Positions 1 to 64,000 of a DNA stretch of 64,000 nucleotides are shown here, in pieces (position 1 is the stretch's first letter; each line of letters begins with the position of its first letter). This DNA is from an uncultured delta proteobacterium (GTDB lineage: Bacteria; Myxococcota_A; Polyangia; Polyangiales; Polyangiaceae). The position numbers and the translations under genes are program-made. The notes beneath the pieces are model-generated. The model was not told the DNA's origin. It saw only the letters and a program-made list of their open reading frames with translations, and did no database searches. The DNA is taken from positions 2,144,001 through 2,208,000 of the forward strand of contig CAWAIF010000003.1 in assembly GCA_963782055.1 (NCBI GenBank). The letters run 5' to 3'.

Positions 1-1301
1 GGGACAACGACAGCGCGGTGGTCCTGGGGTCCATCCTCTCCCTCAAGGGCACCAACCAGAGCTCCGGCGTGGCCGAGATCAACAGCGTGGAGCTCGCCAT
101 GGGCGACTTCACCAACTCGGTCGTCGGGCTCCCCGGCGGTACGGGCGACAAGCCGCGGCCGCTCGTCGTCGTCTCGTGCGACGACTCCTCCGACAACGAC
201 ACCGCCGTCCGCTCGGCCAATCACCTGGTGGACGTCGGTGTGCCGGCGATCATCGGGCCGGACTCCAGCGGACTGGTCACCGCCGTCATCAACAGCGTCA
301 CCATCCCGGCGAAGGTGCTGCTCATCAGCCCCGCGGCCACCAGCGCCACGCTGACGGGCGTCAGCCCGTACTTCTGGCGCACCTCGCCCTCCGACACCAT
401 CCAGGCGGTGCCGATCCGCTTCTCGGTGAACGAGCTGGAGACCGCCTTCAAGGCGCAGCACAACGTCTCGCAGGTGAAGCTCGCCATCCTCTACAAGGAC
501 GACGCCTACGGCAACGGCCTCTTCGGCAGCGTGACGCAGAACCTGACGCTCAACGGCAAGGCCGTGAGCAATCCGTCCAACGCGGGCGCCTTCCTGCCGC
601 TGCAGTACAAGTCCGACGGCTCCAACCTCCCCGACGTCGTGGCGAGCGTCCTCCAGTTCGAGCCGAGCATCATCGCCGTCTTCGGGACCAACGAGGGGAT
701 CACCGGGGTCGTCGACCCGGTGGAGCAGGCGTGGGGCGCGCTCTCCGGCAGCCCGCCGCTTCCCCTCTACATGCTCTCCGATGGCGGCGAGGTGACCGAG
801 CTGACCGACGCGTGCGCCACCAGCACCGCCGGCTTGCGCACGCGCGTGCGCGGCACGGTGCCGGGCACCAACAACGCGCTGTTCCAGGCGTTCAGTCTCC
901 GCTACCAGGGCAAGTTCGGCAGCCCCGCCTCGGTGTTCGGCATGGCCGGCTCCTACGACTCCCTCTACCTGCTCGCCTACGCCATCACCTCCCTCGGCAC
1001 CGCGCCGGTGGACGGCACCGGCGTCTCCCAGGGCATGGCCAAGATGGTCGGCGGCGGCCCCATCGACGTCGGCCCCAGCACCATCAAGACGGCCTTCCAG
1101 GCGCTGGGCAGCGGCAACGCCATCGACATCAACGGGGCGTCCGGCCCGCTGGACTTCGACCTCACCGCCCACGAGGCGCCGAGCGACATCGACGTCTGGT
1201 GCGTGGGGCTGGACGGCTCGAGCAACCCGGTCTTCGTCTCCTCCGGCCGCGCCTACGACTCGCAGACCGGCCAGATGACCGGCACCTTCAAGTGTCCGTG
1301 A
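1..1301 (+). CDS. Branched-chain amino acid ABC-type (LivJ/Peripla_BP_6) substrate-binding protein, 5' truncated by window edge
   Basis: Frame open from the window start. Contains AIIGPDSS, LLISPAATS, FWRTSPSD and INGASGPLDFD, typical of type I periplasmic binding proteins. Highly similar to the next gene. Confidence 0.85.
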   Translation, partial: DNDSAVVLGSILSLKGTNQSSGVAEINSVELAMGDFTNSVVGLPGGTGDKPRPLVVVSCDDSSDNDTAVRSANHLVDVGVPAIIGPDSSGLVTAVINSVTIPAKVLLISPAATSATLTGVSPYFWRTSPSDTIQAVPIRFSVNELETAFKAQHNVSQVKLAILYKDDAYGNGLFGSVTQNLTLNGKAVSNPSNAGAFLPLQYKSDGSNLPDVVASVLQFEPSIIAVFGTNEGITGVVDPVEQAWGALSGSPPLPLYMLSDGGEVTELTDACATSTAGLRTRVRGTVPGTNNALFQAFSLRYQGKFGSPASVFGMAGSYDSLYLLAYAITSLGTAPVDGTGVSQGMAKMVGGGPIDVGPSTIKTAFQALGSGNAIDINGASGPLDFDLTAHEAPSDIDVWCVGLDGSSNPVFVSSGRAYDSQTGQMTGTFKCP

Positions 1302-1329
1302 CGCGCGCCCGGCGTGTTAGTCTGCCACC

Positions 1330-2925
1330 ATGGCTTCGCCTGGTTCGCGCGTCTTGCGCGCGCTGGCGCTCGTCGCTCTGGCGACCGTCTGCGCCTGTTC
1401 CGTCATCGTCTCCGGCGCGGAGGAGCAGTGCCACACCGACGCGGACTGCGCCGCGCGCGGGTTCCCCGCCACCACGACCTGCAGCCCCGACAGCGTGTGC
1501 GTCGCGCCGGGCGGGTCGTGCACGACCAACGCCGAATGCATCGCGCAGGCGGGCAACCAGCCGGCGATCTGCCGCAAGTCGGACCACACCTGCGCGCCCC
1601 TCCTCTCGGAGGATTGCCCGAAGGTCTACGGCGACCCCTCCGACGACAACGCCATCGTCCTCGGCAGCATCTTCACCCTCAAGGGGGTGAACACCTCCTC
1701 CGGCGTGGCGCGCACCAACAGCGTGGAGCTCGCGGCGAGCGAGTTCCAGCAGACGGTCGTCGGGGTGCCCGGCGGCGCCGGCGACAAACCGCGCCCCCTC
1801 GTCTTCGTCGAGTGTGACGACTCCTCCGACAACACCGTCGCCACGCGCGCGGCCAACCACCTCGTCGACGTGGGCGTGCCCGCCGTCATCGGGCCCGGGG
1901 GCAGCGGCATCGTGACGGCGGTCGCGCAGGACGCCACCATCCCCGCCGGGATGTTCCTCATCTCGCCCTCCGCCACCAGCACCTCGCTCAGCGCCTTCAA
2001 CGATCTGGTCTGGCGGACGGCGCCGTCGGACGTGGTGCAGGCCATCGCCCTGCGCGATCAGGTGAGCGCGCTGGAGACCAAGTTCAAGGCGGACAACGCC
2101 GTCAAGGCGGTGAAGCTGGACGTCGTCTACCAGAACAACGCGTACGGCACCGGGCTGCTCGACGCCGTGAGCAAGGGCCTCACGATCAACGGCCTGCCGC
2201 TGACCGACCCCGGCAACGCCGGCTTCTTCAACCCCTACTCCTACGACGCGACGGCGCTCGACCCCAGCGCCGCGGCGGGCAACGTGCTGACAGACACGCC
2301 CAGCATCATCGTGCTGTTCGGTACCTCGGAGATCATCACCAAGCTGCTGACGCCGGTCGAGCAGAACTGGCCGGCGCAGACGCCGCGGCCGCTCTACCTC
2401 ATCGCCGACGCGGGGCGGAAGCAGGAGCTGCTCGACGCCGTCAACGGCAACGACGCCCTGCGCGCGCGCGTGCGCGGCACGGTGCCCGGCACCAGCAACC
2501 CGCTCTTCAGCGCCTTCAGCCTGCGCTACCAGGGCCAGTTCGGCTCCACCGCCGCCGTCTTCGGCATGGCGGGCGCCTACGACTCGGTCTACCTCCTCGC
2601 CTACGCCATCACCTCGCTCGGCACCGCACCGGTGACGGGCGCGGCCATCGCCGGCGCCATGTCCAAGATGGTGGGCGGCGCCAAGACCGACGTCGGGCCC
2701 GCCGGCATCAAGGACGCGCTCCAGGTCCTGCAGAGCGGCAACGCGATCGACATCAACGGGGCCTCCGGGCCGCTGGACTTCGACCTCTCGGCGCACGAGG
2801 CCGTCAGCGACATCGACGTGTGGTGCATCTCCAAGGATGGAACGGGCAGCCCGGTGTTTGCTTCGTCGGGGCGGTTCTATGATTCGAGCGGGCAGGTGAT
2901 GTCGGGGAGCTTCACCTGCCCCTGA
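1330..2925 (+). CDS. LivJ-like substrate-binding lipoprotein with N-terminal Cys-rich domain (tandem paralog)
   Basis: Signal peptide/lipobox (VCAC), Cys-rich segment (CHTDADC, CTTNAEC), then VIGPGGS, VWRTAPSD and INGASGPLDFD. Confidence 0.85.
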   Translation: MASPGSRVLRALALVALATVCACSVIVSGAEEQCHTDADCAARGFPATTTCSPDSVCVAPGGSCTTNAECIAQAGNQPAICRKSDHTCAPLLSEDCPKVYGDPSDDNAIVLGSIFTLKGVNTSSGVARTNSVELAASEFQQTVVGVPGGAGDKPRPLVFVECDDSSDNTVATRAANHLVDVGVPAVIGPGGSGIVTAVAQDATIPAGMFLISPSATSTSLSAFNDLVWRTAPSDVVQAIALRDQVSALETKFKADNAVKAVKLDVVYQNNAYGTGLLDAVSKGLTINGLPLTDPGNAGFFNPYSYDATALDPSAAAGNVLTDTPSIIVLFGTSEIITKLLTPVEQNWPAQTPRPLYLIADAGRKQELLDAVNGNDALRARVRGTVPGTSNPLFSAFSLRYQGQFGSTAAVFGMAGAYDSVYLLAYAITSLGTAPVTGAAIAGAMSKMVGGAKTDVGPAGIKDALQVLQSGNAIDINGASGPLDFDLSAHEAVSDIDVWCISKDGTGSPVFASSGRFYDSSGQVMSGSFTCP

Positions 2926-2957
2926 AGAGGGGGAGTGACGAGCCTGGCCGGTGAGGG

Positions 2958-3527
2958 TCACAGGCAGAGGGCGTCGTGGGTGCCCGGGGCCGTGCACGCG
3001 GGGGCAACGAAGGTGCCGCTGACGGTGTCCAGCTCGTTGCTCTTGGCGAACGTCAAGGTGAAGGAGCCCTCGATGGACGTCGCGCTCACCCGGGCGATGG
3101 TGACCGTCCCCTGCTCGGCGAGCTCGTAGTAGTCGAGGGGATGGCAGCCGTCGACAATCTCCATGGCGCCGGAGATGCCGGCGGTCTGGGCATCGAAGGT
3201 GCCGACGGTGGGGACCGTGGCGAAGCGGAGGATGACCTGCTTGCTGTCCTTCGGGACGGTGCCGGGATAGCCGAGGTCGCAGAGGCCGGTGTGATCGCTG
3301 ATGACGAGCCAGCCGCCGTTGCCGTAGCCGGGAAACCAGCCCGCCTCCTGCGCATCGACCGCGACGCCGTCGAAGAAGGTGCCGGTGACGGAGGTCGAGG
3401 GGGTCTCGGTGACGTCGGCGGTCCCGGCGTCCGGCTGCGCGGTCTGCCCCGGCTGCGCGATGCCGCCGCAGGCCTGCAGCAGGACCACACCCGTTGCGGC
3501 GAAGAGGACGTGAGCGGATCTCGACAT
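2958..3527 (-). CDS. Hypothetical lipoprotein
   Basis: ATG at 3527 gives MSRSAHVLFAATGVVLLQAC lipobox, followed by a beta-rich domain ending GTFVAPAC. Confidence 0.7.
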   Translation of the reverse strand: MSRSAHVLFAATGVVLLQACGGIAQPGQTAQPDAGTADVTETPSTSVTGTFFDGVAVDAQEAGWFPGYGNGGWLVISDHTGLCDLGYPGTVPKDSKQVILRFATVPTVGTFDAQTAGISGAMEIVDGCHPLDYYELAEQGTVTIARVSATSIEGSFTLTFAKSNELDTVSGTFVAPACTAPGTHDALCL

Positions 3528-3640
3528 GGCGCCGGCCACAGCAATTGTCGGGCCATGCCACGAGCTGCGTACTGTCGCGATCCGTGGCGCGTGACCCCCT
3601 GATCGGGCGATCCTGCTGCCGAGGCCGCATCGCCGGGGCA

Positions 3641-3668
3641 GGAAACCTTCGGGCGCGGCGTATGTCGA
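3641..3668 (+). promoter_or_regulatory. Possible ECF-sigma promoter (GAAAC-N17-GTC)
   Basis: GGAAAC at 3641-3646, 17-nt spacer, GTCGA at 3664-3668, just upstream of ATG 3677. Confidence 0.3.
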
Positions 3669-4171
3669 TCCCGGGTATGCGCGCTCTGCTTCTCGCACCC
3701 GTCGTCGTGGTGGCCGCCGCGTGTCACTCCCGGCCGGAGATGGCTGCCGTCGACGCCGCGCCGCGCGCGCCGGCGTCGGCGTCCGTCGCGGCCGCCTCGA
3801 GCGCGACGCCGGATGCCGCGGCGGCCGCGCCGGCCGGCGACGCGGCGACCTCCGACGCGACGGTTGTGTCGACCGGCACCTGCTCCCTCTCCAGAGAGGA
3901 GCGCGCCGCGCTGGAGGGCTGTCTCTGGGACCTCGTCAAGTACCGGGTCGGCATCCGCGGATCGTTCCGCATCCACGTGAAGATGACGCGGGATGCGGGC
4001 GGCGCGGCGCGGGCGTCGTCGCGGGTCGATCAGGAGCGGTGGCGCGAGGCGCCCGCGGGGACGTGCCTCGCCGACCTGGCGAGGTCGTTCGACGTGGATG
4101 CGGGGAAGGGGCTGCCGTGCGCCTGGGTGGGGACGGGCCCTTATCCGGTGTGGAAGGTGTCGGACGAGTAG
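3662..4171 (+). CDS. Hypothetical lipoprotein (alternative start 3677)
   Basis: MRALLLAPVVVVAAAC lipobox, Ala/Pro/Asp linker, small Cys-containing C-terminal domain. Confidence 0.6.
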   Translation: MSIPGMRALLLAPVVVVAAACHSRPEMAAVDAAPRAPASASVAAASSATPDAAAAAPAGDAATSDATVVSTGTCSLSREERAALEGCLWDLVKYRVGIRGSFRIHVKMTRDAGGAARASSRVDQERWREAPAGTCLADLARSFDVDAGKGLPCAWVGTGPYPVWKVSDE

Positions 4172-4201
4172 GAGAGGGCAGGCAGACGCGAGGGCGCGCG
4201 C

Positions 4202-5149
4202 TCAGAACTTGCCGGTCACCCAGGCGCCGGCGGGGCCCACCACCAGCTTCGCCGAGGCCGCCGGCGGGGGCGGGGTCTTGTCGTCGGCCTGGGGCTTGGC
4301 CGTGAGCGTCAAGACGAGCGAGACGCCGGCCGCGACCGCGGTGCAGCCCCACAGCACGTCGGAGATCGCCGCGACCACCTTCGGCGGGTTGCCCTCGTCC
4401 GGGGCGTGCACGCTGCTGGCGTAGTCGCCGGCCATCGCCAGGGCGACGCCACCCATCACGCCCGCGGCGACGCCCAGACCGCCGGTGATGCCCCACGCCA
4501 CCCAGGGGATGCGCCGGTGGGTGACGGGCGGCGGCGGTGTGACCGGAACAATCGCCTTCTTCAGGTCGGGGAGGTTGAAGTCCACCGTCGTGGTGTCGCC
4601 GCCGGCGACCTCGACCACCTTCTCCTCCGGCGTGCGGCCGGTCATCGAGATGGAGATCTTGCGGCGGCCCTGGCTCACCGTCAGCGGCTTGTCCAGCGGC
4701 GACGTGCCGACCTTCTCGTCGTCCACCAGGATGTCGGCGCCGTCGACGTTGACGTGGACGGTCACCTGCGCGACGCGCCCCTCGAGCTTCTTGATCTCCT
4801 TGTCGCAGTACTTGCGGCGGTCCTTGGCGATGTTGTTGCCGCCCTCGTCCAGGTACTGGCGGAAGGAGTCCAGGGCGCCGGCGTAGTCCTGCACCTGATA
4901 GTACGCCTGCGCCACGTTGAAGAGCACGTGGTAGTCGGTGGAGATCTCGTAGGCGCGCTTGAACTCGATGAGGGCGTTGGCGAAGTCGTTCTCGTCGTAG
5001 AGCTCCACGGCCTTGGAGAAGTGGGGCATCGCCTCCTCGATCTGCTGCTTGGTGGGGGGCGCGGCGTGGGCGGTGCCGGGGAGGAGCGCCAGCGAGCCGG
5101 CGATGGCGGCGGCGCAGAGGGCGGGGGCGAGGAGGCGGGACGCGGACAT
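4202..5149 (-). CDS. TPR + PEGA domain protein with C-terminal membrane segments
   Basis: Signal peptide, TPR-like helices (FANALIEFKRAY, VLFNVAQAY), PEGA signature VNVDGADILVDDEKVGTSPL, hydrophobic C-terminus. Confidence 0.85.
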   Translation of the reverse strand: MSASRLLAPALCAAAIAGSLALLPGTAHAAPPTKQQIEEAMPHFSKAVELYDENDFANALIEFKRAYEISTDYHVLFNVAQAYYQVQDYAGALDSFRQYLDEGGNNIAKDRRKYCDKEIKKLEGRVAQVTVHVNVDGADILVDDEKVGTSPLDKPLTVSQGRRKISISMTGRTPEEKVVEVAGGDTTTVDFNLPDLKKAIVPVTPPPPVTHRRIPWVAWGITGGLGVAAGVMGGVALAMAGDYASSVHAPDEGNPPKVVAAISDVLWGCTAVAAGVSLVLTLTAKPQADDKTPPPPAASAKLVVGPAGAWVTGKF

Positions 5150-5370
5150 CTGGGGGACAGGATAGGACGGAATGGGGGCGAGGGGGGACCCCTCCTGGCT
5201 TTTGCCCGGGCCCCTGCTCGCGGGGGCCTTCATCTCGACCGACGAGGCGGGCAACGTGACGTGGACGATCGTGCAGCAGGTGTCGGGCGCGCGGCGACTG
5301 AAATAGTCCGCCGACGCGCGATCTTCGCCGGCGATCCAAGCTCGTGCTCGCGCCTGCGTCCCATCCGGAG

Positions 5371-5607
5371 ATGCGACTCGACACGATCGACGACTGCGCG
5401 CGAGATGCCCGCTGGCGAGTGCGACGCGTGGTGTGGTTCTTCCAGGCGCTGACCGTCGTCGCGCTCCTCGCCGGCGTCTGGGTCGACGCGCAGCCCCGGC
5501 GACCGCGCCTGGATTGCCACACCTTCGTCGGTCAGACCTACTCGCACTACCCACACCCGTACGGCCTGCCGCCACCGGTCTCGTGGACGAGGTGCGTCTG
5601 GCGCTGA
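5371..5607 (+). CDS. Small hypothetical membrane protein
   Basis: 78-aa ORF with one TM segment (VVWFFQALTVVALLAGVWV) and two Cys in the C-terminal part. Confidence 0.45.
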   Translation: MRLDTIDDCARDARWRVRRVVWFFQALTVVALLAGVWVDAQPRRPRLDCHTFVGQTYSHYPHPYGLPPPVSWTRCVWR

Positions 5608-5730
5608 GAAGCTCCGGCCGAGCCCTTCAACGACAGCGACGAGGCCGGATCGGCCGAGTCATCTCCCGCGCGTCCCGCTCGTCAGGAGGGTCCTGCCCCC
5701 CTCTTCGGCCCCTCTGCACCCCGCGGAGGG

Positions 5731-5940
5731 TCACCGCTTCCCGTTCACCTGCTGGCACCTGTCCATGCACTCGATGTTGTCCACGCAGGCGGTCGCGCAG
5801 TCGTTGTACTTCCCCTTCTTGTTCTGGCACTTCGGGTCCCGCTCGCACTTCTGCGGATCGTTGGCGGCGGCGGTCTCCACCGCACCGCAGCCCATCACGG
5901 CGAGACACGCTGCGGCGACCACTGCGCGAAAGGGGATCAT
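5731..5940 (-). CDS. Small Cys-rich lipoprotein
   Basis: MIPFRAVVAAACLAVMGC lipobox; mature part carries 6 further Cys (CERDPKC, CATAC, CMDRC). GC-biased codon usage. Confidence 0.7.
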   Translation of the reverse strand: MIPFRAVVAAACLAVMGCGAVETAAANDPQKCERDPKCQNKKGKYNDCATACVDNIECMDRCQQVNGKR

Positions 5941-6034
5941 CTCAGCCACATTGTCGGCACCCGCTCGGGCGCCCGCAAGCCCTCACGTGCAACGCGCGTC
6001 CAGCGCACGCGGTGCACGCCTGGCGCAAGGGGCG

Positions 6035-7451
6035 TCATCCCGCCAACGCCGGCACCCGCCCGCCGCGCGTCAGCCAGACGAAGCGCCCGGCCAGGAGGAG
6101 CGCGATGGACACCAGGCCCGCCGTGAGGCCCCACCAGATGCCGACGGCGCCCCACCCCAGGCCGAAGGCGAGGCCGAGGCACACCGGCAGGCCGATCAGC
6201 CAGTAACAGCAGACGCCGGCGAGGAAGGTGAAGCGCACGTCGTTTGCCCCGCGCAGCGCGCCGGCGGCGACGCCCTGCACGCCGTCGAAGAGCTGGAAGA
6301 GGGCGGCGATGCGCAGCAGCTTCGCGCCCAGGGCGATGACCGCCTCGTCGTGGGTGAAGAGGCCGACGAGCTGCCTGGGGATCGTGGCGAAGGCGACGGC
6401 GCCGACGCACATGACGGCGGCGCCCATGCCGATGCCGAGCAGGCCGGAGGGGCGCGGCGAGGCGCCCTCGCCGACCGCCCGGCCCACGCGCACCGCCGTC
6501 GCCCCGCTCACGCCGAGCGCCCCCATGAAGGTGACGCTCGCCAGTCCGAGGGCGATCTCGGTGCGCGGCCACCACCGTGGGCCCGAGCCGGCCGGTGAGG
6601 AGCGTCGCCAGGGCGAAGACCCCGATCTCGGCGAGCATGTGCATGCCCACCGGCGCTCCGATGGCGAGCACGGTGCGCAGGTGCACGCGCGGGCCACGCT
6701 CAGCGGGCGCCACGGACCGCGCGGCGGAGAGGACGATGGCGGTGAGCACCACACCCCCCACGCTGGACGCCAGCCCCGCGCCGAACGCCCCCAGGTGCGG
6801 GAGGCCCAGGCGGGGCAGGTGCACGGCGGCCAGGGCGTCGTCCCCGCGCACGAGCACGTTGCACACCGCCACGTTGACCGCGTTGGCCAGGCCGGCCGCC
6901 ACGATCGCCGGGCGCGTGAGGCTGTGCGCCTGCAGGAAGGTCTTGCCCGCGAGGAAGACGCCGAAGAAGAAGAGGCCAGGCGCTTGACCCATCAAGTAAA
7001 GCTGCGCCTTGTGCGCGGTGTCCGCGGGCGTGCCCATGGGCACCAGCAGCAGGGTGAGCCCGTAGGCGGCGGCGACCGACGGCGCCCACAGCAGCGCGAG
7101 GGTCTTCAGCGTGGCGCCCAGCGCCGACCACGCGCGACCGGGCGCGCGCGCGCCGAGCGCCTGCGCGGCGAGGGGCTCGAGCGCCATCGCCATCCCGATG
7201 GAGAAGGTCTGCGCGGCGAAGGCCACGTTGCGCCCGAGCGCGGCGCCAGCCAGCTCCTGACCGGAGCTGCGCCCGAGGATGGCTGTGTCCACCAGGCTCA
7301 TGAGGACGAGTCCGACCTGGGCGATGGCGATGGGCCAGGCCAGGGTGGCGAGCGCCCGGAGCTCCGTCCCGGTGCCCGCGGAGGCGGGGAGGGGGGAGGT
7401 CACGGCCGTCATGGGAGCGGAGACGGCCGCCACCGCGCTCTCCTGACGCAC
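6035..7451 (-). pseudogene. MATE family efflux transporter with a 1-bp frameshift near 6559 (pseudogene or sequencing error)
   Basis: The N-terminal frame (LAWPIAIAQ, VDTAILGR) ends at VVAAH. The C-terminal frame resumes at IALGLAS...FDGVQGVAAGALRG...GIWWGL. Removing one base restores AAHQIA (or AAHEIA). Confidence 0.85.
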
Positions 7452-7602
7452 CGCGCCTACCCCCGCCCGCCCCGCCCACGCGCCACGCGTCTCATGGCTA
7501 GCATGCGTGCAATGCGACGTTTGGCAGGGAAATCCTGGAGGGGGGGCATGTCGGAGGGGCTCCTACCGTTTGTTCGGTAAGCAGTGGCTTTATGGTGAAT
7601 GT

Positions 7603-7629
7603 GGAACATTTTGTCTTCATCAAACGTCA
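7603..7629 (+). promoter_or_regulatory. Probable ECF-sigma promoter (GGAAC-N17-CGTCA)
   Basis: GGAAC at 7603-7607, 17-nt AT-rich spacer, CGTCA at 7625-7629, about 10 nt before ATG 7639, in a locally AT-rich intergenic stretch. Confidence 0.45.
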
Positions 7630-7638
7630 GAGAAGTCG

Positions 7639-7845
7639 ATGAGTGCGCTTCCCTTGACCCGCCGCACCCCGAAGCCCCCCGTGCCGCATCCCGACACCGT
7701 GGACTACGAGGGTATCGAAGAGCTGGACCGTCCCGAGCTGGACAGCATCCCCCCTCCGCCGATCCTTCCTGGCCTGGAGTGGGATGAAGCCGACGGCGAG
7801 AGCGGCGTCAAGCGGGTGCGCCCTCGCCAGAGCTCCACCGGCTGA
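7639..7845 (+). CDS. Small acidic Pro-rich hypothetical protein (68 aa)
   Basis: MSALPLTRRTPKPP...ESGVKRVRPRQSSTG. GC3-biased codons; sits downstream of a promoter-like motif. Confidence 0.55.
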   Translation: MSALPLTRRTPKPPVPHPDTVDYEGIEELDRPELDSIPPPPILPGLEWDEADGESGVKRVRPRQSSTG

Positions 7846-7863
7846 GGCCGGCGCGGGGCGCCC

Positions 7864-9567
7864 TCACTTCGCGGGGGGCGGAGGCGTGGTCTTGGCGATG
7901 GGGGGCCGCTCCCGCAGGCACTTGTCGAGGGCCGGCTGGAGCTTGGCGAAGCCGCGTGGCGCGCGCGGGCGACCCATGACGGGCACCCCGAAGCGCGACC
8001 AGTCCAGACCGCTGGGGGTGTAGCTGAGCCAGACGAACAGGGCGCGCCCCTTCATGTTGGCGAAGGGCACGCCGCCGCCCTGACCGCCCCACCACAGGCG
8101 CGAGTCGCGGCTGTTGTTGCGGTTGTCCCCCATCACGTACACCTCCCCCGGCTTGACGAAGAAGGGGCCCTGGTACTCGGCGAACACGCCGTTGATGCGG
8201 TCGTAGAAGGTCAGGTACGACTCGTCGCCGAGGTACTCGACGTACAGATCGCCCTCGTGGTGGGTGCCCGCCGGCTCGGTCGGCGGGTCGTCGTAGGCGT
8301 ACGGCCCGACGAGACACGAAGGCACCTCCCAGCCGTTGATGATGGGGTGGCCGCCGCGCGCCTCCAGCTTGTCGCCCGGCAGCGCGATGACGCGCTTGAT
8401 GAAGTCCTGCTCCATGTTCTCCGGGTACTGGAAGACCATCACGTCGCCGCGGTCGGGCGGCATCTTCGTCCAGATGCGCGCGCTGGTGTACGGGATCTCC
8501 GGGCCGTAGCTGAACTTGCTGACGAAGATGTGATCGCCCACCTGCAGGGTGGGGATCATCGAGCCGCTGGGGATCTTGAAGGCCTCCACCACGAAGGTCC
8601 GCAGCAGGAGCGCCACCGCCACGGCCACCAGGATGGACTCGACGTACTCGCGCGCCTCGCTCTTGCGCCAGCGGCCCAGGCGCACGTCCACCTCGCCGTC
8701 GGCGCGGCTCAGCGCGTCGACGAAGGCATCCTCGTCGAAGGGCAGCGCGCGCATCTGGTGGCGGAGCGCGTCCAGCTCGGCGTGGAGCTTGGTGCGCTCG
8801 GAGGAGGTCAGCTCGCGCTGCACGGGCTTCTCGTTGAGGCGCAGGATGAGGTCCGCCTCCTCCAGCAAGGCGACGGCGCGCTCGAAGAGGGGGCGCAGCT
8901 TGTCCGGGATGTCCGGCCGCAGCGGCGGGTAGGCGAAGCGCGCGAGCGGCAGCCGGCGGCGGATGGCGCCGAGGGCCATCTCCATCAGGGCGAAGGCGCC
9001 GATGCCGACGGGCACCGGCTGCTCGCGCACCGCGGACTGGATCCAACCCAGCACCCCGGTGTTCTCCACGCCGCTCGGCGGGGTGAGGCCCCACACCAGC
9101 ACGCACGCGAAGACGAAGGGCGTGATGGCGAACCAGAGCATCCAGTAGGCGACCCGCGCGGCGCGGGTGGCGGGCGTCGTCACCGGCGGCTCGATCTCCA
9201 CATCGCGCCGGCGCCTGCGGGCGCTGCTCCTCGCCGACGGCGCGTCCTTCGCATCCGCGGCGACGTGGCCATCCTCGGCGTCGGCGTCCTGGACAGCGGC
9301 GTCCTTCGAGGTGGCCTCGCCGTCGACAGCGGCGGGGTCCTTCGCGGCGTCGGCGTCCTTGCTGTCGGCGCTCGCCTTGCCGTCCGCGTCCTTGCCGTCG
9401 GCGCTCGCCTTGCCGTCCGCGTCCTTGCCGTCCGCGTCCTTCACGTCCGCGCCCTTCGCGTCCGCGCCGTCCCCGTGGTCGTCCCCTTCGCCCTCGTCAG
9501 GTTTGCTGGCCGCGCGGTCGTCTTCGGCGGCCGCCGCGGCGTCTTGTTTCTCGTCTGACTGGCTCAA
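7864..9567 (-). CDS. lepB: Signal peptidase I with long N-terminal extension
   Basis: FKIPSGSMIPTL (catalytic Ser), GDHIFVSKFSYG, DFIKRVIALPGD (catalytic Lys), VMGDNRNNSRDSR. Confidence 0.93.
   Translation of the reverse strand: MSQSDEKQDAAAAAEDDRAASKPDEGEGDDHGDGADAKGADVKDADGKDADGKASADGKDADGKASADSKDADAAKDPAAVDGEATSKDAAVQDADAEDGHVAADAKDAPSARSSARRRRRDVEIEPPVTTPATRAARVAYWMLWFAITPFVFACVLVWGLTPPSGVENTGVLGWIQSAVREQPVPVGIGAFALMEMALGAIRRRLPLARFAYPPLRPDIPDKLRPLFERAVALLEEADLILRLNEKPVQRELTSSERTKLHAELDALRHQMRALPFDEDAFVDALSRADGEVDVRLGRWRKSEAREYVESILVAVAVALLLRTFVVEAFKIPSGSMIPTLQVGDHIFVSKFSYGPEIPYTSARIWTKMPPDRGDVMVFQYPENMEQDFIKRVIALPGDKLEARGGHPIINGWEVPSCLVGPYAYDDPPTEPAGTHHEGDLYVEYLGDESYLTFYDRINGVFAEYQGPFFVKPGEVYVMGDNRNNSRDSRLWWGGQGGGVPFANMKGRALFVWLSYTPSGLDWSRFGVPVMGRPRAPRGFAKLQPALDKCLRERPPIAKTTPPPPAK
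9352..9440 (-). repeat. Intragenic 33-bp tandem repeat encoding DADGKASAD(G/S)K
   Basis: Repeated unit visible in both the DNA and the protein of the lepB N-terminal acidic region. Confidence 0.7.
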
Positions 9568-9718
9568 CGTGGATTCCGCAACGAGACACCCGGGCTATAG
9601 CCGCCAGCGTCCCTGGCCGCAACGTTTCCGCGCCGCCGCCGCTCCCGGCGCCGCGCGTTTCTGCCCCGCCGGCCGCCGATGAGCCGCCTCCGACGCCCCA
9701 CGCGCAGCGGAAGGCAAC

Positions 9719-10783
9719 TCACGGGGCGTCGCCGATCTGCACGACGTAGTCGATCGTGATCGCGCGATCGTCGAGCAGGTTGACCGGCGGCGCGACCTGC
9801 CCGGCGGATGGGGTGTTGTCGAAGATCAGGTAGTAGGTGCCCTTCGGCACCGGGAGCGTGCGGGCGTACTGCATTCCGGCGCGCATCACGTCCCCGAACA
9901 TGGGCGCGCCCGCGAGGGGGCCTGCCTGCGGGTAGCCGGTGAAGTAGCCGAGGGACGCCTCGGCCGCGTCCTTGCGCATGAGCAGCAGGTCGGCCATGGG
10001 CAGGCCGTCGAGCATGGCGGTCACGTAGATGGCCTTGCCATCGCCATCCACGACGATGGGGCCCACGAAGTCGCGCTCGTTCTGGTGGACCTCGGTGCGG
10101 GTGTTCTCGTAGGTGATGCGGCTGGAGCCGTGCACGTCGAAGGGGTGGACCGGCCGCTTGCCCAGCTCGATGATGCCCAGGCCGAAGTCGGCGTTACCGT
10201 CCTTGTCGCGGATGACGGTGAAGCCCTCGGCCAGCTTGCCCGCGAGGAGCTGCCTGCCGAAGTTGTCGCCCAGCTGCGTGACCTGGTTGGCCATGCTCGC
10301 CATCGAGCTCTCGATGACGCGCGTGCGGAAGTTGCTCTGCTGGACCTGCTTGGTGCGGAAGTACGCGTACATCGTGCTCCCGTCCATGAGGAAGTCCTGG
10401 TCGTATTCGATGCTCGCGTTCATGTCGAAGGCGAGCTTCTTGGTGACGTTGGTCCACGCATAGCCGGAGCCCGCCATCGACACGAAGAGGTTGCCGTCGG
10501 GGAGCGTGCGCGCCTGGCAGCTCGAGGGGTAGAAGCGACCGATGACCGGCTGGTCCTCCGCCATCTTGAGCGGGGCGTCGTGCTTGAGCAGCTCGGCGCA
10601 GAACTGGTCGATGCCGTAGGAGAGGATCTCCCGGCGCAGCGTCCGGTTGGACGGGTCGTTGATGGGCCCGCTGATGGCGCCGATGCCCGTCTGCCCGCAG
10701 GAGGCGCAGCCGGTGCCGGAGACGCCGAGCACGAGCGCGGCGAGGACGAGCCAGCGAGCGCGGGCCTCGAGCGTGGGGAGCAT
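9719..10783 (-). CDS. Hypothetical lipoprotein/secreted protein
   Basis: Signal peptide with GTGC, strong coding codon bias, C-terminal beta-sandwich-like GTYYLIFDN. Confidence 0.8.
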   Translation of the reverse strand: MLPTLEARARWLVLAALVLGVSGTGCASCGQTGIGAISGPINDPSNRTLRREILSYGIDQFCAELLKHDAPLKMAEDQPVIGRFYPSSCQARTLPDGNLFVSMAGSGYAWTNVTKKLAFDMNASIEYDQDFLMDGSTMYAYFRTKQVQQSNFRTRVIESSMASMANQVTQLGDNFGRQLLAGKLAEGFTVIRDKDGNADFGLGIIELGKRPVHPFDVHGSSRITYENTRTEVHQNERDFVGPIVVDGDGKAIYVTAMLDGLPMADLLLMRKDAAEASLGYFTGYPQAGPLAGAPMFGDVMRAGMQYARTLPVPKGTYYLIFDNTPSAGQVAPPVNLLDDRAITIDYVVQIGDAP

Positions 10784-10833
10784 CCAAGCCGTTCTACCAC
10801 ACGCCGGCGGGTGGACCGGAGTACCCTCGCCGC

Positions 10834-11874
10834 ATGGCCGACGCGAAGGTGGCAGTGCTCGGATCGGGCGCGTGGGGGACGGCGCTCGCCAAGGTCCTGG
10901 CGGAGAAGGGGGACGCGGTGGTGCTCTGGGGGCGCAACGCGGAGGTGGCGACGCAGGTCAACGAGCGCCGGGAGAACGAGCGCTACCTGCCGGGGGCGAA
11001 GCTGCCCGCGTCGCTCTCCGCCACGCGTGACCTGAAGGAGGCGCTCGAGGGCGCGTCGATGGTCGTCTTCGTCGCGCCCAGCCACGCGACCCGGGAGGTG
11101 GCGCGCCTGGCCGCGCCGTTCGTGCCGCGCGGCGTGCCGGTGGTGAGCGCCACCAAGGGCATCGAGAACGAGTCGCTCATGTTCATGGACGAGGTACTGA
11201 AGGAGGAGCTGCCGCAGGAGGTGAGCGAGCGCCTCGCGTTCCTCAGCGGGCCGAGCTTCGCCAAGGAGCTGGCGCGCCACCACCCGACGGCCGTCGTCAT
11301 CGGCAGCCACCACGCCGAGACGCGCGAGCACGTGATGCGGCGCTTCCACGCGCCGTACCTCCGCACCTACGCGAGCGACGACGTCATTGGCGTCGAGTGT
11401 GGCGGCGCGCTGAAGAACGTCATCGCCATCGCGTCGGGCGCCATCGACGGCCTGGGCCTGGGCCACAACACGCGCGCCGCGCTCATCACGCGCGGCCTGG
11501 CGGAGGTGGTGCACCTGGCGGCGGCGCGCGGGGGTTCGCCCCTGACCCTCGCCGGCCTCGCCGGCATGGGCGACCTGATGCTCACCTGCACCGGCGATCT
11601 CTCGCGCAACCGCACCGTCGGCGTGGAGATGGGCAAGGGGCGCAAGCTCGCCGACGTGCTCGCCACGCTCGGTCACGTGGCCGAGGGCGTGAAGACCGCC
11701 AAGAGCGCGTACGACCTGGGTCGCAAGCTGGGCGTGGAGATGCCCATCACCCGCGAGGTGTACGCGGTGCTCTACGAGGACAAGAGCGCGGAGCAGGCCG
11801 TCGTGGATCTGATGGCCCGCGAGCTCGGACCGGAGTTCGACCTGAACGCGATGCACCGCGCCGCGCGCGGTTGA
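10834..11874 (+). CDS. gpsA: NAD(P)H-dependent glycerol-3-phosphate dehydrogenase
   Basis: VLGSGAWGTALA, ATKGIE, LSGPSFAKE, GGALKNVIAIA, GMGDLMLTCTGDLSRNR. Confidence 0.97.
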   Translation: MADAKVAVLGSGAWGTALAKVLAEKGDAVVLWGRNAEVATQVNERRENERYLPGAKLPASLSATRDLKEALEGASMVVFVAPSHATREVARLAAPFVPRGVPVVSATKGIENESLMFMDEVLKEELPQEVSERLAFLSGPSFAKELARHHPTAVVIGSHHAETREHVMRRFHAPYLRTYASDDVIGVECGGALKNVIAIASGAIDGLGLGHNTRAALITRGLAEVVHLAAARGGSPLTLAGLAGMGDLMLTCTGDLSRNRTVGVEMGKGRKLADVLATLGHVAEGVKTAKSAYDLGRKLGVEMPITREVYAVLYEDKSAEQAVVDLMARELGPEFDLNAMHRAARG

Positions 11875-11938
11875 GCGCCGCGCGTCCGAACGAAAAGAAC
11901 GTGTCGTGCGCGTTGCGGCTGGGGTAGCCTTCCAGTCG

Positions 11939-13297
11939 ATGCGAACGCGCTCGCTCGCTCTTGTCACCGCGCTTCTTTCCGGTTCGACGCTCCTCGTCGC
12001 CAACGCCTCGGCGCAGCAGCCGCAGTACCCGCCGCCGCAAGGGTCGGCGTATCCGCCGCCGCAGTACCCGCCGCCGCAAGGGTCGGCGTATCCGCCGCCG
12101 CAGTACCCGCCGCCGCAAGGGTCGGCGTACCCACCGCCGCAGTACCCGCCGCCGCAGGGGACGGCGCCGCCGCCGCAGTACCCGCCGCCGCAGGGCTACC
12201 CGCCGCCGCAGGGCTACCCGCCGCCGCAAGGCTACCCGCCGCCGCAGGGGACAGCGCCTCCTCCGCAGTACCCGCCGCCGCAGGGCTACCCGCCCCCGCA
12301 AGGCTACCCGCCGCCGCAGGGCTACCCGCCGCCGCAGGGGACGGCGCCTCCTCCGCAGCAGTATCCGCCGCCGGGCAACCCGCCCCCGCAGGCCGCCCTG
12401 CCGCCGCCCGCGCCGGTGGCGCCCAAGGACCCCAACAAGCGCGACGACGGCGAGATGGTGTTCCTCTACGCGACGAGCGCCGCCTACGGCATCACCAGCG
12501 GCATCTGGATCGACACCCTGGCGAAGGTGGACAACCCTGGCCTCGCCCTCATCGCGCCCATCCTGCTCGGCGCCGCGGTCCCCGTCGGCTTCTTCCTGTG
12601 GGACGACTTCGGCACGGTGCATCGCGGGGTGCCCTCCACCATCTCCACCGGCATCATCGCCGGCGCGCTGGAGGGGCTCGGTATCGTCGGCGTCAACCTG
12701 GCGACCACCGGCCCGCAGAAGCAATGGGGCGCCGACGGCGCGATGACCTCCGTCTTCATCGGCTCCACCCTCGGGGGGGTCGGCGGCTACTTCTTCGGCG
12801 AGTTCGTCCGCCCCGACCCGCGCCGCCTCGGGCTCATCGCCAGCGGCGCGGGCTGGGGCTCCACCGCCGGCGCGCTGATGGGGGCCGGCTCCGGCGACAA
12901 CGATCCCGAGTCCACCGGCCAGGGCGCGATGGTCGGCACCCTCGTCGGCCTCAACGTCGGGCTGCTCGGCACCGGCGCGCTCGCCGCCGCCGGCTACGAT
13001 CCCTCCTGGCGCTCGCAGGAATGGATGTGGGCCGGCGCGGGCATCGGCCTGCTCGCCACCAGCCCGGTCTACATCGTCTACGCCGCGACCGATCCCGGGA
13101 AGGCGAAGAACGGCATGGTGGCCAACAGCCTCGGGGAGATCGCCGGCGTCGTGCTCGCCGGGATCCTCACGCGCGACCTGAAGGACCCGGAGCCGCCCGG
13201 CGGAGCGAAGGCAGCCAAGGGCTTCACGCCACCCTTCACCCTCTCCATCAACCCGACACGCGGCGGGATGATGATCGGCGCCTCGGGTCTCTGGTAG
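11939..13297 (+). CDS. Secreted/membrane protein with Pro-Gln-Tyr-rich repeat region and Gly-rich hydrophobic domain
   Basis: Signal peptide ending ASA-Q, long YPPPQG repeat tract, multiple Gly-rich hydrophobic helices, C-terminal aromatic residue. Confidence 0.8.
   Translation: MRTRSLALVTALLSGSTLLVANASAQQPQYPPPQGSAYPPPQYPPPQGSAYPPPQYPPPQGSAYPPPQYPPPQGTAPPPQYPPPQGYPPPQGYPPPQGYPPPQGTAPPPQYPPPQGYPPPQGYPPPQGYPPPQGTAPPPQQYPPPGNPPPQAALPPPAPVAPKDPNKRDDGEMVFLYATSAAYGITSGIWIDTLAKVDNPGLALIAPILLGAAVPVGFFLWDDFGTVHRGVPSTISTGIIAGALEGLGIVGVNLATTGPQKQWGADGAMTSVFIGSTLGGVGGYFFGEFVRPDPRRLGLIASGAGWGSTAGALMGAGSGDNDPESTGQGAMVGTLVGLNVGLLGTGALAAAGYDPSWRSQEWMWAGAGIGLLATSPVYIVYAATDPGKAKNGMVANSLGEIAGVVLAGILTRDLKDPEPPGGAKAAKGFTPPFTLSINPTRGGMMIGASGLW
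12020..12360 (+). repeat. Nested coding tandem repeats: 39-bp unit x3, then 90-bp unit x2 built from 18-bp GYPPPQ units
   Basis: PQYPPPQGSAYPP x3 followed by GTAPPPQYPPPQ(GYPPPQ)3 x2. Confidence 0.85.
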
Positions 13298-13306
13298 CGC
13301 GAGCGC

Positions 13307-13555
13307 TCACCCGCCCGTTGGGGGCAGCGGGCTCGTCGGCGCGTCCGTCGGGGCGGCACTGTCCGCGGGGGCAGCGCTGTCGGCCGGGGCGGCGCTGTCG
13401 GCCGGGGCGGTGTCGGATGGCGCCGCGCTGCCGGCGGGCGGGACCATCTCCGGACCGTCGGGCACCATCGGCGGCTTGCTCTCGCCGCAGGCAGTCGCCA
13501 TCACCAGGGCGGCAGCGAGCGCCGCGAGCGTCAGGGTCGTCGTCCGCTGATTCAT
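13307..13555 (-). CDS. Small disordered lipoprotein with PADSAA repeats
   Basis: RBS GGAGGG upstream; MNQRTTTLTLAALAAALVMATAC lipobox; 18-bp repeat x3. Confidence 0.75.
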   Translation of the reverse strand: MNQRTTTLTLAALAAALVMATACGESKPPMVPDGPEMVPPAGSAAPSDTAPADSAAPADSAAPADSAAPTDAPTSPLPPTGG

Positions 13556-13584
13556 CGTGTCCCTCCGAGACCTACAAAACGCGA

Positions 13585-13614
13585 AGCGGGACGTGCTGTA
13601 AAGCACGTCCCGCT
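13585..13614 (-). terminator. 13-bp perfect hairpin, likely intrinsic terminator of the 13656-13880 gene
   Basis: AGCGGGACGTGCT-GTAA-AGCACGTCCCGCT, followed on the minus strand by TCGCGTTTTGT. Confidence 0.65.
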
Positions 13615-13655
13615 CGCCCGAGGCTCCGCCGTGAGGCGGTTCCCCGTAGGACCAC

Positions 13656-13880
13656 TCACTGAGCCGGGGCGGGAGCCGCCGCGGAGTCGGCCGGAGCCGC
13701 CGCGGAGTCGGCCGGAGCCGCCGCGGAGTCGGCCGGAGCCGCCGCCGAGTCGGTCGGGGCCGTCGTCGTCGTGGTGGTCGTCGAGCTCGGGTCCTGAGCC
13801 TTCGGCGCATCACCACCGCACGCAACACCGGCGATAGCAGACGCCAACGCCAGAACCGTAAGAATCGCAACCTTGTTCAT
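13656..13880 (-). CDS. Small disordered lipoprotein with PADSAAA repeats
   Basis: Strong RBS GAGGAGGAG; MNKVAILTVLALASAIAGVAC lipobox; poly-Thr stretch then 21-bp repeat x4. Confidence 0.8.
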   Translation of the reverse strand: MNKVAILTVLALASAIAGVACGGDAPKAQDPSSTTTTTTTAPTDSAAAPADSAAAPADSAAAPADSAAAPAPAQ

Positions 13881-13920
13881 TTGATCTCCTCCTCGAAAAC
13901 ACACACACGAACGGGGCAAC

Positions 13921-13950
13921 CTTTTAGCCGTACTGCCTTTCGGTGGTCAA
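13921..13950 (-). promoter_or_regulatory. Possible sigma70-type promoter
   Basis: Minus strand TTGACC (13950-13945), 18-nt spacer, TAAAAG (13926-13921), upstream of the lipoprotein RBS. Confidence 0.35.
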
Positions 13951-14104
13951 CGTTTCTCGTGGGGTCGGGGCAGAACGGCCCAGGTAGGTGGGTACCCCTT
14001 CCACGTACCCGCCCATGCCGAACGCCTCCGCCGGCACCTCCCTTACAGCGGCCCTTCGGGTTCGGCGCCGGCTCGGGTAAGCTACCCCCCGGTTCAGAGA
14101 CGCG

Positions 14105-16006
<1,902 letters not shown>

Positions 16007-16062
16007 GCCGGGCACGGCGTCGGGTTCGGTGCTGCGGGCCCGTCCGTGGGCAGAGTGGCGCT

Positions 16063-17658
16063 ATGATGATGCTCCCGAACGTGCAGACGGACCCTTCCAC
16101 TGGCGCGCCCGCGCTCGATGCCCGACCGAAGGCCGAGACGCAGAGCATCGAGGATCTGCTCGAGGAGGCACGTCGGGGGCGGATCCGCATCCCGCGGTTT
16201 CAACGCGCGCTGAAGTGGGAGCCGGATGACACGAGCCTCCTGTTCGACAGCATCTACCGCGGGTACCCGATCGGCACGTTGCTGTTCTGGCAGACCGCGG
16301 CGGAGGCGCAGCGCGTCCACTTCGGGCCGGTCGCCATCGATGCGCCTGCGAGGGCCGATGCGTGGTGGGTCGTGGACGGACAGCAGCGCCTGACGTCTCT
16401 CGTGCGCGTCCTGCTTGGGGATGGTTACGACGCGCACGCCCTCGCCTTCGACCTCGACCGGGAGGCGTTCGTTCGGGCGGGCCAGGCGAAGAAGGACGCG
16501 GCTCGCTACCTCCCCCTGACCGAGGTGCTCGACAGCGAGCGCCTCCACCGGTGGGTCGCGGACCGCGAGCTCGCGCGGGAGCGTCAGACCGTCGCCTTTC
16601 GCCTGAACAAGCGGGTGCGCGAGTACTCCGTTCCGGCCTACGTCGTCGTGACTGCCGACGAGAACGTCCTGCGGAGGATCTTCGACCGCAGCAACAACAC
16701 GGGTAAGCGTCTCACGCAGAGCGACGTGTTCGACGCGCTGCACGGCGCACGCAGCGCGGAGGAGCCCGCCGACTTCGAGGGCGTCGCCCAGTCGCTGGAG
16801 GACCTGCAGTTCGGGACGGTCGAGGAGACGATCCTCTACCGTTCGTTGCTGGCGATCCACGGATACGATGCTGTGGGCGGCGAGTTGCCGGCCTCGTTCC
16901 AGGCGGTCGGCGCTTACCCGCGGACGGCACGCGCCGTCCGGGCGGCGATCGTGTTCGTGGTGAATCGCGTCGGTATCCCTCACGTGGACTTGCTGCCGTA
17001 CAAGCAACCGCTCGTGGCCCTCGCGAAGTTCTTCAATCGGCACCCGGAGCCGTCGGCGCGGTCGGTCGAGCTGCTCGCTCGGTGGGTCTGGCGAGGCGCC
17101 TGGAGCGAGCGGCACCGTGGGGACACGGTCTCGACACGGGCAACGCTCGGGGCCATCGGCGACGACGAGAACGCCAGCGTCCAGGCTCTGCTCGCGACCA
17201 TCCCCAAGGAGGAGCCGGCGTCCGGATCCTCGCTGCCCCCGTACAACTTCCGCCATGCGCGGAGCAAGCTGGAGATCCTCGCGCTCCTGTCGCTCGGCCC
17301 GCGCGAACTACGCACCGGAGCGCCGCTCGGGGGCGCGGTCGTGGCGAAGCCCGAGTCCGTCCTCAGCGTCGTATCTACGGACCACCCCCTCGCGAAGACC
17401 GCCGCCGCGCGCATCGTCCACCCGCACATCCCCAGGCTGCGCTTCGCGCTGACGCACGCCGACGCCGACGTCCGGCGAACCCATGCCGTATCGCCCGACG
17501 CCTACCAGGCGCTGGTCGCCGACGACGAGCCGAGGTTCCTCGAGCAACGCGCTGCCGAGATCAAGCAGCTCGTTCACTCCTTCCTCGGGGCTCGTGCCAA
17601 GTGGTCGGACAACGATCGGCCGCCGCTAGACGCGCTTCGCGTTCCGGACGAGGATTGA
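16063..17658 (+). CDS. DUF262 (GmrSD/ParB-like NTPase) domain protein with apparently degenerate C-terminal HNH region (start could be 16063-16081)
   Basis: DUF262 motifs [37 protein letters not shown] and [12 protein letters not shown]. No HIFP/N-type HNH motif is recognisable in the C-terminus. Confidence 0.88.
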
Positions 17659-17659
17659 C

Positions 17660-18853
17660 GTGCTCCTCGGGGTCTACCTCGGTGCCGACCTCGTCGGCGA
17701 GATCGTGACGAGCGCGGACCGCGTGGAGTTCCGCCTCACCGACGCGTACAGGGCGACCTATCCGCGGCCGGTGCTGGGACAGGTATTCGAGGACGACCCG
17801 GATCGCGTGCACCGGAGCCGGATCAAACTGCCTCCGTTCTTCTCCAACCTGCTACCCGAGGGAGCGCTCCGGCAGATGCTCGCACGGCAGCTTGGCTCCC
17901 GGGTGGACGACGAGCCGGCGCTCCTCGCATACCTGGGGGAGGATCTGCCGGGAGCCGTGCGGGTCGTCACCGAGGACGGGTCGAGAGAGGAGGAGGCCGG
18001 AGCGCCCGACGCAGGCGAGCATGAGGCGCCCGACGCGCTGAAGTTCTCGCTCGCCGGCGTCCAGCTGAAGCTCTCGGCGCTTCGCGTCGACCGCGGTTTG
18101 ACCATCCCCACGCACGGGGTCGGAGGAAACTGGATCGTGAAGCTTCCGGACCCCCGGTTTCCAGGGGTTCCGGAGAACGAGTGGTCGATGATGACGCTCG
18201 CAAGGAAGGCGGGGCTCGACGTGGCCGACGTCGAATTGGTCGCCTTGGGGGAGATCCGCGGTCTGCCGGAGGGGATCGCGCCGTCACCCGATACTCTCGC
18301 CCTCGCCGTGCGGCGCTTCGACCGACCCGACGGGGCACGCGTCCACATGGAGGACTTCGCGCAAGCGCTCGACGTGCGCGCCACCACGCACCGCGAGAAG
18401 TACGGTGCGGCGAACTTCGAGACGATCGCGCGGATCGTGGCTCGCGTGGCGCCGGCCTCCGCGGAGGAGTTCGTCCGCCGGCTTGCCTTCAACGTGATGA
18501 TCGGCAACGGCGACGCGCACATCAAGAACTGGTCCCTTCTCTACCCCGACCGCATCCACCCTGTTCTCTCGCCCGGCTATGACCTCGTCTCGACCGTCCT
18601 GTACATCCCGGCCGACGACCTGGGACTCAACCTCGCACGGTCGAAGCAGTTCGGGGACGTGACCGTCGAGAGCTTCGCGCGCCTGCAGCGGAAGGCCGAT
18701 CTGCCCTTCGACGCAGGGGCCACGGCGTTGGGCCTGGTCAGGCGCGTCCGTGAGGTGTGGGCCGAGGTTCGAAGCGCGCTTCCCCTGGCCGAGAGCGGGA
18801 AGCAGGCGATCGAGGCGCACTGGGGCACCGTCCCGCTCGTCCGCACCGCCTAG
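17660..18853 (+). CDS. hipA: HipA-family Ser/Thr kinase toxin (Couple_HipA N-domain + HipA_C)
   Basis: LPPFFSNLLPEG, GEDLPGAV, FSLAGVQLK, WIVK, ENE, RRFDR, HMEDFAQ, IGNGDAHIKNWSLL, LSPGYDL. GTG lies 1 nt after the upstream stop, with a GAGGA RBS. Confidence 0.93.
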   Translation: MLLGVYLGADLVGEIVTSADRVEFRLTDAYRATYPRPVLGQVFEDDPDRVHRSRIKLPPFFSNLLPEGALRQMLARQLGSRVDDEPALLAYLGEDLPGAVRVVTEDGSREEEAGAPDAGEHEAPDALKFSLAGVQLKLSALRVDRGLTIPTHGVGGNWIVKLPDPRFPGVPENEWSMMTLARKAGLDVADVELVALGEIRGLPEGIAPSPDTLALAVRRFDRPDGARVHMEDFAQALDVRATTHREKYGAANFETIARIVARVAPASAEEFVRRLAFNVMIGNGDAHIKNWSLLYPDRIHPVLSPGYDLVSTVLYIPADDLGLNLARSKQFGDVTVESFARLQRKADLPFDAGATALGLVRRVREVWAEVRSALPLAESGKQAIEAHWGTVPLVRTA

Positions 18854-18873
18854 GCTGGTGCTACGCTTCGACC

Positions 18874-19352
18874 ATGGGTTGGAGCGGGGTCCCCGGGCCT
18901 GCGGTGTGCCTGGCGATCCTCGGGTGCGGGAGTGAGCCGGCGGACCTCGACGACGCCGGTCGCGACGCGACGGTGGAGGCGCGGCCGCGCGCGCCGGCGC
19001 AGGGGCGGCTCGTCGACGTCGTGACGCCGCCACTGCAGCCGGACCCGACGTTGGACGGGGGCGGACCCTTTCTCTGCGAGGGGTGTGTCTGCAACGGCGC
19101 CGACCACTTCTGCTACGTCTACTGTGGCAGCGGGGGCGGGGCGCCGCCGCCGCTCGCCCCCGTGGACGGCGGTATCGCCGACGCGGGCCCATGCAAGGAG
19201 CCGGACGCGGCCTTCACGACCGGTTGCCACGCGGTGCCCGCGGAATGCCTGCCCGACCCTTCGTGCGCCTGATCGCACACCACTTCATCGGCAGGTGCGA
19301 GCTGGACCCGAGCGGAGACGGCATCGATCTCACGTTCCAGCCCGTCCCGTGA
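18874..19352 (+). pseudogene. Cys-rich lipoprotein, paralog of the next gene, frameshifted near 19268
   Basis: Lipobox ILGC and shared motif DPTxDGGGPFLCxGCVCNGADHxC. The frame stops at CLPDPSCA, but the homologous tail CELDPSGDGIDLT continues in another frame. Confidence 0.7.
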
Positions 19353-19372
19353 AACCGCGCTACCATCTCGGG

Positions 19373-19861
19373 ATGAGGCGCTTGCTCGTCCTGGGGATCG
19401 CGGGGGTGGTGTGGGCGGCGGTGCCGGCTTGCGGGAGCGACCCCGGGGATGCGGGCGACGCCGGGGCGGACGCGACGGCGGACGTGACGCCGAAGAAGGA
19501 CGCCGCGAGCGACTCGCCCTTCGCCGACGACATCGCCGTCTTCGACTCCTTCCCGCCGGCCGACCCCACCGTCGACGGCGGTGGGCCGTTCCTGTGCAAC
19601 GGGTGCGTGTGCAACGGCGCCGACCACTACTGCTTCCTCGTCAGCGGCGGGGGGGCGCCCCCGCCCATGCCGCTGGATTTCGACGCGGGCGACGCCGGGC
19701 TCTGCCCCGAGCCGGACGCCGGGCCGGCGAGCTGCCGCCCGGTGCCCGCCAATTGCCTGCCCGACCCCTCCTGCTCGTGCATCACCCAATCGCAGGGAGG
19801 AAGCGGCTGCCAGGTGGACCCCAGCGGGAACGGGATCGTCGTCACCCTGCTGGCACCGTAG
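19373..19861 (+). CDS. Cys-rich lipoprotein
   Basis: MRRLLVLGIAGVVWAAVPAC lipobox, DAG linker, FLCNGCVCNGADHYC...CLPDPSCSC...CQVDPSGNG. Confidence 0.8.
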   Translation: MRRLLVLGIAGVVWAAVPACGSDPGDAGDAGADATADVTPKKDAASDSPFADDIAVFDSFPPADPTVDGGGPFLCNGCVCNGADHYCFLVSGGGAPPPMPLDFDAGDAGLCPEPDAGPASCRPVPANCLPDPSCSCITQSQGGSGCQVDPSGNGIVVTLLAP

Positions 19862-19928
19862 CGCCTGCGCCGCCCGGCGCGGGTATGCTGGTCAGGCTCC
19901 GTGACGGTGATCCGTCGGAGCTGCCGCC

Positions 19929-22313
19929 ATGTCCACCGTCTGTCCCGACAAGACCCGCGCCGACCTGGAGTGGGACCGCGTCCTCGGCGCGCTCGCCGAC
20001 CGGTGCGAGAGCGAGCCGGGGAAGGCGGCGGCCCGCGATCTGCCCTTCGCCGAGACGCACGCCGACGCGCGCCTCCGCCTCGACGAGACGCGCGAGGCGA
20101 CGGCGCTGCGGGCGAGCGGCGAGGCGCTGCCCGTCGTCGCGCTCGGCCCGGTGGACGAGGCGCTGGAGCGGCTGCGCGTCGGCGGGGTGCTCGCCCCCGC
20201 GGAGCTGCGCGTGCTCGCCCGCATGCTGCTGTGGGCGCGCAACGTGCGCCGCTTCCTCGCGCCCCGGAAGGAGCGGTGTCCCGCGCTGTTCGCGGCCTGC
20301 TCGTCGGACCCGACCCTGGACGATCCCGCGGAGGAGATCCGGCAGAGCTTCGACCCCGACGGCACGCTCTCCGACCACGCGAGCCCCCGGCTGCGCGAGC
20401 TGCGCGGGGAGCTGCGCGCCGCCCGCGCCCGCATGATGTCGCGGCTCGAGGACCTGATGCAGCGCTACTCCACGGTGCTGCAGGACCACTTCGTCACCGA
20501 GCGGGAGGGCCGCTACGTGCTGCCGGTGCGGAGCGACGCGCACGAGCGCTTCCCGGGCATCGTCCACGCCACCAGCGGCAGCGGGGGAACGCTCTTCGTC
20601 GAGCCGCGCGCGGTCGTTCCGATGGGCAACCGGCTGAAGATGCTCGAGGCCGACGCCGTCCGGGAGGAGGAGGCGATCTACGCCGGCCTCACCGCGCGCC
20701 TCTTCGCCGCGCTCCCCAGCGTGCTCGCCGCGGCCGAGGCGATGGCTCGCGCCGACGTCTGCGCCGCCGCGGCGCGACTGGCGGAGGAGCTCGAGCTGAC
20801 CTTCCCGGAGATCGTCCCCGCGGCGGTGCTCGACCTGCGCGAGGCGCGGCACTTGCTCCTCGCGCTGGAGCTGCCGCACGTGGTGTCGAGCGACATCCAC
20901 GTGGAAGGCGGCCACGCGATGGTGATGAGCGGGCCCAACGCCGGCGGGAAGACGGTGGCGCTCAAGACCGCGGGGCTGGTGGCGCTGCTGCTGCGCGCGG
21001 GGCTACCCGTGCCGTGCGGGCAGGGGAGCCGCGCCGGGCTCTTCGACGCCGTGCTGACCGACGTCGGCGACGACCAGAGCCTGCACAAGAGCCTCTCCAC
21101 CTTCAGCGCGCACGTGAAGAACCTCGTCGAGATCCTGGAGGAGACGCGCCCGGGCGCGCTGGTGCTGCTGGACGAGCTCGCCGGCGGGACCAATCCGCGC
21201 CAGGGCGAGGCGCTCGCCGCGGGGGTGCTCGACTCCCTGTGCGCGCGCGGCGGCGCGGTGATCGCCACGACGCACTACGAGGGGCTGAAGGCGCTCGCGC
21301 TGGGCGACACGCGCTTCCAGAACGCCAGCGTGGGCTTCGACCTCGCCACCATGACCCCCACCTTCCGGCTCACGCTGGGCGTCCCGGGTAGCTCCAGCGC
21401 GCTCGCGGTGGCGCGGCGGTTCGGGCTGCCCCCGACGGTCATCGAGCGCGCGGAGCGCTTCCTCTCGAAGGAGGAGCGCTCGCTGGAGGAGGAGGTGCGG
21501 CGCGTGCACGACGAGCGCATGGCGCTGGAGCTCGCGCGCGCGGCGGCGGAGGAGGAGAAGCGCAAGGCGGAGGTGGCGCGGGTCCGGCTGGAGGCGGAGC
21601 TGGAGCAGGCGCGCTCGCGAGAGGGGAGGGCGGTGTCGCGGGAGGCCGAGCAGCTGATGGCGAGCGTGCGCCGCGCCAGGGAGGACCTCCGCGCCGCGCA
21701 GGCGCGCCTGCGCGCGAAGAAGCTGGACGAGGGGAGCGTGCGCGAGGCCTCGCGCATGCTGGATCGCGTCGCCGCGCAGGTGGCCATCGGCGGGGAGATC
21801 GGCGCGGTCGTCGCCGCGCCGCCGGAGGAGCGACCCGCGCTGCCGGCGCCGCCGCGCGTCGGGGCGCGCGTGCACGTCCCGCGGCTGCGCGCCGACGCCG
21901 ACGTGGTGGAGGTGCTCGCCGGCGGCGTGGTCCGCGTCGCGGCCGGTCCCATCAAGCTGGTCGTGCCCGCGGCGGAGCTGCGCGTGGCGGAGCCGGTCGC
22001 GCGCCCGGAGCGCAAGCGCTCGGGACACGGCCACGCGCCGGCGGTGCGCGACGAGCACCCGATGCAGACGGTCGACACCACGTGCGATCTTCGCGGGATG
22101 CGTGTCGACGACGCGCTCTCCATGCTCGGCGCCTTCCTCGACCGCGCCGCGCACCAGGGGCGGGGGGCGATCTTCGTCGTCCACGGCCACGGCACCGGCG
22201 CGCTGCGGGAGGCCGTGCGCCGTGAGCTCGGCGCGAGCGGGTACGTGACACGGCAGCGCGCCGGCGAGCTGTCGGAGGGCGGGGATGGCGTGACAATCGC
22301 CTGGCTCGCCTGA
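19929..22313 (+). CDS. mutS2: Endonuclease MutS2 with C-terminal Smr domain
   Basis: SGPNAGGKT, DVGDDQSL...LSTFSAH, LLDELAGGT, TTHY, coiled coil, DLRGMR...VVHGHGTGALR...EGGDGVT. Confidence 0.95.
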   Translation: MSTVCPDKTRADLEWDRVLGALADRCESEPGKAAARDLPFAETHADARLRLDETREATALRASGEALPVVALGPVDEALERLRVGGVLAPAELRVLARMLLWARNVRRFLAPRKERCPALFAACSSDPTLDDPAEEIRQSFDPDGTLSDHASPRLRELRGELRAARARMMSRLEDLMQRYSTVLQDHFVTEREGRYVLPVRSDAHERFPGIVHATSGSGGTLFVEPRAVVPMGNRLKMLEADAVREEEAIYAGLTARLFAALPSVLAAAEAMARADVCAAAARLAEELELTFPEIVPAAVLDLREARHLLLALELPHVVSSDIHVEGGHAMVMSGPNAGGKTVALKTAGLVALLLRAGLPVPCGQGSRAGLFDAVLTDVGDDQSLHKSLSTFSAHVKNLVEILEETRPGALVLLDELAGGTNPRQGEALAAGVLDSLCARGGAVIATTHYEGLKALALGDTRFQNASVGFDLATMTPTFRLTLGVPGSSSALAVARRFGLPPTVIERAERFLSKEERSLEEEVRRVHDERMALELARAAAEEEKRKAEVARVRLEAELEQARSREGRAVSREAEQLMASVRRAREDLRAAQARLRAKKLDEGSVREASRMLDRVAAQVAIGGEIGAVVAAPPEERPALPAPPRVGARVHVPRLRADADVVEVLAGGVVRVAAGPIKLVVPAAELRVAEPVARPERKRSGHGHAPAVRDEHPMQTVDTTCDLRGMRVDDALSMLGAFLDRAAHQGRGAIFVVHGHGTGALREAVRRELGASGYVTRQRAGELSEGGDGVTIAWLA

Positions 22314-22394
22314 GCCCGCGTCGCACGTTGCCCCGTCCGGAGTCGCCCCGCGCGACGCGTAGGTGGTATGAGGGGCTGACAGGAGGCGGCGACC

Positions 22395-23492
22395 ATGTCC
22401 AACGGAAGGAAGCGCAACGGCGTAGAGCGTGCACAGCGCGCGCGGTGGGTCACCCCTTGCGTCCTCGCCTGCGCGGCGGGCCTGGTGTGCCTCGCGTGGG
22501 CCTGCGGCGGCGACGACACGTCGACGCCGGCGGACGCCGGGCCTGACGTCACCGGTGGGGACGCGCCCGGGCCGGAGGCCGGCGCCGACGCGTCCGACGC
22601 GGGGGCCGACGCCTCGACGCCCGCCTGCGACACGACCGCCGCGTTCGGCGTGGCGGCGCCGGTGACCGAGCTGGACGGTCCGGCGGACGAGGTGGGCGCG
22701 CGCCTCTCGTCGGACGGCCTCACGGTGTACTTCTCGAGCGATCGGGCGTTCGACGGCGGCATACTGGGTCCTCCCTTCACCTCGTCCATCTTGCGCCTGT
22801 ACCGCGCCACGCGCTCGGCGGTGGGTCAGCCCTTCGGCGCGCCCGTCCCCGCCGACGACCTCGACTCCGACGCGGGGGAGGGCTTCGCCTCGCTCTCGAC
22901 CGACGGCCTGACGGTCTATCTCGCGTCCCTGCGGGGCGATCCGAACCACGCGCACCTCTACGTCGCCACGCGCGCGGCCCCCGCCGATCCCTTCGGCACC
23001 CCGACGAGCGTGGCGAGCCTCGAGCTCGCGGGGACCTCGGACGACCAGCCGTATCTGACGGCGGACCAATCCGCCGTCTACTTCGCCTCCGGACGCACAC
23101 TGGACGCCGGCTTCGCGGGCTTCCACGTGTACCGGTCGGCGATCGACGACGCGGGCGTCGCGGCCGCGCCCGAGCGGGTCGCCGCGGCCTACGATCCCGA
23201 CGCGGGGCCGGACGTGAGCTTCGCTCCCGTCGTCACGGCGGACGACCTCACGCTCTACTTCGCCGCGCCTGCCAAGGGTGGGGGAGGGGGAGGCCACGAC
23301 ATCTGGCGGGCGACGCGCGCGACGCGCTCGGACCCGTTCGCCGCGGCCGCGCCGGTCACGGAGCTCTCCACCACCGACGTCGAGATGCCCTCCTACATCA
23401 CGCCGGACGGCTGCACGCTCTACTTCTACAGCAACCGGTCCGGCGGCTCGGGCGGCTGGGACATCTACCGCGCGAGCAAGCCCGCCAAGTGA
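22395..23492 (+). CDS. Lipoprotein with PD40/TolB-like beta-propeller repeats
   Basis: Lipobox AWAC, DAG linker, repeated LSxDGLTVYFxS...LYxATR...PFG units. Confidence 0.85.
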   Translation: MSNGRKRNGVERAQRARWVTPCVLACAAGLVCLAWACGGDDTSTPADAGPDVTGGDAPGPEAGADASDAGADASTPACDTTAAFGVAAPVTELDGPADEVGARLSSDGLTVYFSSDRAFDGGILGPPFTSSILRLYRATRSAVGQPFGAPVPADDLDSDAGEGFASLSTDGLTVYLASLRGDPNHAHLYVATRAAPADPFGTPTSVASLELAGTSDDQPYLTADQSAVYFASGRTLDAGFAGFHVYRSAIDDAGVAAAPERVAAAYDPDAGPDVSFAPVVTADDLTLYFAAPAKGGGGGGHDIWRATRATRSDPFAAAAPVTELSTTDVEMPSYITPDGCTLYFYSNRSGGSGGWDIYRASKPAK

Positions 23493-23537
23493 CGCTCGCG
23501 CTTCCATGGCGCCGCGCTTTGACCTAGAAGTTGGGCG

Positions 23538-24389
23538 ATGACCTGGTCGATCGAAGGCAAGCGCGTCCTCGTCACCGGCGCGAGCCGCGGCATCGGGCGC
23601 ACCACAGTCCTCGCGCTCGCGAAGCAGAACGCGGACCTCGGCCTCCTGGTGCGCAACCGGGAGCTCGGCGAGAAGGTGGTCGAGGAGATCCGCGCGCTGG
23701 GCGGGAAGGGCAAGGCGGACCTCTTCGTGGCCGACCTCTCCTCGCAGAGGGAGGTGCGCCGCGTCGCCGCGGAGATCCAGGCGAAGTACGAGCGGCTGGA
23801 CGTGCTGATCAACAACGCAGGCGCCATCTTCATGGACCGCCGGCTCACCGCCGATGGTCTGGAGATGACCTTCGCGCTCAACCACCTCGCCTACTTCCTG
23901 CTGACGAAGCTGCTGCTCGACCTGCTGAAGAAGAGCGCGCCGGCGCGCATCGTCAACGTGGCGTCCACCGCGCACCGCGGGGCGAAGATCCAGTTCGACG
24001 ACCTGATGTCGGAGAAGGGGTTCCGCGGCTTCGGCGCGTACGGTCAGTCCAAGCTCGCCAACATCCTCTTCACGCTGGAGCTGTCCAAGCGCCTGGAGGG
24101 GACGGGGGTCACCGTCAACGCGCTCCACCCCGGCGTCATCGCCAGCCAGTTCGGACGCAACAACAAGGCGTTCGGCGTGCTGATGCGCCTGGGCGCGCCC
24201 TTCCTCTCCAGCGAGGAGAGCGGCGCCAAGACCACGGTGTACCTGGCCACCTCGCCGGACGTGGAGGGCGTCACCGGCAAGTACTTCCGCCGCTCGCGCG
24301 AGGCCATCCCCAGCGCGGAGGCGGAGGACGCCGCCGTCGCCAAGCGGCTGTGGGAGGTGAGCGAGGAGCTGGTGGCCGGCACCGCGTGA
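23538..24389 (+). CDS. Short-chain dehydrogenase/reductase (retinol dehydrogenase-like)
   Basis: VTGASRGIG, LINNAG, IVNVAS, YGQSK, ALHPGVI. Confidence 0.93.
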   Translation: MTWSIEGKRVLVTGASRGIGRTTVLALAKQNADLGLLVRNRELGEKVVEEIRALGGKGKADLFVADLSSQREVRRVAAEIQAKYERLDVLINNAGAIFMDRRLTADGLEMTFALNHLAYFLLTKLLLDLLKKSAPARIVNVASTAHRGAKIQFDDLMSEKGFRGFGAYGQSKLANILFTLELSKRLEGTGVTVNALHPGVIASQFGRNNKAFGVLMRLGAPFLSSEESGAKTTVYLATSPDVEGVTGKYFRRSREAIPSAEAEDAAVAKRLWEVSEELVAGTA

Positions 24390-24448
24390 GCGCCGCCGTG
24401 AATTTCGGCGCCTCCGCGCCGCCCGCGGTGGTCTAAGATGGCGGCCTG

Positions 24449-24988
24449 GTGAACGAGTCCGACCCGGTGATCGTGGTGCCCTACGACCCCGCGTGGGCGT
24501 CCGCCTTCCAGCACGAGAAGGCGCGCCTGGACAGGGTGCTCGGCGCTCGCGCCCTCGGCATCGAGCACATCGGGAGCACCGCGGTGCCTGGGCTCGCCGC
24601 CAAGCCGGTGATCGACTTCCTCGTCGGTATGGCGTCGATGGAGGCGGCGGACGCGGCGATCCCGCTGCTGGAGGCCGACGGCTGGATCTTCCCGCCCGAC
24701 ATGAACGAGCGGATCGGCGACAGGCGCTACCTCAAGCGCGTGAAGGACGGCGTGCGCACCCACCACCTCCATCTGGTCGTGTACGACGCGCCCATGTGGC
24801 GAGAGTACCTCTTCTTCCGCGACAAGCTCCGCGCCCACCCGGAGCTGCGCGTCCGCTACGAGGAGCTGAAGCGGGAGCTCGCGAGCAAGTACCGCGAGGA
24901 GCGCCCGACGTACACGTCGTCGAAGACCAGCTTCGTGAAGGAGGTGCTCGGCCTCCCGCCCGATTCTCACCCCATCGCCCGGCACTGA
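24449..24988 (+). CDS. GrpB/UPF0157 family protein
   Basis: YDPAW, IEHIGSTAVPGLAAKPVID, HHLH, FRDKLR, Y..LKRELA. Confidence 0.92.
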   Translation: MNESDPVIVVPYDPAWASAFQHEKARLDRVLGARALGIEHIGSTAVPGLAAKPVIDFLVGMASMEAADAAIPLLEADGWIFPPDMNERIGDRRYLKRVKDGVRTHHLHLVVYDAPMWREYLFFRDKLRAHPELRVRYEELKRELASKYREERPTYTSSKTSFVKEVLGLPPDSHPIARH

Positions 24989-24996
24989 CCGGACCT

Positions 24997-26625
24997 TCAG
25001 ACGCTGATCGCGCCTTTGCGGAAGTCGCTCTTGGCGATCTTCACGTTCACGCAGGCGGGGACCTTCGCCGCGAAGGCGGCGTCCAGCGCCGGGCCCAGAT
25101 CGGCGAGCTTGTCGACGTAGACGCCGAAGCCGCCGACGGCCTCGACCACCCGCTCGTAGCGCGTGTAGTCCAGCCCGGTGGCGACGGCGCGCTCCTCGCC
25201 GTAGAGCTCCACCTGACCGCGGCGGATCTGCGTCCAGCCGGCGTCGTTGCCGATCACCGCCACCACCGGGATCTTCTGGCGGACCATCGCCTCGAACTCC
25301 AGGCCGTGGAGGCCGAAGCTCCCGTCGCCGTAGACGAGCACGACGCGCGCGTCGGGGCGCGCCAGCTTGGCGGCGATGGCGTAGCCGGGGCCGACGCCCA
25401 GGGTGCCGAGCGGGCCGGGGTCCATCCAGAGCTGCGGCCACTCCAGCTTGAGCACGTACGCGGCGGTCGCCACGAAGTCGCCGCCGTCACCGATGACGAT
25501 GTCGTTCTTGCCCAGCCGCTTGCCCAGCTCCGCGCACACGCGCAGCGGGTTGGGCGGGTCGGAGTCCGACTCGATCTCCGCGCGCATCTTCTCTCGCCGC
25601 TTCTGCTCCTCGGCGCGGATGGTGGCGAGCCACTCCGGCGCCTTCTTGGCGGGCAGGCCCACCAGGAGCTGCTCGAGCACGAGGCCGGAGTCGCCGTGGA
25701 TGGCGACGTCCACCTTGCGGTTGCGGCCGAGCTCCGCGCCGTCCAGGTCGACCTGCACCACCTTCGCGCCGGCGATGGATCGGCCGTAGTCCAGCCGGAA
25801 GTCGAAGGGCGTGCCGAAGACGAAGACGAGGTCCGCCTTCGCGAGCGCGGTGCGCCGCGAGCGGGCGAAGAGGCTCGGGTGCGCGTAGGGCAGCGCGCCG
25901 CGCGCCATGCCGTTGAGGTAGAAGGGCACCTCGTAGGCGTCGGCCGCGCGGCGGACGGCGGTCGCCATCGACGGCGACCAGCGGATCTGCGTGCCGACGA
26001 GGAAGACGGGCCGCTCCGCCTCGCCGAGCATCGCCGCGGCCTTCGCGACCTGCGTCGGGTCGCCCGCGGGACGCGGCGGCGCCTCCTGCGGGGCGGTGGC
26101 CGGCAGCTCGGCCTCGTCGTGCATGTTCATCAGCAGGTCGAGCGGCATCTCCAGGAAGACCGGGCCGGGCACGCCGGACTGCGCGATGCGCATCGCCGAA
26201 TCGATGTATTCTGCAATCCTCCGCGTCTCCGGGACCTGCACGCTCCACTTGGTGATGGGGCGCATGAGCGAGACGCAGTCCATGTCCTGCAGGGAGCCCA
26301 TGTCGGTGAGGGCACGCGGGCCGGCGCCGCCGATGCACACCATCGGGATGCCGGCGCGCTGGGCGTTGGCGATCGCGGTGACCACGTCGGTCACGCCCGG
26401 GCCGGCGGTGACGGCGCACACGCCCGGCTTGCCCGTGACGCGCGCGTAGGCGTCCGCCGCGTGCCCGGCGGTCTGCTCGTGGCGCACGTCGACGACGCCG
26501 ATGCCCTCGTCGATGCAGCCGTCGTAGATGGCCTGGATGTGCCCGCCGCAGAGGGTGAACAGGTGCGTGATGCCGTGTCGCTTGAGCGCCTGGGCGACGA
26601 GGCGCCCGCCGTGGACGTATGCCAT
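24997..26625 (-). CDS. ThDP-dependent enzyme, acetolactate synthase-like (ILVBL / 2-hydroxyacyl-CoA lyase type)
   Basis: FTLCGGHI, DVRHEQTAGHAADAYAR, VTAGPG, DPGPLGTLGVG, ThDP-binding motif GDGSFG...GND. Confidence 0.9.
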   Translation of the reverse strand: MAYVHGGRLVAQALKRHGITHLFTLCGGHIQAIYDGCIDEGIGVVDVRHEQTAGHAADAYARVTGKPGVCAVTAGPGVTDVVTAIANAQRAGIPMVCIGGAGPRALTDMGSLQDMDCVSLMRPITKWSVQVPETRRIAEYIDSAMRIAQSGVPGPVFLEMPLDLLMNMHDEAELPATAPQEAPPRPAGDPTQVAKAAAMLGEAERPVFLVGTQIRWSPSMATAVRRAADAYEVPFYLNGMARGALPYAHPSLFARSRRTALAKADLVFVFGTPFDFRLDYGRSIAGAKVVQVDLDGAELGRNRKVDVAIHGDSGLVLEQLLVGLPAKKAPEWLATIRAEEQKRREKMRAEIESDSDPPNPLRVCAELGKRLGKNDIVIGDGGDFVATAAYVLKLEWPQLWMDPGPLGTLGVGPGYAIAAKLARPDARVVLVYGDGSFGLHGLEFEAMVRQKIPVVAVIGNDAGWTQIRRGQVELYGEERAVATGLDYTRYERVVEAVGGFGVYVDKLADLGPALDAAFAAKVPACVNVKIAKSDFRKGAISV

Positions 26626-26630
26626 GGGCG

Positions 26631-27098
26631 CTACGATACTCGATCTGCCCCCGGAGTAGTCCCCCGCGGCCGCGAGGCGATCGCGGTGATCGCCGCGCCG
26701 ACCGGGTAGGCCACCAGGCCGCCCGTCAGCAGCCGCGTGACGTGCCAGACGGGGTGGATGCCCATCTCCTGCGTGACCAGCTCCACCATGAGCAGGGCGA
26801 GGGCGCCGAGCACCCAGGCCCACATCCACTTCGGTCCGCGGTAGGGCGCGCCGATCACCAGGCCCAGCCCCATGCCCAGATCGATCCCCGCGCAGCGCGA
26901 GCACATGGGCATGAGCTCGCCGAGCACCCGCAGCGTGCGAGCGGGGATGCGGTGGCACGTCAGCGACCACGGCCAGCCGATGGCGTCGGCCGCGCCCGCC
27001 GCGCCGAAGTGGCGCAGCACCGGCGGGACGAAGGGCCAGAGGAGCACCAGCACGCCGATCGCGCGGGGGAGGTTGCGCAGGAGCGCGCCCGCCTTCAT
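26631..27098 (-). CDS. DUF2085-type membrane protein
   Basis: CHRIPARTL...MPMCSRCAGI motif, several TM helices, RLLTG. ATGA overlap with the upstream gene. Confidence 0.8.
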   Translation of the reverse strand: MKAGALLRNLPRAIGVLVLLWPFVPPVLRHFGAAGAADAIGWPWSLTCHRIPARTLRVLGELMPMCSRCAGIDLGMGLGLVIGAPYRGPKWMWAWVLGALALLMVELVTQEMGIHPVWHVTRLLTGGLVAYPVGAAITAIASRPRGTTPGADRVS

Positions 27099-28120
27099 CT
27101 CGTGGGCACCACGATCGCGCCGGCGATCACCTTCGCGCGCAGCGCCTCCACCTGCGCGACGACCTCCTTCGGCAGGCCGGCCGCGTGTGGCCCCTCGTGG
27201 ACCCAGTCGACGCCGTGCTCGGCGAGGCCGAGCGGCCGCACGCCGCCGTGGAAGCGGTGCTCCACCACGCTCTTGATCGCCTCGAAGACCGCCACGTCCA
27301 CGCGCTTGACCATGCTGGTGACCACCACGCCGGGCATCTCGTCGTGCTGGTCGGCGTCGACGCCGATGGCGAGCGCGCCGCCGCTCTTGGCGCCCTCGAA
27401 GACGCCGTGGCCGGTGGCGCCGGAGGCGTGGAAGATGACGTCGGCGCCGGCGGCGATCTCCGAGACGGCCAGGAGCTTGCCCTTGGCGGGGTCCTTGAAG
27501 GCGTCGGGCGTGGCGCCGGCGTACGCCGCGTGCACCACGCACCCGGCGCAGGTGGCGTGGACGCCCGCGGTGTAGCCCGCCTCGAACTTGCGGATGAGCG
27601 GGATGGTCATGCCCCCCACGAAGCCGACGTGGTGCGACTTGCTGAGCAGGCCGGCGGCGGCGCCCACCAGGAAGGACCCCTCCTCCTCCCGGAAGACCAG
27701 GCCGAGCACGTTGGGCGGCGCGACCTCCTTGCCCGGCGCGTAGTCCACGCAGGCGAAGTGCACGCCGGGATAGCTGCGGGCGACGGCGTCCACGTCGCTG
27801 GAGAAGATGAAGCCGACGCCGATGACCAGGTCCATCCCGCGCGCGGCGAAGAGGCGGAGCGCGGCCTCGCGGTCCTCCGCGCCGCCGGGCTCCAGGTACT
27901 CGCCCTCCACGCCCAGCTCGCGCTCGGCACGCATCAGGCCCTCGTAGGCGGAGTCGTTGAAGCTCTTGTCTCCGCGCCCCCCCACGTCGAACACCAGCCC
28001 GATGCGGGCGGCCGGTCGCCCCTCGCGGGACGCGTGCTCGTGCCTGCCGTGGCGCGCCGGGAGGAAGGCCACGAGCACGGCCACCGCCGCCAGCACCAGG
28101 GCGATGCCGCGCGGGGTCAC
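27095..28120 (-). CDS. BMP family (basic membrane protein / nucleoside-binding) substrate-binding protein
   Basis: GGRGDKSFNDSAYEG, FREEEGSFLVG, GFVGGM, GADVIFHASG, IGVDADQ, TSMVKRVD. GTGA overlap with the CDF gene. Confidence 0.92.
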   Translation of the reverse strand: MTPRGIALVLAAVAVLVAFLPARHGRHEHASREGRPAARIGLVFDVGGRGDKSFNDSAYEGLMRAERELGVEGEYLEPGGAEDREAALRLFAARGMDLVIGVGFIFSSDVDAVARSYPGVHFACVDYAPGKEVAPPNVLGLVFREEEGSFLVGAAAGLLSKSHHVGFVGGMTIPLIRKFEAGYTAGVHATCAGCVVHAAYAGATPDAFKDPAKGKLLAVSEIAAGADVIFHASGATGHGVFEGAKSGGALAIGVDADQHDEMPGVVVTSMVKRVDVAVFEAIKSVVEHRFHGGVRPLGLAEHGVDWVHEGPHAAGLPKEVVAQVEALRAKVIAGAIVVPTR

Positions 28121-29121
28121 GGGGCGGCCTCGCCGCCCTTCTCCTCGGCCGGCGCCAGTCCGCGGCCGTCGCCGTGGGCGTCCACCTCGATGAAGATCTT
28201 CCGCATCTGCGGGAGCTTCTTGCGGATGCGCCGCTCGATCTCGTTGGTCACGTCCTCCACCACCTCGACGGTCGTCTCCGGCGCGAAGGCGAGCTTCAGC
28301 GCCAGGATGACGACGTCCGGCCCGAGGTGGACGGAGAGCACCTGCGTGACGCGCTCGACGCCCTCGGTGCCCTCGCACAGCGCGACGACCTCGGCGTGGT
28401 CCTCCGGCGAGGCGCTCTTGCCGATGAGCAGGCCGTGGGTCACCCACGCGAGGGTGACCGCCACGACCGCGAGCAGCCCCCCGATGAGCAGGCTGCCGAG
28501 CGCGTCCCAGAACGCTTGACCCGTCAAGCCTCGCAGGACGACCGCCGTCAGCGCGAGGGCCAGGCCGACCAGCGCGGTGGTGTCCTCGGCGAGGACGAGG
28601 GGGATGGTGGGGTCGCGCGCCTCCAGGAAGGCCTCGCGCAGGGGCCGCCCCTTGGCGAGCACGCGGAACTCGCGGAAGGCGACGCGGAAGCTCAGCGCCT
28701 CGAAGAAGAAGGAGGTGCCGAGCACGGCGTAGTTGAGCACGTTGGAGGAGAAATGCAGGTGAACGCCCAGCACCGTGTGGTCGATCATCCGCAGGGGCTC
28801 CTCGTGGTGCCCGAGGAGGTGGTGCAGCCCCTCGTACATGGCGAAGGCGCCGCCGACGGAGAAGAGGATGAGCGCCACGACGAACGGCCAGAAGTAGAGC
28901 TCGCTGGCCCTCCCGAACGGGTAGCGGTCGTCGGCGGGGCGCGCGGCGAGCGCCAGCCCCACGAGCAGCAGCGCCTCGTTGCCGGAGTCCGCCACCGAGT
29001 GGACGGCCTCCGCGAGCGTGGCCGGGGAGCCCGAGGCGAGCGCCGCCGTGAACTTGCAGGCCGCGATGGCCAGGTTGCCGGCGAGCGCGGCGACGACGAC
29101 CTTCCGACTGTCGGCACTCAT
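28117..29121 (-). CDS. Cation diffusion facilitator (CDF) transporter
   Basis: AEAVHSVADSGNE, YPFG, EDTTAL, WDALGS, C-terminal cytosolic domain with HLGP...IFIE. Confidence 0.92.
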   Translation of the reverse strand: MSADSRKVVVAALAGNLAIAACKFTAALASGSPATLAEAVHSVADSGNEALLLVGLALAARPADDRYPFGRASELYFWPFVVALILFSVGGAFAMYEGLHHLLGHHEEPLRMIDHTVLGVHLHFSSNVLNYAVLGTSFFFEALSFRVAFREFRVLAKGRPLREAFLEARDPTIPLVLAEDTTALVGLALALTAVVLRGLTGQAFWDALGSLLIGGLLAVVAVTLAWVTHGLLIGKSASPEDHAEVVALCEGTEGVERVTQVLSVHLGPDVVILALKLAFAPETTVEVVEDVTNEIERRIRKKLPQMRKIFIEVDAHGDGRGLAPAEEKGGEAAP

Positions 29122-29136
29122 GGGAAGGGAGCGACT

Positions 29137-32100
29137 CTATCCCGCCTCGCCGGGCGGCGCACCCCACTCGCGCGCGAGGGCGAGGGTGCGCGCGCTCTCG
29201 GGCACCCGGAGGAAGCTCGCCCGGAAGGACTCGTCGCCGATCTTGGCGGCGCGGGCCAGGAGCCGCTCCTTCGCCGCGGTGATGGCCGACCGCGCGGCGT
29301 CCTCCTGCCCGGCGGCGCGCAGCGTCTCGGCGTGCACCAGGCGGATGAGCGTCTCGCCGTCCTCGGCGCCGCCGTCGAGGAGCCGGTTGGCACCGTCCGC
29401 CTCCTCGGCGGCCTCGGCCGCGCGGCCCTGCGCCAGCAGCACCGAGGCCAGCACCGCGCGCGCCACGCCGAGCAAGGGCGGGTTGCCGCCGAGGAGTCGC
29501 ACCCCCGCGTGGGCCTCCACCTCCGCGGAGGCGAGGTCGCCGGAGATCATCTGCATCTGCGCGAGGTACGCCCGCGACGCCCCCTCGATGCGCGGGTCCT
29601 CGATGACGCGCGCGACGTCCACCGCCCGCCGCGTCGCCGCCATCCCCTCCTCGAGCCTGCCCTGGTTCTTGAGGACGTTGCCCAGGTTGTGCAGCGCGTA
29701 GGCCTCGAGCATCGGGATGCCGGAGCGGTGCGACTCCGCCAGCACGCTGCGCAGCGTCTGCTCGGCGCGCTCGAAGTCGCCGAGCTCCGCGTACGCGTAA
29801 CCCAGGTTGGTCCGGTGCGAGAACATGTTGCGCACCTTGCCGAGGCGCTCGAACGCGGCCAGGCACTTCTCCGTCCGCACCACGAACTCCCCGAGATCGC
29901 CCCGGCCCAGGGCGCGCATCGCCACCAGCCAGCTCACCCACCCGCGCACCTCGTCGTCCGGCGAGTCGAAGTGGTGCTGCAGCATGCTCGCGATGGCGGC
30001 GTCCGCCTCGGCGAAGCGGCCCGCCTCGAGGAGCTGCGTGCACCCCCGCGAGACGCAGATCGCCTGCGCGTTGATGGCGTCGGGTCTGGGCGCGGTGCGC
30101 ATCGCCAGCTCCACGTACGGGCCGGCGGCGTCGAAGTCGTGCATGTACGCGCACGCCGCGATGTACTCGCCCACGGCCACGAACCACGCGACGCCGCCCC
30201 TGGGATGTCCGGCGATCGCCTGGAGGCTGTGGGCCGCGGCGTCGGCGTAGTGGCCGCGCCACCGCTGCGCCTCGGCCGCCAGCCCGTGTGCCGCGGCGGC
30301 CGTCGGCGGTTCGGGCGAGAGCGAGACGCACCGCTCGGCCAGCTCCACCGCCCGCGCGAGGTCGTTGCCCTCCATCGCTTGCGCCGCGGCGCGCAGGAAG
30401 TGGGGCGCCGCGCGGGAGGGCTCGTCGCCCCGGAAGAAGTGCTCGGCGAGGGAGGCCGCGTCGGTCGTCCCGCGCGCCTCCAGGAACTCGCCGGCCAGCC
30501 GGTGACCGAGCCGGCGGTCGTCGCCGGTGAGCATGGCGTACGCCGCCTCCCGCACCAGCGCGTGGCGGAACGCGTGGTCGTCGTCGCCGGAGGTCACGAC
30601 CATCTCCAGCTCGTGCAGCTTCAGCAGCTCTCGCCGCACCGTCTCCGCCGCGTCGTCCCCGCCGAGGAGCACCGCGACGCCCTCGCGCGTGAAGCGTTCG
30701 CCGAAGACGCTCGCGCCGCGCAGGACCCGGCGCGCCTCCTCGTTGAGCGTCCCGAGGCGCGCCTGCAGGGTGCCCAGCACCGACTCCGGCAGCTCCGCCA
30801 GGCCCGCCTCGGCGGCGCGCAGCAGCTCCTCCAGGAAGAAGGGGTTGCCCTGCGCACGCTCCACGATGCGCGCGGCCGTCTCGGGGTCCACCGACGCGCC
30901 GGCGGCGGCGCGCACCAGCTTCTCCGCGGCGGTGCGCGAGAGCGGAGCGAGCGGCACGGTCGTCGCCCCGCGCTCCGACCAGAGGCGAGGGAAGATGTCG
31001 TCCACGTCCGGCCGCGCCAGGGCGAGCACGAAGAGCGGTCGCTCGGCGAGGTTGCGCAGCGCCGCGTCGACGAACCGCACCGTCGGCAGGTCCCCCCAGT
31101 GCATGTCCTCCAGCACCAGCACCACCGGCGCGGCGTCGCACTCCGCCGCGAGCCAGTCCTCGAAGGCGTCGCGCATCAGCTCGCCCATCAGCCGGGCGTC
31201 CTGCCGCGCGGCCCGGAGCTTCTCGCTCGTGTCGTCGGGGAAGGGCACGCCCGCGAGCTCGCCGAGCATCGCCGCGACGTGGCGCGCGCGCGCCGCGTCC
31301 TTCACGCCGGCGGCGACGGCCTCCACCTTGGCGCGCTGCGCCTCCGGCGTGTCCGCCGGGGTCACCCCCGCCCGCCGCCTCACGGCGTCCAGCAGCGGCC
31401 CGAAGGCGGCGCCCTGCCGCATGACGTCGCAGCGGCCGAAGAGGACGGTGGGCGGCTCGTCGCGCGAGGCCAGGCGCGTGAGCAGCTCGCGGCGCACGCG
31501 CGACTTGCCCACGCCAGCGTGGGCGGTGACGATCGCCACCACCGCCTGCGGGTCCGACTCGCTCTTCTCGTAGAGCCCCTCCAGCATCGCGAGCTCGCGA
31601 TCTCGACCCACGCAGTCGGTGGGCTTGCCGAGCAGGGTGCGACCCGCCGCGGCCTCCGTCCGTCCGACGAGCATCCACCCCCGCTCCCCGCGGGAGAGCG
31701 CGAAGCCTGCGAGCAGCCCTTCGCTGATGCCGTGCAGCCGGATGGCCGGGGCGCGTGCCTCGTTGACGGCCTGGGCGACCGCGTCGATCACCGCACCCAC
31801 CGGCGTGGCCTCGCCCACCACCCCCAGCCCCATGGCGATCGCCATCGGCGAATCAGGCAGCACCTCGCGCAGAGCCAGGGCACAGCGCGCCGCGCGCGGC
31901 GCCTGGTCGGTCGGGATGCCCGCGCCCTGGAAGCTGGCGATCGCCGAGCCGTCGGCGAGGAAGGCGAGCGAGCCGCCGTGAGCGCCGACGACCTCCTCCA
32001 CGGCCCCGCGAAGGGCGGACGGCACCTCCTCGTCGGCCGCCGCTTCTCCGGCGTTGGCAGCCAGGATCACCCAGCACACGCGCCGCTCCATCCGCGTCAG

Positions 32101-32961
32101 CGAGGGCGCGGGCGGCGGCGCCGTCGCGACCGACGGGTCGCGCGTGGCCAGCGCGCCGAGCTCCTCGGCCAGCTCCCGCGCCGAGCGGGGCCGCTGCTTG
32201 CGGTCCTTGGCGAGCAGGCGCATCACCACGTCGTCCAGCGCGGCGGGCACGCCGGGCGCCACCTCGCGCAGCCGCGGGGGGTCGTCCAGCAGGATCTTGG
32301 CGAGCACCGCCGTCGCGTCGCGCGCGGCGAACGTCCGCCGCCCGGCGACGGCCTCGTAGAGCACGCACCCGAGCGAGAAGAGGTCGGTGCGGGCGTCGAC
32401 CTCCTTGCTGCCCAGCGCCTGCTCGGGGGACATGTACGCGCACGAGCCGACAATCATGCCGGTGCGCGTGAGCCCGAGCGCTTCTCGCGCGCGCCTCGCC
32501 ACGCCGAAGTCCACGAGCACGACGGCCTCCGCCGTGCCCCCCGGCAGCACCAGGTTGGAGGGCTTCACGTCGCGGTGCACCACCCCCGCCGCGTGCGCCA
32601 CCGCCAGGGCCGCGGCGACCCGCGCCCCCAGCTTCGCCGCCTCCTCCGGGCGCAGCGCGCCGGTGCGCAGCACCGCGGAGAGGGTGGCGCCCTCCAGCCA
32701 CTGCATGGCGAGGAAGGGCTGGCCCGACGCGGTCGCGCCCTCCGCCAGGTAGCGAACGATCGCCGGGTGCTCCAGCGTTCGAAGGATCGCCGCCTCCCGC
32801 ACGAAGCGGTCCCGGCTCGCCGCGTCCGGGTGGGTGAGGACCTTGAGGGCCACCGTCTCGCCGGTGTCCCGGTCCAGCGCGCGGAAGACCCGGCCCATCC
32901 CCCCGACGCCTGCTTCGCGCTCGATGAGATACCGCCCCGCGATGGTGTCACCCACCCGCAC
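29137..32961 (-). CDS. Ser/Thr protein kinase fused to degenerate cyclase-like, AAA ATPase and TPR regions
   Basis: GVGGMG, VALK, HRDVKPSN, DFG, YMSPEQ; then VGRDREL, AGVGKS (Walker A), LEDMHW, GNPFF; TPR C-terminus. Confidence 0.95.
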   Translation of the reverse strand: MRVGDTIAGRYLIEREAGVGGMGRVFRALDRDTGETVALKVLTHPDAASRDRFVREAAILRTLEHPAIVRYLAEGATASGQPFLAMQWLEGATLSAVLRTGALRPEEAAKLGARVAAALAVAHAAGVVHRDVKPSNLVLPGGTAEAVVLVDFGVARRAREALGLTRTGMIVGSCAYMSPEQALGSKEVDARTDLFSLGCVLYEAVAGRRTFAARDATAVLAKILLDDPPRLREVAPGVPAALDDVVMRLLAKDRKQRPRSARELAEELGALATRDPSVATAPPPAPSLTRMERRVCWVILAANAGEAAADEEVPSALRGAVEEVVGAHGGSLAFLADGSAIASFQGAGIPTDQAPRAARCALALREVLPDSPMAIAMGLGVVGEATPVGAVIDAVAQAVNEARAPAIRLHGISEGLLAGFALSRGERGWMLVGRTEAAAGRTLLGKPTDCVGRDRELAMLEGLYEKSESDPQAVVAIVTAHAGVGKSRVRRELLTRLASRDEPPTVLFGRCDVMRQGAAFGPLLDAVRRRAGVTPADTPEAQRAKVEAVAAGVKDAARARHVAAMLGELAGVPFPDDTSEKLRAARQDARLMGELMRDAFEDWLAAECDAAPVVLVLEDMHWGDLPTVRFVDAALRNLAERPLFVLALARPDVDDIFPRLWSERGATTVPLAPLSRTAAEKLVRAAAGASVDPETAARIVERAQGNPFFLEELLRAAEAGLAELPESVLGTLQARLGTLNEEARRVLRGASVFGERFTREGVAVLLGGDDAAETVRRELLKLHELEMVVTSGDDDHAFRHALVREAAYAMLTGDDRRLGHRLAGEFLEARGTTDAASLAEHFFRGDEPSRAAPHFLRAAAQAMEGNDLARAVELAERCVSLSPEPPTAAAAHGLAAEAQRWRGHYADAAAHSLQAIAGHPRGGVAWFVAVGEYIAACAYMHDFDAAGPYVELAMRTAPRPDAINAQAICVSRGCTQLLEAGRFAEADAAIASMLQHHFDSPDDEVRGWVSWLVAMRALGRGDLGEFVVRTEKCLAAFERLGKVRNMFSHRTNLGYAYAELGDFERAEQTLRSVLAESHRSGIPMLEAYALHNLGNVLKNQGRLEEGMAATRRAVDVARVIEDPRIEGASRAYLAQMQMISGDLASAEVEAHAGVRLLGGNPPLLGVARAVLASVLLAQGRAAEAAEEADGANRLLDGGAEDGETLIRLVHAETLRAAGQEDAARSAITAAKERLLARAAKIGDESFRASFLRVPESARTLALAREWGAPPGEAG

Positions 32962-33005
32962 CTTCCCAGTATCCGGCCGGCCGCGAGCGTCGTAAAGGGA
33001 CGGAC

Positions 33006-33587
33006 GTGCGCACGCTCCTCTTCGTTCGCCACGGGCAGTACCACGAGACCAGCACAGGCATGCTGACGGCGCTCGGGCGCGAGCAGGCGCGGCGCACCGG
33101 TCGCGCTCTCACCCGGGACGCGCCGCAGCTCATCTGGACGAGCACGCTCCCGCGCGCGCTGGAGACCGCGGCGATCCTGGCCGAAGCGCTCCCGGGCGTG
33201 GCCGTGCGGCGCACTCCGCTGCTGCGCGAGGTCGTCCCCACGCGGCTCCCCGCCCGCCACAGCCTCGGCCTGTCCCCGGCGGACATCCGCGCCGATCGCG
33301 AGCGCGCCGACCGAGCGTTCGAGCGCCTCGTGCGGCCCTCGTCCCGGCCGCGGGTCGAGGCGGTGGTCTGCCACGGCAACCTCATCCGCTACCTGGTCTG
33401 CCGGGCGATGCGCGTCCGGGCCGGTGCGTGGACGCGCCTGGACTCTCTCCACTGCGGCATCACCGCGATGCGGGTGCTCTCCAGCGGCGCCGTGCGCGTC
33501 ACGTCCTACAACGACACGCGCCACCTGCCGCCGCGCCTGCGCACGATGAGCATGGTCGTGCGGGTCCGGGCGGCGGGCGTCAGGTGA
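33006..33587 (+). CDS. Histidine phosphatase superfamily protein, PGAM5-like
   Basis: VRHGQY, LTALGREQA, STLPRALETA, LLRE, VCHGNLIRYLVCRAM, NDTRHLP. Confidence 0.88.
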   Translation: MRTLLFVRHGQYHETSTGMLTALGREQARRTGRALTRDAPQLIWTSTLPRALETAAILAEALPGVAVRRTPLLREVVPTRLPARHSLGLSPADIRADRERADRAFERLVRPSSRPRVEAVVCHGNLIRYLVCRAMRVRAGAWTRLDSLHCGITAMRVLSSGAVRVTSYNDTRHLPPRLRTMSMVVRVRAAGVR

Positions 33588-34272
33588 AGGGGCGGAGCAG
33601 GACCACCGTCACCCGGTCGCGGGCGGTCTGGTAGAAGGTCTGCTCCGCCGCGCGCGTGCGCTCCACCGCGAGCCAGCGGGCGAGATCGTCCCGGCACTGG
33701 TCGTACGGGATGCGCCGGAAGGGGTGCGCGCTGGTCCGGTACACCTGCCGGAGCTGCTCGTCGGTGGGAAAGAGCACGGGGGTGATGCCGCGCTCGACGT
33801 AGAGCGCGGCGCGCGCCTTCCGGCGGAGCACCACCTCGACCTCCGAGCTGGAGATGCCTTCGGCGTCGGCGGCCCGCGCGAACGCGGCCTCGCCGCCGGT
33901 ACGCTGCGCGAGCGACTGCCGGAAGATGTCGGCGACACGCCCGACCGTCGCCTCGTCCGGCTCCTGATCCAGCGGGCGGTAGGCGAGCATCTCCTCCACC
34001 ACGTGCTGATCCAGCGCCGCGCGCAGATCGCGCTCGGCGTAGCCCTTGGAGGTGGGGTCCTCCTCCAGCGCGACGAGGCGCGCCTCGAACGCGAGGGTGC
34101 GCGCGGTGATGAAGAGCGGCCGGGAGGGGCCGCCCGTCTCCGGCGCGTAGAAGCGCACGGCGACGCCGTCGACCACGGCGGCGCGCGCCGGGGCGTCCGC
34201 GTGCGCGGTCGGTCCGGCGGCGGCCGCCGCGCCGGCGAGGGCGAGGACGAGCGCCGCCGCCCCCCGCCTCAC
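33580..34272 (-). CDS. Secreted hypothetical protein (SurA N-terminal-like helical)
   Basis: Signal peptide AHA-D, VVDGVAVR, helical body. GTGA overlap with the upstream gene. Confidence 0.7.
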   Translation of the reverse strand: MRRGAAALVLALAGAAAAAGPTAHADAPARAAVVDGVAVRFYAPETGGPSRPLFITARTLAFEARLVALEEDPTSKGYAERDLRAALDQHVVEEMLAYRPLDQEPDEATVGRVADIFRQSLAQRTGGEAAFARAADAEGISSSEVEVVLRRKARAALYVERGITPVLFPTDEQLRQVYRTSAHPFRRIPYDQCRDDLARWLAVERTRAAEQTFYQTARDRVTVVLLRPFT

Positions 34273-35042
34273 GAGGGGGTGGACTCCGGCGGGTCCGGGA
34301 CGCGCCGCGAGGACTCGGTCGCGTGGGCCTCCCGCTCCTGCTGCAGGTGCTCGTGGTGGTGCGCGAAGCCGCGCGCCGCGCGGCGCGCCTTCAAGAACTC
34401 GGCGAAGGAGACGAGCACGTCCAGGTCGCGCGGGCCGAGCGCCTCCCCCAGCTCGCGCAGGTGGGCGCGGCTGGCCTCCGCGCTGCGGGCGCGCCGCCCG
34501 CTGGAGGACTTGGGCGCCTCGTCCGGCGAGGCGGAGGAAGGCGCCACGCTCTCCGGGGAGGAGTCACGGTCCGACTCGGCCCACTGCGGCCGCGCGACGG
34601 CGCGGATCGCGTGCGCGTTGAGCCACGCCTCCATGAAGGCGCGGAGCCGCTCGCTGCGGAAGGTGAACCAGCGCTCCCGCTCCGGGCCGTAGGACATGAG
34701 CACGTCCTTGAAGCGGCGGAAGGCGCCCTTGCCATCGATGGCGGAGGTGAGCTTGCCGCGCAGGTCGGCGTCCTCCACCATCGGGATGAAGCGCTCCATC
34801 CAGCGGTACTGCTCGCGCGAGCTCACCGGATCGATGCGCAGGTAGTTGGTGTCCGAGGCGATGCGCACGTGCATCTGGGGGTCCGCGACGCCGTCGACGA
34901 CGCGCAGGACCTCGCCGGTCGTCAGGTGCAGGTAACTGTGCACCTCCGGCGCGTTGTTCTCGAAGGCGTCCTCGAGTGCTTCCCAGTCGACCGGGACGTC
35001 ACGGGGCGTGGCGGAGCTCTCCGCCGATTCGGTGTCGTTCAC
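34269..35042 (-). CDS. UPF0158 family protein
   Basis: VDWEALEDAF, YLHLTTGEV, YRWMERF, AIDGKGAFRRFKDVL, ERERWF. GGAAGGGAG RBS before GTG 35042. Confidence 0.88.
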   Translation of the reverse strand: MNDTESAESSATPRDVPVDWEALEDAFENNAPEVHSYLHLTTGEVLRVVDGVADPQMHVRIASDTNYLRIDPVSSREQYRWMERFIPMVEDADLRGKLTSAIDGKGAFRRFKDVLMSYGPERERWFTFRSERLRAFMEAWLNAHAIRAVARPQWAESDRDSSPESVAPSSASPDEAPKSSSGRRARSAEASRAHLRELGEALGPRDLDVLVSFAEFLKARRAARGFAHHHEHLQQEREAHATESSRRVPDPPESTPS

Positions 35043-35184
35043 AGCACTGCTCCCTTCCGTCGAGACAGGCGACCCGCTCCCGGGCTTGGGATGGTGGTGC
35101 CGCGGGCTGGGCGGAACCACCAGGTTGCCGGCTCGACAAGCCGAAAAGACGAAACTTACATCTAAGATGGCACGTCGAGCGTCA

Positions 35185-36756
<1,572 letters not shown>

Positions 36757-38574
36757 TCAGCGCAGGCGCGGCCGGGAGAAGATGGACGAGCCGAGGAAGA
36801 GGATGCCCGCCACCACGCCCGCGCCGATGAACCAGCGCCCGGTGTCGTCCTCGCCGTGGAAGTGGAGCTGCAGCGCCGCGTAGCCCGACGCCACGCCGAC
36901 GGCCGCGTAGATCACCTGGCGGCCGACCACGTACAGGGTGCGCGCGCCCTCCTGCACGCCCTTGACGCGCACCTCCAGCTCGCCGCGTGTCGCGCGCGTC
37001 AGGTACTTGCGCAGGTCCTCGGGGAGGGTGACGGCGCTGAGCGCCATGTCGCGCACCGTCTCCATGGCCACCTGCTGCCAGTCGCGGTTGCCCAGGACGA
37101 AGTCCTGCAGGTAAGGCTGGATGATCGCCATCGGGTTGAGCTCGGGGTCGAGCACGGTGCAGCAGCCGTAGAGGAGCAGCAGCGTGCGCTCCAGGAGCAC
37201 CCAGTCCTTCGGGATGTGAAAGGCGCCGGAGAGCTCCTTGAGCCCGATGTTCATCTTGCGCAGGTCGAGGAGGTTCTCGAAGCCGCGCTGCGGGTCGATC
37301 TTGATGTCCTTGAGGTTGAAGCTCTCCAGCTTCACCTCTTCCTGGAACTTGCGGTGGAAGTACTCGACGATCTTCTCCGAGACCTGATCGTCCGCCATGC
37401 GCGAGAGGAAGCCCATCTTGCGCAGCGCCTTGATGATGCCCTCGGTGTCGCGGCGCAGGACGCCCTCGAGGAACTCCGGGATGCCGTCCCGCATCTGCGG
37501 GGAGAGCTCCGCCACCGCGCCGAAGTCGAGCAGCACCAGCGAGCCGTCCGCCTGCACCAGCACGTTCCCGGGGTGCGGGTCGGCGTGGTAGATGCCGTCG
37601 ACGAAGATCATCTGGCAGTACGCGCGCACCAGGCGGCTGGCGAGGTCCTTCTTGTCGAGGCCCATCGCGTCGATGGCCGCCACGTCGCCGATCTTCACCC
37701 CCTCCACGAAGGTGGTGGTGAGGACGCGCTGGGTGGACAGCTCCCGGATGGGCGTGGGGAAGACGATGCGCGCGTCGTCGGTGAAGTGCCGGGAGATGCG
37801 CTCGATGTTGTCGGCCTCGCGGCTGAAGTCGAGCTCCTCCGAGAGCAGCCCCTTGATCTGGTGGTAGTAGGCGTCCAGCCCCTGCACCGGCACGAACCAC
37901 TGCACGATCGCCATGATGCGGCGGATGGTGATGAGATCGACGCGCACCACCTCGTCGATGTCCTTGTGCTGGACCTTCACCGCCACGCGCAGGCCCTCGC
38001 GCGTGCGCGCCTCGTGCACCTGGCCGAGCGACGCGCTGGCGATGGGCGCCCGATGGAACTCGGCGAAGAGGTCGTCCACCTTCCCGCCCAGCTCGCTCTG
38101 GATGCGCTGGGCGATCTCCTCGAAGGGGCGCGGCGGTACCTGGTCCTGCAGCCCCTCCAGCTCCGCGCGGAAGGCCTCGGGCAGGAAGTTCGCCATGATC
38201 GAGAGGAGCTGCCCCACCTTGATGAAGAGGCCCTGCAGCTCCAGGATCGTCGCGTTGACGAGGGCCGCGTTGCGCCGGTGCACCTCCGCGATGCGCTGCT
38301 TGCGCCACGCGTCGCCGAGCAGCCGCGACCAGAAGGCGAGCCAGACGTAGCTGCCGATGACCTGGAAGGTGGTGAAGTACGCGCGGAGGAAGCGCCAGGT
38401 GTTGGTGGCGCGCGGCCGGTACTGCACCACGGGCGGCGCGGGGGGCCCCGGCGCGGCCATCGGCGCGGTGGGGGAGGGCTCGGCGACCGCCAGCGACGCG
38501 GCGGGGTGCGGCCCGCTCGCCGGCCCCTCCGCCGGAGGCGGCTCCTGCTCCTTCGCCAGCTCGGGCTCGGCCAT
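36757..38574 (-). CDS. ABC1/UbiB/AarF family atypical kinase
   Basis: FIKVGQLLS, LQDQVPP, PIASASLGQVH, VAVKVQ, ELDF..EA, YHADPHPGN, LLDFG. Confidence 0.95.
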   Translation of the reverse strand: MAEPELAKEQEPPPAEGPASGPHPAASLAVAEPSPTAPMAAPGPPAPPVVQYRPRATNTWRFLRAYFTTFQVIGSYVWLAFWSRLLGDAWRKQRIAEVHRRNAALVNATILELQGLFIKVGQLLSIMANFLPEAFRAELEGLQDQVPPRPFEEIAQRIQSELGGKVDDLFAEFHRAPIASASLGQVHEARTREGLRVAVKVQHKDIDEVVRVDLITIRRIMAIVQWFVPVQGLDAYYHQIKGLLSEELDFSREADNIERISRHFTDDARIVFPTPIRELSTQRVLTTTFVEGVKIGDVAAIDAMGLDKKDLASRLVRAYCQMIFVDGIYHADPHPGNVLVQADGSLVLLDFGAVAELSPQMRDGIPEFLEGVLRRDTEGIIKALRKMGFLSRMADDQVSEKIVEYFHRKFQEEVKLESFNLKDIKIDPQRGFENLLDLRKMNIGLKELSGAFHIPKDWVLLERTLLLLYGCCTVLDPELNPMAIIQPYLQDFVLGNRDWQQVAMETVRDMALSAVTLPEDLRKYLTRATRGELEVRVKGVQEGARTLYVVGRQVIYAAVGVASGYAALQLHFHGEDDTGRWFIGAGVVAGILFLGSSIFSRPRLR

Positions 38575-38648
38575 GCCCCAAGCCTAGTGCACCGCCGCGG
38601 CGGCGGCGACTCTTCGACGCCGCGCGCCGCGGGCTCCGGCCGGGGGCG

Positions 38649-39725
38649 CTACGCCACGGCGAGCGCCGCCCGCGCCAGCGCGTCGTGGGCGCGCGGCCGG
38701 GCCTCCCGGATCGCCACATTTTCGCGTGTAGGATGCACGCGATTGGTCAGGACGGCGGCGATCACCTCCGCGTCGGGGTCGATCCAGAAGCTGGTCCCGG
38801 TGAACCCCAGGTGCCCGAAGCTCCGCGGCCCGAGCACCGTCCCGGCCGACGACCCCTCCGCGCTCTTGCCGTCGAAGCCGGCGCGCAGGGTCCCGCCCGG
38901 GCGGTCGCGCACCAGCCAGGCGAGGTCCCCCGCCAGCGGCGACGACCGGCCGGCGACGGCGTCGAGCACCGCCTCGGCGAAGCGGAGCACCGCGCCGATC
39001 TTGCCGAAGAGGCCCGCGTGCCCGCACGCGCCCTCCGCCGCGATGGCCCACGCGTTCTCGTCGTGCACGCGCCCGCGCACCTCCCCGCCGCGCCACGGCG
39101 CGATCTCGGTGGGCGCCGCGCGCCGCACGAGGTCGATGCCCTGCGCTTCGAGGTCGCGCGCGCAGCCGAGCACGGCGCCCAGCCCCAGCGGGTCGATGAC
39201 CAGGTCGCGCATGGCGCCCGAGGCGTCGGTCTCCTGGCGCGTCCGCGCGAGGGCCGCGCCGGCGAGGAGGTAGCCGAGGTCGCTGTAGACCGGCGCCGCC
39301 GGCAGCGCCGGCGCGTCCTCCCGCCGCGCGCACGCCGCCTCCCGCAGCGCCGCCGGGACGTCGACCGCGCCGCCGAGCAGGAGGGGCGCGAAGAGGGGAA
39401 GGTGCGAGGCCAGCCCCGCGCGGTGCGCGAGCAAGAGCTCGACCGGCGTCTCCTCGCTGGGCGTCCCCCGCGCCTCCTCGAGCAGCCCCCCAAGGGGCAT
39501 CTCCCGCGTGATCCCGCTGCGGGCGAAGGCCACGGCGAAGATCGGCTTGGTCAGGCTGGCGAGGTCGTAGAAGAGCCCGGCCCGTCCGCCCACTGCCCGC
39601 TGCCACTCCCCGCCCCGCCGGGACGAAAAACCTGCGGCCGCGGCGGGCGCCACCCCGCGCGCCTCGAGCTCTGCCGCCACCTGATCACAGGTCTCCTCGC
39701 CGGTCATCCATCCCTTTTTGACCAA
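38649..39725 (-). CDS. Serine hydrolase, beta-lactamase class C-like (start may be 39707)
   Basis: DLASLTK (SxxK), LLAHRAGL, YSDLGY, GRVHDENA, GHAGLF, GHLGFTGT. Confidence 0.9.
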   Translation of the reverse strand: MVKKGWMTGEETCDQVAAELEARGVAPAAAAGFSSRRGGEWQRAVGGRAGLFYDLASLTKPIFAVAFARSGITREMPLGGLLEEARGTPSEETPVELLLAHRAGLASHLPLFAPLLLGGAVDVPAALREAACARREDAPALPAAPVYSDLGYLLAGAALARTRQETDASGAMRDLVIDPLGLGAVLGCARDLEAQGIDLVRRAAPTEIAPWRGGEVRGRVHDENAWAIAAEGACGHAGLFGKIGAVLRFAEAVLDAVAGRSSPLAGDLAWLVRDRPGGTLRAGFDGKSAEGSSAGTVLGPRSFGHLGFTGTSFWIDPDAEVIAAVLTNRVHPTRENVAIREARPRAHDALARAALAVA

Positions 39726-39755
39726 GAGCGACGAAAGACGCTAACTTTATGCGAT

Positions 39756-40976
39756 ATGGCCGAGTGGCTGTGGGAAGCGCGCGCCCCCGGGGGAGAGGTC
39801 CGGAAGGGATCCATGGAGGCCGACTCCGAGGACATGGTCCAGAGTCGTCTGCGCGCGCAGCGCCTGATGCCCACGAAGGTGAAGAAGAAGGGCATCTCCA
39901 TCAAGCTGGGGAAGATCTCCTTCGGCAGCGGCGTCGGGCAGAAGGACCTCGTCACCTTCACGCGCCTGCTCGCCACCATGATCGACGCCGGCCTGCCCAT
40001 CGTGCAGTGCCTCGACATCCTGCAGAACCAGACCGACAACAAGGCGTTCTCCGGCATCATCAATGACGTCAAGTCGCAGGTCGAGCAGGGCAAGACCTTC
40101 AGCGAGGCCCTCTCGCGTCACGGCTCCGTCTTCGACACCCTCTACTGCAACCTCGTCCAGGCGGGCGAGGCGGGCGGCATCCTGGACACCATCCTGCAGC
40201 GACTCGCCGTCTACAACGAGAAGAACGCGAAGCTGAAGCGGCAGCTGCGCGGCGCGATGGTCTACCCGAGCATCGTCCTCACCGTCTTCTTCGGCGTGTG
40301 CGGCATCCTGCTCGGCTGGGTCATCCCCTCCTTCAAGAACATCTTCAAGGACCTCGGCTCCAAGGACGACCTGCCCAAGCTCACCTCCGTCGTCATCAAG
40401 GTGTCGGAGGGCTTCATCAGCGGCCTGCCCATCATCATCCCGCTGCTCATCGCCTCGATCGTCGGCTTCATCTACGCGTACCGCGTGCCCAAGTTCAAGC
40501 GGGCGGTGCACAAGATCCTGCTGCGCGTGCCCATCATCGGCAACGTCATCCGCAAGATCGCCGTCGCCCGCTTCACGCGCACCCTCGGCACCCTGCTCTC
40601 CTCCGGCGTGCCCATCCTGGACGCGATGGACATCGTCGCCCGCACCGCCGGCAACATGATCATCGAGGAGGCGATCCAGTACGCCCGCACCAAGATCAGC
40701 GAGGGCCGCAACATGGCCGAGCCGCTGATGGAGGCGAACGTCTTCCCGCCGATGGTCGTGCAGATGGTCGGCGTCGGCGAGCAGACCGGCGCGCTGGACG
40801 CCATGCTCAACAAGATCGCCGACTTCTACGAGGAGGAGGTCGACGTCGCCGTGGCCGCGCTGACGAGCATGATCGAGCCGGTGATGATGGTGGGCATCGG
40901 CAGCGTCGTCGGCACGGTGCTCCTCGCCATGTACCTGCCGATCTTCTCGCTCGCGGGCAAGATCAAGTCCGAGTGA
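39756..40976 (+). CDS. pilC: Type IV pilus inner-membrane platform protein PilC (T2SS F family)
   Basis: FTRLLATMIDAGLPI, AGEAGGILD, AMVYP, RFTRTLGTLLSSGVPIL, VGEQTGALD, AMYLPIF. Confidence 0.95.
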   Translation: MAEWLWEARAPGGEVRKGSMEADSEDMVQSRLRAQRLMPTKVKKKGISIKLGKISFGSGVGQKDLVTFTRLLATMIDAGLPIVQCLDILQNQTDNKAFSGIINDVKSQVEQGKTFSEALSRHGSVFDTLYCNLVQAGEAGGILDTILQRLAVYNEKNAKLKRQLRGAMVYPSIVLTVFFGVCGILLGWVIPSFKNIFKDLGSKDDLPKLTSVVIKVSEGFISGLPIIIPLLIASIVGFIYAYRVPKFKRAVHKILLRVPIIGNVIRKIAVARFTRTLGTLLSSGVPILDAMDIVARTAGNMIIEEAIQYARTKISEGRNMAEPLMEANVFPPMVVQMVGVGEQTGALDAMLNKIADFYEEEVDVAVAALTSMIEPVMMVGIGSVVGTVLLAMYLPIFSLAGKIKSE

Positions 40977-40979
40977 GCG

Positions 40980-42311
40980 GTGGCGGAGGGGCCGGTCGAC
41001 GTCGGGCTGCGCGCGCGTCTCGCGTGGGTCACTGGCGCGCGCCTCTTCGTGCTGACGCTGCTGCTCGGCGCCACCGCCTTCTTCTACCTGCGCGGCAGCC
41101 TGGATCGCTACCCGGAGAGCATGCGCATCGTGTTCAGCACGATCGCGCTCGCGTATGCCATCTCCGCCGTCGAGGCGGCGATGCTCCGGCGCGTGCGCCG
41201 CCTGCGCGCGCTGGCGGTCATCCACCTCGTCATCGACCAGTGCCTGTGGACCGCCATCGTGTACGTGTCCGGCGGCCCGGCGAGCGGCGCCACCTCCTTC
41301 TACGGGCTGACCGTGCTCGTGGGCGCCGTGCTGATCGGCGTGCGCGGGGCCGCGGTGGCGGGCGCGGTGGGCTTCGCCCTCTACGGCGCGCTCGGCTCGG
41401 CGATCGTCACGCACCTGGTGGTGCCACCGCCCGACCAGCCTCTCGGCAGCTACGCCACCACCTGGCGGGAGCTCCTCTATCCGCTGCTGCTCAACGCGCT
41501 CGGCATCGGCGTCGTCGGCATGCTCGCCGGCTACCTCGCCGAGCGCCTGCGCACGACGGGCGGCGCGCTGGAGGTCGCCCGCCGCCGCTACACCGAGGCG
41601 GAGCGGCTCGCCGAGCTGGGCCGCATCGCGGCGTGGCTCGCGCACGAGATCCGCAACCCGCTCGGTTCCATCTCCGGCTCGATCGAGATGCTGCGCGAGG
41701 CACCCGCGCTCTCCCCGGAGGACCGCGAGCTCTGCGACATCGTCTCGCGGGAGGTCACGCGCCTCAACGACCTGGTCGGCGACATGCTCGACCTCTCCAA
41801 GACCCGCCGCCCCTCCGCCGAGGCGGTCGACGTCGCCGAGCTCGCCCGCGACGTCGTCTCGCTGGCGAATCGCTCGGCCGCCCCCAAGGCGGTGACGGTG
41901 GCCTACGAGGGCCCCGCCGGCGAGGTGGCCACGCGCTGCGACGGCGCGCAGATGCGGCAGGTGCTGTGGAACCTCGTCCGCAACGCCGTCCAGGTCAGCC
42001 CCTCGGGGAGCACCGTGACCGTGCGCGTCGACCCGGAGGGGGACCGCGTCGCGCTCACGGTCGACGATCGGGGCCCCGGCATCACGCCCGAGACGCGCGC
42101 GCGCATCTTCGACGCCTTCTACACCACGCACACGCACGGCGTGGGCATCGGTCTGGCGGTGGTCAAGCGCATCGTCGACGACCACGCCTCGATGGGCGCC
42201 ACGATCGAGGTGCAGAGCCTAGACGCCGGCGGCACACGCTTCCGGGTGACGCTGCGCAGGCCCAGCCCCTCCCTGCGGCGGAGCCTGTCCCCTCGCGCCC
42301 TCGCGAAGTAG
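40980..42311 (+). CDS. pilS: PilS-like membrane sensor histidine kinase
   Basis: Multi-TM N-terminus (SGGPASG), H-box LAHEIRNPL, N-box NLVRNA, DDRGPGI, GVGIGL. Directly follows pilC. Confidence 0.8.
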   Translation: MAEGPVDVGLRARLAWVTGARLFVLTLLLGATAFFYLRGSLDRYPESMRIVFSTIALAYAISAVEAAMLRRVRRLRALAVIHLVIDQCLWTAIVYVSGGPASGATSFYGLTVLVGAVLIGVRGAAVAGAVGFALYGALGSAIVTHLVVPPPDQPLGSYATTWRELLYPLLLNALGIGVVGMLAGYLAERLRTTGGALEVARRRYTEAERLAELGRIAAWLAHEIRNPLGSISGSIEMLREAPALSPEDRELCDIVSREVTRLNDLVGDMLDLSKTRRPSAEAVDVAELARDVVSLANRSAAPKAVTVAYEGPAGEVATRCDGAQMRQVLWNLVRNAVQVSPSGSTVTVRVDPEGDRVALTVDDRGPGITPETRARIFDAFYTTHTHGVGIGLAVVKRIVDDHASMGATIEVQSLDAGGTRFRVTLRRPSPSLRRSLSPRALAK

Positions 42312-42526
42312 GCGACAACCGAGGACGCGCGTCCACACCCCGGCCGTGAACCGCCGCCGGATCGTGAGCATGCTCGCGATCGGCCGCGCCGCCTGGCCTC
42401 CCGCGGACGCCCCCGGTGCGCGCCCCCTGCGCCTCGAGGGGCGATCTCGCGCAAAAGCAGCCGCGGATGGGCTCTTTCTTGCTTGCTTGAATCGTGGACG
42501 CTAAACCCCCGTCCAACCCCGTGACC

Positions 42527-43210
42527 ATGAGCCCCATCCGCCGCCTCGTCTCCTCCATCCTGTCGTGGTCTCGCCCGGTCGCCCTCGCCCTGGCGTCCTC
42601 CGGCTGGGCGCCCCGCGCCGCCGCCGTCGCCGTCGCCGGCCTGGTGGTGCTCGCTCCCGCCGTGGCCCGCGCCGACACGCCCGAGAACTTCGTGCGCACC
42701 GGGCACGCCCAGCTCGACTCGCTGCTGCGGCAGGCGCCGTCCGCGGGGCGGGAAGCGCGCATCGCCGCCATCTTCGGCAAGATCATCGACTACGACGAGC
42801 TCATTCGCCGCTGCTTCAAGGAACACTGGACCCAGCTCAGCGCCGATCAGCGGAGCGAGGTCGCCGGCCTGCTGAAGCAGCTCGTCGAGAAGAACTACCA
42901 GAAGAACCTGAAGCGGACGCTCGACTACACCATCACGTACACCGGGTCGCGCGCCCAGGGCAGCGACGTGCGGGTGCGCACGCAGGCCAAGAGCAAGCTC
43001 AACGCGCGCGAGCCGGTCGTCCAGGTGGACTACATCGTCGCGGGTCCCGCCGGCGGTCCGTACCACGTCGTGGACATCGTCACCGAGGGCTCCAGCCTCA
43101 CCAAGAACTACTACAGCCAGTTTCACCGCATGCTCAACACGCAGAGCGAGGGCTACCCGTACATCGTCCGCAAGCTCCGCGCGAAGATCGCCAAGCTGGA
43201 CAAGCAGTAG
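42527..43210 (+). CDS. MlaC/Ttg2D family phospholipid-binding protein
   Basis: IIDYDELIRR, WTQLS..QR, VQVDY, VVDIVTEGSSLTKNYYSQF. Confidence 0.85.
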   Translation: MSPIRRLVSSILSWSRPVALALASSGWAPRAAAVAVAGLVVLAPAVARADTPENFVRTGHAQLDSLLRQAPSAGREARIAAIFGKIIDYDELIRRCFKEHWTQLSADQRSEVAGLLKQLVEKNYQKNLKRTLDYTITYTGSRAQGSDVRVRTQAKSKLNAREPVVQVDYIVAGPAGGPYHVVDIVTEGSSLTKNYYSQFHRMLNTQSEGYPYIVRKLRAKIAKLDKQ

Positions 43211-43252
43211 CCCTCACCCGCCGCTCCCGAGAGCGCGTCATCAGGTATCCAA

Positions 43253-43307
43253 CCCCGACGCGTAGCGGAGGGCCCGCGTGGGGAGGGGCCCCGGAGGGGC
43301 CCCGCCG
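43253..43307. repeat. GC-rich palindromic (REP-like) element between convergent genes
   Basis: CCCCGACGCGTAGCGGAGGG followed by the GGGGCCCC-GGA-GGGGCCCC hairpin. Confidence 0.4.
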
Positions 43308-43325
43308 AATTCAATTCACATCCTC

Positions 43326-43826
43326 TCAGTGCGTACCGGTGCCGTGGGCGCCGGCCTCCGCGGGCTCCACGTACACGCTGAGCGGCTCCAGCATGGAGAG
43401 CTGCTCGCGCGCGATCCCCACGCCGCGGTCGGAGAAGAACAGGTCGTTTTCGTCCATCGTCGCGCGCTGCTGCGCGATGAAGAGGATCGGGTCCGCGGTG
43501 CGCGTGTAGCCGAGCTGGACGAGCGTGCCCTTCGGCCAGTTGCCGCCATCGAACTCGAGGCCCTTGCGCAGCATGTAGAACCCCTCCGGCGCGAGGCGCA
43601 CGAGCGTGTCCGCCCACGCGAGCCCGCGGAAGGGGATGCCGGCGCCGTGGAAGTGCCAGCGGTTCATGATGTTGTGGTCCGGCGCGATCACGACGGGCAG
43701 GCCCGCGTCGGAGTGGTTGTGGAAGTACGCGAGCGCCCCCGCCCCGATCTCCGACTCGTGCTCGGGCAGCGCCTTGGTGGTCCGGTACAGGCCGCAGGGC
43801 GGCAGGATGCTCTTGATGGACGCCAT
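43326..43826 (-). CDS. Hypothetical protein
   Basis: 166-aa ORF with strong coding bias; LPPCGLYRTT, YFHNH, LVQLGY. Confidence 0.75.
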   Translation of the reverse strand: MASIKSILPPCGLYRTTKALPEHESEIGAGALAYFHNHSDAGLPVVIAPDHNIMNRWHFHGAGIPFRGLAWADTLVRLAPEGFYMLRKGLEFDGGNWPKGTLVQLGYTRTADPILFIAQQRATMDENDLFFSDRGVGIAREQLSMLEPLSVYVEPAEAGAHGTGTH

Positions 43827-43832
43827 GACGGG

Positions 43833-44210
43833 TCAGGGAGCTTCGTCGTCGGGGGGCGGCGGCGGGACGGCGGGCTGCTGGCCCGACTGGAAGAGGAACT
43901 CGAACCCGGCGATGACGCCGTCCGGCTCCTCCTGCACCCAGACCACCCGGCCGCGGCGCGACAGGGGGGCAGGGCCCTCCTCGCCGATGTTGACCTCGTA
44001 CTCCTCGCCGGGCTCGACCCGGTCCTCGAACATGGCGCGCACCCCGCCCCGGCTCACGTTCAGCACCCACCCCTCGCGGGCCTTCAAATTGGGGCCAACG
44101 ATGCGAATTCGCTCGGTCACCTCGTGACGCGCGCCGCCCCGCCGCATGGCGTGGGCGCCATCCGCGGCGGGCACGCCGTTCTCCGGGGTGAGGCTTCGAC
44201 GGTTCTTCAC
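43833..44210 (-). CDS. Single-domain PilZ protein (start 44210 GTG or 44219 ATG)
   Basis: RRGGAR (RxxxR), NVSRGG (D/NxSxxG), GRVVW, GFEF. Confidence 0.85.
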   Translation of the reverse strand: MKNRRSLTPENGVPAADGAHAMRRGGARHEVTERIRIVGPNLKAREGWVLNVSRGGVRAMFEDRVEPGEEYEVNIGEEGPAPLSRRGRVVWVQEEPDGVIAGFEFLFQSGQQPAVPPPPPDDEAP

Positions 44211-44474
44211 TGGTTGCATTCTAGTACGTGGGTGGCGCCAAAAGGAGCCCCACATCGCCGCTTTCCGGTGCGGCAGAGCTGGCCGGCGTTCGGTACGCGC
44301 GCCGCGAGGTGCGGTGCTATACTACATCCGCCGCGCTGCGGGGCGCCGCGGCGTCTACGCTACGTGTGAGCACGCCCGTTTCTTCCGGTTCTTGACTTGG
44401 TGCCCCACCGCGCGCTTTGATTTTGCCGGGGTGGGAGAGTTTGGCGGCGGCGGCGGGCCGCCAGGGCAAGGCAT

Positions 44475-44903
44475 GTGACACCCCAAGAGCTGAAGAAGAA
44501 GCTGGTCGAGGCGGGGTTCGAGGTCTACCGGACGCTCGGCGAGGAAGTCATCCTCGCAGACCGCGTTCGCGACAACCTCATCATGGACTCGGGCGTCCGC
44601 GTACGCGCGGGCTCTCCCGTGCAGATCCGCCTCATCATGGGCGTGAGGCGCGGGCAGTTCCCTCACGAGGACGAGGCACGCCTGTTCGACCGGGTCCGGC
44701 AGCTCGCACACTCCGCGCTGGGCGAGGGCTTCGCCGAGGTGAACACCGGCGTCGCCCCCGTGGTGGATCCGGCCGACGGCACGCGGACGCTGGACACCTT
44801 CTTCGAGGTCGTCTTCGCCAAGGACGTCTCGGCGATGGAGGCTCTGGCCGAGGGCCTGCGCTTCGCGCTCGGCCTGGCCAAGACCGCGGAATCGCGCCGC
44901 TAG
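44475..44903 (+). CDS. Hypothetical protein
   Basis: 142-aa ORF with coding bias; GFEVYRT, LADRVRDNLIMDSGVRV, DPADGTRTLDTF. Confidence 0.75.
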   Translation: MTPQELKKKLVEAGFEVYRTLGEEVILADRVRDNLIMDSGVRVRAGSPVQIRLIMGVRRGQFPHEDEARLFDRVRQLAHSALGEGFAEVNTGVAPVVDPADGTRTLDTFFEVVFAKDVSAMEALAEGLRFALGLAKTAESRR

Positions 44904-44972
44904 GGCGCGGAAGAGGCCGCCGCGCGGCTCCGCTCGCGCCCGTGCGCGAGGCGTGTTAGGCCAAGGCCCCCC

Positions 44973-46778
44973 ATGCTCGATTCCCTGCGCGGAAAAGGCC
45001 TCACTTCGTTCGTGATGGGCGCGGTCATCATCGCGACCGTGCTCGTCTTCGTGATCCAGTTCAACCCGAGCGCCGGCAAGAAGGCGGCAAAGCTCACCGA
45101 GACGTGCGCGGCCACCGTGCGCGGGCACTGTATCGAGCCGAGCGAGCACAGGGCCGCGTACATGATGCTCGTCCCACGCGACGACAAGGGCGCGCGGCTG
45201 CTCGGTCAGGCGCAACAGATGGGCCTGCCGCGCATCGCGCTGGACGGCCTCATCGAGCGCGAGCTGCTGGTCAGCGAGGCCGATCGCATCGGCCTGACGG
45301 TGAGCGACGACGAGGTCCAGACCGACATCATCTCCGGCTTCGTCCACGTGAGCCTCCCCGCCGCCCGGCCGGAGCTCGGGATGTCGCTGCGCGTCTTCGA
45401 CGGCCTGATGTACTACGGGTACGCGTTCAAGGACCCGACGACGAAGGAGTTCGACCTCAAGACGTACAAGCGCAACCTGAAGAACCTCACCGGGCTGTCG
45501 AACGAGAACTTCATGGCCGAGCAGAAGCGCGAGATCCTCGCCGCGAAGATGCGCGACATGGTCCGCGCGCCGGTGCGCGTCTCGGAGGCGGAGGCGCTGG
45601 AGACCTACACCGCGACGAAGAGCTCGGCGATCCTGGAGGACGTGGAGGTCAAGGGCTCCTTCGTCGAGCGCTACGTCCTGCAGGACAGCCCGCACGATCT
45701 GGACGCGTGGGCCAAGGACCCGAAGAACGCCAAGGTCATCGCGGCGGCGATCGATCAGCGGCAGAAGGCGCCTGGCGCGCCGAAGCAGGGGCTCCTTCGT
45801 CACATTCTGATCAAGGTCGCCCCCACCGCGTCGCCCACCGAGAAGGCGGAGGCGCTCGCCAAGCTCACCGAGGCGTACGTGCGCATCAAGCGCGGCGAGA
45901 CGTTCTTCAAGGTGGCGAAGGAGGTGGGCGAAGACGGCACCAAGGACAAGGGCGGCTCGCTGGAGACCGACAAGACCGACGCCTTCGTCCCCGCCTTCAA
46001 GAAGGCGGCCGACGCGCTCAAGCCCGGCCAGATGACCCAGCAGGCCATCGAGACCGAGTTCGGCTATCACCTCATCGCGCGCGACGACGCCTCGACGACG
46101 GCCAGAGACATCGCGCGCGAGATCTACACGCGCAGCCAGGACGAGCAGACGACCAAGACCCTCGCCACCAAGATCATCGCCGACGTGAAGGGCGGCAAGT
46201 CCATGGACGAGGCGGTGACCGCGGAGATGGGCGACCTCAAGGCCATCCCCCTGCTGTCGGTCGTGCATGACCCGAGCCTGGCCGACGCCGGCGCGCCCGC
46301 CGCGCCGGGGGGCGCCGATGCCTCCGTCGACACCACCGCGGACGCGGGCGCACCCGCCGCGCCGCCGCAGACCTCGCTCGACCCCGCCACCGACTCCGAC
46401 CGCCCGCTCGCCGCGTCCACCGCCTCCTTCAACCGCACCGGCGATCCGCTGCCGCGGCTCAACCCCGAGTCGATGGCCAAGGTGCTGGACTTCTCCTTCG
46501 CCGCCACGTCGAAGGACGGCGACCTCATGTCGGAGCCCGTCCTCGGGACCGACGGCTTCTACGTCGTGCGTCTCAAGCAGCACAAGGCGGCCACCAAGGA
46601 GGAGTTCGAGAAGGAGCGCGACACCTTCATGCAGACCCTCCTCGCCACACGCCAGGCGGAGGCGCTCGCCATCTACATGAAGCGCCTGAGGGACGCGTCG
46701 AAGGCCGACATCACCATCGACGAGGAGTACATGGCGGAGTGGACGAAGGACGCCGGGGCGGACGACGAGGGCTATTGA
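44973..46778 (+). CDS. PpiD-like SurA N-terminal + parvulin PPIase membrane chaperone
   Basis: N-terminal TM, LDGLIERELL..EA..IGLTVSDDEV, RHILIK, KGGSL, FVPAF, ETEFGYHLI. Confidence 0.88.
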   Translation: MLDSLRGKGLTSFVMGAVIIATVLVFVIQFNPSAGKKAAKLTETCAATVRGHCIEPSEHRAAYMMLVPRDDKGARLLGQAQQMGLPRIALDGLIERELLVSEADRIGLTVSDDEVQTDIISGFVHVSLPAARPELGMSLRVFDGLMYYGYAFKDPTTKEFDLKTYKRNLKNLTGLSNENFMAEQKREILAAKMRDMVRAPVRVSEAEALETYTATKSSAILEDVEVKGSFVERYVLQDSPHDLDAWAKDPKNAKVIAAAIDQRQKAPGAPKQGLLRHILIKVAPTASPTEKAEALAKLTEAYVRIKRGETFFKVAKEVGEDGTKDKGGSLETDKTDAFVPAFKKAADALKPGQMTQQAIETEFGYHLIARDDASTTARDIAREIYTRSQDEQTTKTLATKIIADVKGGKSMDEAVTAEMGDLKAIPLLSVVHDPSLADAGAPAAPGGADASVDTTADAGAPAAPPQTSLDPATDSDRPLAASTASFNRTGDPLPRLNPESMAKVLDFSFAATSKDGDLMSEPVLGTDGFYVVRLKQHKAATKEEFEKERDTFMQTLLATRQAEALAIYMKRLRDASKADITIDEEYMAEWTKDAGADDEGY

Positions 46779-48070
46779 GCCACGAGGATCCTCCGCACCA
46801 GACCCGGGTCCTGGCGAACGGAGTCCGCGTCGTCGCCGTCGGGCAGCCGGGGCTGCACCGGGCTCACGTCGCGCTCTACGTTCGCATCGGCTCGCGCTTC
46901 GAGGATCCGCGCACCTGCGGGCTGAGCCACTTCCTCGAGCACATGCTCTACCGTGGCACCGGCCGGCTGCCGAGCGCCCACGCGGTGAACCTCGCGTTCG
47001 AGCGGCTGGGCGGCTCGCTCTACGCGTCCACGCAGGTGGACTACGGGGTCTTCTCCGTCACCCTGCCCGCGGAGAACCTGGAGCAGGCCGCGACGATCTT
47101 CGCCGAGGTGCTCTCGCAGCCCTCCTTCCACGACATCGAGGTGGAGAAGGGCATCGTCTGCGAGGAGATCCTGGAGGACCTGGATGACGAGGGGCGGCAG
47201 GTGGACGCCGACAACCTCTCGCGGGCCCTGATCTACCCGGGGCACCCGCTCGGCTTCAGCATCACCGGGGACGAGTCGCATGTGCGCTCCTTCGACCAGC
47301 AGACCCTGCGCTCGCACCACGCCCGCCACTATCGCGGCGAGGGCCTCGTCGCCGTCTTCTCCGGCGCCATCGACCCCGCCCGCGCGATGGACCTGGGGGA
47401 GCGCCTCTTCTCCGCCTTCCCCGCCGGGCCGCGGCTGCCGGCCACGCCGCCGCCGCGCACGCAGAAGAAGCCGCGCCTCAAGACCGTGGAGAACGTCACC
47501 AGCCAGACGGAGCTGCGCGTCTGCTTCCGCGGCATCCCGGAGACCGCGCCGGAGCGCCCCGCGCTGGACGTGCTCATGCGCGTGGTGGACGACGGCATGT
47601 CCACGCGCCTCTACCACCGCCTCTGCGACGCGCAGGGCCTCTGCTACGACGTGAGCGCGGGCTACGACGGCTACGAGGACGACGGCGTCATCGACTTCGC
47701 GGCCGGCACCGTCCACGCGCGCACGGCGCAGGTGGGCCGCGAGATCCTCTCGATGGTGAGCGAGCTGGCGCACCGCGGGCCGACGGACGAGGAGCTGGAG
47801 ATCGTGCGCAACCGCCAGGCGTGGGACCTGCGCGCGATGAACGACTCCGCGGAGGACCTCGCCGCCTTCTACGCCGGCGGCTACCTCTTCCGGCGCTTCG
47901 AGACCCCGCGCGAGCGGCTGGAGAAGGTCCAGCGCGTCACCCGCGAGGACGTGATCGAGGTGGCGCGGACCTTCGCGCGGCCGGAGCGGCTGAACGTGGT
48001 CGCGGTCGGGATGGTGCGCGGCGAGCAGGAGAAGCGCCTGACCGAGGCGGTGAAGGGCTGGCAGGGGTGA
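46775..48070 (+). CDS. M16 (pitrilysin) family zinc peptidase
   Basis: LANGVRV, GSRFE, GLSHFLEHMLYRGT (HxxEH), MSTRLY, GLCYDV. TTG start overlaps the upstream stop. Confidence 0.93.
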   Translation: MSHEDPPHQTRVLANGVRVVAVGQPGLHRAHVALYVRIGSRFEDPRTCGLSHFLEHMLYRGTGRLPSAHAVNLAFERLGGSLYASTQVDYGVFSVTLPAENLEQAATIFAEVLSQPSFHDIEVEKGIVCEEILEDLDDEGRQVDADNLSRALIYPGHPLGFSITGDESHVRSFDQQTLRSHHARHYRGEGLVAVFSGAIDPARAMDLGERLFSAFPAGPRLPATPPPRTQKKPRLKTVENVTSQTELRVCFRGIPETAPERPALDVLMRVVDDGMSTRLYHRLCDAQGLCYDVSAGYDGYEDDGVIDFAAGTVHARTAQVGREILSMVSELAHRGPTDEELEIVRNRQAWDLRAMNDSAEDLAAFYAGGYLFRRFETPRERLEKVQRVTREDVIEVARTFARPERLNVVAVGMVRGEQEKRLTEAVKGWQG

Positions 48071-49386
48071 AGGCGGCGGCGGCCGCCCTCCTGCTCCTCG
48101 CCGCGGGATGCGGGGGCGCGGGGCAGAAGCCGGCGACACCGAGGGTGGCCCCGAAGGCGGCCGCGCACCGGCCGTGCCACAAGAGCGATCTACCCGCGTG
48201 CGCCGACGCCTGCCTGCGGCACGACGGCGCGGCGTGCACGCTGCTCGGGGGGATGTCCGAGGCGGGGGAGGGGATGAAGGCGAACGTCGATCGCGCGGCG
48301 CAGCTCTACACGCGCGGGTGCGACGCGGGCGACGCGCGCGGTTGCGGGCGGCTCGGGCTCCTGGAGCAAGCCGGCAAGGGCGTGGACGTGGACGAGTCCA
48401 GGGCGGCGCTGCACCTGCAGAAGGGCTGCGACGCCGGGCTGGTCGAGGCGTGCGTGGCGCTGCCCGACGCCCTGGAGAAGCTGCACGGCACCTTCGACGC
48501 GAGCACCGTCGTGGCGCTGGCGCGCGCGTGCGAGCTGGGCGCGCCGAAGGGGTGCTTCACCGCCGGCTTCGCCTACGACGAGGGCCGGGGAGTGACGGCG
48601 GATCAGGCGAAGGCGACGGCGCTCTACCGGCGCGGCTGCGACGCGGGCGACGGGAGCGCGTGCGGCAACCTGGCGGTGCGGATGCCGGAGAAGACCGACG
48701 CCGATCGCAAACGCAACGCCGCCCTGCTGCGTCGCGCCTGCGATCTGAACGACCCCTCCGGCTGCATGAACCTGGCGCAGCGCCTCGCCGATGGCGAGGG
48801 CGTCCCGCGTGACGAGGCGGCGGCCGCAGCGCTGAACGCCAAGTGGTGCGCGAAGGACCCCCAGCAGTACCACTTCGCGTGCGCCGCCTACGGCGGGCTG
48901 CTCGCGGCCGGGCGCGGTGTGGCCAGGGACAAGGGCAAGGCCTACGCCTTGCTGCGCGCGGCGTGCGACGTCGACGCGCTCGACTGCGAGACGGGCGAGC
49001 GGGCGTTCGCCCGCCAGGACGCGAAGCGCGCCCGGGAGTTCCGCATCGACGCGTGCCTGCGCGGGCGCTCGCAGTCGTCGTGCGACAGGCTCTACCACGA
49101 CGCCATCCGCGGCGGCCGGCACACCATCGCGGGCATCAAGGAGCACGAGACGCAGGTGAGCTGCACCATCCGCCGGCTCGCCCCCGCGTGCCTGGATCTG
49201 GAGGCCGTGCTGCGCAGGGGCGGGGTGATCTTCCCCAGGAACGCGAAGGCCGCGGACGAAGCGCACCAGGCGGCCTGCAAGATGTGGCACGACCAGCTCT
49301 CCGACGCCAAGGCCGTCGAGCGCTTCAAGAAGGCATGCGCGGCGCCGAACGCCGGCATTTTGACCAAGGATCGGAAGGCTCGGTAG
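48067..49386 (+). CDS. Sel1/HcpA-like Cys-rich repeat lipoprotein
   Basis: LLLAAGC lipobox; repeats of Y.RGCDAGD...C..LG......G.GV..D. Confidence 0.88.
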   Translation: MKAAAAALLLLAAGCGGAGQKPATPRVAPKAAAHRPCHKSDLPACADACLRHDGAACTLLGGMSEAGEGMKANVDRAAQLYTRGCDAGDARGCGRLGLLEQAGKGVDVDESRAALHLQKGCDAGLVEACVALPDALEKLHGTFDASTVVALARACELGAPKGCFTAGFAYDEGRGVTADQAKATALYRRGCDAGDGSACGNLAVRMPEKTDADRKRNAALLRRACDLNDPSGCMNLAQRLADGEGVPRDEAAAAALNAKWCAKDPQQYHFACAAYGGLLAAGRGVARDKGKAYALLRAACDVDALDCETGERAFARQDAKRAREFRIDACLRGRSQSSCDRLYHDAIRGGRHTIAGIKEHETQVSCTIRRLAPACLDLEAVLRRGGVIFPRNAKAADEAHQAACKMWHDQLSDAKAVERFKKACAAPNAGILTKDRKAR

Positions 49387-49395
49387 CTTCACCCC

Positions 49396-49947
49396 ATGGG
49401 CGAGAAGGGCAAGGCGGGGGCGGCGGACGATCTGGACGCGCTGGACGAGAGCTGGGACGACGACGAGGGTCCAGCGGAAGGGGAGGGAGCCGAGGCGACG
49501 CCCGACCCGGGATCGGTGGATGCCGGGTGGGATTGGGATGATGAGGAGGACGAGGAGCAGAGCGAGGGCGCGGCGGCGGCCAGCGAGCCTGGGAGCGCCG
49601 GTCGACCGAGAAGGACGGCGGCGGAGAAGCGGCGGGACAAGGCCCGGCAGAGGGCGGAGCGCCGGCGGGCGCGGGCGGCTGCGGTCGCTCAGAAACAGAA
49701 GCCGAAGAAGCAGCGGCCTCGACCCGTGGTGAGCGAGGAGGCGGCACCGGCGTCGCGGCCGGCGTCGAGCCCGGCGGGAAAGAGCACCGCGACGCGGAGC
49801 ACCACGCGCGCGCCGGCGTCCGGGCGGGCGGCGACCAAGCGGGCGCGGCGGCGCGCGGAGTGGAGCGACTGGCGGAAGATGGGGGTCGCCGTCGCGGTGA
49901 TCGTCGCGGTGGCGGCGGCGCTGATGTTCGCGTTCGGCAGGGGCTGA
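49396..49947 (+). CDS. Low-complexity protein (acidic then basic) with C-terminal TM anchor
   Basis: LDESWDD/VDAGWDW acidic N-terminus, Arg/Lys-rich middle, hydrophobic tail. Confidence 0.6.
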   Translation: MGEKGKAGAADDLDALDESWDDDEGPAEGEGAEATPDPGSVDAGWDWDDEEDEEQSEGAAAASEPGSAGRPRRTAAEKRRDKARQRAERRRARAAAVAQKQKPKKQRPRPVVSEEAAPASRPASSPAGKSTATRSTTRAPASGRAATKRARRRAEWSDWRKMGVAVAVIVAVAAALMFAFGRG

Positions 49948-49960
49948 GGGACGGCCTCGG

Positions 49961-50450
49961 TCACTCCGCGGCGGTCGCCTCCTCCGGCGACGGCCGCGCC
50001 TCTCGCGAAAGGCGGGGTGGCGGGGTGGCGTGCCCGACGAAGAGCGCCGAGACGCTCGCGGACGTCCCCGCGAGGGACGCGCTGAGGGTGTCGGCGAGCG
50101 CGAGGGTGCCGAAGCGCACGCGCGAGGAGGACGCGCTCCGGGTGACGAGGTAGAGGCGGCCACCGGGCACGCGCAGGACGGAGGCGAGCAGCGCGCGCGA
50201 GAGCAGCCCGCGGGACTCCATCGAGGCCTCCGAGCCGTCCCCGTTGCAGCAGAGCACGGCGCGTCGCACGCACCCGCCCTCCCGCTCGAATCTCGTGGAT
50301 GGCGTCGAAGGTGCGGCGGAGCAGCCGCGCGCCGTCCTCGCCCGGGCCCTGCCGGACCGTCACGAGCCGGAAGCCGTGCTCCACCCGCGGGGGCACCTCG
50401 CTCCCGCGCTCCAGGACGACCAGGGCAATCCGCGTGTCAGACCTCTCCAT
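49961..50450 (-). pseudogene. Hypothetical protein with a 1-bp insertion at 50289-50290
   Basis: RBS GGAGGGAG, then MERSDTRIALVVLERGSE...AIHEI. Deleting one base continues as EREGGCVRRAVLCCNG into the 49961-50269 frame. Confidence 0.65.
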
Positions 50451-50631
50451 CGCTCCCTCCGGTGGCTGGGGCCCCTGGAGCAAGCATGGGGCCAGCTCCC
50501 GATCGCGGGAAGTCCGCGTGCAAGCTTCGCGGGCGCGTGCCGAGATTGCGTGCGGGCGCAGACGGTGCGGGGTGGCCCGCCGGCCGGCGCTCGTTGCACG
50601 TGCGCCGGCGTTCCGGCAAGCTCGCGGGTCG

Positions 50632-51870
50632 ATGGCGAAGGCAAGGGCGAAGGCGAAGGCGAAACCGAAGAGCGCAGGGGCGCGCGCGATCACGCTCTTC
50701 GCCGACTTCTCGCAGATCCACGTGCAGGACGACGGGGCGACGGGCGACCTCGCAGACGCGTGGACGGTGAAGGCGACCGAGGACCGCCTCGCCGTGGCCG
50801 ACAGCGGAGACATCGTCGGCATCGGGACGAGCGAGCCAGAGGACGTGAAGGTCAGTGTGGTCTTCCTGCCGCGCGCGCCGGACGCGCTCGACGGCGGCGC
50901 GGAGCACGTCACCGAGGCCAGCCTCCGCGTGCGCTCGGGGCGCGTCGTGGTCTGCGGGTGCACCGACTACCTCCCCGACGCGCGCCGCTTCCCGTGCGCG
51001 CCCGGGACGTACCGGCTGCGTGCGTCCCACGGCCCGCGCGACAGGATCCGCCTCGAGCTCTGGCCGGCGCCGCGCCGCGCGGCGAAGGTGCTGCGCCGCT
51101 ACGAGCCTCCGCCGCCGGAGCCGAAGAAGAAGGCGGCGCCGGCGACGGCGTCGAAGCTCCGGACCGCGAAGCGCGCGGCGGTGGAGGCGCGTCGCGGGAA
51201 CGTCGAGGTCGCGCTCGCGCGCCTGCAGGAGCTCGCCGACGCCGGGGACGCCGCCGCCGCGGCTTCCGTCGCGGAGATCCTCGCCTACCGCGGGGCGTGG
51301 CAGGAGATGGTCCCGTACGCGACGAAGCTCCTGGCCAACCCCGGCGCGGTCTACGCAGGCAACGTGGCCTCCGACATGGCCGCCCTCGTCCGGCGCGCGG
51401 CGCACGAGCTGGGCAAGCCGTCGATCGCGAAGAAGGCGCTGGCCGTGGTCCCGAAGGGCTTCCGTCTCTTCGGGGCGCCCCGCGAGGAGCGCCCCGACCG
51501 CAAGCGCTTCGAGGAGGCCGTGCGGGACGCGAAGACGGGGAAGCGCTTCGCCGGCAGGCCGCTCGAGCTCGCGGCGCACGTCTTCGCCCTCGCCAGTGTG
51601 TTCGGGCTGGACGACGAGATGATCGCCCGGTGGGACGCGTCCAATCCGCGCTTCCACTTCGACATGGCCGTCGACACCGCCCGCGCGCTCGCACGTCGCG
51701 GCGATCCGGCGCGCGCGTGGGAGGTGATCGAGTCCCGCATCGCCGACTGGTACGCGGTGGACTTCGCGCAGGTGGCGCCGGTCGTGCTCCTCACCGACCT
51801 GCTCCTGGCGCCGCTCATGACACCCGCGCGCTGCGAGGCGGTCCTGACGACCACGCGGTCCGGGGAGTGA
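50632..51870 (+). CDS. Two-domain hypothetical protein (ComJ-like beta domain + helical domain)
   Basis: TLFADFSQIHVQDD...HVTEASLRVRSGRVVVCGCTDY...PGTYRLR...LELWPA, Pro/Lys linker, all-helical C-terminus. Confidence 0.7.
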   Translation: MAKARAKAKAKPKSAGARAITLFADFSQIHVQDDGATGDLADAWTVKATEDRLAVADSGDIVGIGTSEPEDVKVSVVFLPRAPDALDGGAEHVTEASLRVRSGRVVVCGCTDYLPDARRFPCAPGTYRLRASHGPRDRIRLELWPAPRRAAKVLRRYEPPPPEPKKKAAPATASKLRTAKRAAVEARRGNVEVALARLQELADAGDAAAAASVAEILAYRGAWQEMVPYATKLLANPGAVYAGNVASDMAALVRRAAHELGKPSIAKKALAVVPKGFRLFGAPREERPDRKRFEEAVRDAKTGKRFAGRPLELAAHVFALASVFGLDDEMIARWDASNPRFHFDMAVDTARALARRGDPARAWEVIESRIADWYAVDFAQVAPVVLLTDLLLAPLMTPARCEAVLTTTRSGE

Positions 51871-51912
51871 CCGGGCGAGCGCTGTCTGCCCGGCGGCGCT
51901 CGGTCCTCGTCG

Positions 51913-52260
51913 TCAGTCTTCGCCCGGGACGATCGCGAGGGTGAGGACGGCGTCGCCGATGCGCATGACCGTGGGCGGACCGGCGGTCACCTGGACCTGG
52001 TCGATCAGGCCGCGGACGCCGTCGACGTAGGTGCCGTTGGTCGTGCGCAGATCCTTCAGCCACACCGCACCGCGCTCGACCGTCACGACGGCGTGGCGGC
52101 GGGCGAGGTGAGGCGAGGCGATGGAGACGTCGCAATCGCTCCCCCTCCCGATGGAGATGCGCGTGGTCGCGGCGAGGTCGAACACGAGCACCTGGTCGAC
52201 GGCCACGTAGTCCGCGGTCGGGGCGGTCGGCGCTTCAATCACGGTCAGGCGCAGGTCCAT
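51913..52260 (-). CDS. Stand-alone FHA domain protein
   Basis: IGRGSDCDV, LARRHA, DLRTTNGTYVDG, IGD. GGAG just before ATG. Confidence 0.85.
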   Translation of the reverse strand: MDLRLTVIEAPTAPTADYVAVDQVLVFDLAATTRISIGRGSDCDVSIASPHLARRHAVVTVERGAVWLKDLRTTNGTYVDGVRGLIDQVQVTAGPPTVMRIGDAVLTLAIVPGED

Positions 52261-52403
52261 CTCCACGCAGGATGCTATGCGCGCCGGCCGCGCTCCCGCG
52301 CCTCCTCCCGAAGCGGCTGCTCGACCGCCTCGAGCTCCGGATGCTCGGTCTCTCGTCGCCCTGGACCCAACCGCACGGCGGGTGAGCCTCGTCGGGGTGC
52401 GAG

Positions 52404-52871
52404 TCAGCGCCCGATCGTCACGCTCTCCTCGAAGCGCAGCCCCTCCCCGCGATACGCCCCCACCATCACCCGCCGGAAGCTCCCCACCACGCACGCCTCG
52501 GTGTCCCCCTCGCCGAACGGCTCCGGGTCCAGCTTCACCTCTGTCCCCCACCCGGCGGGCGCGAACGCCACGCTCACGCGCACCGTGCCGGAGTCCCCGC
52601 CCGTGCAGCACCGCTCCGCGTAGAAGCGCGCGTGCTTGACCGCCTTCTTCACCGCCGCGACATCGACCGTGCCGTCGTCGCTCGCGCGGATCGGCTGGAG
52701 ATCCTTGACCGCGCACTGGCGCTCCTCCTCCGCAAGCCGGCCGGCCGCGCTCGCCTCGGGGTCGGGCGTGGCGGACGGCGAAGGCGGGGGGAGCACCACC
52801 TCCATTCGCTCGTGCGGACGAGAAGAAGCGCAGCCCGCGAGCACCAGCGCCAGCCCCAGCAGAACGCGCAT
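52404..52871 (-). CDS. Lipoprotein with AgmX/PglI (TonB-C-like) C-terminal domain
   Basis: LVLAGC lipobox; RCC...GTVRVSVAFAPAG...TEACV...F. Confidence 0.65.
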   Translation of the reverse strand: MRVLLGLALVLAGCASSRPHERMEVVLPPPSPSATPDPEASAAGRLAEEERQCAVKDLQPIRASDDGTVDVAAVKKAVKHARFYAERCCTGGDSGTVRVSVAFAPAGWGTEVKLDPEPFGEGDTEACVVGSFRRVMVGAYRGEGLRFEESVTIGR

Positions 52872-52885
52872 GTGCCCCTGGTATG

Positions 52886-53740
52886 TCACGCCACGTCGAG
52901 GAATGCGACGAGCGCGCGCACGAGCTCTTCTGGACGGGTCCAGTGCATCATGTGGCCGCCCCCGGGCAGGTCGACGTGCGTCGCCCGCGCGAAGGCCGCC
53001 AGCCGGTCTGCCTCATCCGGCACCCGGTAGCCCAGCGGCCCGCCGGAGACGTACAGGACGGGGCAGGGGATCTGCCGCGCGTAGGCGGTGAAGACGGAGG
53101 TGAAGAAGGGGACGGGGGCGGTGGTGCGGTGCAGGGGGTCGAAGCGCCAGAGCAGGCCCTCCGGCGTCGCGCGCGCCAGGTGCGGCAGCCGCGAGGCGAG
53201 CACCTCCGCCGGTACGCGCGGGTGGTTGGCGCGCAGCCGTGCCAGCGCCTCGGCCTCCGTCATCGGGCGGTCCGCCTTCCGCGCCGCCTGCCCGTCCAGG
53301 CCCTCCAGCCACCGCCGCATCCGCTGCGGGCCGGCCTCCGGTGGATGATCCGGCGGGCCCATCCCCTCCAGCAGCGCGAGCGTGCGCACCGCCTCCGGAC
53401 GAGCCCCCGCGAACAGCGTCGCCACCGTGCCTCCCATGGAGTGCCCGACCAGATCGACCGGCCCGCCGGCGTGCTCGGCCAGCACCCGCGCCACGTCGGC
53501 GACGTAGTCGGGGAAGTGGTAGTAGCCGCCGCCGCTCACCCGGTCCGACTCGCCGAAGCCGCGCAGGTCGACGGCGAGCACTCGCCGGCCTGTCGCGGCG
53601 ATGCGCGGGGCGCACAGGTCCCACGTCCCCGCCGCGTCCAAGAAGCCGTGCAGCAGCACGACGGTGCGCTCCCCCGCCCCCCACTCCAGCACGCGCAGGG
53701 TGAGGCCGTTGCCGCGGGCGCGGAAGGAACGAGGACCCAT
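52886..53740 (-). CDS. Alpha/beta hydrolase
   Basis: VLLHGFLD, DLRGFGES, GHSMGG nucleophile elbow, GGHMMH. Confidence 0.93.
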   Translation of the reverse strand: MGPRSFRARGNGLTLRVLEWGAGERTVVLLHGFLDAAGTWDLCAPRIAATGRRVLAVDLRGFGESDRVSGGGYYHFPDYVADVARVLAEHAGGPVDLVGHSMGGTVATLFAGARPEAVRTLALLEGMGPPDHPPEAGPQRMRRWLEGLDGQAARKADRPMTEAEALARLRANHPRVPAEVLASRLPHLARATPEGLLWRFDPLHRTTAPVPFFTSVFTAYARQIPCPVLYVSGGPLGYRVPDEADRLAAFARATHVDLPGGGHMMHWTRPEELVRALVAFLDVA

Positions 53741-53816
53741 CGCCCCCTGATATGGCGGACCCCGCGCCCGGGTTCAACCCCGGCGGCGGCGCCGCCCTGC
53801 TATACCTGGCCCCCTC

Positions 53817-54824
53817 ATGAGCTACACCATCACGCTCATCCCGGGCGACGGCATCGGGCCGGAGGTGTGCGAGGCGGCCCGCCGGGTGCTCGACGCGACG
53901 GGCGTCCGCATCGACTGGGAGGTGCACCACGCGGGCGCCGCGGTGGCGGAGAAGCGCGGCACCACCCTGCCCGAGGAGGTCCTGGAGTCCATCCGCAGAA
54001 ACCGCATCGCGCTGAAGGGCCCCATCGGCACGCCCATCGGCAAGGGGTTTCGCTCGGTGAACGTGACGCTCCGCCAGGCGCTCGACCTGTACGCCAACGT
54101 GCGGCCGGTGCGCAGCCTGCCCACCGTGGAGCCACGCTTCGAGGGGACCGACATCGTCATCGTCCGGGAGAACACCGAGGACCTGTACGCCGGGCTCGAG
54201 CTGATGATCATGCCGGGCATCGCGCAGTCCATCAAGCTCATCACCGAGAAGGGCTGCACTCGCATCTGCGAGTACGCCTTCCTCTACGCCGAGCGGATGA
54301 AGCGCAAGCGGGTGACGGTGGTCCACAAGGCCAACATCATGAAGCTCTCCGACGGCCTGCTGCTCGACCGCTTCCGGCACGTGGCCCTCGCGCACCCCAC
54401 CATCGAGCCGGCGGAGATGATCGTGGACGCGTGCGCGATGCAGATGGTCCGGGACGCCAACAAGCTGGACGTCATCGTCACCGAGAATCTGTACGGCGAC
54501 ATCCTCAGCGATCTGGGCGCGGGCCTGGTGGGCGGCCTGGGCATCGTCCCCGGCGCCAACATCGGGGAGCACGCGGCGGTGTTCGAGGCGGTGCACGGCA
54601 GCGCGCCGGACATCGCCGGGCAGGGCATCGCCAACCCGACGGCCCTCATCCAGAGCGCGGTGATGATGCTCCGGCACCTGGGGGAGCACGGTCGCGCGGA
54701 CAGGATCGAGAAGGCGCTGACGGCGGTGTACCGCGCGGGGAAGGTGCGCACTGGCGATCTCGGGGGTGGCGCGACAACGACGCAGTTCACCGACGCGCTG
54801 TGCGAGGTGGTGTCGGCCTCGTAG
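53817..54824 (+). CDS. Isocitrate/isopropylmalate dehydrogenase family, most like NAD-dependent isocitrate dehydrogenase
   Basis: IPGDGIGPEV, LKGPIGTP, SVNVTLRQ, RENTEDLY, VHKANIMKLSDGL, NLYGDILSD, FEAVHGSAPDIAG. Confidence 0.92.
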   Translation: MSYTITLIPGDGIGPEVCEAARRVLDATGVRIDWEVHHAGAAVAEKRGTTLPEEVLESIRRNRIALKGPIGTPIGKGFRSVNVTLRQALDLYANVRPVRSLPTVEPRFEGTDIVIVRENTEDLYAGLELMIMPGIAQSIKLITEKGCTRICEYAFLYAERMKRKRVTVVHKANIMKLSDGLLLDRFRHVALAHPTIEPAEMIVDACAMQMVRDANKLDVIVTENLYGDILSDLGAGLVGGLGIVPGANIGEHAAVFEAVHGSAPDIAGQGIANPTALIQSAVMMLRHLGEHGRADRIEKALTAVYRAGKVRTGDLGGGATTTQFTDALCEVVSAS

Positions 54825-54994
54825 ACGCTAGTTGCGACGACGTGGTCCTCCGACTTCGCAGGAGCGCTCGCGCCGACTGAGCACGAGGCGCGTCGCGTAG
54901 TGCGAGTCGGGAGCGGCGGTTGGCAAGCGCGATGTGCTGGCCTACTGTGGCGAAGTGCGTGTGCGCATGGTGCGCGTGCCTGCATCGAGAGCTG

Positions 54995-56203
54995 ATGCCC
55001 GACGAGTCCGACCACGCGGCCCCAGCCGCCCCAGCCGCCGACGAGGCGCTCGCGCGCGACCTGCGCCTGGTGTTCGAGTCCTCCCCCGAGGTCTTGCTGG
55101 TCCTGCGCCCCGACGCGCCGCGGTACAGGATGGTCGCCGCCACCGACGCGCGCCTCCTCGCCACGCACACCACGCGGGAGCAGACGATAGGCCGGCCGCT
55201 CTTCGAGGTGTTCCCGGACAACCCGGATGACGTGGGGGCGACCGGTACGAGCAACCTCCGCGCGTCGCTGGACCGCGTCCTCGCCACGCGCGCGCCCGAC
55301 ACGATGGCCGTGCAGCGCTACGACATCCGCGGCCCGGATGGGACCTTCGAGACGAAGTCCTGGAGCCCGAAGAACCTCCCCGTCCTCTCCCCCTCCGGCG
55401 AGGTGCTCTACATCCTGCACCGCGTGGAGGACGTGACCGGCCTGGTCCAGGCGACCGAGCTGGGCGAGGAGCTGCGCGACAAGACGCGCGCGATGGAGCG
55501 CGAGGTCATCAAGCGGAGCCAGGAGCTGGCCGAGGCCAACCGCGAGCTGCGGGAGGCGAACGCGAAGCTCGGGGAGCTCGACGCGGCGAAGACCGCGTTC
55601 TTCAGCAACGTGAGTCACGAGTTCCGGACCCCGCTCACCCTGATGCTCGGCCCCATCGAGGACGCGCTCGCCCAGGGCGACGGCGCGGTCGGCGGCGAGG
55701 TGCTCCGCGCCGTCCACCGCAGCGCGGTCCGGCTGCTCCGCCTCGTCAACAGCCTCCTGGACTTCTCGCGCCTGGAGGCCGGCCGCCTCCAGGCGAGCGG
55801 CGGGCACATCTGGGTCTACAGCGAGCCCGGCAAGGGCGCGACGTTCAAGGTCTACTTCCCGCGAGCCGCCGGCGTGGCGGAGCTTCGGCCGTCAGAGCGG
55901 CCGCCGCCGGATTCGATCCGGGGCGACGAGACCATCCTCCTCGCCGAGGACGACGCCCAGGTGCGCTCGCTCGCCCGGAGCATCCTGCGGCGCAGCGGCT
56001 ACGTGGTCCTCGAGGCGTCGAACGGGGGCGAGGCGCTCCTGATCTGCGAGCAGCACGGCGCCAGGATCGATCTCCTCCTCACCGACGTCGTCCTGCCGCT
56101 CATGAGCGGCAGGCAGATCGCCGAGCGCCTGCGGCCGCTGCCGGCGTCGCTCACCCGCAAGGTGCGCGAGGTCCTCGACCGCAAGAACGGAAGCGGACGG
56201 TGA
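54995..56203 (+). CDS. PAS-HisKA hybrid histidine kinase relic with two in-frame internal deletions (most of HATPase; second half of REC)
   Basis: PAS (VFPDNP, QRYDI, WSPKN) and H-box [19 protein letters not shown] is joined directly to [16 protein letters not shown]. The REC domain has EDD and TDVVLP but no SGY or KP. Confidence 0.8.
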
Positions 56204-56230
56204 CGGAGGGCTGACCGGGCCGACTGGCTG

Positions 56231-56246
56231 CGGCGCGCGAGTTGCA
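56231..56246 (+). promoter_or_regulatory. Possible sigma-54 (-24/-12) promoter
   Basis: CGGCGCG-CGAG-TTGCA with exact GG-N10-GC spacing, 14 nt before ATG 56261. Confidence 0.4.
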
Positions 56247-56260
56247 TTCCGCCTTGTGCA

Positions 56261-57343
56261 ATGGCCCTATCCCTCGTCTTCGCCGATGCCCCCCGGCGCG
56301 TTTACTGGGAAATCACCCGCGCCTGCGACCTCGCCTGTTTGCACTGCCGCGCAGAAGCTGCGCCCTGCGCCGACCCGCGCGAGCTGAACACGGCGACCGG
56401 ACTTCGCCTCCTGGCGCGGCTGGCCCGCGCCAACCCCAGGCCGCACGTCATCTTCACGGGGGGCGATCCCCTCAAGCGCAAGGACCTCTTCCAGCTCATC
56501 GCCGCCGCGCGCGAGCTCGGCATGGGCGTCTCGGTCTCCCCGAGCGGCACGCCCCTGCTGACGGAGGAGGCCATCGACAGCCTCCTGGTCGCCGGGGTGG
56601 AGGCCATCTCGGTGAGCATCGACGGCTCCACGCCGGAGCGTCACGACGCCGTGCGCGGGGTGCCGGGGTGCCTCGAGCGGTCGCTCGTGGCCGCCCGCCG
56701 CGCGCACCAGGTGGGGCTGCCCTTCCAGGTCAACACCCTCGTCAGCGCCGAGACGGTGGACGAGATGCCGGCGATCGAAGAGGTCGTGCGCAGCGTGGGC
56801 GCGTCGCGCTGGAGCCTCTTCTTCCTCGTCGCCGTCGGGCGCGGGACGACGCTCTCTCCCATCTCGCCCGCTCGCTCGGAGGAGCTGCTCGTCTGGCTCG
56901 CCGGCCGCGCGCGCGAGCCGGGTCTGGTCGTCACCACGACCGAGGCGCCGCACTTCCGCCGCGTCATGCGCCAGGCACCGCACGAGCCGGGCGCCACGCG
57001 TCCGGCGGGCCACGGCGCGGGGATCCGCGACGGCAACGGCGTGATGTTCATCTCGCACGACGGGGAGGTCTCCCCCTCCGGCTTCATGCCGCTGTCCGCG
57101 GGCAACGTGAAGCTGGAGGACCCCATCGCCATCTATCGCGACGCGCCGCTCTTCCGCGCGTTGCGTGACGCCGACGGCTTCTCCGGGCGCTGCGGGCGCT
57201 GCGAGTTCCGCATGGTGTGCGGCGGCTCACGCGCCCGGGCGTACGTCGCCACCGGCGACCCGCTGGCGGAGGACCCGCTCTGCACCTACCAGCCGCGGCT
57301 GGCGCGCCCGTCGGAGCCCCCGAGCGAGTCGGTCAGTCCTTGA
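56261..57343 (+). CDS. Radical SAM/SPASM protein (NirJ/AhbD-like, TIGR04053 type)
   Basis: WEITRACDLACLHC (CxxxCxxC), FTGGDPL, SIDG, TTEAPH, C-terminal CGRCEFRMVCGGSRARA...DPLC. Confidence 0.9.
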   Translation: MALSLVFADAPRRVYWEITRACDLACLHCRAEAAPCADPRELNTATGLRLLARLARANPRPHVIFTGGDPLKRKDLFQLIAAARELGMGVSVSPSGTPLLTEEAIDSLLVAGVEAISVSIDGSTPERHDAVRGVPGCLERSLVAARRAHQVGLPFQVNTLVSAETVDEMPAIEEVVRSVGASRWSLFFLVAVGRGTTLSPISPARSEELLVWLAGRAREPGLVVTTTEAPHFRRVMRQAPHEPGATRPAGHGAGIRDGNGVMFISHDGEVSPSGFMPLSAGNVKLEDPIAIYRDAPLFRALRDADGFSGRCGRCEFRMVCGGSRARAYVATGDPLAEDPLCTYQPRLARPSEPPSESVSP

Positions 57344-58484
57344 GCAGGTAGTAGAAGACCAGCACCATCACCGCCATGATGCCGAAGGCGACCGCCATCT
57401 GAAGCGGTCGCGACTTCATCTCCTCCGGCGTGGCGGGGGTTGGCTCGGGGATCGCCAGATCGTCGTCGTCGTCCTTCTTCGCGGCCGGCGCGGCCTCGCC
57501 CGCCTTCCCCTCGGCGGCCGGGGCGGCCTCCTTCGCCGCGGGGTCGGCGGCGGCCGCCGCGGCCGCCTTCCGCCGGGCCTGGCCCTGCGGCACCGTCGTC
57601 TTGGTGGCTTCGGCGCCCGGGCCCTCCTTCATGATCTCGAAGGTCTGCGTCACGCTCTCGGCGTCCTGCGGCGGTCGCAGATCGTCCCCGCTCAGCTCGG
57701 CGAGGACCACCGTCACGTTGTCCTCGCCCCCGCGCTCGTTGGCGAGCTCGATGAGCTTGCGGCACGCCGCCTCCAGCGAGGGCGAGTCGCAGATGACCTC
57801 GCGCATCTCCTCCGGGCTGACCTTGTTGGACAGGCCGTCGGAGCAGAGGAGCAGGCGGTCGTTGCGCCGCAGCGCCAGCTTGCCGAGGGCGGTGGCGACG
57901 TTCTTCTGCTGCCCCATCGCCTGCAGGATGATGTTCTTGTGGGGGTAGTTCTTCGCCTCTTCCTCCGACATCGCCCCGGCGTCGACCAGGAGCTGCACGA
58001 AGCTCTGGTCCTTCGTCATCTGGCGCATGCGCCGGCCGCGCAGCAGGTACGCGCGCGAGTCGCCCACCTCGGCGATGTAGGCGGTGTCGCCGTGGACGTA
58101 GACCGCGGTCAGGGTCGCCCCCATGCCCTTCTTGGACGGGTCCTTCGCCGCCGAGAGGACCTCCTCGTTGGCGGTGGTGACGGCGTCCTCGACCGCCTTG
58201 GCGATGGCCGCCTTGCCCTCCGCGCTGTCCGGCGCCTTCTCCGCCAGCACGCGACGCAGCGTCTCCACGACGAGCGCGCTCGCCACCTCGCCCGCGGCCT
58301 CGCCGCCCATGCCGTCGGAGACCGCGACGAGGATGCCGCGGTCGCGGACGTCGAAGGACTCGGCGTTCTCGGCGCCCAGCTCCTTGGAGTCGCGGTTGAG
58401 GTCCGCCACGACGAAGGCGTCCTCGTTGTTGGTGCGCACCTTGCCGACGTCGGTGCCTGCTGCCACTGCGAGCTTGACCGCCAT
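57333..58484 (-). CDS. PP2C-type Ser/Thr phosphatase (Stp1/IreP-like) with C-terminal TM
   Basis: TDVGKVRTNNED, VSDGMGG, GEVAS, MGATLT, VGDSRAY, LLCSDGL, GGEDNVT. Confidence 0.95.
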   Translation of the reverse strand: MAVKLAVAAGTDVGKVRTNNEDAFVVADLNRDSKELGAENAESFDVRDRGILVAVSDGMGGEAAGEVASALVVETLRRVLAEKAPDSAEGKAAIAKAVEDAVTTANEEVLSAAKDPSKKGMGATLTAVYVHGDTAYIAEVGDSRAYLLRGRRMRQMTKDQSFVQLLVDAGAMSEEEAKNYPHKNIILQAMGQQKNVATALGKLALRRNDRLLLCSDGLSNKVSPEEMREVICDSPSLEAACRKLIELANERGGEDNVTVVLAELSGDDLRPPQDAESVTQTFEIMKEGPGAEATKTTVPQGQARRKAAAAAAADPAAKEAAPAAEGKAGEAAPAAKKDDDDDLAIPEPTPATPEEMKSRPLQMAVAFGIMAVMVLVFYYLLKD

Positions 58485-58498
58485 GCTCTGTTCCCCTC

Positions 58499-58864
58499 TC
58501 ACTCCGACGCGGCGTCGCTCGCGCCCGCGTCGTTGCCGCCGGCGTCGCCGCCCGAGCCGCACGGATCTCCCGGCACGATACCGCCCGTCGCCACGCAGCC
58601 GCACTGATCGGCCAGGATGGTGTCGCTGGGGCAGGACCAGACGCCCGCTTCGGCGTCGCATTGCGGGGGCGTGGCGCTGATGGCGCACGCCTTCCCGGGG
58701 GCGCCCTGCTTGCAGATGATGTTGGCGCTGCCGCAGGGGCCCTGGGCGTCCGCGACGGTGGCGGCATCCCCGCCGGCGTCGGCGTCGATGGTCGTGGAGT
58801 CGTCCCCGCTGCAGGCGGCGACGAGCCCGACCGCGGCGAGACCCAGGAGCGCGTGGCGCAGCAT
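58499..58864 (-). CDS. Small Cys-rich lipoprotein
   Basis: LVAAC lipobox, DAG linkers flanking a Cys-rich core (PQCD...WSCP...CGC). Confidence 0.75.
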   Translation of the reverse strand: MLRHALLGLAAVGLVAACSGDDSTTIDADAGGDAATVADAQGPCGSANIICKQGAPGKACAISATPPQCDAEAGVWSCPSDTILADQCGCVATGGIVPGDPCGSGGDAGGNDAGASDAASE

Positions 58865-58911
58865 GGGAACGACGATAGCCGAAGCTCGGCGGGAAGCCGA
58901 GACCTGTGCGC

Positions 58912-60444
58912 CTAGTAGCTGAGGGCTTCCCGCGCGGCGTTCGCCACGTCGGGGAAGGGGCACTGGCCGATCTGCGTCAGGAGCGCCTTGGCCTGCTTGT
59001 TGTCGCTGTGGTGCCGGGCGCCGTTCAGGACCGCCCACATGGTGCTCTCGTCGGCCTGGGCCATGCGGGCGCGGTAGTAGGCCACCGCCTGCTCGGCGGG
59101 CATGAGGGCGGCCATCGCGCCCAGGGCGTCCTTGCGGACGTCGACGGAGGGATCCTGCTCCGCCATGTGCTGGGCGATCGGCAGCAGCTGCGGCATGCGC
59201 GACATGTTGTTGAACTCGAAGGCGACGGCGCGCCGCACCTCCTCGTCGCCGTCCTGCACGAGCTTCTGGAGGATGCCCCAGACGCGCTGCATCGCCACGG
59301 GCGGCATGTTGGAGAGGTTGCGCGCGATCTCCCGGCGCACCTCCGGGTTCGGGTTCTGCGCGTGCTTGTCGTAGACGGCCAGCGTCAGCTCGGCCATCCC
59401 GTGGTGGTGGGCGAAGGCGAGGGTCGACATGCACTGCGCCTGCACCGCCGGGCTGGTGTCGCCGTCGGCGATGTTGGCCACCCAGTAGGCGAGCTGCTGG
59501 TCGTCGTCGTAGCAGGACAGGGCGCTCACCGCGGAGCGGCGCACCTCCGGGGAGGAGTCCTGCGCCAGGGCGACGAGCAGCTCGCGCTTGCCCTGGAACT
59601 TCTCGGCGGCGTTGAAGCGCAGGTTGGACGCCACCTTCTCGCGGACGTCGGCGCTGGTGCTCTGCGCGAGCTGCTGCACCAGCTGCAGCGCGCCCTCCTC
59701 GGCGAACTTGCAGGCGGCGACGATGACCTGCTCGAAGGTCTCCTCGTCCAGGCCGGGGGTGTTGGCCACGGCGTACAGGGTCTGCAGGTGCTCCGGGCGG
59801 ACGCGGTTGTCGACCAGGTTGGCCCAGGCCTCGAGCGCCTTGCGCCGCACCTCCACGGTGCCGTTCTGCATGTGCCAGGCGATGACCTGCTCGGCCTCCA
59901 TCAGCTCGCTGCCCTCGGAGTAGCAGGCGAGGAAGAAGTCGTAGAGCGCGCTCTTGGTGGTCTCCTCGTCGCCGCCGCGCAGGCCTGGGAAGCGCGAGTA
60001 GATCTCCTCGAGCGGGATGTGGTGGTTGGGGTTCTTGGAGGCCTCGATGACGCGCAGCTCGGCCGACGCGCTCGGGTCCTTCACGCCGGGGATGTCGGCG
60101 ACGGCGGACACCTGGAAGCTGACGTTGTGCGCCGTGGGCGGCAGGTCCGAGGGCACCGTGATGCGGAAGGCCAGCGTCTGCTGCGACCCGGGCGGGATGT
60201 CGGTGCCCGCCGCGACGACCTGCTTGGCGGCCTCGCGCATGTCGATGTTGGGGAGCGCGGAGTCCGGGTTGGTCGTCGTCTGGACGAACATCAGCCGGAC
60301 GGCCAGCTCGGTCAGGCGCAGGGGCTTGGTCCCGCCCACGAGCGTCACGCGGCCGCCCACCACACTCCCGGGGGAGCTGGTGGTGGTGTCGAGGACGATC
60401 TGCACGCTGGTTCCACCGCCAAACATCGAGTCGAGAAGTCCCAT
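58912..60444 (-). CDS. Spo0M/arrestin-like N-terminal domain fused to HEAT repeats
   Basis: FGGGTSVQIVLD...PGSVVGGRVTLVGG...FRITVPSDLPPT...ADIPGVKDP, then repeated D.S.EVRR.A units. Confidence 0.8.
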   Translation of the reverse strand: MGLLDSMFGGGTSVQIVLDTTTSSPGSVVGGRVTLVGGTKPLRLTELAVRLMFVQTTTNPDSALPNIDMREAAKQVVAAGTDIPPGSQQTLAFRITVPSDLPPTAHNVSFQVSAVADIPGVKDPSASAELRVIEASKNPNHHIPLEEIYSRFPGLRGGDEETTKSALYDFFLACYSEGSELMEAEQVIAWHMQNGTVEVRRKALEAWANLVDNRVRPEHLQTLYAVANTPGLDEETFEQVIVAACKFAEEGALQLVQQLAQSTSADVREKVASNLRFNAAEKFQGKRELLVALAQDSSPEVRRSAVSALSCYDDDQQLAYWVANIADGDTSPAVQAQCMSTLAFAHHHGMAELTLAVYDKHAQNPNPEVRREIARNLSNMPPVAMQRVWGILQKLVQDGDEEVRRAVAFEFNNMSRMPQLLPIAQHMAEQDPSVDVRKDALGAMAALMPAEQAVAYYRARMAQADESTMWAVLNGARHHSDNKQAKALLTQIGQCPFPDVANAAREALSY

Positions 60445-60742
60445 GGTTCCTCCTGCGGCGCGAACGCGCCCTGCGAGTGCGGTGCGGTGGTACGGGGGGG
60501 TGGGGGAGATCCTTCCCCCTGGGGAGCGCGGGAGGGAGCGCGAGGGGCGGGGGCGAGCGTGGCAGGGAGCGCGAGCGCGGGGGCGGGGGCGAGCGCCCGG
60601 GGGGGTTGGGTGCGGACGGCGCGCACGGCGCCGGACTGGGAGGACCCTTGCAGTCGAGCGGGGAGGCGGAAATCAGGGGGGGATGGGGTCGGGGGCGGGT
60701 GAGTTGACCCGTCTCTGGGCGCGTGGGATCTCTGCGTCTCCC

Positions 60743-60818
60743 GGGCGAGTGGCGGAACAGGCAGACGCGCCGGTTTTAAAAACTGGTCTTGATGCGGGTT
60801 CGAATCCCGCCTCGCCCA
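60743..60818 (+). tRNA. tRNA-Leu (anticodon UAA), short variable region, CCA not fully encoded
   Basis: Acceptor stem GGGCGAG/CTCGCCC + A73; D-arm GCG-GAACAGGCAGA-CGC; anticodon arm CCGGT-TTTAAAA-ACTGG; T-arm GCGGG-TTCGAAT-CCCGC. Confidence 0.9.
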
Positions 60819-60996
60819 CCTGAGCTGGCGGCCGCTCGGCCCACCCCACCGGAGCCGCCGGGGCGGCCCGGAAAGGCCGGAGCGCTCAATCCGCGGGGGC
60901 CCACCCGGGCGAGAGCACCCCGGCGAGAGCACCGTCCCGCGCGGATGAAGGGGCCGCTCGCCCCCCGGTTCGCGTTCGCGAACCGCGCCCGCTCGG

Positions 60997-61701
60997 CTAG
61001 TAGCGCTCCTTCGGCTCGTCCTTGGAGATGACCTCCACCTTCGGGAGGACCTCCTTCACGAAGCGGTCGCGCACCTCGGTCGCGCGCTCGCTGTCGCCGT
61101 CGCGCACGGGCACCGCCACGCCGACAATCAGGCACGCGTTGTTCCACGCCGGGTACACCCCGTACGCCGCCGCGTCCTCCCCCTGCTCCACGAGCGTCTC
61201 CGCCTTGGCGTAGACGCTCTCGATGTCCACGATGTGCGTCGTCTTGTCGCTCGCGCTGGCGTGCCACGCCGTCGCGGTGGGTGGATCGCGGTGGATGTCG
61301 ATGTCGTAGGCGTCGATCAGGGGCATCGCCCAGTTCTCGAAGCTCTTGCTGCACGCCTCCGGCACGGAGTTGTCCTCCACGTGCGTGACGTACCCCGCGA
61401 CCACCGCGTGATGCCCCTGGCCGTAGCGGAAGCCCATCAGCGTCGGGATGCCCCAGAACTTCACGCGCATCCAGTGGTTGGCGTCGGGCAGGGGGATGCG
61501 GACGCTGTTCTGCCGGTCCACCCGTTCCCCCAGCGGCGCCAGCTTGAGCTGCTCCAGCGCCGCCGCGTGCTCCGCGCCGCCGTTGCCGCCCTCCGCGGGG
61601 CGGCCGTCGTCCTTGGGCGGCGAGGCGGCCACGACGATGTGCGTGGTGCCCCCGGAGGAGCAGCCCAGCAGGCACAGCGTCAGCCCGAGCCACCGTCGCA
61701 T
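60997..61701 (-). CDS. Hypothetical lipoprotein
   Basis: MRRWLGLTLCLLGC lipobox; coding bias; HWMRVKFW, GFRYG..HHAV. Confidence 0.8.
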   Translation of the reverse strand: MRRWLGLTLCLLGCSSGGTTHIVVAASPPKDDGRPAEGGNGGAEHAAALEQLKLAPLGERVDRQNSVRIPLPDANHWMRVKFWGIPTLMGFRYGQGHHAVVAGYVTHVEDNSVPEACSKSFENWAMPLIDAYDIDIHRDPPTATAWHASASDKTTHIVDIESVYAKAETLVEQGEDAAAYGVYPAWNNACLIVGVAVPVRDGDSERATEVRDRFVKEVLPKVEVISKDEPKERY

Positions 61702-61853
61702 GGCATTTATGATGGACGAAAACGGCAAAGGTTCCATCCAAAGTGCGCGCATGAGCCGCGCGGGCCGCTTTCGGTCGCGCTGCGCGGAGAATTGCGCTAA
61801 ACGAAGCCGCACGCGCGGGCGGCGCTCCTTCCCCGCCCGGCGAGGAGCGCCCA

Positions 61854-63671
61854 ATGATCTCCATCGCCAACTCGGCCGGTAAGCCCGTCACCATCAAGAA
61901 CCCCAACCTGGCCAAGTGGGTCCAGGAGACCGCCGCCCTCACCAAGCCCGATCACGTCGTGCTGTGTGACGGCTCGGAGGACGAGCGTCACCGGCTGACC
62001 GAGCTCGCCCTGTCGACGGGGGTCCTGCTCCCGCTCAACCAGGAGAAGCTCCCCGGCTGCTACCTCCACCGTAGCAACCCCAACGACGTGGCGCGCGTCG
62101 AGGGCCTCACCTTCATCTGCACCCCCACCAAGGACGAGGCGGGGCCGATGAACAACTGGATGGCCCCGGACGACGCCTACGCCAAGCTGGGCAAGCTCTT
62201 CGACGGCTCGATGAAGGGCCGCACCATGTACGTCATCCCGTACGTGATGGGCCCCCTCGGCTCGCGCCACGCCAAGATGGGCGTGGAGATCACCGACAGC
62301 GTCTACGTGGCGCTGAACATGCGCATCATGACGCGCATGGGGCAGCCCGCGCTGGACATGCTCGGCCCCGAGTCCAACGACTTCAACCGCGGCCTGCACT
62401 CGGTGCTCGATTGCAACCCGGAGCGCCGCTTCATCTGCCACTTCCCGCAGGACAACACCATCTGGAGCATCGGCTCCGGGTACGGCGGCAACGTCCTGCT
62501 CGGCAAGAAGTGCCTGGCGCTGCGCATCGGCAGCTACCTCGGCAACAAGGAGGGCTGGCTCGCCGAGCACATGCTCATCCTGGGCGTGGAGAGCCCCGAG
62601 GGCGAGATGACCTACGTCGCCGCCGCCTTCCCCAGCGCGTGCGGCAAGACGAACTTCGCCATGATGATCCCGCCGCCCCGCTTCAAGGGGTGGAAGATCT
62701 GGACCGTCGGCGACGACATCGCGTGGATGCGCGTCGGCGACGACGGCCGCCTCTACGCCGTCAACCCGGAGGCGGGCTACTTCGGCGTCGCGCCGGGCAC
62801 CAGCCACAAGTCCAACCCCAACGCCATGAAGACGGTGATGAAGGACACCATCTTCACCAACGTGGCGCTCACCAAGGACGGCGACGTCTGGTGGGAGGGC
62901 AAGGACGGCGAGGTCCCCGACGAGCTCACCGACTGGCAGGGCCGCCCCTGGAAGAAGGGCGTGTCCAAGGAGAAGGCGGCGCACCCCAACGCGCGCTTCA
63001 CCGCGCCGGCGGCGAACAACCCGGTCAAGTCGCGCTTCGCCGACGACCCGGAGGGCGTGCCCATCAGCGCCATCATCTTCGGCGGGCGCCGGGCCACCAC
63101 CGTGCCGCTGGTCATGCAGGCGTTCAACTGGACGCACGGCGTGTTCCTCGGCGCCACCCTCGGCTCGGAGACGACGGCCGCGGCCACCGGCAAGGTCGGC
63201 GTCGTGCGCCGCGACCCGATGGCGATGCTCCCCTTCGTTGGCTACAACATGGGCGACTACTTCGCGCACTGGCTGGAGATGCAGTCGCACATCGCCTACC
63301 CGCCGAAGATGTTCATGGTGAACTGGTTCCGCCAGGACGACGACGGCAAGTTCCTCTGGCCCGGGTACGGCGAGAACATGCGCGTCCTCAAGTGGGTCGT
63401 CGACCGCGCGCGCCTTCGCGTCGGCGGCCAGGAGACGCCCTTCGGCTGGGTCCCCAAGTCGGGCGATCTCGACCTCTCCGGCCTGGACATCGAGCACGAC
63501 CGCGTCGACGAGGCGACCGCCATCGACATGGACGAGTGGCGCACCGAGCTGGAGTCGCAGGGCGAGCTCTTCGCCAAGATCGGGTCCAGCATGCCACGCT
63601 CCCTGGAGCTGCAGCGCGAGCTGTTCCTCTCCCGCATCGAGAGCCTGCACGGCAAGTGGGTGGTGCGCTGA
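61854..63671 (+). CDS. pckG: Phosphoenolpyruvate carboxykinase (GTP)
   Basis: [72 protein letters not shown]. Confidence 0.97.
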
Positions 63672-63725
63672 GATCGCCGGCTCGCGCCGCTTGGCGCGCG
63701 CCTCCCGCCGTCGTCTAATCGGGCC

Positions 63726-64000
63726 GTGCCCGAGCTCCCGGACGTCACCGTCTACATCGAACGCATCTCCGAGCGCACCCTCGGCCAGCCGCTGGAGAAG
63801 GTGCGCCTGGCGAGCCCCTTCGTCCTGCGCACCGCGGTCCCGCCCATCCGCGAGGCGGAGGGCAAGCGCGTGCTCGGCCTGCGCCGCATGGGCAAGCGCA
63901 TCGTCCTCGCGCTGGAGGGCGAGCTCTTCCTCGTCATCCACCTGATGGTGGCGGGGCGCTTCCGCTGGGAGGACCGCGGGAAGAAGGTGCCGGCCAAGGT
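63726..64000 (+). CDS. Fpg/Nei family DNA glycosylase/AP lyase, 3' truncated by window edge
   Basis: GTG start then PELPDV (catalytic Pro2/Glu3), RRMGKRI and IHLMVAGR. Missing from the ORF track because there is no stop in the window. Confidence 0.9.
   Translation, partial: MPELPDVTVYIERISERTLGQPLEKVRLASPFVLRTAVPPIREAEGKRVLGLRRMGKRIVLALEGELFLVIHLMVAGRFRWEDRGKKVPAK

What the first reader, a model, noticed from the sequence alone, without database searches (positions are those of the whole stretch)
16063..18853. Candidate novel two-gene defence/TA module: DUF262 protein coupled to a HipA kinase with no hipB
Seen in sequence: a DUF262 gene (FQR..W, DS...YPIG, DGQQR, F...N..G motifs) ends at 17658 and a complete HipA kinase starts 1 nt later. 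HipA's RBS lies inside the DUF262 3' end. The catalytic motifs of HipA (SLAGVQ-K, GNGDAHIKN, YD) look intact, and no HTH antitoxin ORF lies on either side. Established: DUF262 is the NTP-binding/sensing domain of anti-phage proteins (GmrSD, BrxU, SspE). HipA kinases are usually paired with HipB (or HipS) and arrest growth by phosphorylating translation components. Inference: the DUF262 protein occupies the antitoxin position. It may restrain or trigger HipA on sensing modified or foreign DNA or nucleotide changes, giving kinase-mediated abortive infection. I do not know this pairing as a described system.
Basis: partly seen in the sequence, partly recalled or inferred. Interest (0 to 1): 0.85.

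Follow-up and report, generated by a model that had tools for sequence, protein, structure and literature searches.

The report
DUF262 protein replaces HipB beside HipA
A growth-arresting HipA kinase gene is fused into one operon with a BrxU/GmrSD-like DUF262 protein instead of its usual HipB antitoxin, and this pair recurs across many bacterial phyla, so it looks like an undescribed toxin-antitoxin or phage-defence module.

Summary
A 531-aa DUF262 gene (16063-17658) ends 1 nt before a 397-aa HipA gene (17660-18853), and all the quoted motifs are present.

The pairing is not chance:
- 72 of 74 related loci with readable downstream sequence carry HipA directly downstream on the same strand.
- These loci span Myxococcota, Pseudomonadota, Acidobacteriota, Actinomycetota and other phyla, plus two Azospirillum plasmids.
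- No third gene is conserved. Only 1 of 65 loci examined has an HTH ORF in its flanks.

A closely related HipA lineage has a canonical HTH HipB in exactly the place the DUF262 gene occupies here.

The DUF262 protein has the full BrxU/SspE architecture and invariant LFDS and DGQQR motifs. It has no detectable DUF1524 nuclease domain (0 of 65 members).

Complex prediction supports binding: score 0.83 against a best control of 0.00. The contact runs through a conserved C-terminal tail that HipA-less relatives lack.

The nearest catalogued entry is PADLOC PDC-M55C. PDC-M55 partners A and B are absent here. HipA-plus-DUF3037 defence (HipAD, PDC-M66) is a published precedent with a different partner.

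Verdict: a real module and a new variant of a known kind. Toxicity, neutralisation and any defence role remain untested.

The parts
16063..17658 (+). Gene for the 531-aa DUF262 (GmrSD_N) protein with BrxU/SspE-like overall architecture. It is the proposed HipA-binding partner, acting as antitoxin and possibly as sensor.
   Evidence: AF2 model pLDDT 90.4. BrxU 7p9k_A VIA Z 15.8, rmsd 15.6, 456 aligned. PADLOC PDC-M55C E 2.4e-57.
16147..16740 (+). ParB/Srx-type DUF262 N-domain (residues 29-226). It carries FQR..W, LFDS and WWVVDGQQR motifs, all invariant across 65 family members.
   Evidence: Pfam. Invariant columns. ParB/Srx matches at Z 5-7. Motif roles in BrxU were read in passages of Payne 2024.
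16741..17586 (+). Helical linker plus C-terminal region (residues 227-508). It is structurally equivalent to the BrxU/SspE C-terminal part but has no recognisable DUF1524/HNH signature.
   Evidence: SspE CTD 7dri_C Z 8.7, rmsd 5.1, 260 aligned, model residues 226-516. 0 of 65 members hit DUF1524 at E<=1. Column statistics.
17587..17655 (+). Conserved C-terminal tail (residues 509-531; family consensus W...DRP[PS]L..L..DDE). This is the predicted HipA-docking peptide.
   Evidence: Interface residues 509-530. Column counts: D518 52/65, P520 51/65, W514 38/65. The tail is absent from the 3 HipA-less relatives aligned (L107, L109, L110).
17650..17654 (+). GAGGA Shine-Dalgarno-like site for hipA, lying inside the 3' end of the DUF262 gene.
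   Evidence: Read directly from the sequence.
17656..17662 (+). TGA stop, one base, then GTG start: the translational-coupling junction.
   Evidence: In 62 of 64 intact related pairs the HipA-homologous region starts -5 to +27 nt from the DUF262 stop.
17660..18853 (+). Gene for a full-length 397-aa HipA-family Ser/Thr kinase, the proposed toxin/effector.
   Evidence: Invariant across 65 members: S130, G133, K137, K161, D285, H287, K289, N290, D308. Nearest solved chains are HipT 7ab4_C at E 1.4e-18 and E. coli HipA at about 1e-9.
17669..17965 (+). HipA N-terminal subdomain (Couple_hipA, residues 4-102). Its residues 34-49 lie in the predicted interface.
18044..18769 (+). HipA_C kinase core (residues 129-370), with the Gly-rich loop SLAGVQLK, the catalytic GDAHIKN and the Mg-binding YD.

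Best explanation
This is a self-contained, horizontally mobile two-gene Hip-type module. An active HipA Ser/Thr kinase acts as the toxin. It is partnered not with the HTH antitoxin HipB but with a BrxU/GmrSD-like DUF262 NTPase.

That partner has lost a recognisable HNH nuclease domain and has gained a conserved acidic, proline-containing C-terminal tail.

The two genes are translationally coupled. The DUF262 protein binds HipA through this tail and a loop at residues 331-333. The contact surface on HipA is formed by the N-subdomain (residues 34-49) and the C-lobe helices (residues 236-263).

Inferred steps:
- In the resting state this binding holds the kinase in check, which is the antitoxin role.
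- The NTP- or DNA-responsive DUF262 domain then acts as the switch. It responds to foreign or modified DNA or to a nucleotide change, or simply to loss of the labile partner.
- That frees HipA to phosphorylate a translation factor, most likely an aminoacyl-tRNA synthetase as HipA and HipT do. Growth stops, giving abortive infection or post-segregational killing.

Shown here: conservation, coupling, intact catalytic motifs in both proteins, HipB-position equivalence, and predicted binding.

Inferred only: toxicity, neutralisation, the trigger and the target.
For: (1) Conservation. Of 80 loci found with the DUF262 protein, 6 end at a contig edge. Of the other 74, 72 carry HipA-homologous sequence directly downstream on the same strand. 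One more (L068) keeps a 40-codon HipA remnant, and L080 is an unrelated DUF262 protein.

(2) A HipA-centred check on 400 other Myxococcota genomes found 42 HipA loci. 32 have the DUF262 gene directly upstream. 4 have an HTH_3 HipB there instead. 3 are at contig edges. 1 (G068) is a truncated HipA with no DUF262 in 3.4 kb upstream. 2 were not examined.

(3) All-vs-all ORF clustering found no third conserved gene. Only 1 HTH_3 ORF turned up among 299 flank ORFs.

(4) Catalytic residues of both proteins are invariant across 65 pairs.

(5) Pairwise identities of the two proteins correlate: Pearson r 0.92, with 0 of 999 permutations as high. Clades mix phyla.

(6) Complex prediction gave 0.83, 0.83 and 0.82, with a best control of 0.00. 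That mark was reached by 116 of 157 solved complexes and 2 of 215 mismatched pairs. The runs agree in at least 90% of contacts and partner pLDDT is 80-81. My own alignments were used, so those counts hold only roughly.

(7) The tail is missing in the 3 HipA-less relatives aligned.

(8) Decay pattern. HipA is broken while DUF262 stays intact in L026, L032, L068, L072, L076, L097, L098 and G376:C372. No intact HipA of this clade was seen without an upstream partner among those examined.

(9) Presence/absence within the genus. G190 has the same flanks 1105 nt apart, against 3946 nt here, with no remnant of either gene.

(10) The pair sits on a conjugative Azospirillum plasmid next to T4SS and recombinase genes.

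(11) Precedent. HipA-like kinase plus DUF3037 is an experimentally supported toxin/antitoxin-type defence system (passages read).
Against: - No experiment exists on any member, and no RNA data were available.
- Immediate neighbours are mostly housekeeping genes. TA, mobile or defence-like neighbours appear in about 11 of 65 loci, so there is no defence-island signal within +-700 nt.
- No match was found in 50,697 phage records. None of the 6 viral-contig relatives has a HipA.
- The predicted interface does not cover the kinase active site. Residues 129-139, 161, 285-290 and 308 are not among the contacts, so inhibition is not explained by the model.
- A 531-aa, enzymatically intact partner is unusual for a simple antitoxin.
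- Complex predictors can pass pairs through co-evolution signal in paired alignments without showing the functional direction.
- Rooting of the HipA tree is unreliable because the outgroups are on long branches. Monophyly of the DUF262-paired kinases and the direction of partner exchange are therefore not established (3 label changes; starred branches force only 1).
Confidence: 0.6

Rival explanations
1. This is a plain type II toxin-antitoxin or addiction module. The DUF262 protein is only a protein antitoxin, possibly also a DNA-binding autoregulator. The module stabilises plasmids or genomic regions or promotes persistence, with no phage-sensing role.
For: - The DUF262 gene sits upstream in the antitoxin position with tight coupling.
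- The pair occurs on two Azospirillum plasmids, one of them conjugative.
- The toxin decays first.
- Neighbours are mostly housekeeping genes.
- Two other HipA genes in the same genome have HTH partners.
Against: - The NTPase motifs LFDS and DGQQR are invariant across 65 members. That is not needed for a passive antitoxin.
- The closest relatives of the DUF262 protein are components of defence candidates. PDC-M55C occurs in complete A-B-C operons on viral contigs L109 and L110, and the fold matches BrxU and SspE.
- HipA plus a non-HipB partner has been shown to defend against phage.
Confidence: 0.22
2. The logic is reversed. HipA is the regulator and the DUF262 protein is the effector. The kinase phosphorylates or allosterically controls a ParB/Srx-type NTPase or nuclease that acts on DNA.
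For: - DUF262/ParB-Srx proteins without DUF1524 have been proposed as nucleases (PtuX; section 26 of PMC11980606, read).
- The DUF262 enzymatic motifs are invariant.
- Binding is predicted.
Against: - HipA is the component that decays while DUF262 persists. That is the pattern expected of a toxin.
- The sister lineage pairs the same kinase type with a classical HipB antitoxin.
- No nuclease domain is detectable in 0 of 65 members.
- In the HipA-DUF3037 precedent the kinase is the toxin.
Confidence: 0.1
3. The module is a physiological signalling pair rather than a conflict system. The kinase phosphorylates a host target in response to a nucleotide signal read by the DUF262 domain, as part of normal regulation.
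For: - The pair holds stable, syntenic positions among core genes within genera. In Amycolatopsis (L065, L067, L069) it lies between Peptidase_S58 and JAB/ThiS. In Methylococcaceae (L036, L037) it lies between DsrE/H and NUDIX.
- In the window it sits directly behind a sigma-54 activator.
Against: - Distribution is patchy: 38 of 400 Myxococcota genomes, and not found in the one other same-genus genome searched, G190.
- HipA clades mix phyla.
- GC3 is often well below that of the neighbours.
- The pair occurs on plasmids.
- Pseudogenised copies exist.

All of these are typical of accessory conflict modules.
Confidence: 0.06
4. The adjacency is accidental, or this is a hipBA locus whose hipB was recently lost in this genome only.
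For: None found.
Against: - The adjacency is kept in 72 of 74 loci across phyla.
- The family as a whole lacks hipB.
- The two proteins co-vary.
Confidence: 0.02

Closest known systems
Canonical hipBA type II toxin-antitoxin modules, and the Hip kinase families of Gerdes et al. 2021 (PMC8262856)
   Same: - HipA-family kinase with the N-subdomain and HipA_C core and all catalytic residues.
- The upstream partner gene is translationally coupled.
- A sister lineage (46-48% identical kinases) is a true hipBA, with an HTH_3 HipB in the same position.
   Different: - The partner is a 531-aa DUF262 NTPase, not an HTH protein.
- This pairing is not among the organisations listed in sections 4-5 of that paper: hipBA, hipAB, hipBST, hipEB, hipH, hipRF, hipRG, hipMP, hipL, hipIN, hipJS.
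- 'DUF' and 'GmrSD' do not occur in its text.
HipAD / DS-6 / PADLOC PDC-M66 (HipA-like kinase plus DUF3037/DUF1829 protein)
   Same: - Two-gene system of a HipA-like kinase with a non-HipB partner.
- The kinase is needed for phage defence, deleting the partner is toxic, and the partner is predicted to bind the kinase (passages read).
- This is the best functional analogue.
   Different: - The partner family is unrelated (DUF3037/DUF1829 against DUF262).
- The window HipA hits no PDC-M66 model at E<=0.01, only weak PDC-M03A.
- Brenes & Laub 2025 was not seen; it is known here only from the reference list.
BrxU / GmrSD / SspE type IV restriction enzymes
   Same: - DUF262 N-domain with LFDS and DGQQR motifs, and the same overall multi-domain architecture.
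- BrxU 7p9k_A: Foldseek E 4.7e-11; VIA Z 15.8, rmsd 15.6, 456 aligned. SspE CTD: Z 8.7, rmsd 5.1, 260 aligned.
   Different: - No DUF1524/HNH domain is detectable in 0 of 65 members.
- There is no conserved acid-His dyad like DHIYP or EHICP.
- It carries an extra C-terminal tail and is coupled to a kinase.
PADLOC candidate PDC-M55 (A: ABC-type ATPase; B: unknown; C: DUF262 protein), possibly the same as ptuXYZ of PMC11980606
   Same: - The window DUF262 protein matches PDC-M55C end to end (residues 19-508 on profile positions 7-534 of 554, 192.8 bits).
- Genuine PDC-M55 operons on viral contigs L109 and L110 score 241 and 260 bits for C.
- Both are DUF262 proteins without DUF1524, as PtuX is.
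   Different: - PDC-M55A and B are not adjacent here. In the own genome A hits only other places and B hits nothing.
- The partner here is HipA.
- The 3 HipA-less relatives aligned (L107, plus the PDC-M55C proteins of L109 and L110) lack the HipA-docking tail.
- Equating PDC-M55 with ptuXYZ is my inference. The PDC-M55 definition lies in supplements I could not open.
hipBST (HipT kinase, HipS, HipB)
   Same: The kinase core is closest in sequence to HipT among solved structures (7ab4_C, E 1.4e-18).
   Different: - The N-subdomain, which is equivalent to HipS, is fused here.
- There is no separate HipS gene and no HipB gene.

Membership tests
hipBA type II TA module | HipA-family kinase with intact catalytic residues | tested here: met
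   HipA_C E 9.7e-45 and Couple_hipA E 1.1e-16. S130, K161, D285, N290 and D308 are invariant in 65 members.
hipBA type II TA module | Adjacent HTH (HipB) antitoxin/autorepressor gene | tested here: not met
   No HTH in the window flank ORFs. 1 HTH_3 ORF among 299 flank ORFs of 64 loci plus the window, and that one is on the opposite strand.
hipBA type II TA module | Toxin arrests growth and is neutralised by the partner | not testable with these tools
   The only evidence is a complex prediction supporting binding: 0.83 against a best control of 0.00.
GmrSD/BrxU/SspE type IV restriction | DUF262 N-domain with DGQQR and nucleotide-binding motifs | tested here: met
   PF03235 E 5.8e-30. [10 protein letters not shown]62 and S63 are invariant.
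GmrSD/BrxU/SspE type IV restriction | C-terminal DUF1524 HNH nuclease domain with an acid-His motif | tested here: not met
   0 of 65 members hit DUF1524 at E<=1. No conserved D/E-H dyad in the column counts. The region is still fold-equivalent to the BrxU/SspE C-terminal part, so a divergent or dead nuclease fold is likely.
PADLOC PDC-M55 | PDC-M55C (DUF262) component | tested here: met
   E 2.4e-57, 192.8 bits, near full-length.
PADLOC PDC-M55 | Adjacent PDC-M55A (ATPase) and PDC-M55B genes | tested here: not met
   In the own genome A matches only on C2 and at distant C3 sites, and B has no match. Genuine A-B-C operons were seen in L109 and L110.
HipAD / PDC-M66 | HipA-like kinase | tested here: met
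HipAD / PDC-M66 | DUF3037/DUF1829 partner; PDC-M66 profile hits | tested here: not met
   The partner has only GmrSD_N. No PDC-M66 hit for either protein at E<=0.01.
hipBST | Kinase lacking N-subdomain 1, plus separate HipS and HipB genes | tested here: not met
   Couple_hipA is fused at residues 4-102. There is no third conserved gene.
Anti-phage defence system (generic) | Enrichment next to known defence genes, or protection against phage | tested here: inconclusive
   Only +-700 nt flanks were scanned. About 11 of 65 loci have TA, mobile or defence-like neighbours. No formal enrichment test was run. PADLOC and DefenseFinder pipelines were not available.

The most novel reading that the evidence does not exclude
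The DUF262 protein is a nuclease-dead descendant of a BrxU/GmrSD-type sensor. It still reads modified or foreign DNA, or nucleotide status, through its NTP-dependent ParB/Srx domain.

Instead of cutting DNA, it uses a short acidic C-terminal peptide to hold a HipA kinase and release it on sensing. Type-IV-restriction-style sensing is thereby converted into kinase-mediated abortive infection.

The peptide may derive from or mimic the HipB tail. The DUF262 tail reads W...DRP[PS]L..L..DDE; the sister-clade HipB tail reads ..ER[PS]LYADD.

The same DUF262 chassis is plugged into an ABC-ATPase effector set in PDC-M55. It would then be a portable sensor module exchanged between effector classes.
Probability: 0.3. 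Interest if true: 0.8.

Novelty: new variant of a known kind. Interest (0 to 1): 0.66.

Why it matters
HipA kinases are the classic persistence toxins. How they are controlled outside the HipB paradigm is an open question, and it is only now being linked to phage defence through HipAD.

This locus defines a large, cross-phylum family with a completely different partner. At least 120 protein clusters listed score 439 bits or more, and more than 70 genomic pairs were seen here.

The partner joins the Hip kinase world to the GmrSD/BrxU world. That gives a natural system for asking:
- how a ParB/Srx NTPase can gate a kinase;
- whether a short docking tail is enough for neutralisation;
- how sensors and effectors are swapped among conflict systems.

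It also supplies a ready annotation rule: GmrSD_N without DUF1524, overlapping a downstream HipA. That rule applies to genes now labelled only 'DUF262 domain-containing protein' and 'HipA family toxin'.

Tried and rejected
- **Third component or hidden hipB.** All-vs-all clustering of 5,825 ORFs from 81 loci gave only shadow ORFs beyond the two genes. The Pfam scans of flank ORFs are covered above.
- **DUF262-HipA fusions.** The search for longer HipA homologues gave 21 proteins of 703-811 aa. All are HipA plus an unknown C-terminal extension. None carries PF03235, and P0003 shows no similarity to the DUF262 protein. That search scored only 8,000 candidates, so absence is weak evidence.
- **L068 downstream 598-aa ORF as an alternative effector.** It has no Pfam or PADLOC hit and no profile similarity to HipA. 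The real feature there is a 40-codon HipA remnant after the ATGA overlap.
- **Phage records.** No match. Among viral contigs, 6 distant DUF262 relatives were found and none has a HipA.
- **Promoter/terminator scan of 15700-19200.** Nothing found.
- **GC profile.** No sharp island signal in the window.
- **RNA evidence.** No RNA holder was listed.
- **Earlier findings of this scan.** Nothing to show.
- **Atlas search on the long-HipA extension.** No usable hit.
- **Literature terms.** 'PDC-M55' returned 0 papers. 'HipAD' returned only unrelated papers.
- **Tree.** One outgroup row (L085) was in the wrong reading frame. It was rebuilt with the right frame. The outgroups remain on long branches, so I draw no conclusion on the root or on which partner came first.
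- **HipB tail versus DUF262 tail.** The resemblance is a short-motif impression. It was not tested statistically or by folding.
Full report
**1. Observation**

The window is high-GC, about 69% around the locus. It lies in a 7.58-Mb genome, G000, whose fetched relatives are Myxococcota.

The DUF262 gene:
- The ORF listing and sequence show a gene from ATG 16063 to TGA 17656-17658, encoding 531 aa.
- The frame stays open upstream to 14857. That part overlaps the sigma-54 activator gene 14105-16006 in another frame, and homologues align only from about residue 12-20.

The HipA gene:
- It starts at GTG 17660, one base after the stop, and ends at 18853 (397 aa).
- GAGGA at 17650-17654 lies 5 nt before the GTG.

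Domain assignments:
- Pfam gives GmrSD_N (PF03235) at residues 29-226, E 5.8e-30.
- For the kinase it gives Couple_hipA at 4-102 and HipA_C at 129-370, E 9.7e-45.
- NCBIfam has no model for the first protein.

**2. Is the pairing real?**

*Search centred on the DUF262 protein.* Its relatives were fetched from one genome per species (80 loci kept of 88 confirmed). I searched them with both proteins.
- Six loci end at a contig edge within about 100 nt of the DUF262 match: L002, L027, L033, L042, L070, L077.
- Of the other 74, 72 have HipA-homologous sequence immediately downstream on the same strand.
- L068 has only a 40-codon HipA-like remnant after an ATGA overlap.
- L080 (Klebsiella) shares only the N-domain and is not a family member.
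- Among the 72, HipA is visibly degraded or partial in L017, L026, L032, L045, L072 and L076. L073 is cut by the contig end, and L005 has a frame break in the DUF262 gene.
- That leaves 64 intact pairs.
- In 62 of these 64, the HipA-homologous region begins -5 to +27 nt from the DUF262 stop. In the other two it begins at +56 nt.

Hosts include Myxococcota, Gamma- and Betaproteobacteria, Acidobacteriota (Thermoanaerobaculia, Holophagales), Actinomycetota, Planctomycetota, Bdellovibrionota and Riflebacteria.

Two Azospirillum plasmids also carry the pair. RefSeq annotates it as 'DUF262 domain-containing protein' plus 'type II toxin-antitoxin system HipA family toxin'. One copy lies on a conjugative plasmid beside T4SS and recombinase genes.

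The protein database lists at least 120 clusters with 439 bits or more to the DUF262 protein. All are named hypothetical, DUF262 or GmrSD.

*Search centred on HipA.* This removes the bias of searching with the DUF262 protein. I searched 400 other Myxococcota genomes with each protein at E<=1e-30.
- HipA matched in 38 genomes and the DUF262 protein in 36.
- There are 42 HipA loci. 32 have the DUF262 gene directly upstream on the same contig and strand.
- 2 are split over contig edges (G116, G389) and 1 is cut by a contig end (G229).
- 1 is an N-terminally truncated HipA with no DUF262 in 3.4 kb upstream (G068).
- 2 weaker hits were not examined (G187, G205).
- 4 (G158, G168, G258, G358; L093-L096) have no DUF262 gene at all.

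**3. The sister lineage shows what the DUF262 gene replaces**

- The four DUF262-less kinases are 46-48% identical to the window HipA.
- They score 423-445 bits against a profile built only from DUF262-paired kinases.
- Each has a conserved small ORF directly upstream, 61-66% identical to the L093 copy, that overlaps the kinase start. That ORF carries HTH_3 at E 2e-13 to 4e-12, so it is a canonical HipB.
- The DUF262 gene therefore sits exactly where HipB sits in a closely related hipBA lineage.
- The same genome's two other HipA genes also have HTH_3 neighbours. L085 has one upstream (E 2e-4) and L087 has one downstream (E 7e-10).
- By contrast, in 64 family loci plus the window, 299 flank ORFs within 700 nt gave a single HTH_3 hit. 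It is L011, on the opposite strand, 282 nt downstream.
- ORF clustering found no third conserved gene.

The idea that hipB was simply lost here is rejected. The family as a whole uses a different partner.

*HipA tree.* The tree has 92 rows: 65 DUF262-paired kinases, 4 HipB-paired, 21 long forms and 2 own-genome paralogues.
- The four HipB-paired kinases form one clade (SH-aLRT 100).
- In the drawn tree they sit together with 20 of the 21 long forms on one side of a branch with support 96.
- All 65 DUF262-paired kinases and P0003 lie on the other side.
- That run contained one outgroup row in the wrong frame. The corrected run kept the HipB clade at 100 and the strong clustering of labels (0 of 500 shuffles as low).
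- The corrected run needs 3 changes for the DUF262 label, while starred branches force only 1. The outgroups sit on long branches.
- I therefore claim neither monophyly nor a direction of exchange.

*Co-variation.* Pairwise identities of the two proteins across the 65 pairs correlate at Pearson r 0.92 (Spearman 0.67), with 0 of 999 permutations as high. Clades mix phyla, for example Actinomycetota with Chromatiaceae and Competibacter at support 100. The two genes travel together, including by horizontal transfer.

**4. Anatomy of the two proteins**

*HipA.*
- S130, G133, K137, K161, D285, H287, K289, N290 and D308 are invariant in 65 members.
- By alignment to HipT and HipA chains these are the Gly-rich-loop serine, the ATP lysine, the catalytic loop and the Mg-binding aspartate. 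The residue roles are from my knowledge of E. coli HipA.
- The core is nearest to HipT (7ab4_C, E 1.4e-18) and far from E. coli HipA (about 1e-9). The N-subdomain, which is a separate HipS in hipBST, is fused here.

*DUF262 protein.*
- The AF2 model is confident: pLDDT 90.4, pTM 0.79.
- Foldseek puts BrxU first (7p9k_A, E 4.7e-11), followed by SspE and DndI.
- VIA-align gives BrxU Z 15.8 (rmsd 15.6, 456 aligned, model 22-517 on chain 1-583). It gives the SspE C-terminal domain Z 8.7 (rmsd 5.1, 260 aligned, model 226-516). ParB/Srx N-domains score Z 5-7.
- The whole GmrSD-type architecture is therefore present.
- Invariant residues include F46, Q47, R48, W52, D62, S63 and WWVVDGQQR at 101-109.
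- Passages of Payne et al. 2024 say that RLFDS and DGQQR are BrxU's nucleotide-binding and hydrolysis motifs, and that DHIYP (BrxU) and EHICP (HEC-06) are the HNH motifs required for defence.
- In this family 0 of 65 members hit DUF1524 even at E<=1, and no acid-His dyad is conserved.
- Conserved C-terminal features are AANR.L.P (the window has AAARIVHP), S473-H474 (64 of 65 for H) and R496 (65 of 65).
- I read this as a decayed or repurposed nuclease region. A residue-level superposition was not possible.

The last ~23 residues form a conserved tail. Counts are W514 38/65, D518 52/65, P520 51/65 and L522 38/65 (Ile in a further 17).

**5. Binding**

- The complex prediction used the two 65-row alignments. 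It gave 0.83, 0.83 and 0.82, with a best control of 0.00.
- The mark was reached by 116 of 157 solved complexes and 2 of 215 mismatched pairs. The runs agree in at least 90% of contacts and partner pLDDT is 80-81. Because my own alignments were used, those counts hold only roughly.
- No like complex is known to me, so memory of a solved structure is unlikely. The score is still the model's own confidence, not a measurement.
- The interface uses DUF262 residues 331-333 and 509-530.
- On HipA it uses residues 34-49, 236-263, 299-300, 324-327 and 345-346.
- It does not touch the active-site residues.
- From memory, HipB likewise does not occlude the HipA active site, and a C-terminal Trp of HipB docks on HipA. 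I did not check that here.
- The 3 HipA-less relatives aligned to the family profile (L107, plus the PDC-M55C proteins of L109 and L110) stop aligning before the tail and carry no such motif. L106 was inspected only by its C-terminal letters.
- DUF262 genes whose HipA has decayed (L097, L098) or is absent (L099) still align to profile positions 533-542 of 545.

**6. Behaviour in genomes**

- *Decay is asymmetric.* HipA is broken or reduced to remnants beside an intact DUF262 gene in L026, L032, L068, L072, L076, L097, L098 and G376:C372. I saw no intact kinase of this clade without an upstream DUF262 or HipB among those examined. This is what a toxin and its antidote would show. The first set was ascertained through the DUF262 gene, however.
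- *Distribution is patchy.* The kinase was found in 38 of 400 Myxococcota genomes (37 of 255 genera when G000 is counted) and not in the one other same-genus genome searched.
- *Presence/absence within the genus.* In that genome (G190) the sigma-54 activator and MutS2 genes are 1105 nt apart, against 3946 nt here. No remnant of either gene is detectable.
- *Composition.* GC3 of the pair is often far below that of the neighbours. Examples are L007 at 0.51 against 0.70-1.00, and L067 at 0.54 against 0.67-0.95.
- *Neighbours.* They are mostly housekeeping genes and differ between lineages. They are conserved within some genera or families: Peptidase_S58 and JAB/ThiS in Amycolatopsis, DsrE/H and NUDIX in Methylococcaceae.
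- *TA, mobile or defence-like neighbours.* These appear in about 11 of 65 loci. They are IS elements, MazE, ParE-like, an MNT/HEPN pair, Uma2, SLFN_AlbA_2, DUF559 and DUF2442. That is no defence-island signal, although only +-700 nt was scanned.
- *Phages.* No phage record matches.

**7. Comparison with what is known**

*PADLOC.*
- PADLOC-DB v2 matches the DUF262 protein end to end with PDC-M55C (192.8 bits). It matches HipA only weakly with PDC-M03A.
- PDC-M55A hits only distant places in this genome. The best hit is an AAA_15/AAA_21/DUF3696 ATPase. PDC-M55B hits nothing.
- Two IMG/VR contigs (L109, L110) carry complete A-B-C operons. A scores 178 and 161 bits, B scores 93 and 85, and C scores 241 and 260.
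- The HipA-linked proteins are therefore a sister group of PDC-M55C with a different partner.
- PDC-M55 resembles the ptuXYZ locus: DUF262 without DUF1524, a PtuA-like ATPase and an RNase (section 26 of PMC11980606, read). That equation is my inference.

*Hip kinase literature.*
- Gerdes et al. 2021 list ten Hip organisations, none with DUF262. I read the abstract, sections 4 and 5, and the term-search passages.
- HipA with DUF262, and HipA with GmrSD, returned only the unrelated ptuXYZ paper.
- HipA with 'anti-phage' and 'ParB-like' returned one unrelated megaplasmid paper, seen only in the search listing.
- 'PDC-M55' returned nothing.

*Functional precedent.*
- HipA-like kinase plus a DUF3037/DUF1829 protein is called DS-6, HipAD or PDC-M66.
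- It defends against phage. The kinase catalytic residue or the kinase gene is required, deleting the partner is toxic, and AlphaFold3 predicts binding.
- These points come from passages of PMC13092281 and PMC12548924. Brenes & Laub 2025 was not seen.

The general idea of a HipA toxin with a non-HipB partner in defence is thus known. The DUF262 partner, its tail and the link to the GmrSD and PDC-M55 families are not in print in the library searched. Supplements of Payne et al. 2024 were closed and might list related candidates.

**8. Verdict**

This is a real, widespread, two-gene Hip-type module with a new class of partner. It is best described as a new variant of a known kind.

| Claim | My odds |
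|---|---|
| Functional, physically interacting pair | about 0.85 |
| DUF262 protein neutralises HipA | about 0.6 |
| Sensing-triggered anti-phage role | about 0.3-0.45 |

Interest: 0.66.

Noticed in passing
Proteins P0003-P0023; not in the window: 21 HipA homologues of 703-811 aa, 36-45% identical to the window kinase. Six were scanned: each is a full HipA (Couple_hipA plus HipA_C in the first ~390 residues) followed by a 320-420-aa C-terminal extension with no Pfam hit. P0003 shows no similarity to the DUF262 protein, and the one Atlas search (on P0006) gave no usable hit. In the HipA tree, 20 of the 21 group with the HipB-paired clade. The extension may be a cis-acting regulator.
   Followed up: partly
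L093:2910-3344, L094:2965-3378, L095:2553-3002(-), L096:2843-3178(-): A hipBA sister lineage in four Myxococcota genomes. Its HipB ends in an acidic tail ..ER(P/S)LYADD.. that loosely resembles the DUF262 tail ..DRP(P/S)L..L..DDE. This could be a shared HipA-docking motif. It was not tested.
   Followed up: partly
L109:2541-6623 and L110:2720-6596 (IMG/VR contigs): Complete PADLOC PDC-M55 A-B-C operons on viral contigs: an ABC-type ATPase, an unknown protein of about 320-360 aa, and a DUF262 protein. PDC-M55B has no Pfam annotation that I could obtain.
   Followed up: partly
Own genome G000:C3, about 6.83-6.95 Mb (L082-L087): Two further HipA genes, each with an HTH_3 neighbour (one upstream, one downstream), and at least two more DUF262-like genes lie within about 125 kb of each other. 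This may be an accessory or defence-rich region.
   Followed up: partly
window 11906-13297 (+): A 463-aa ORF with a long Pro/Gln/Gly/Tyr-rich repeat (PPQGYPPPQ...) followed by a glycine-rich, apparently membrane-spanning half. Seen only in the ORF translation.
   Followed up: no
window 13307-13919 (-): Two overlapping-frame candidate lipoprotein ORFs with tandem APADSA/AAAPADS repeats. Which frame is real was not resolved.
   Followed up: no
window 18874-19272 and within 19085-19861 (+): Two paralogous small secreted or lipoprotein-like ORFs sharing a Cys-rich block (GGGPFLC.GCVCNGADH.C). They lie directly downstream of hipA and have no Pfam hit. The syntenic gap in the same-genus genome G190 is about 1.1 kb and could hold only such a gene.
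   Followed up: partly
Loci L007, L043, L050, L051, L065, L067 and others: GC3 of the DUF262 gene is 0.2-0.4 below that of neighbouring genes in several high-GC hosts. This suggests fairly recent horizontal arrival.
   Followed up: no
G050:C54:29922-31517 and G050:C5:101598-102785: Two DUF262 family copies with in-frame stops (2 TAG; 1 TGA) and no HipA hit in that genome. These are probably decayed modules.
   Followed up: no
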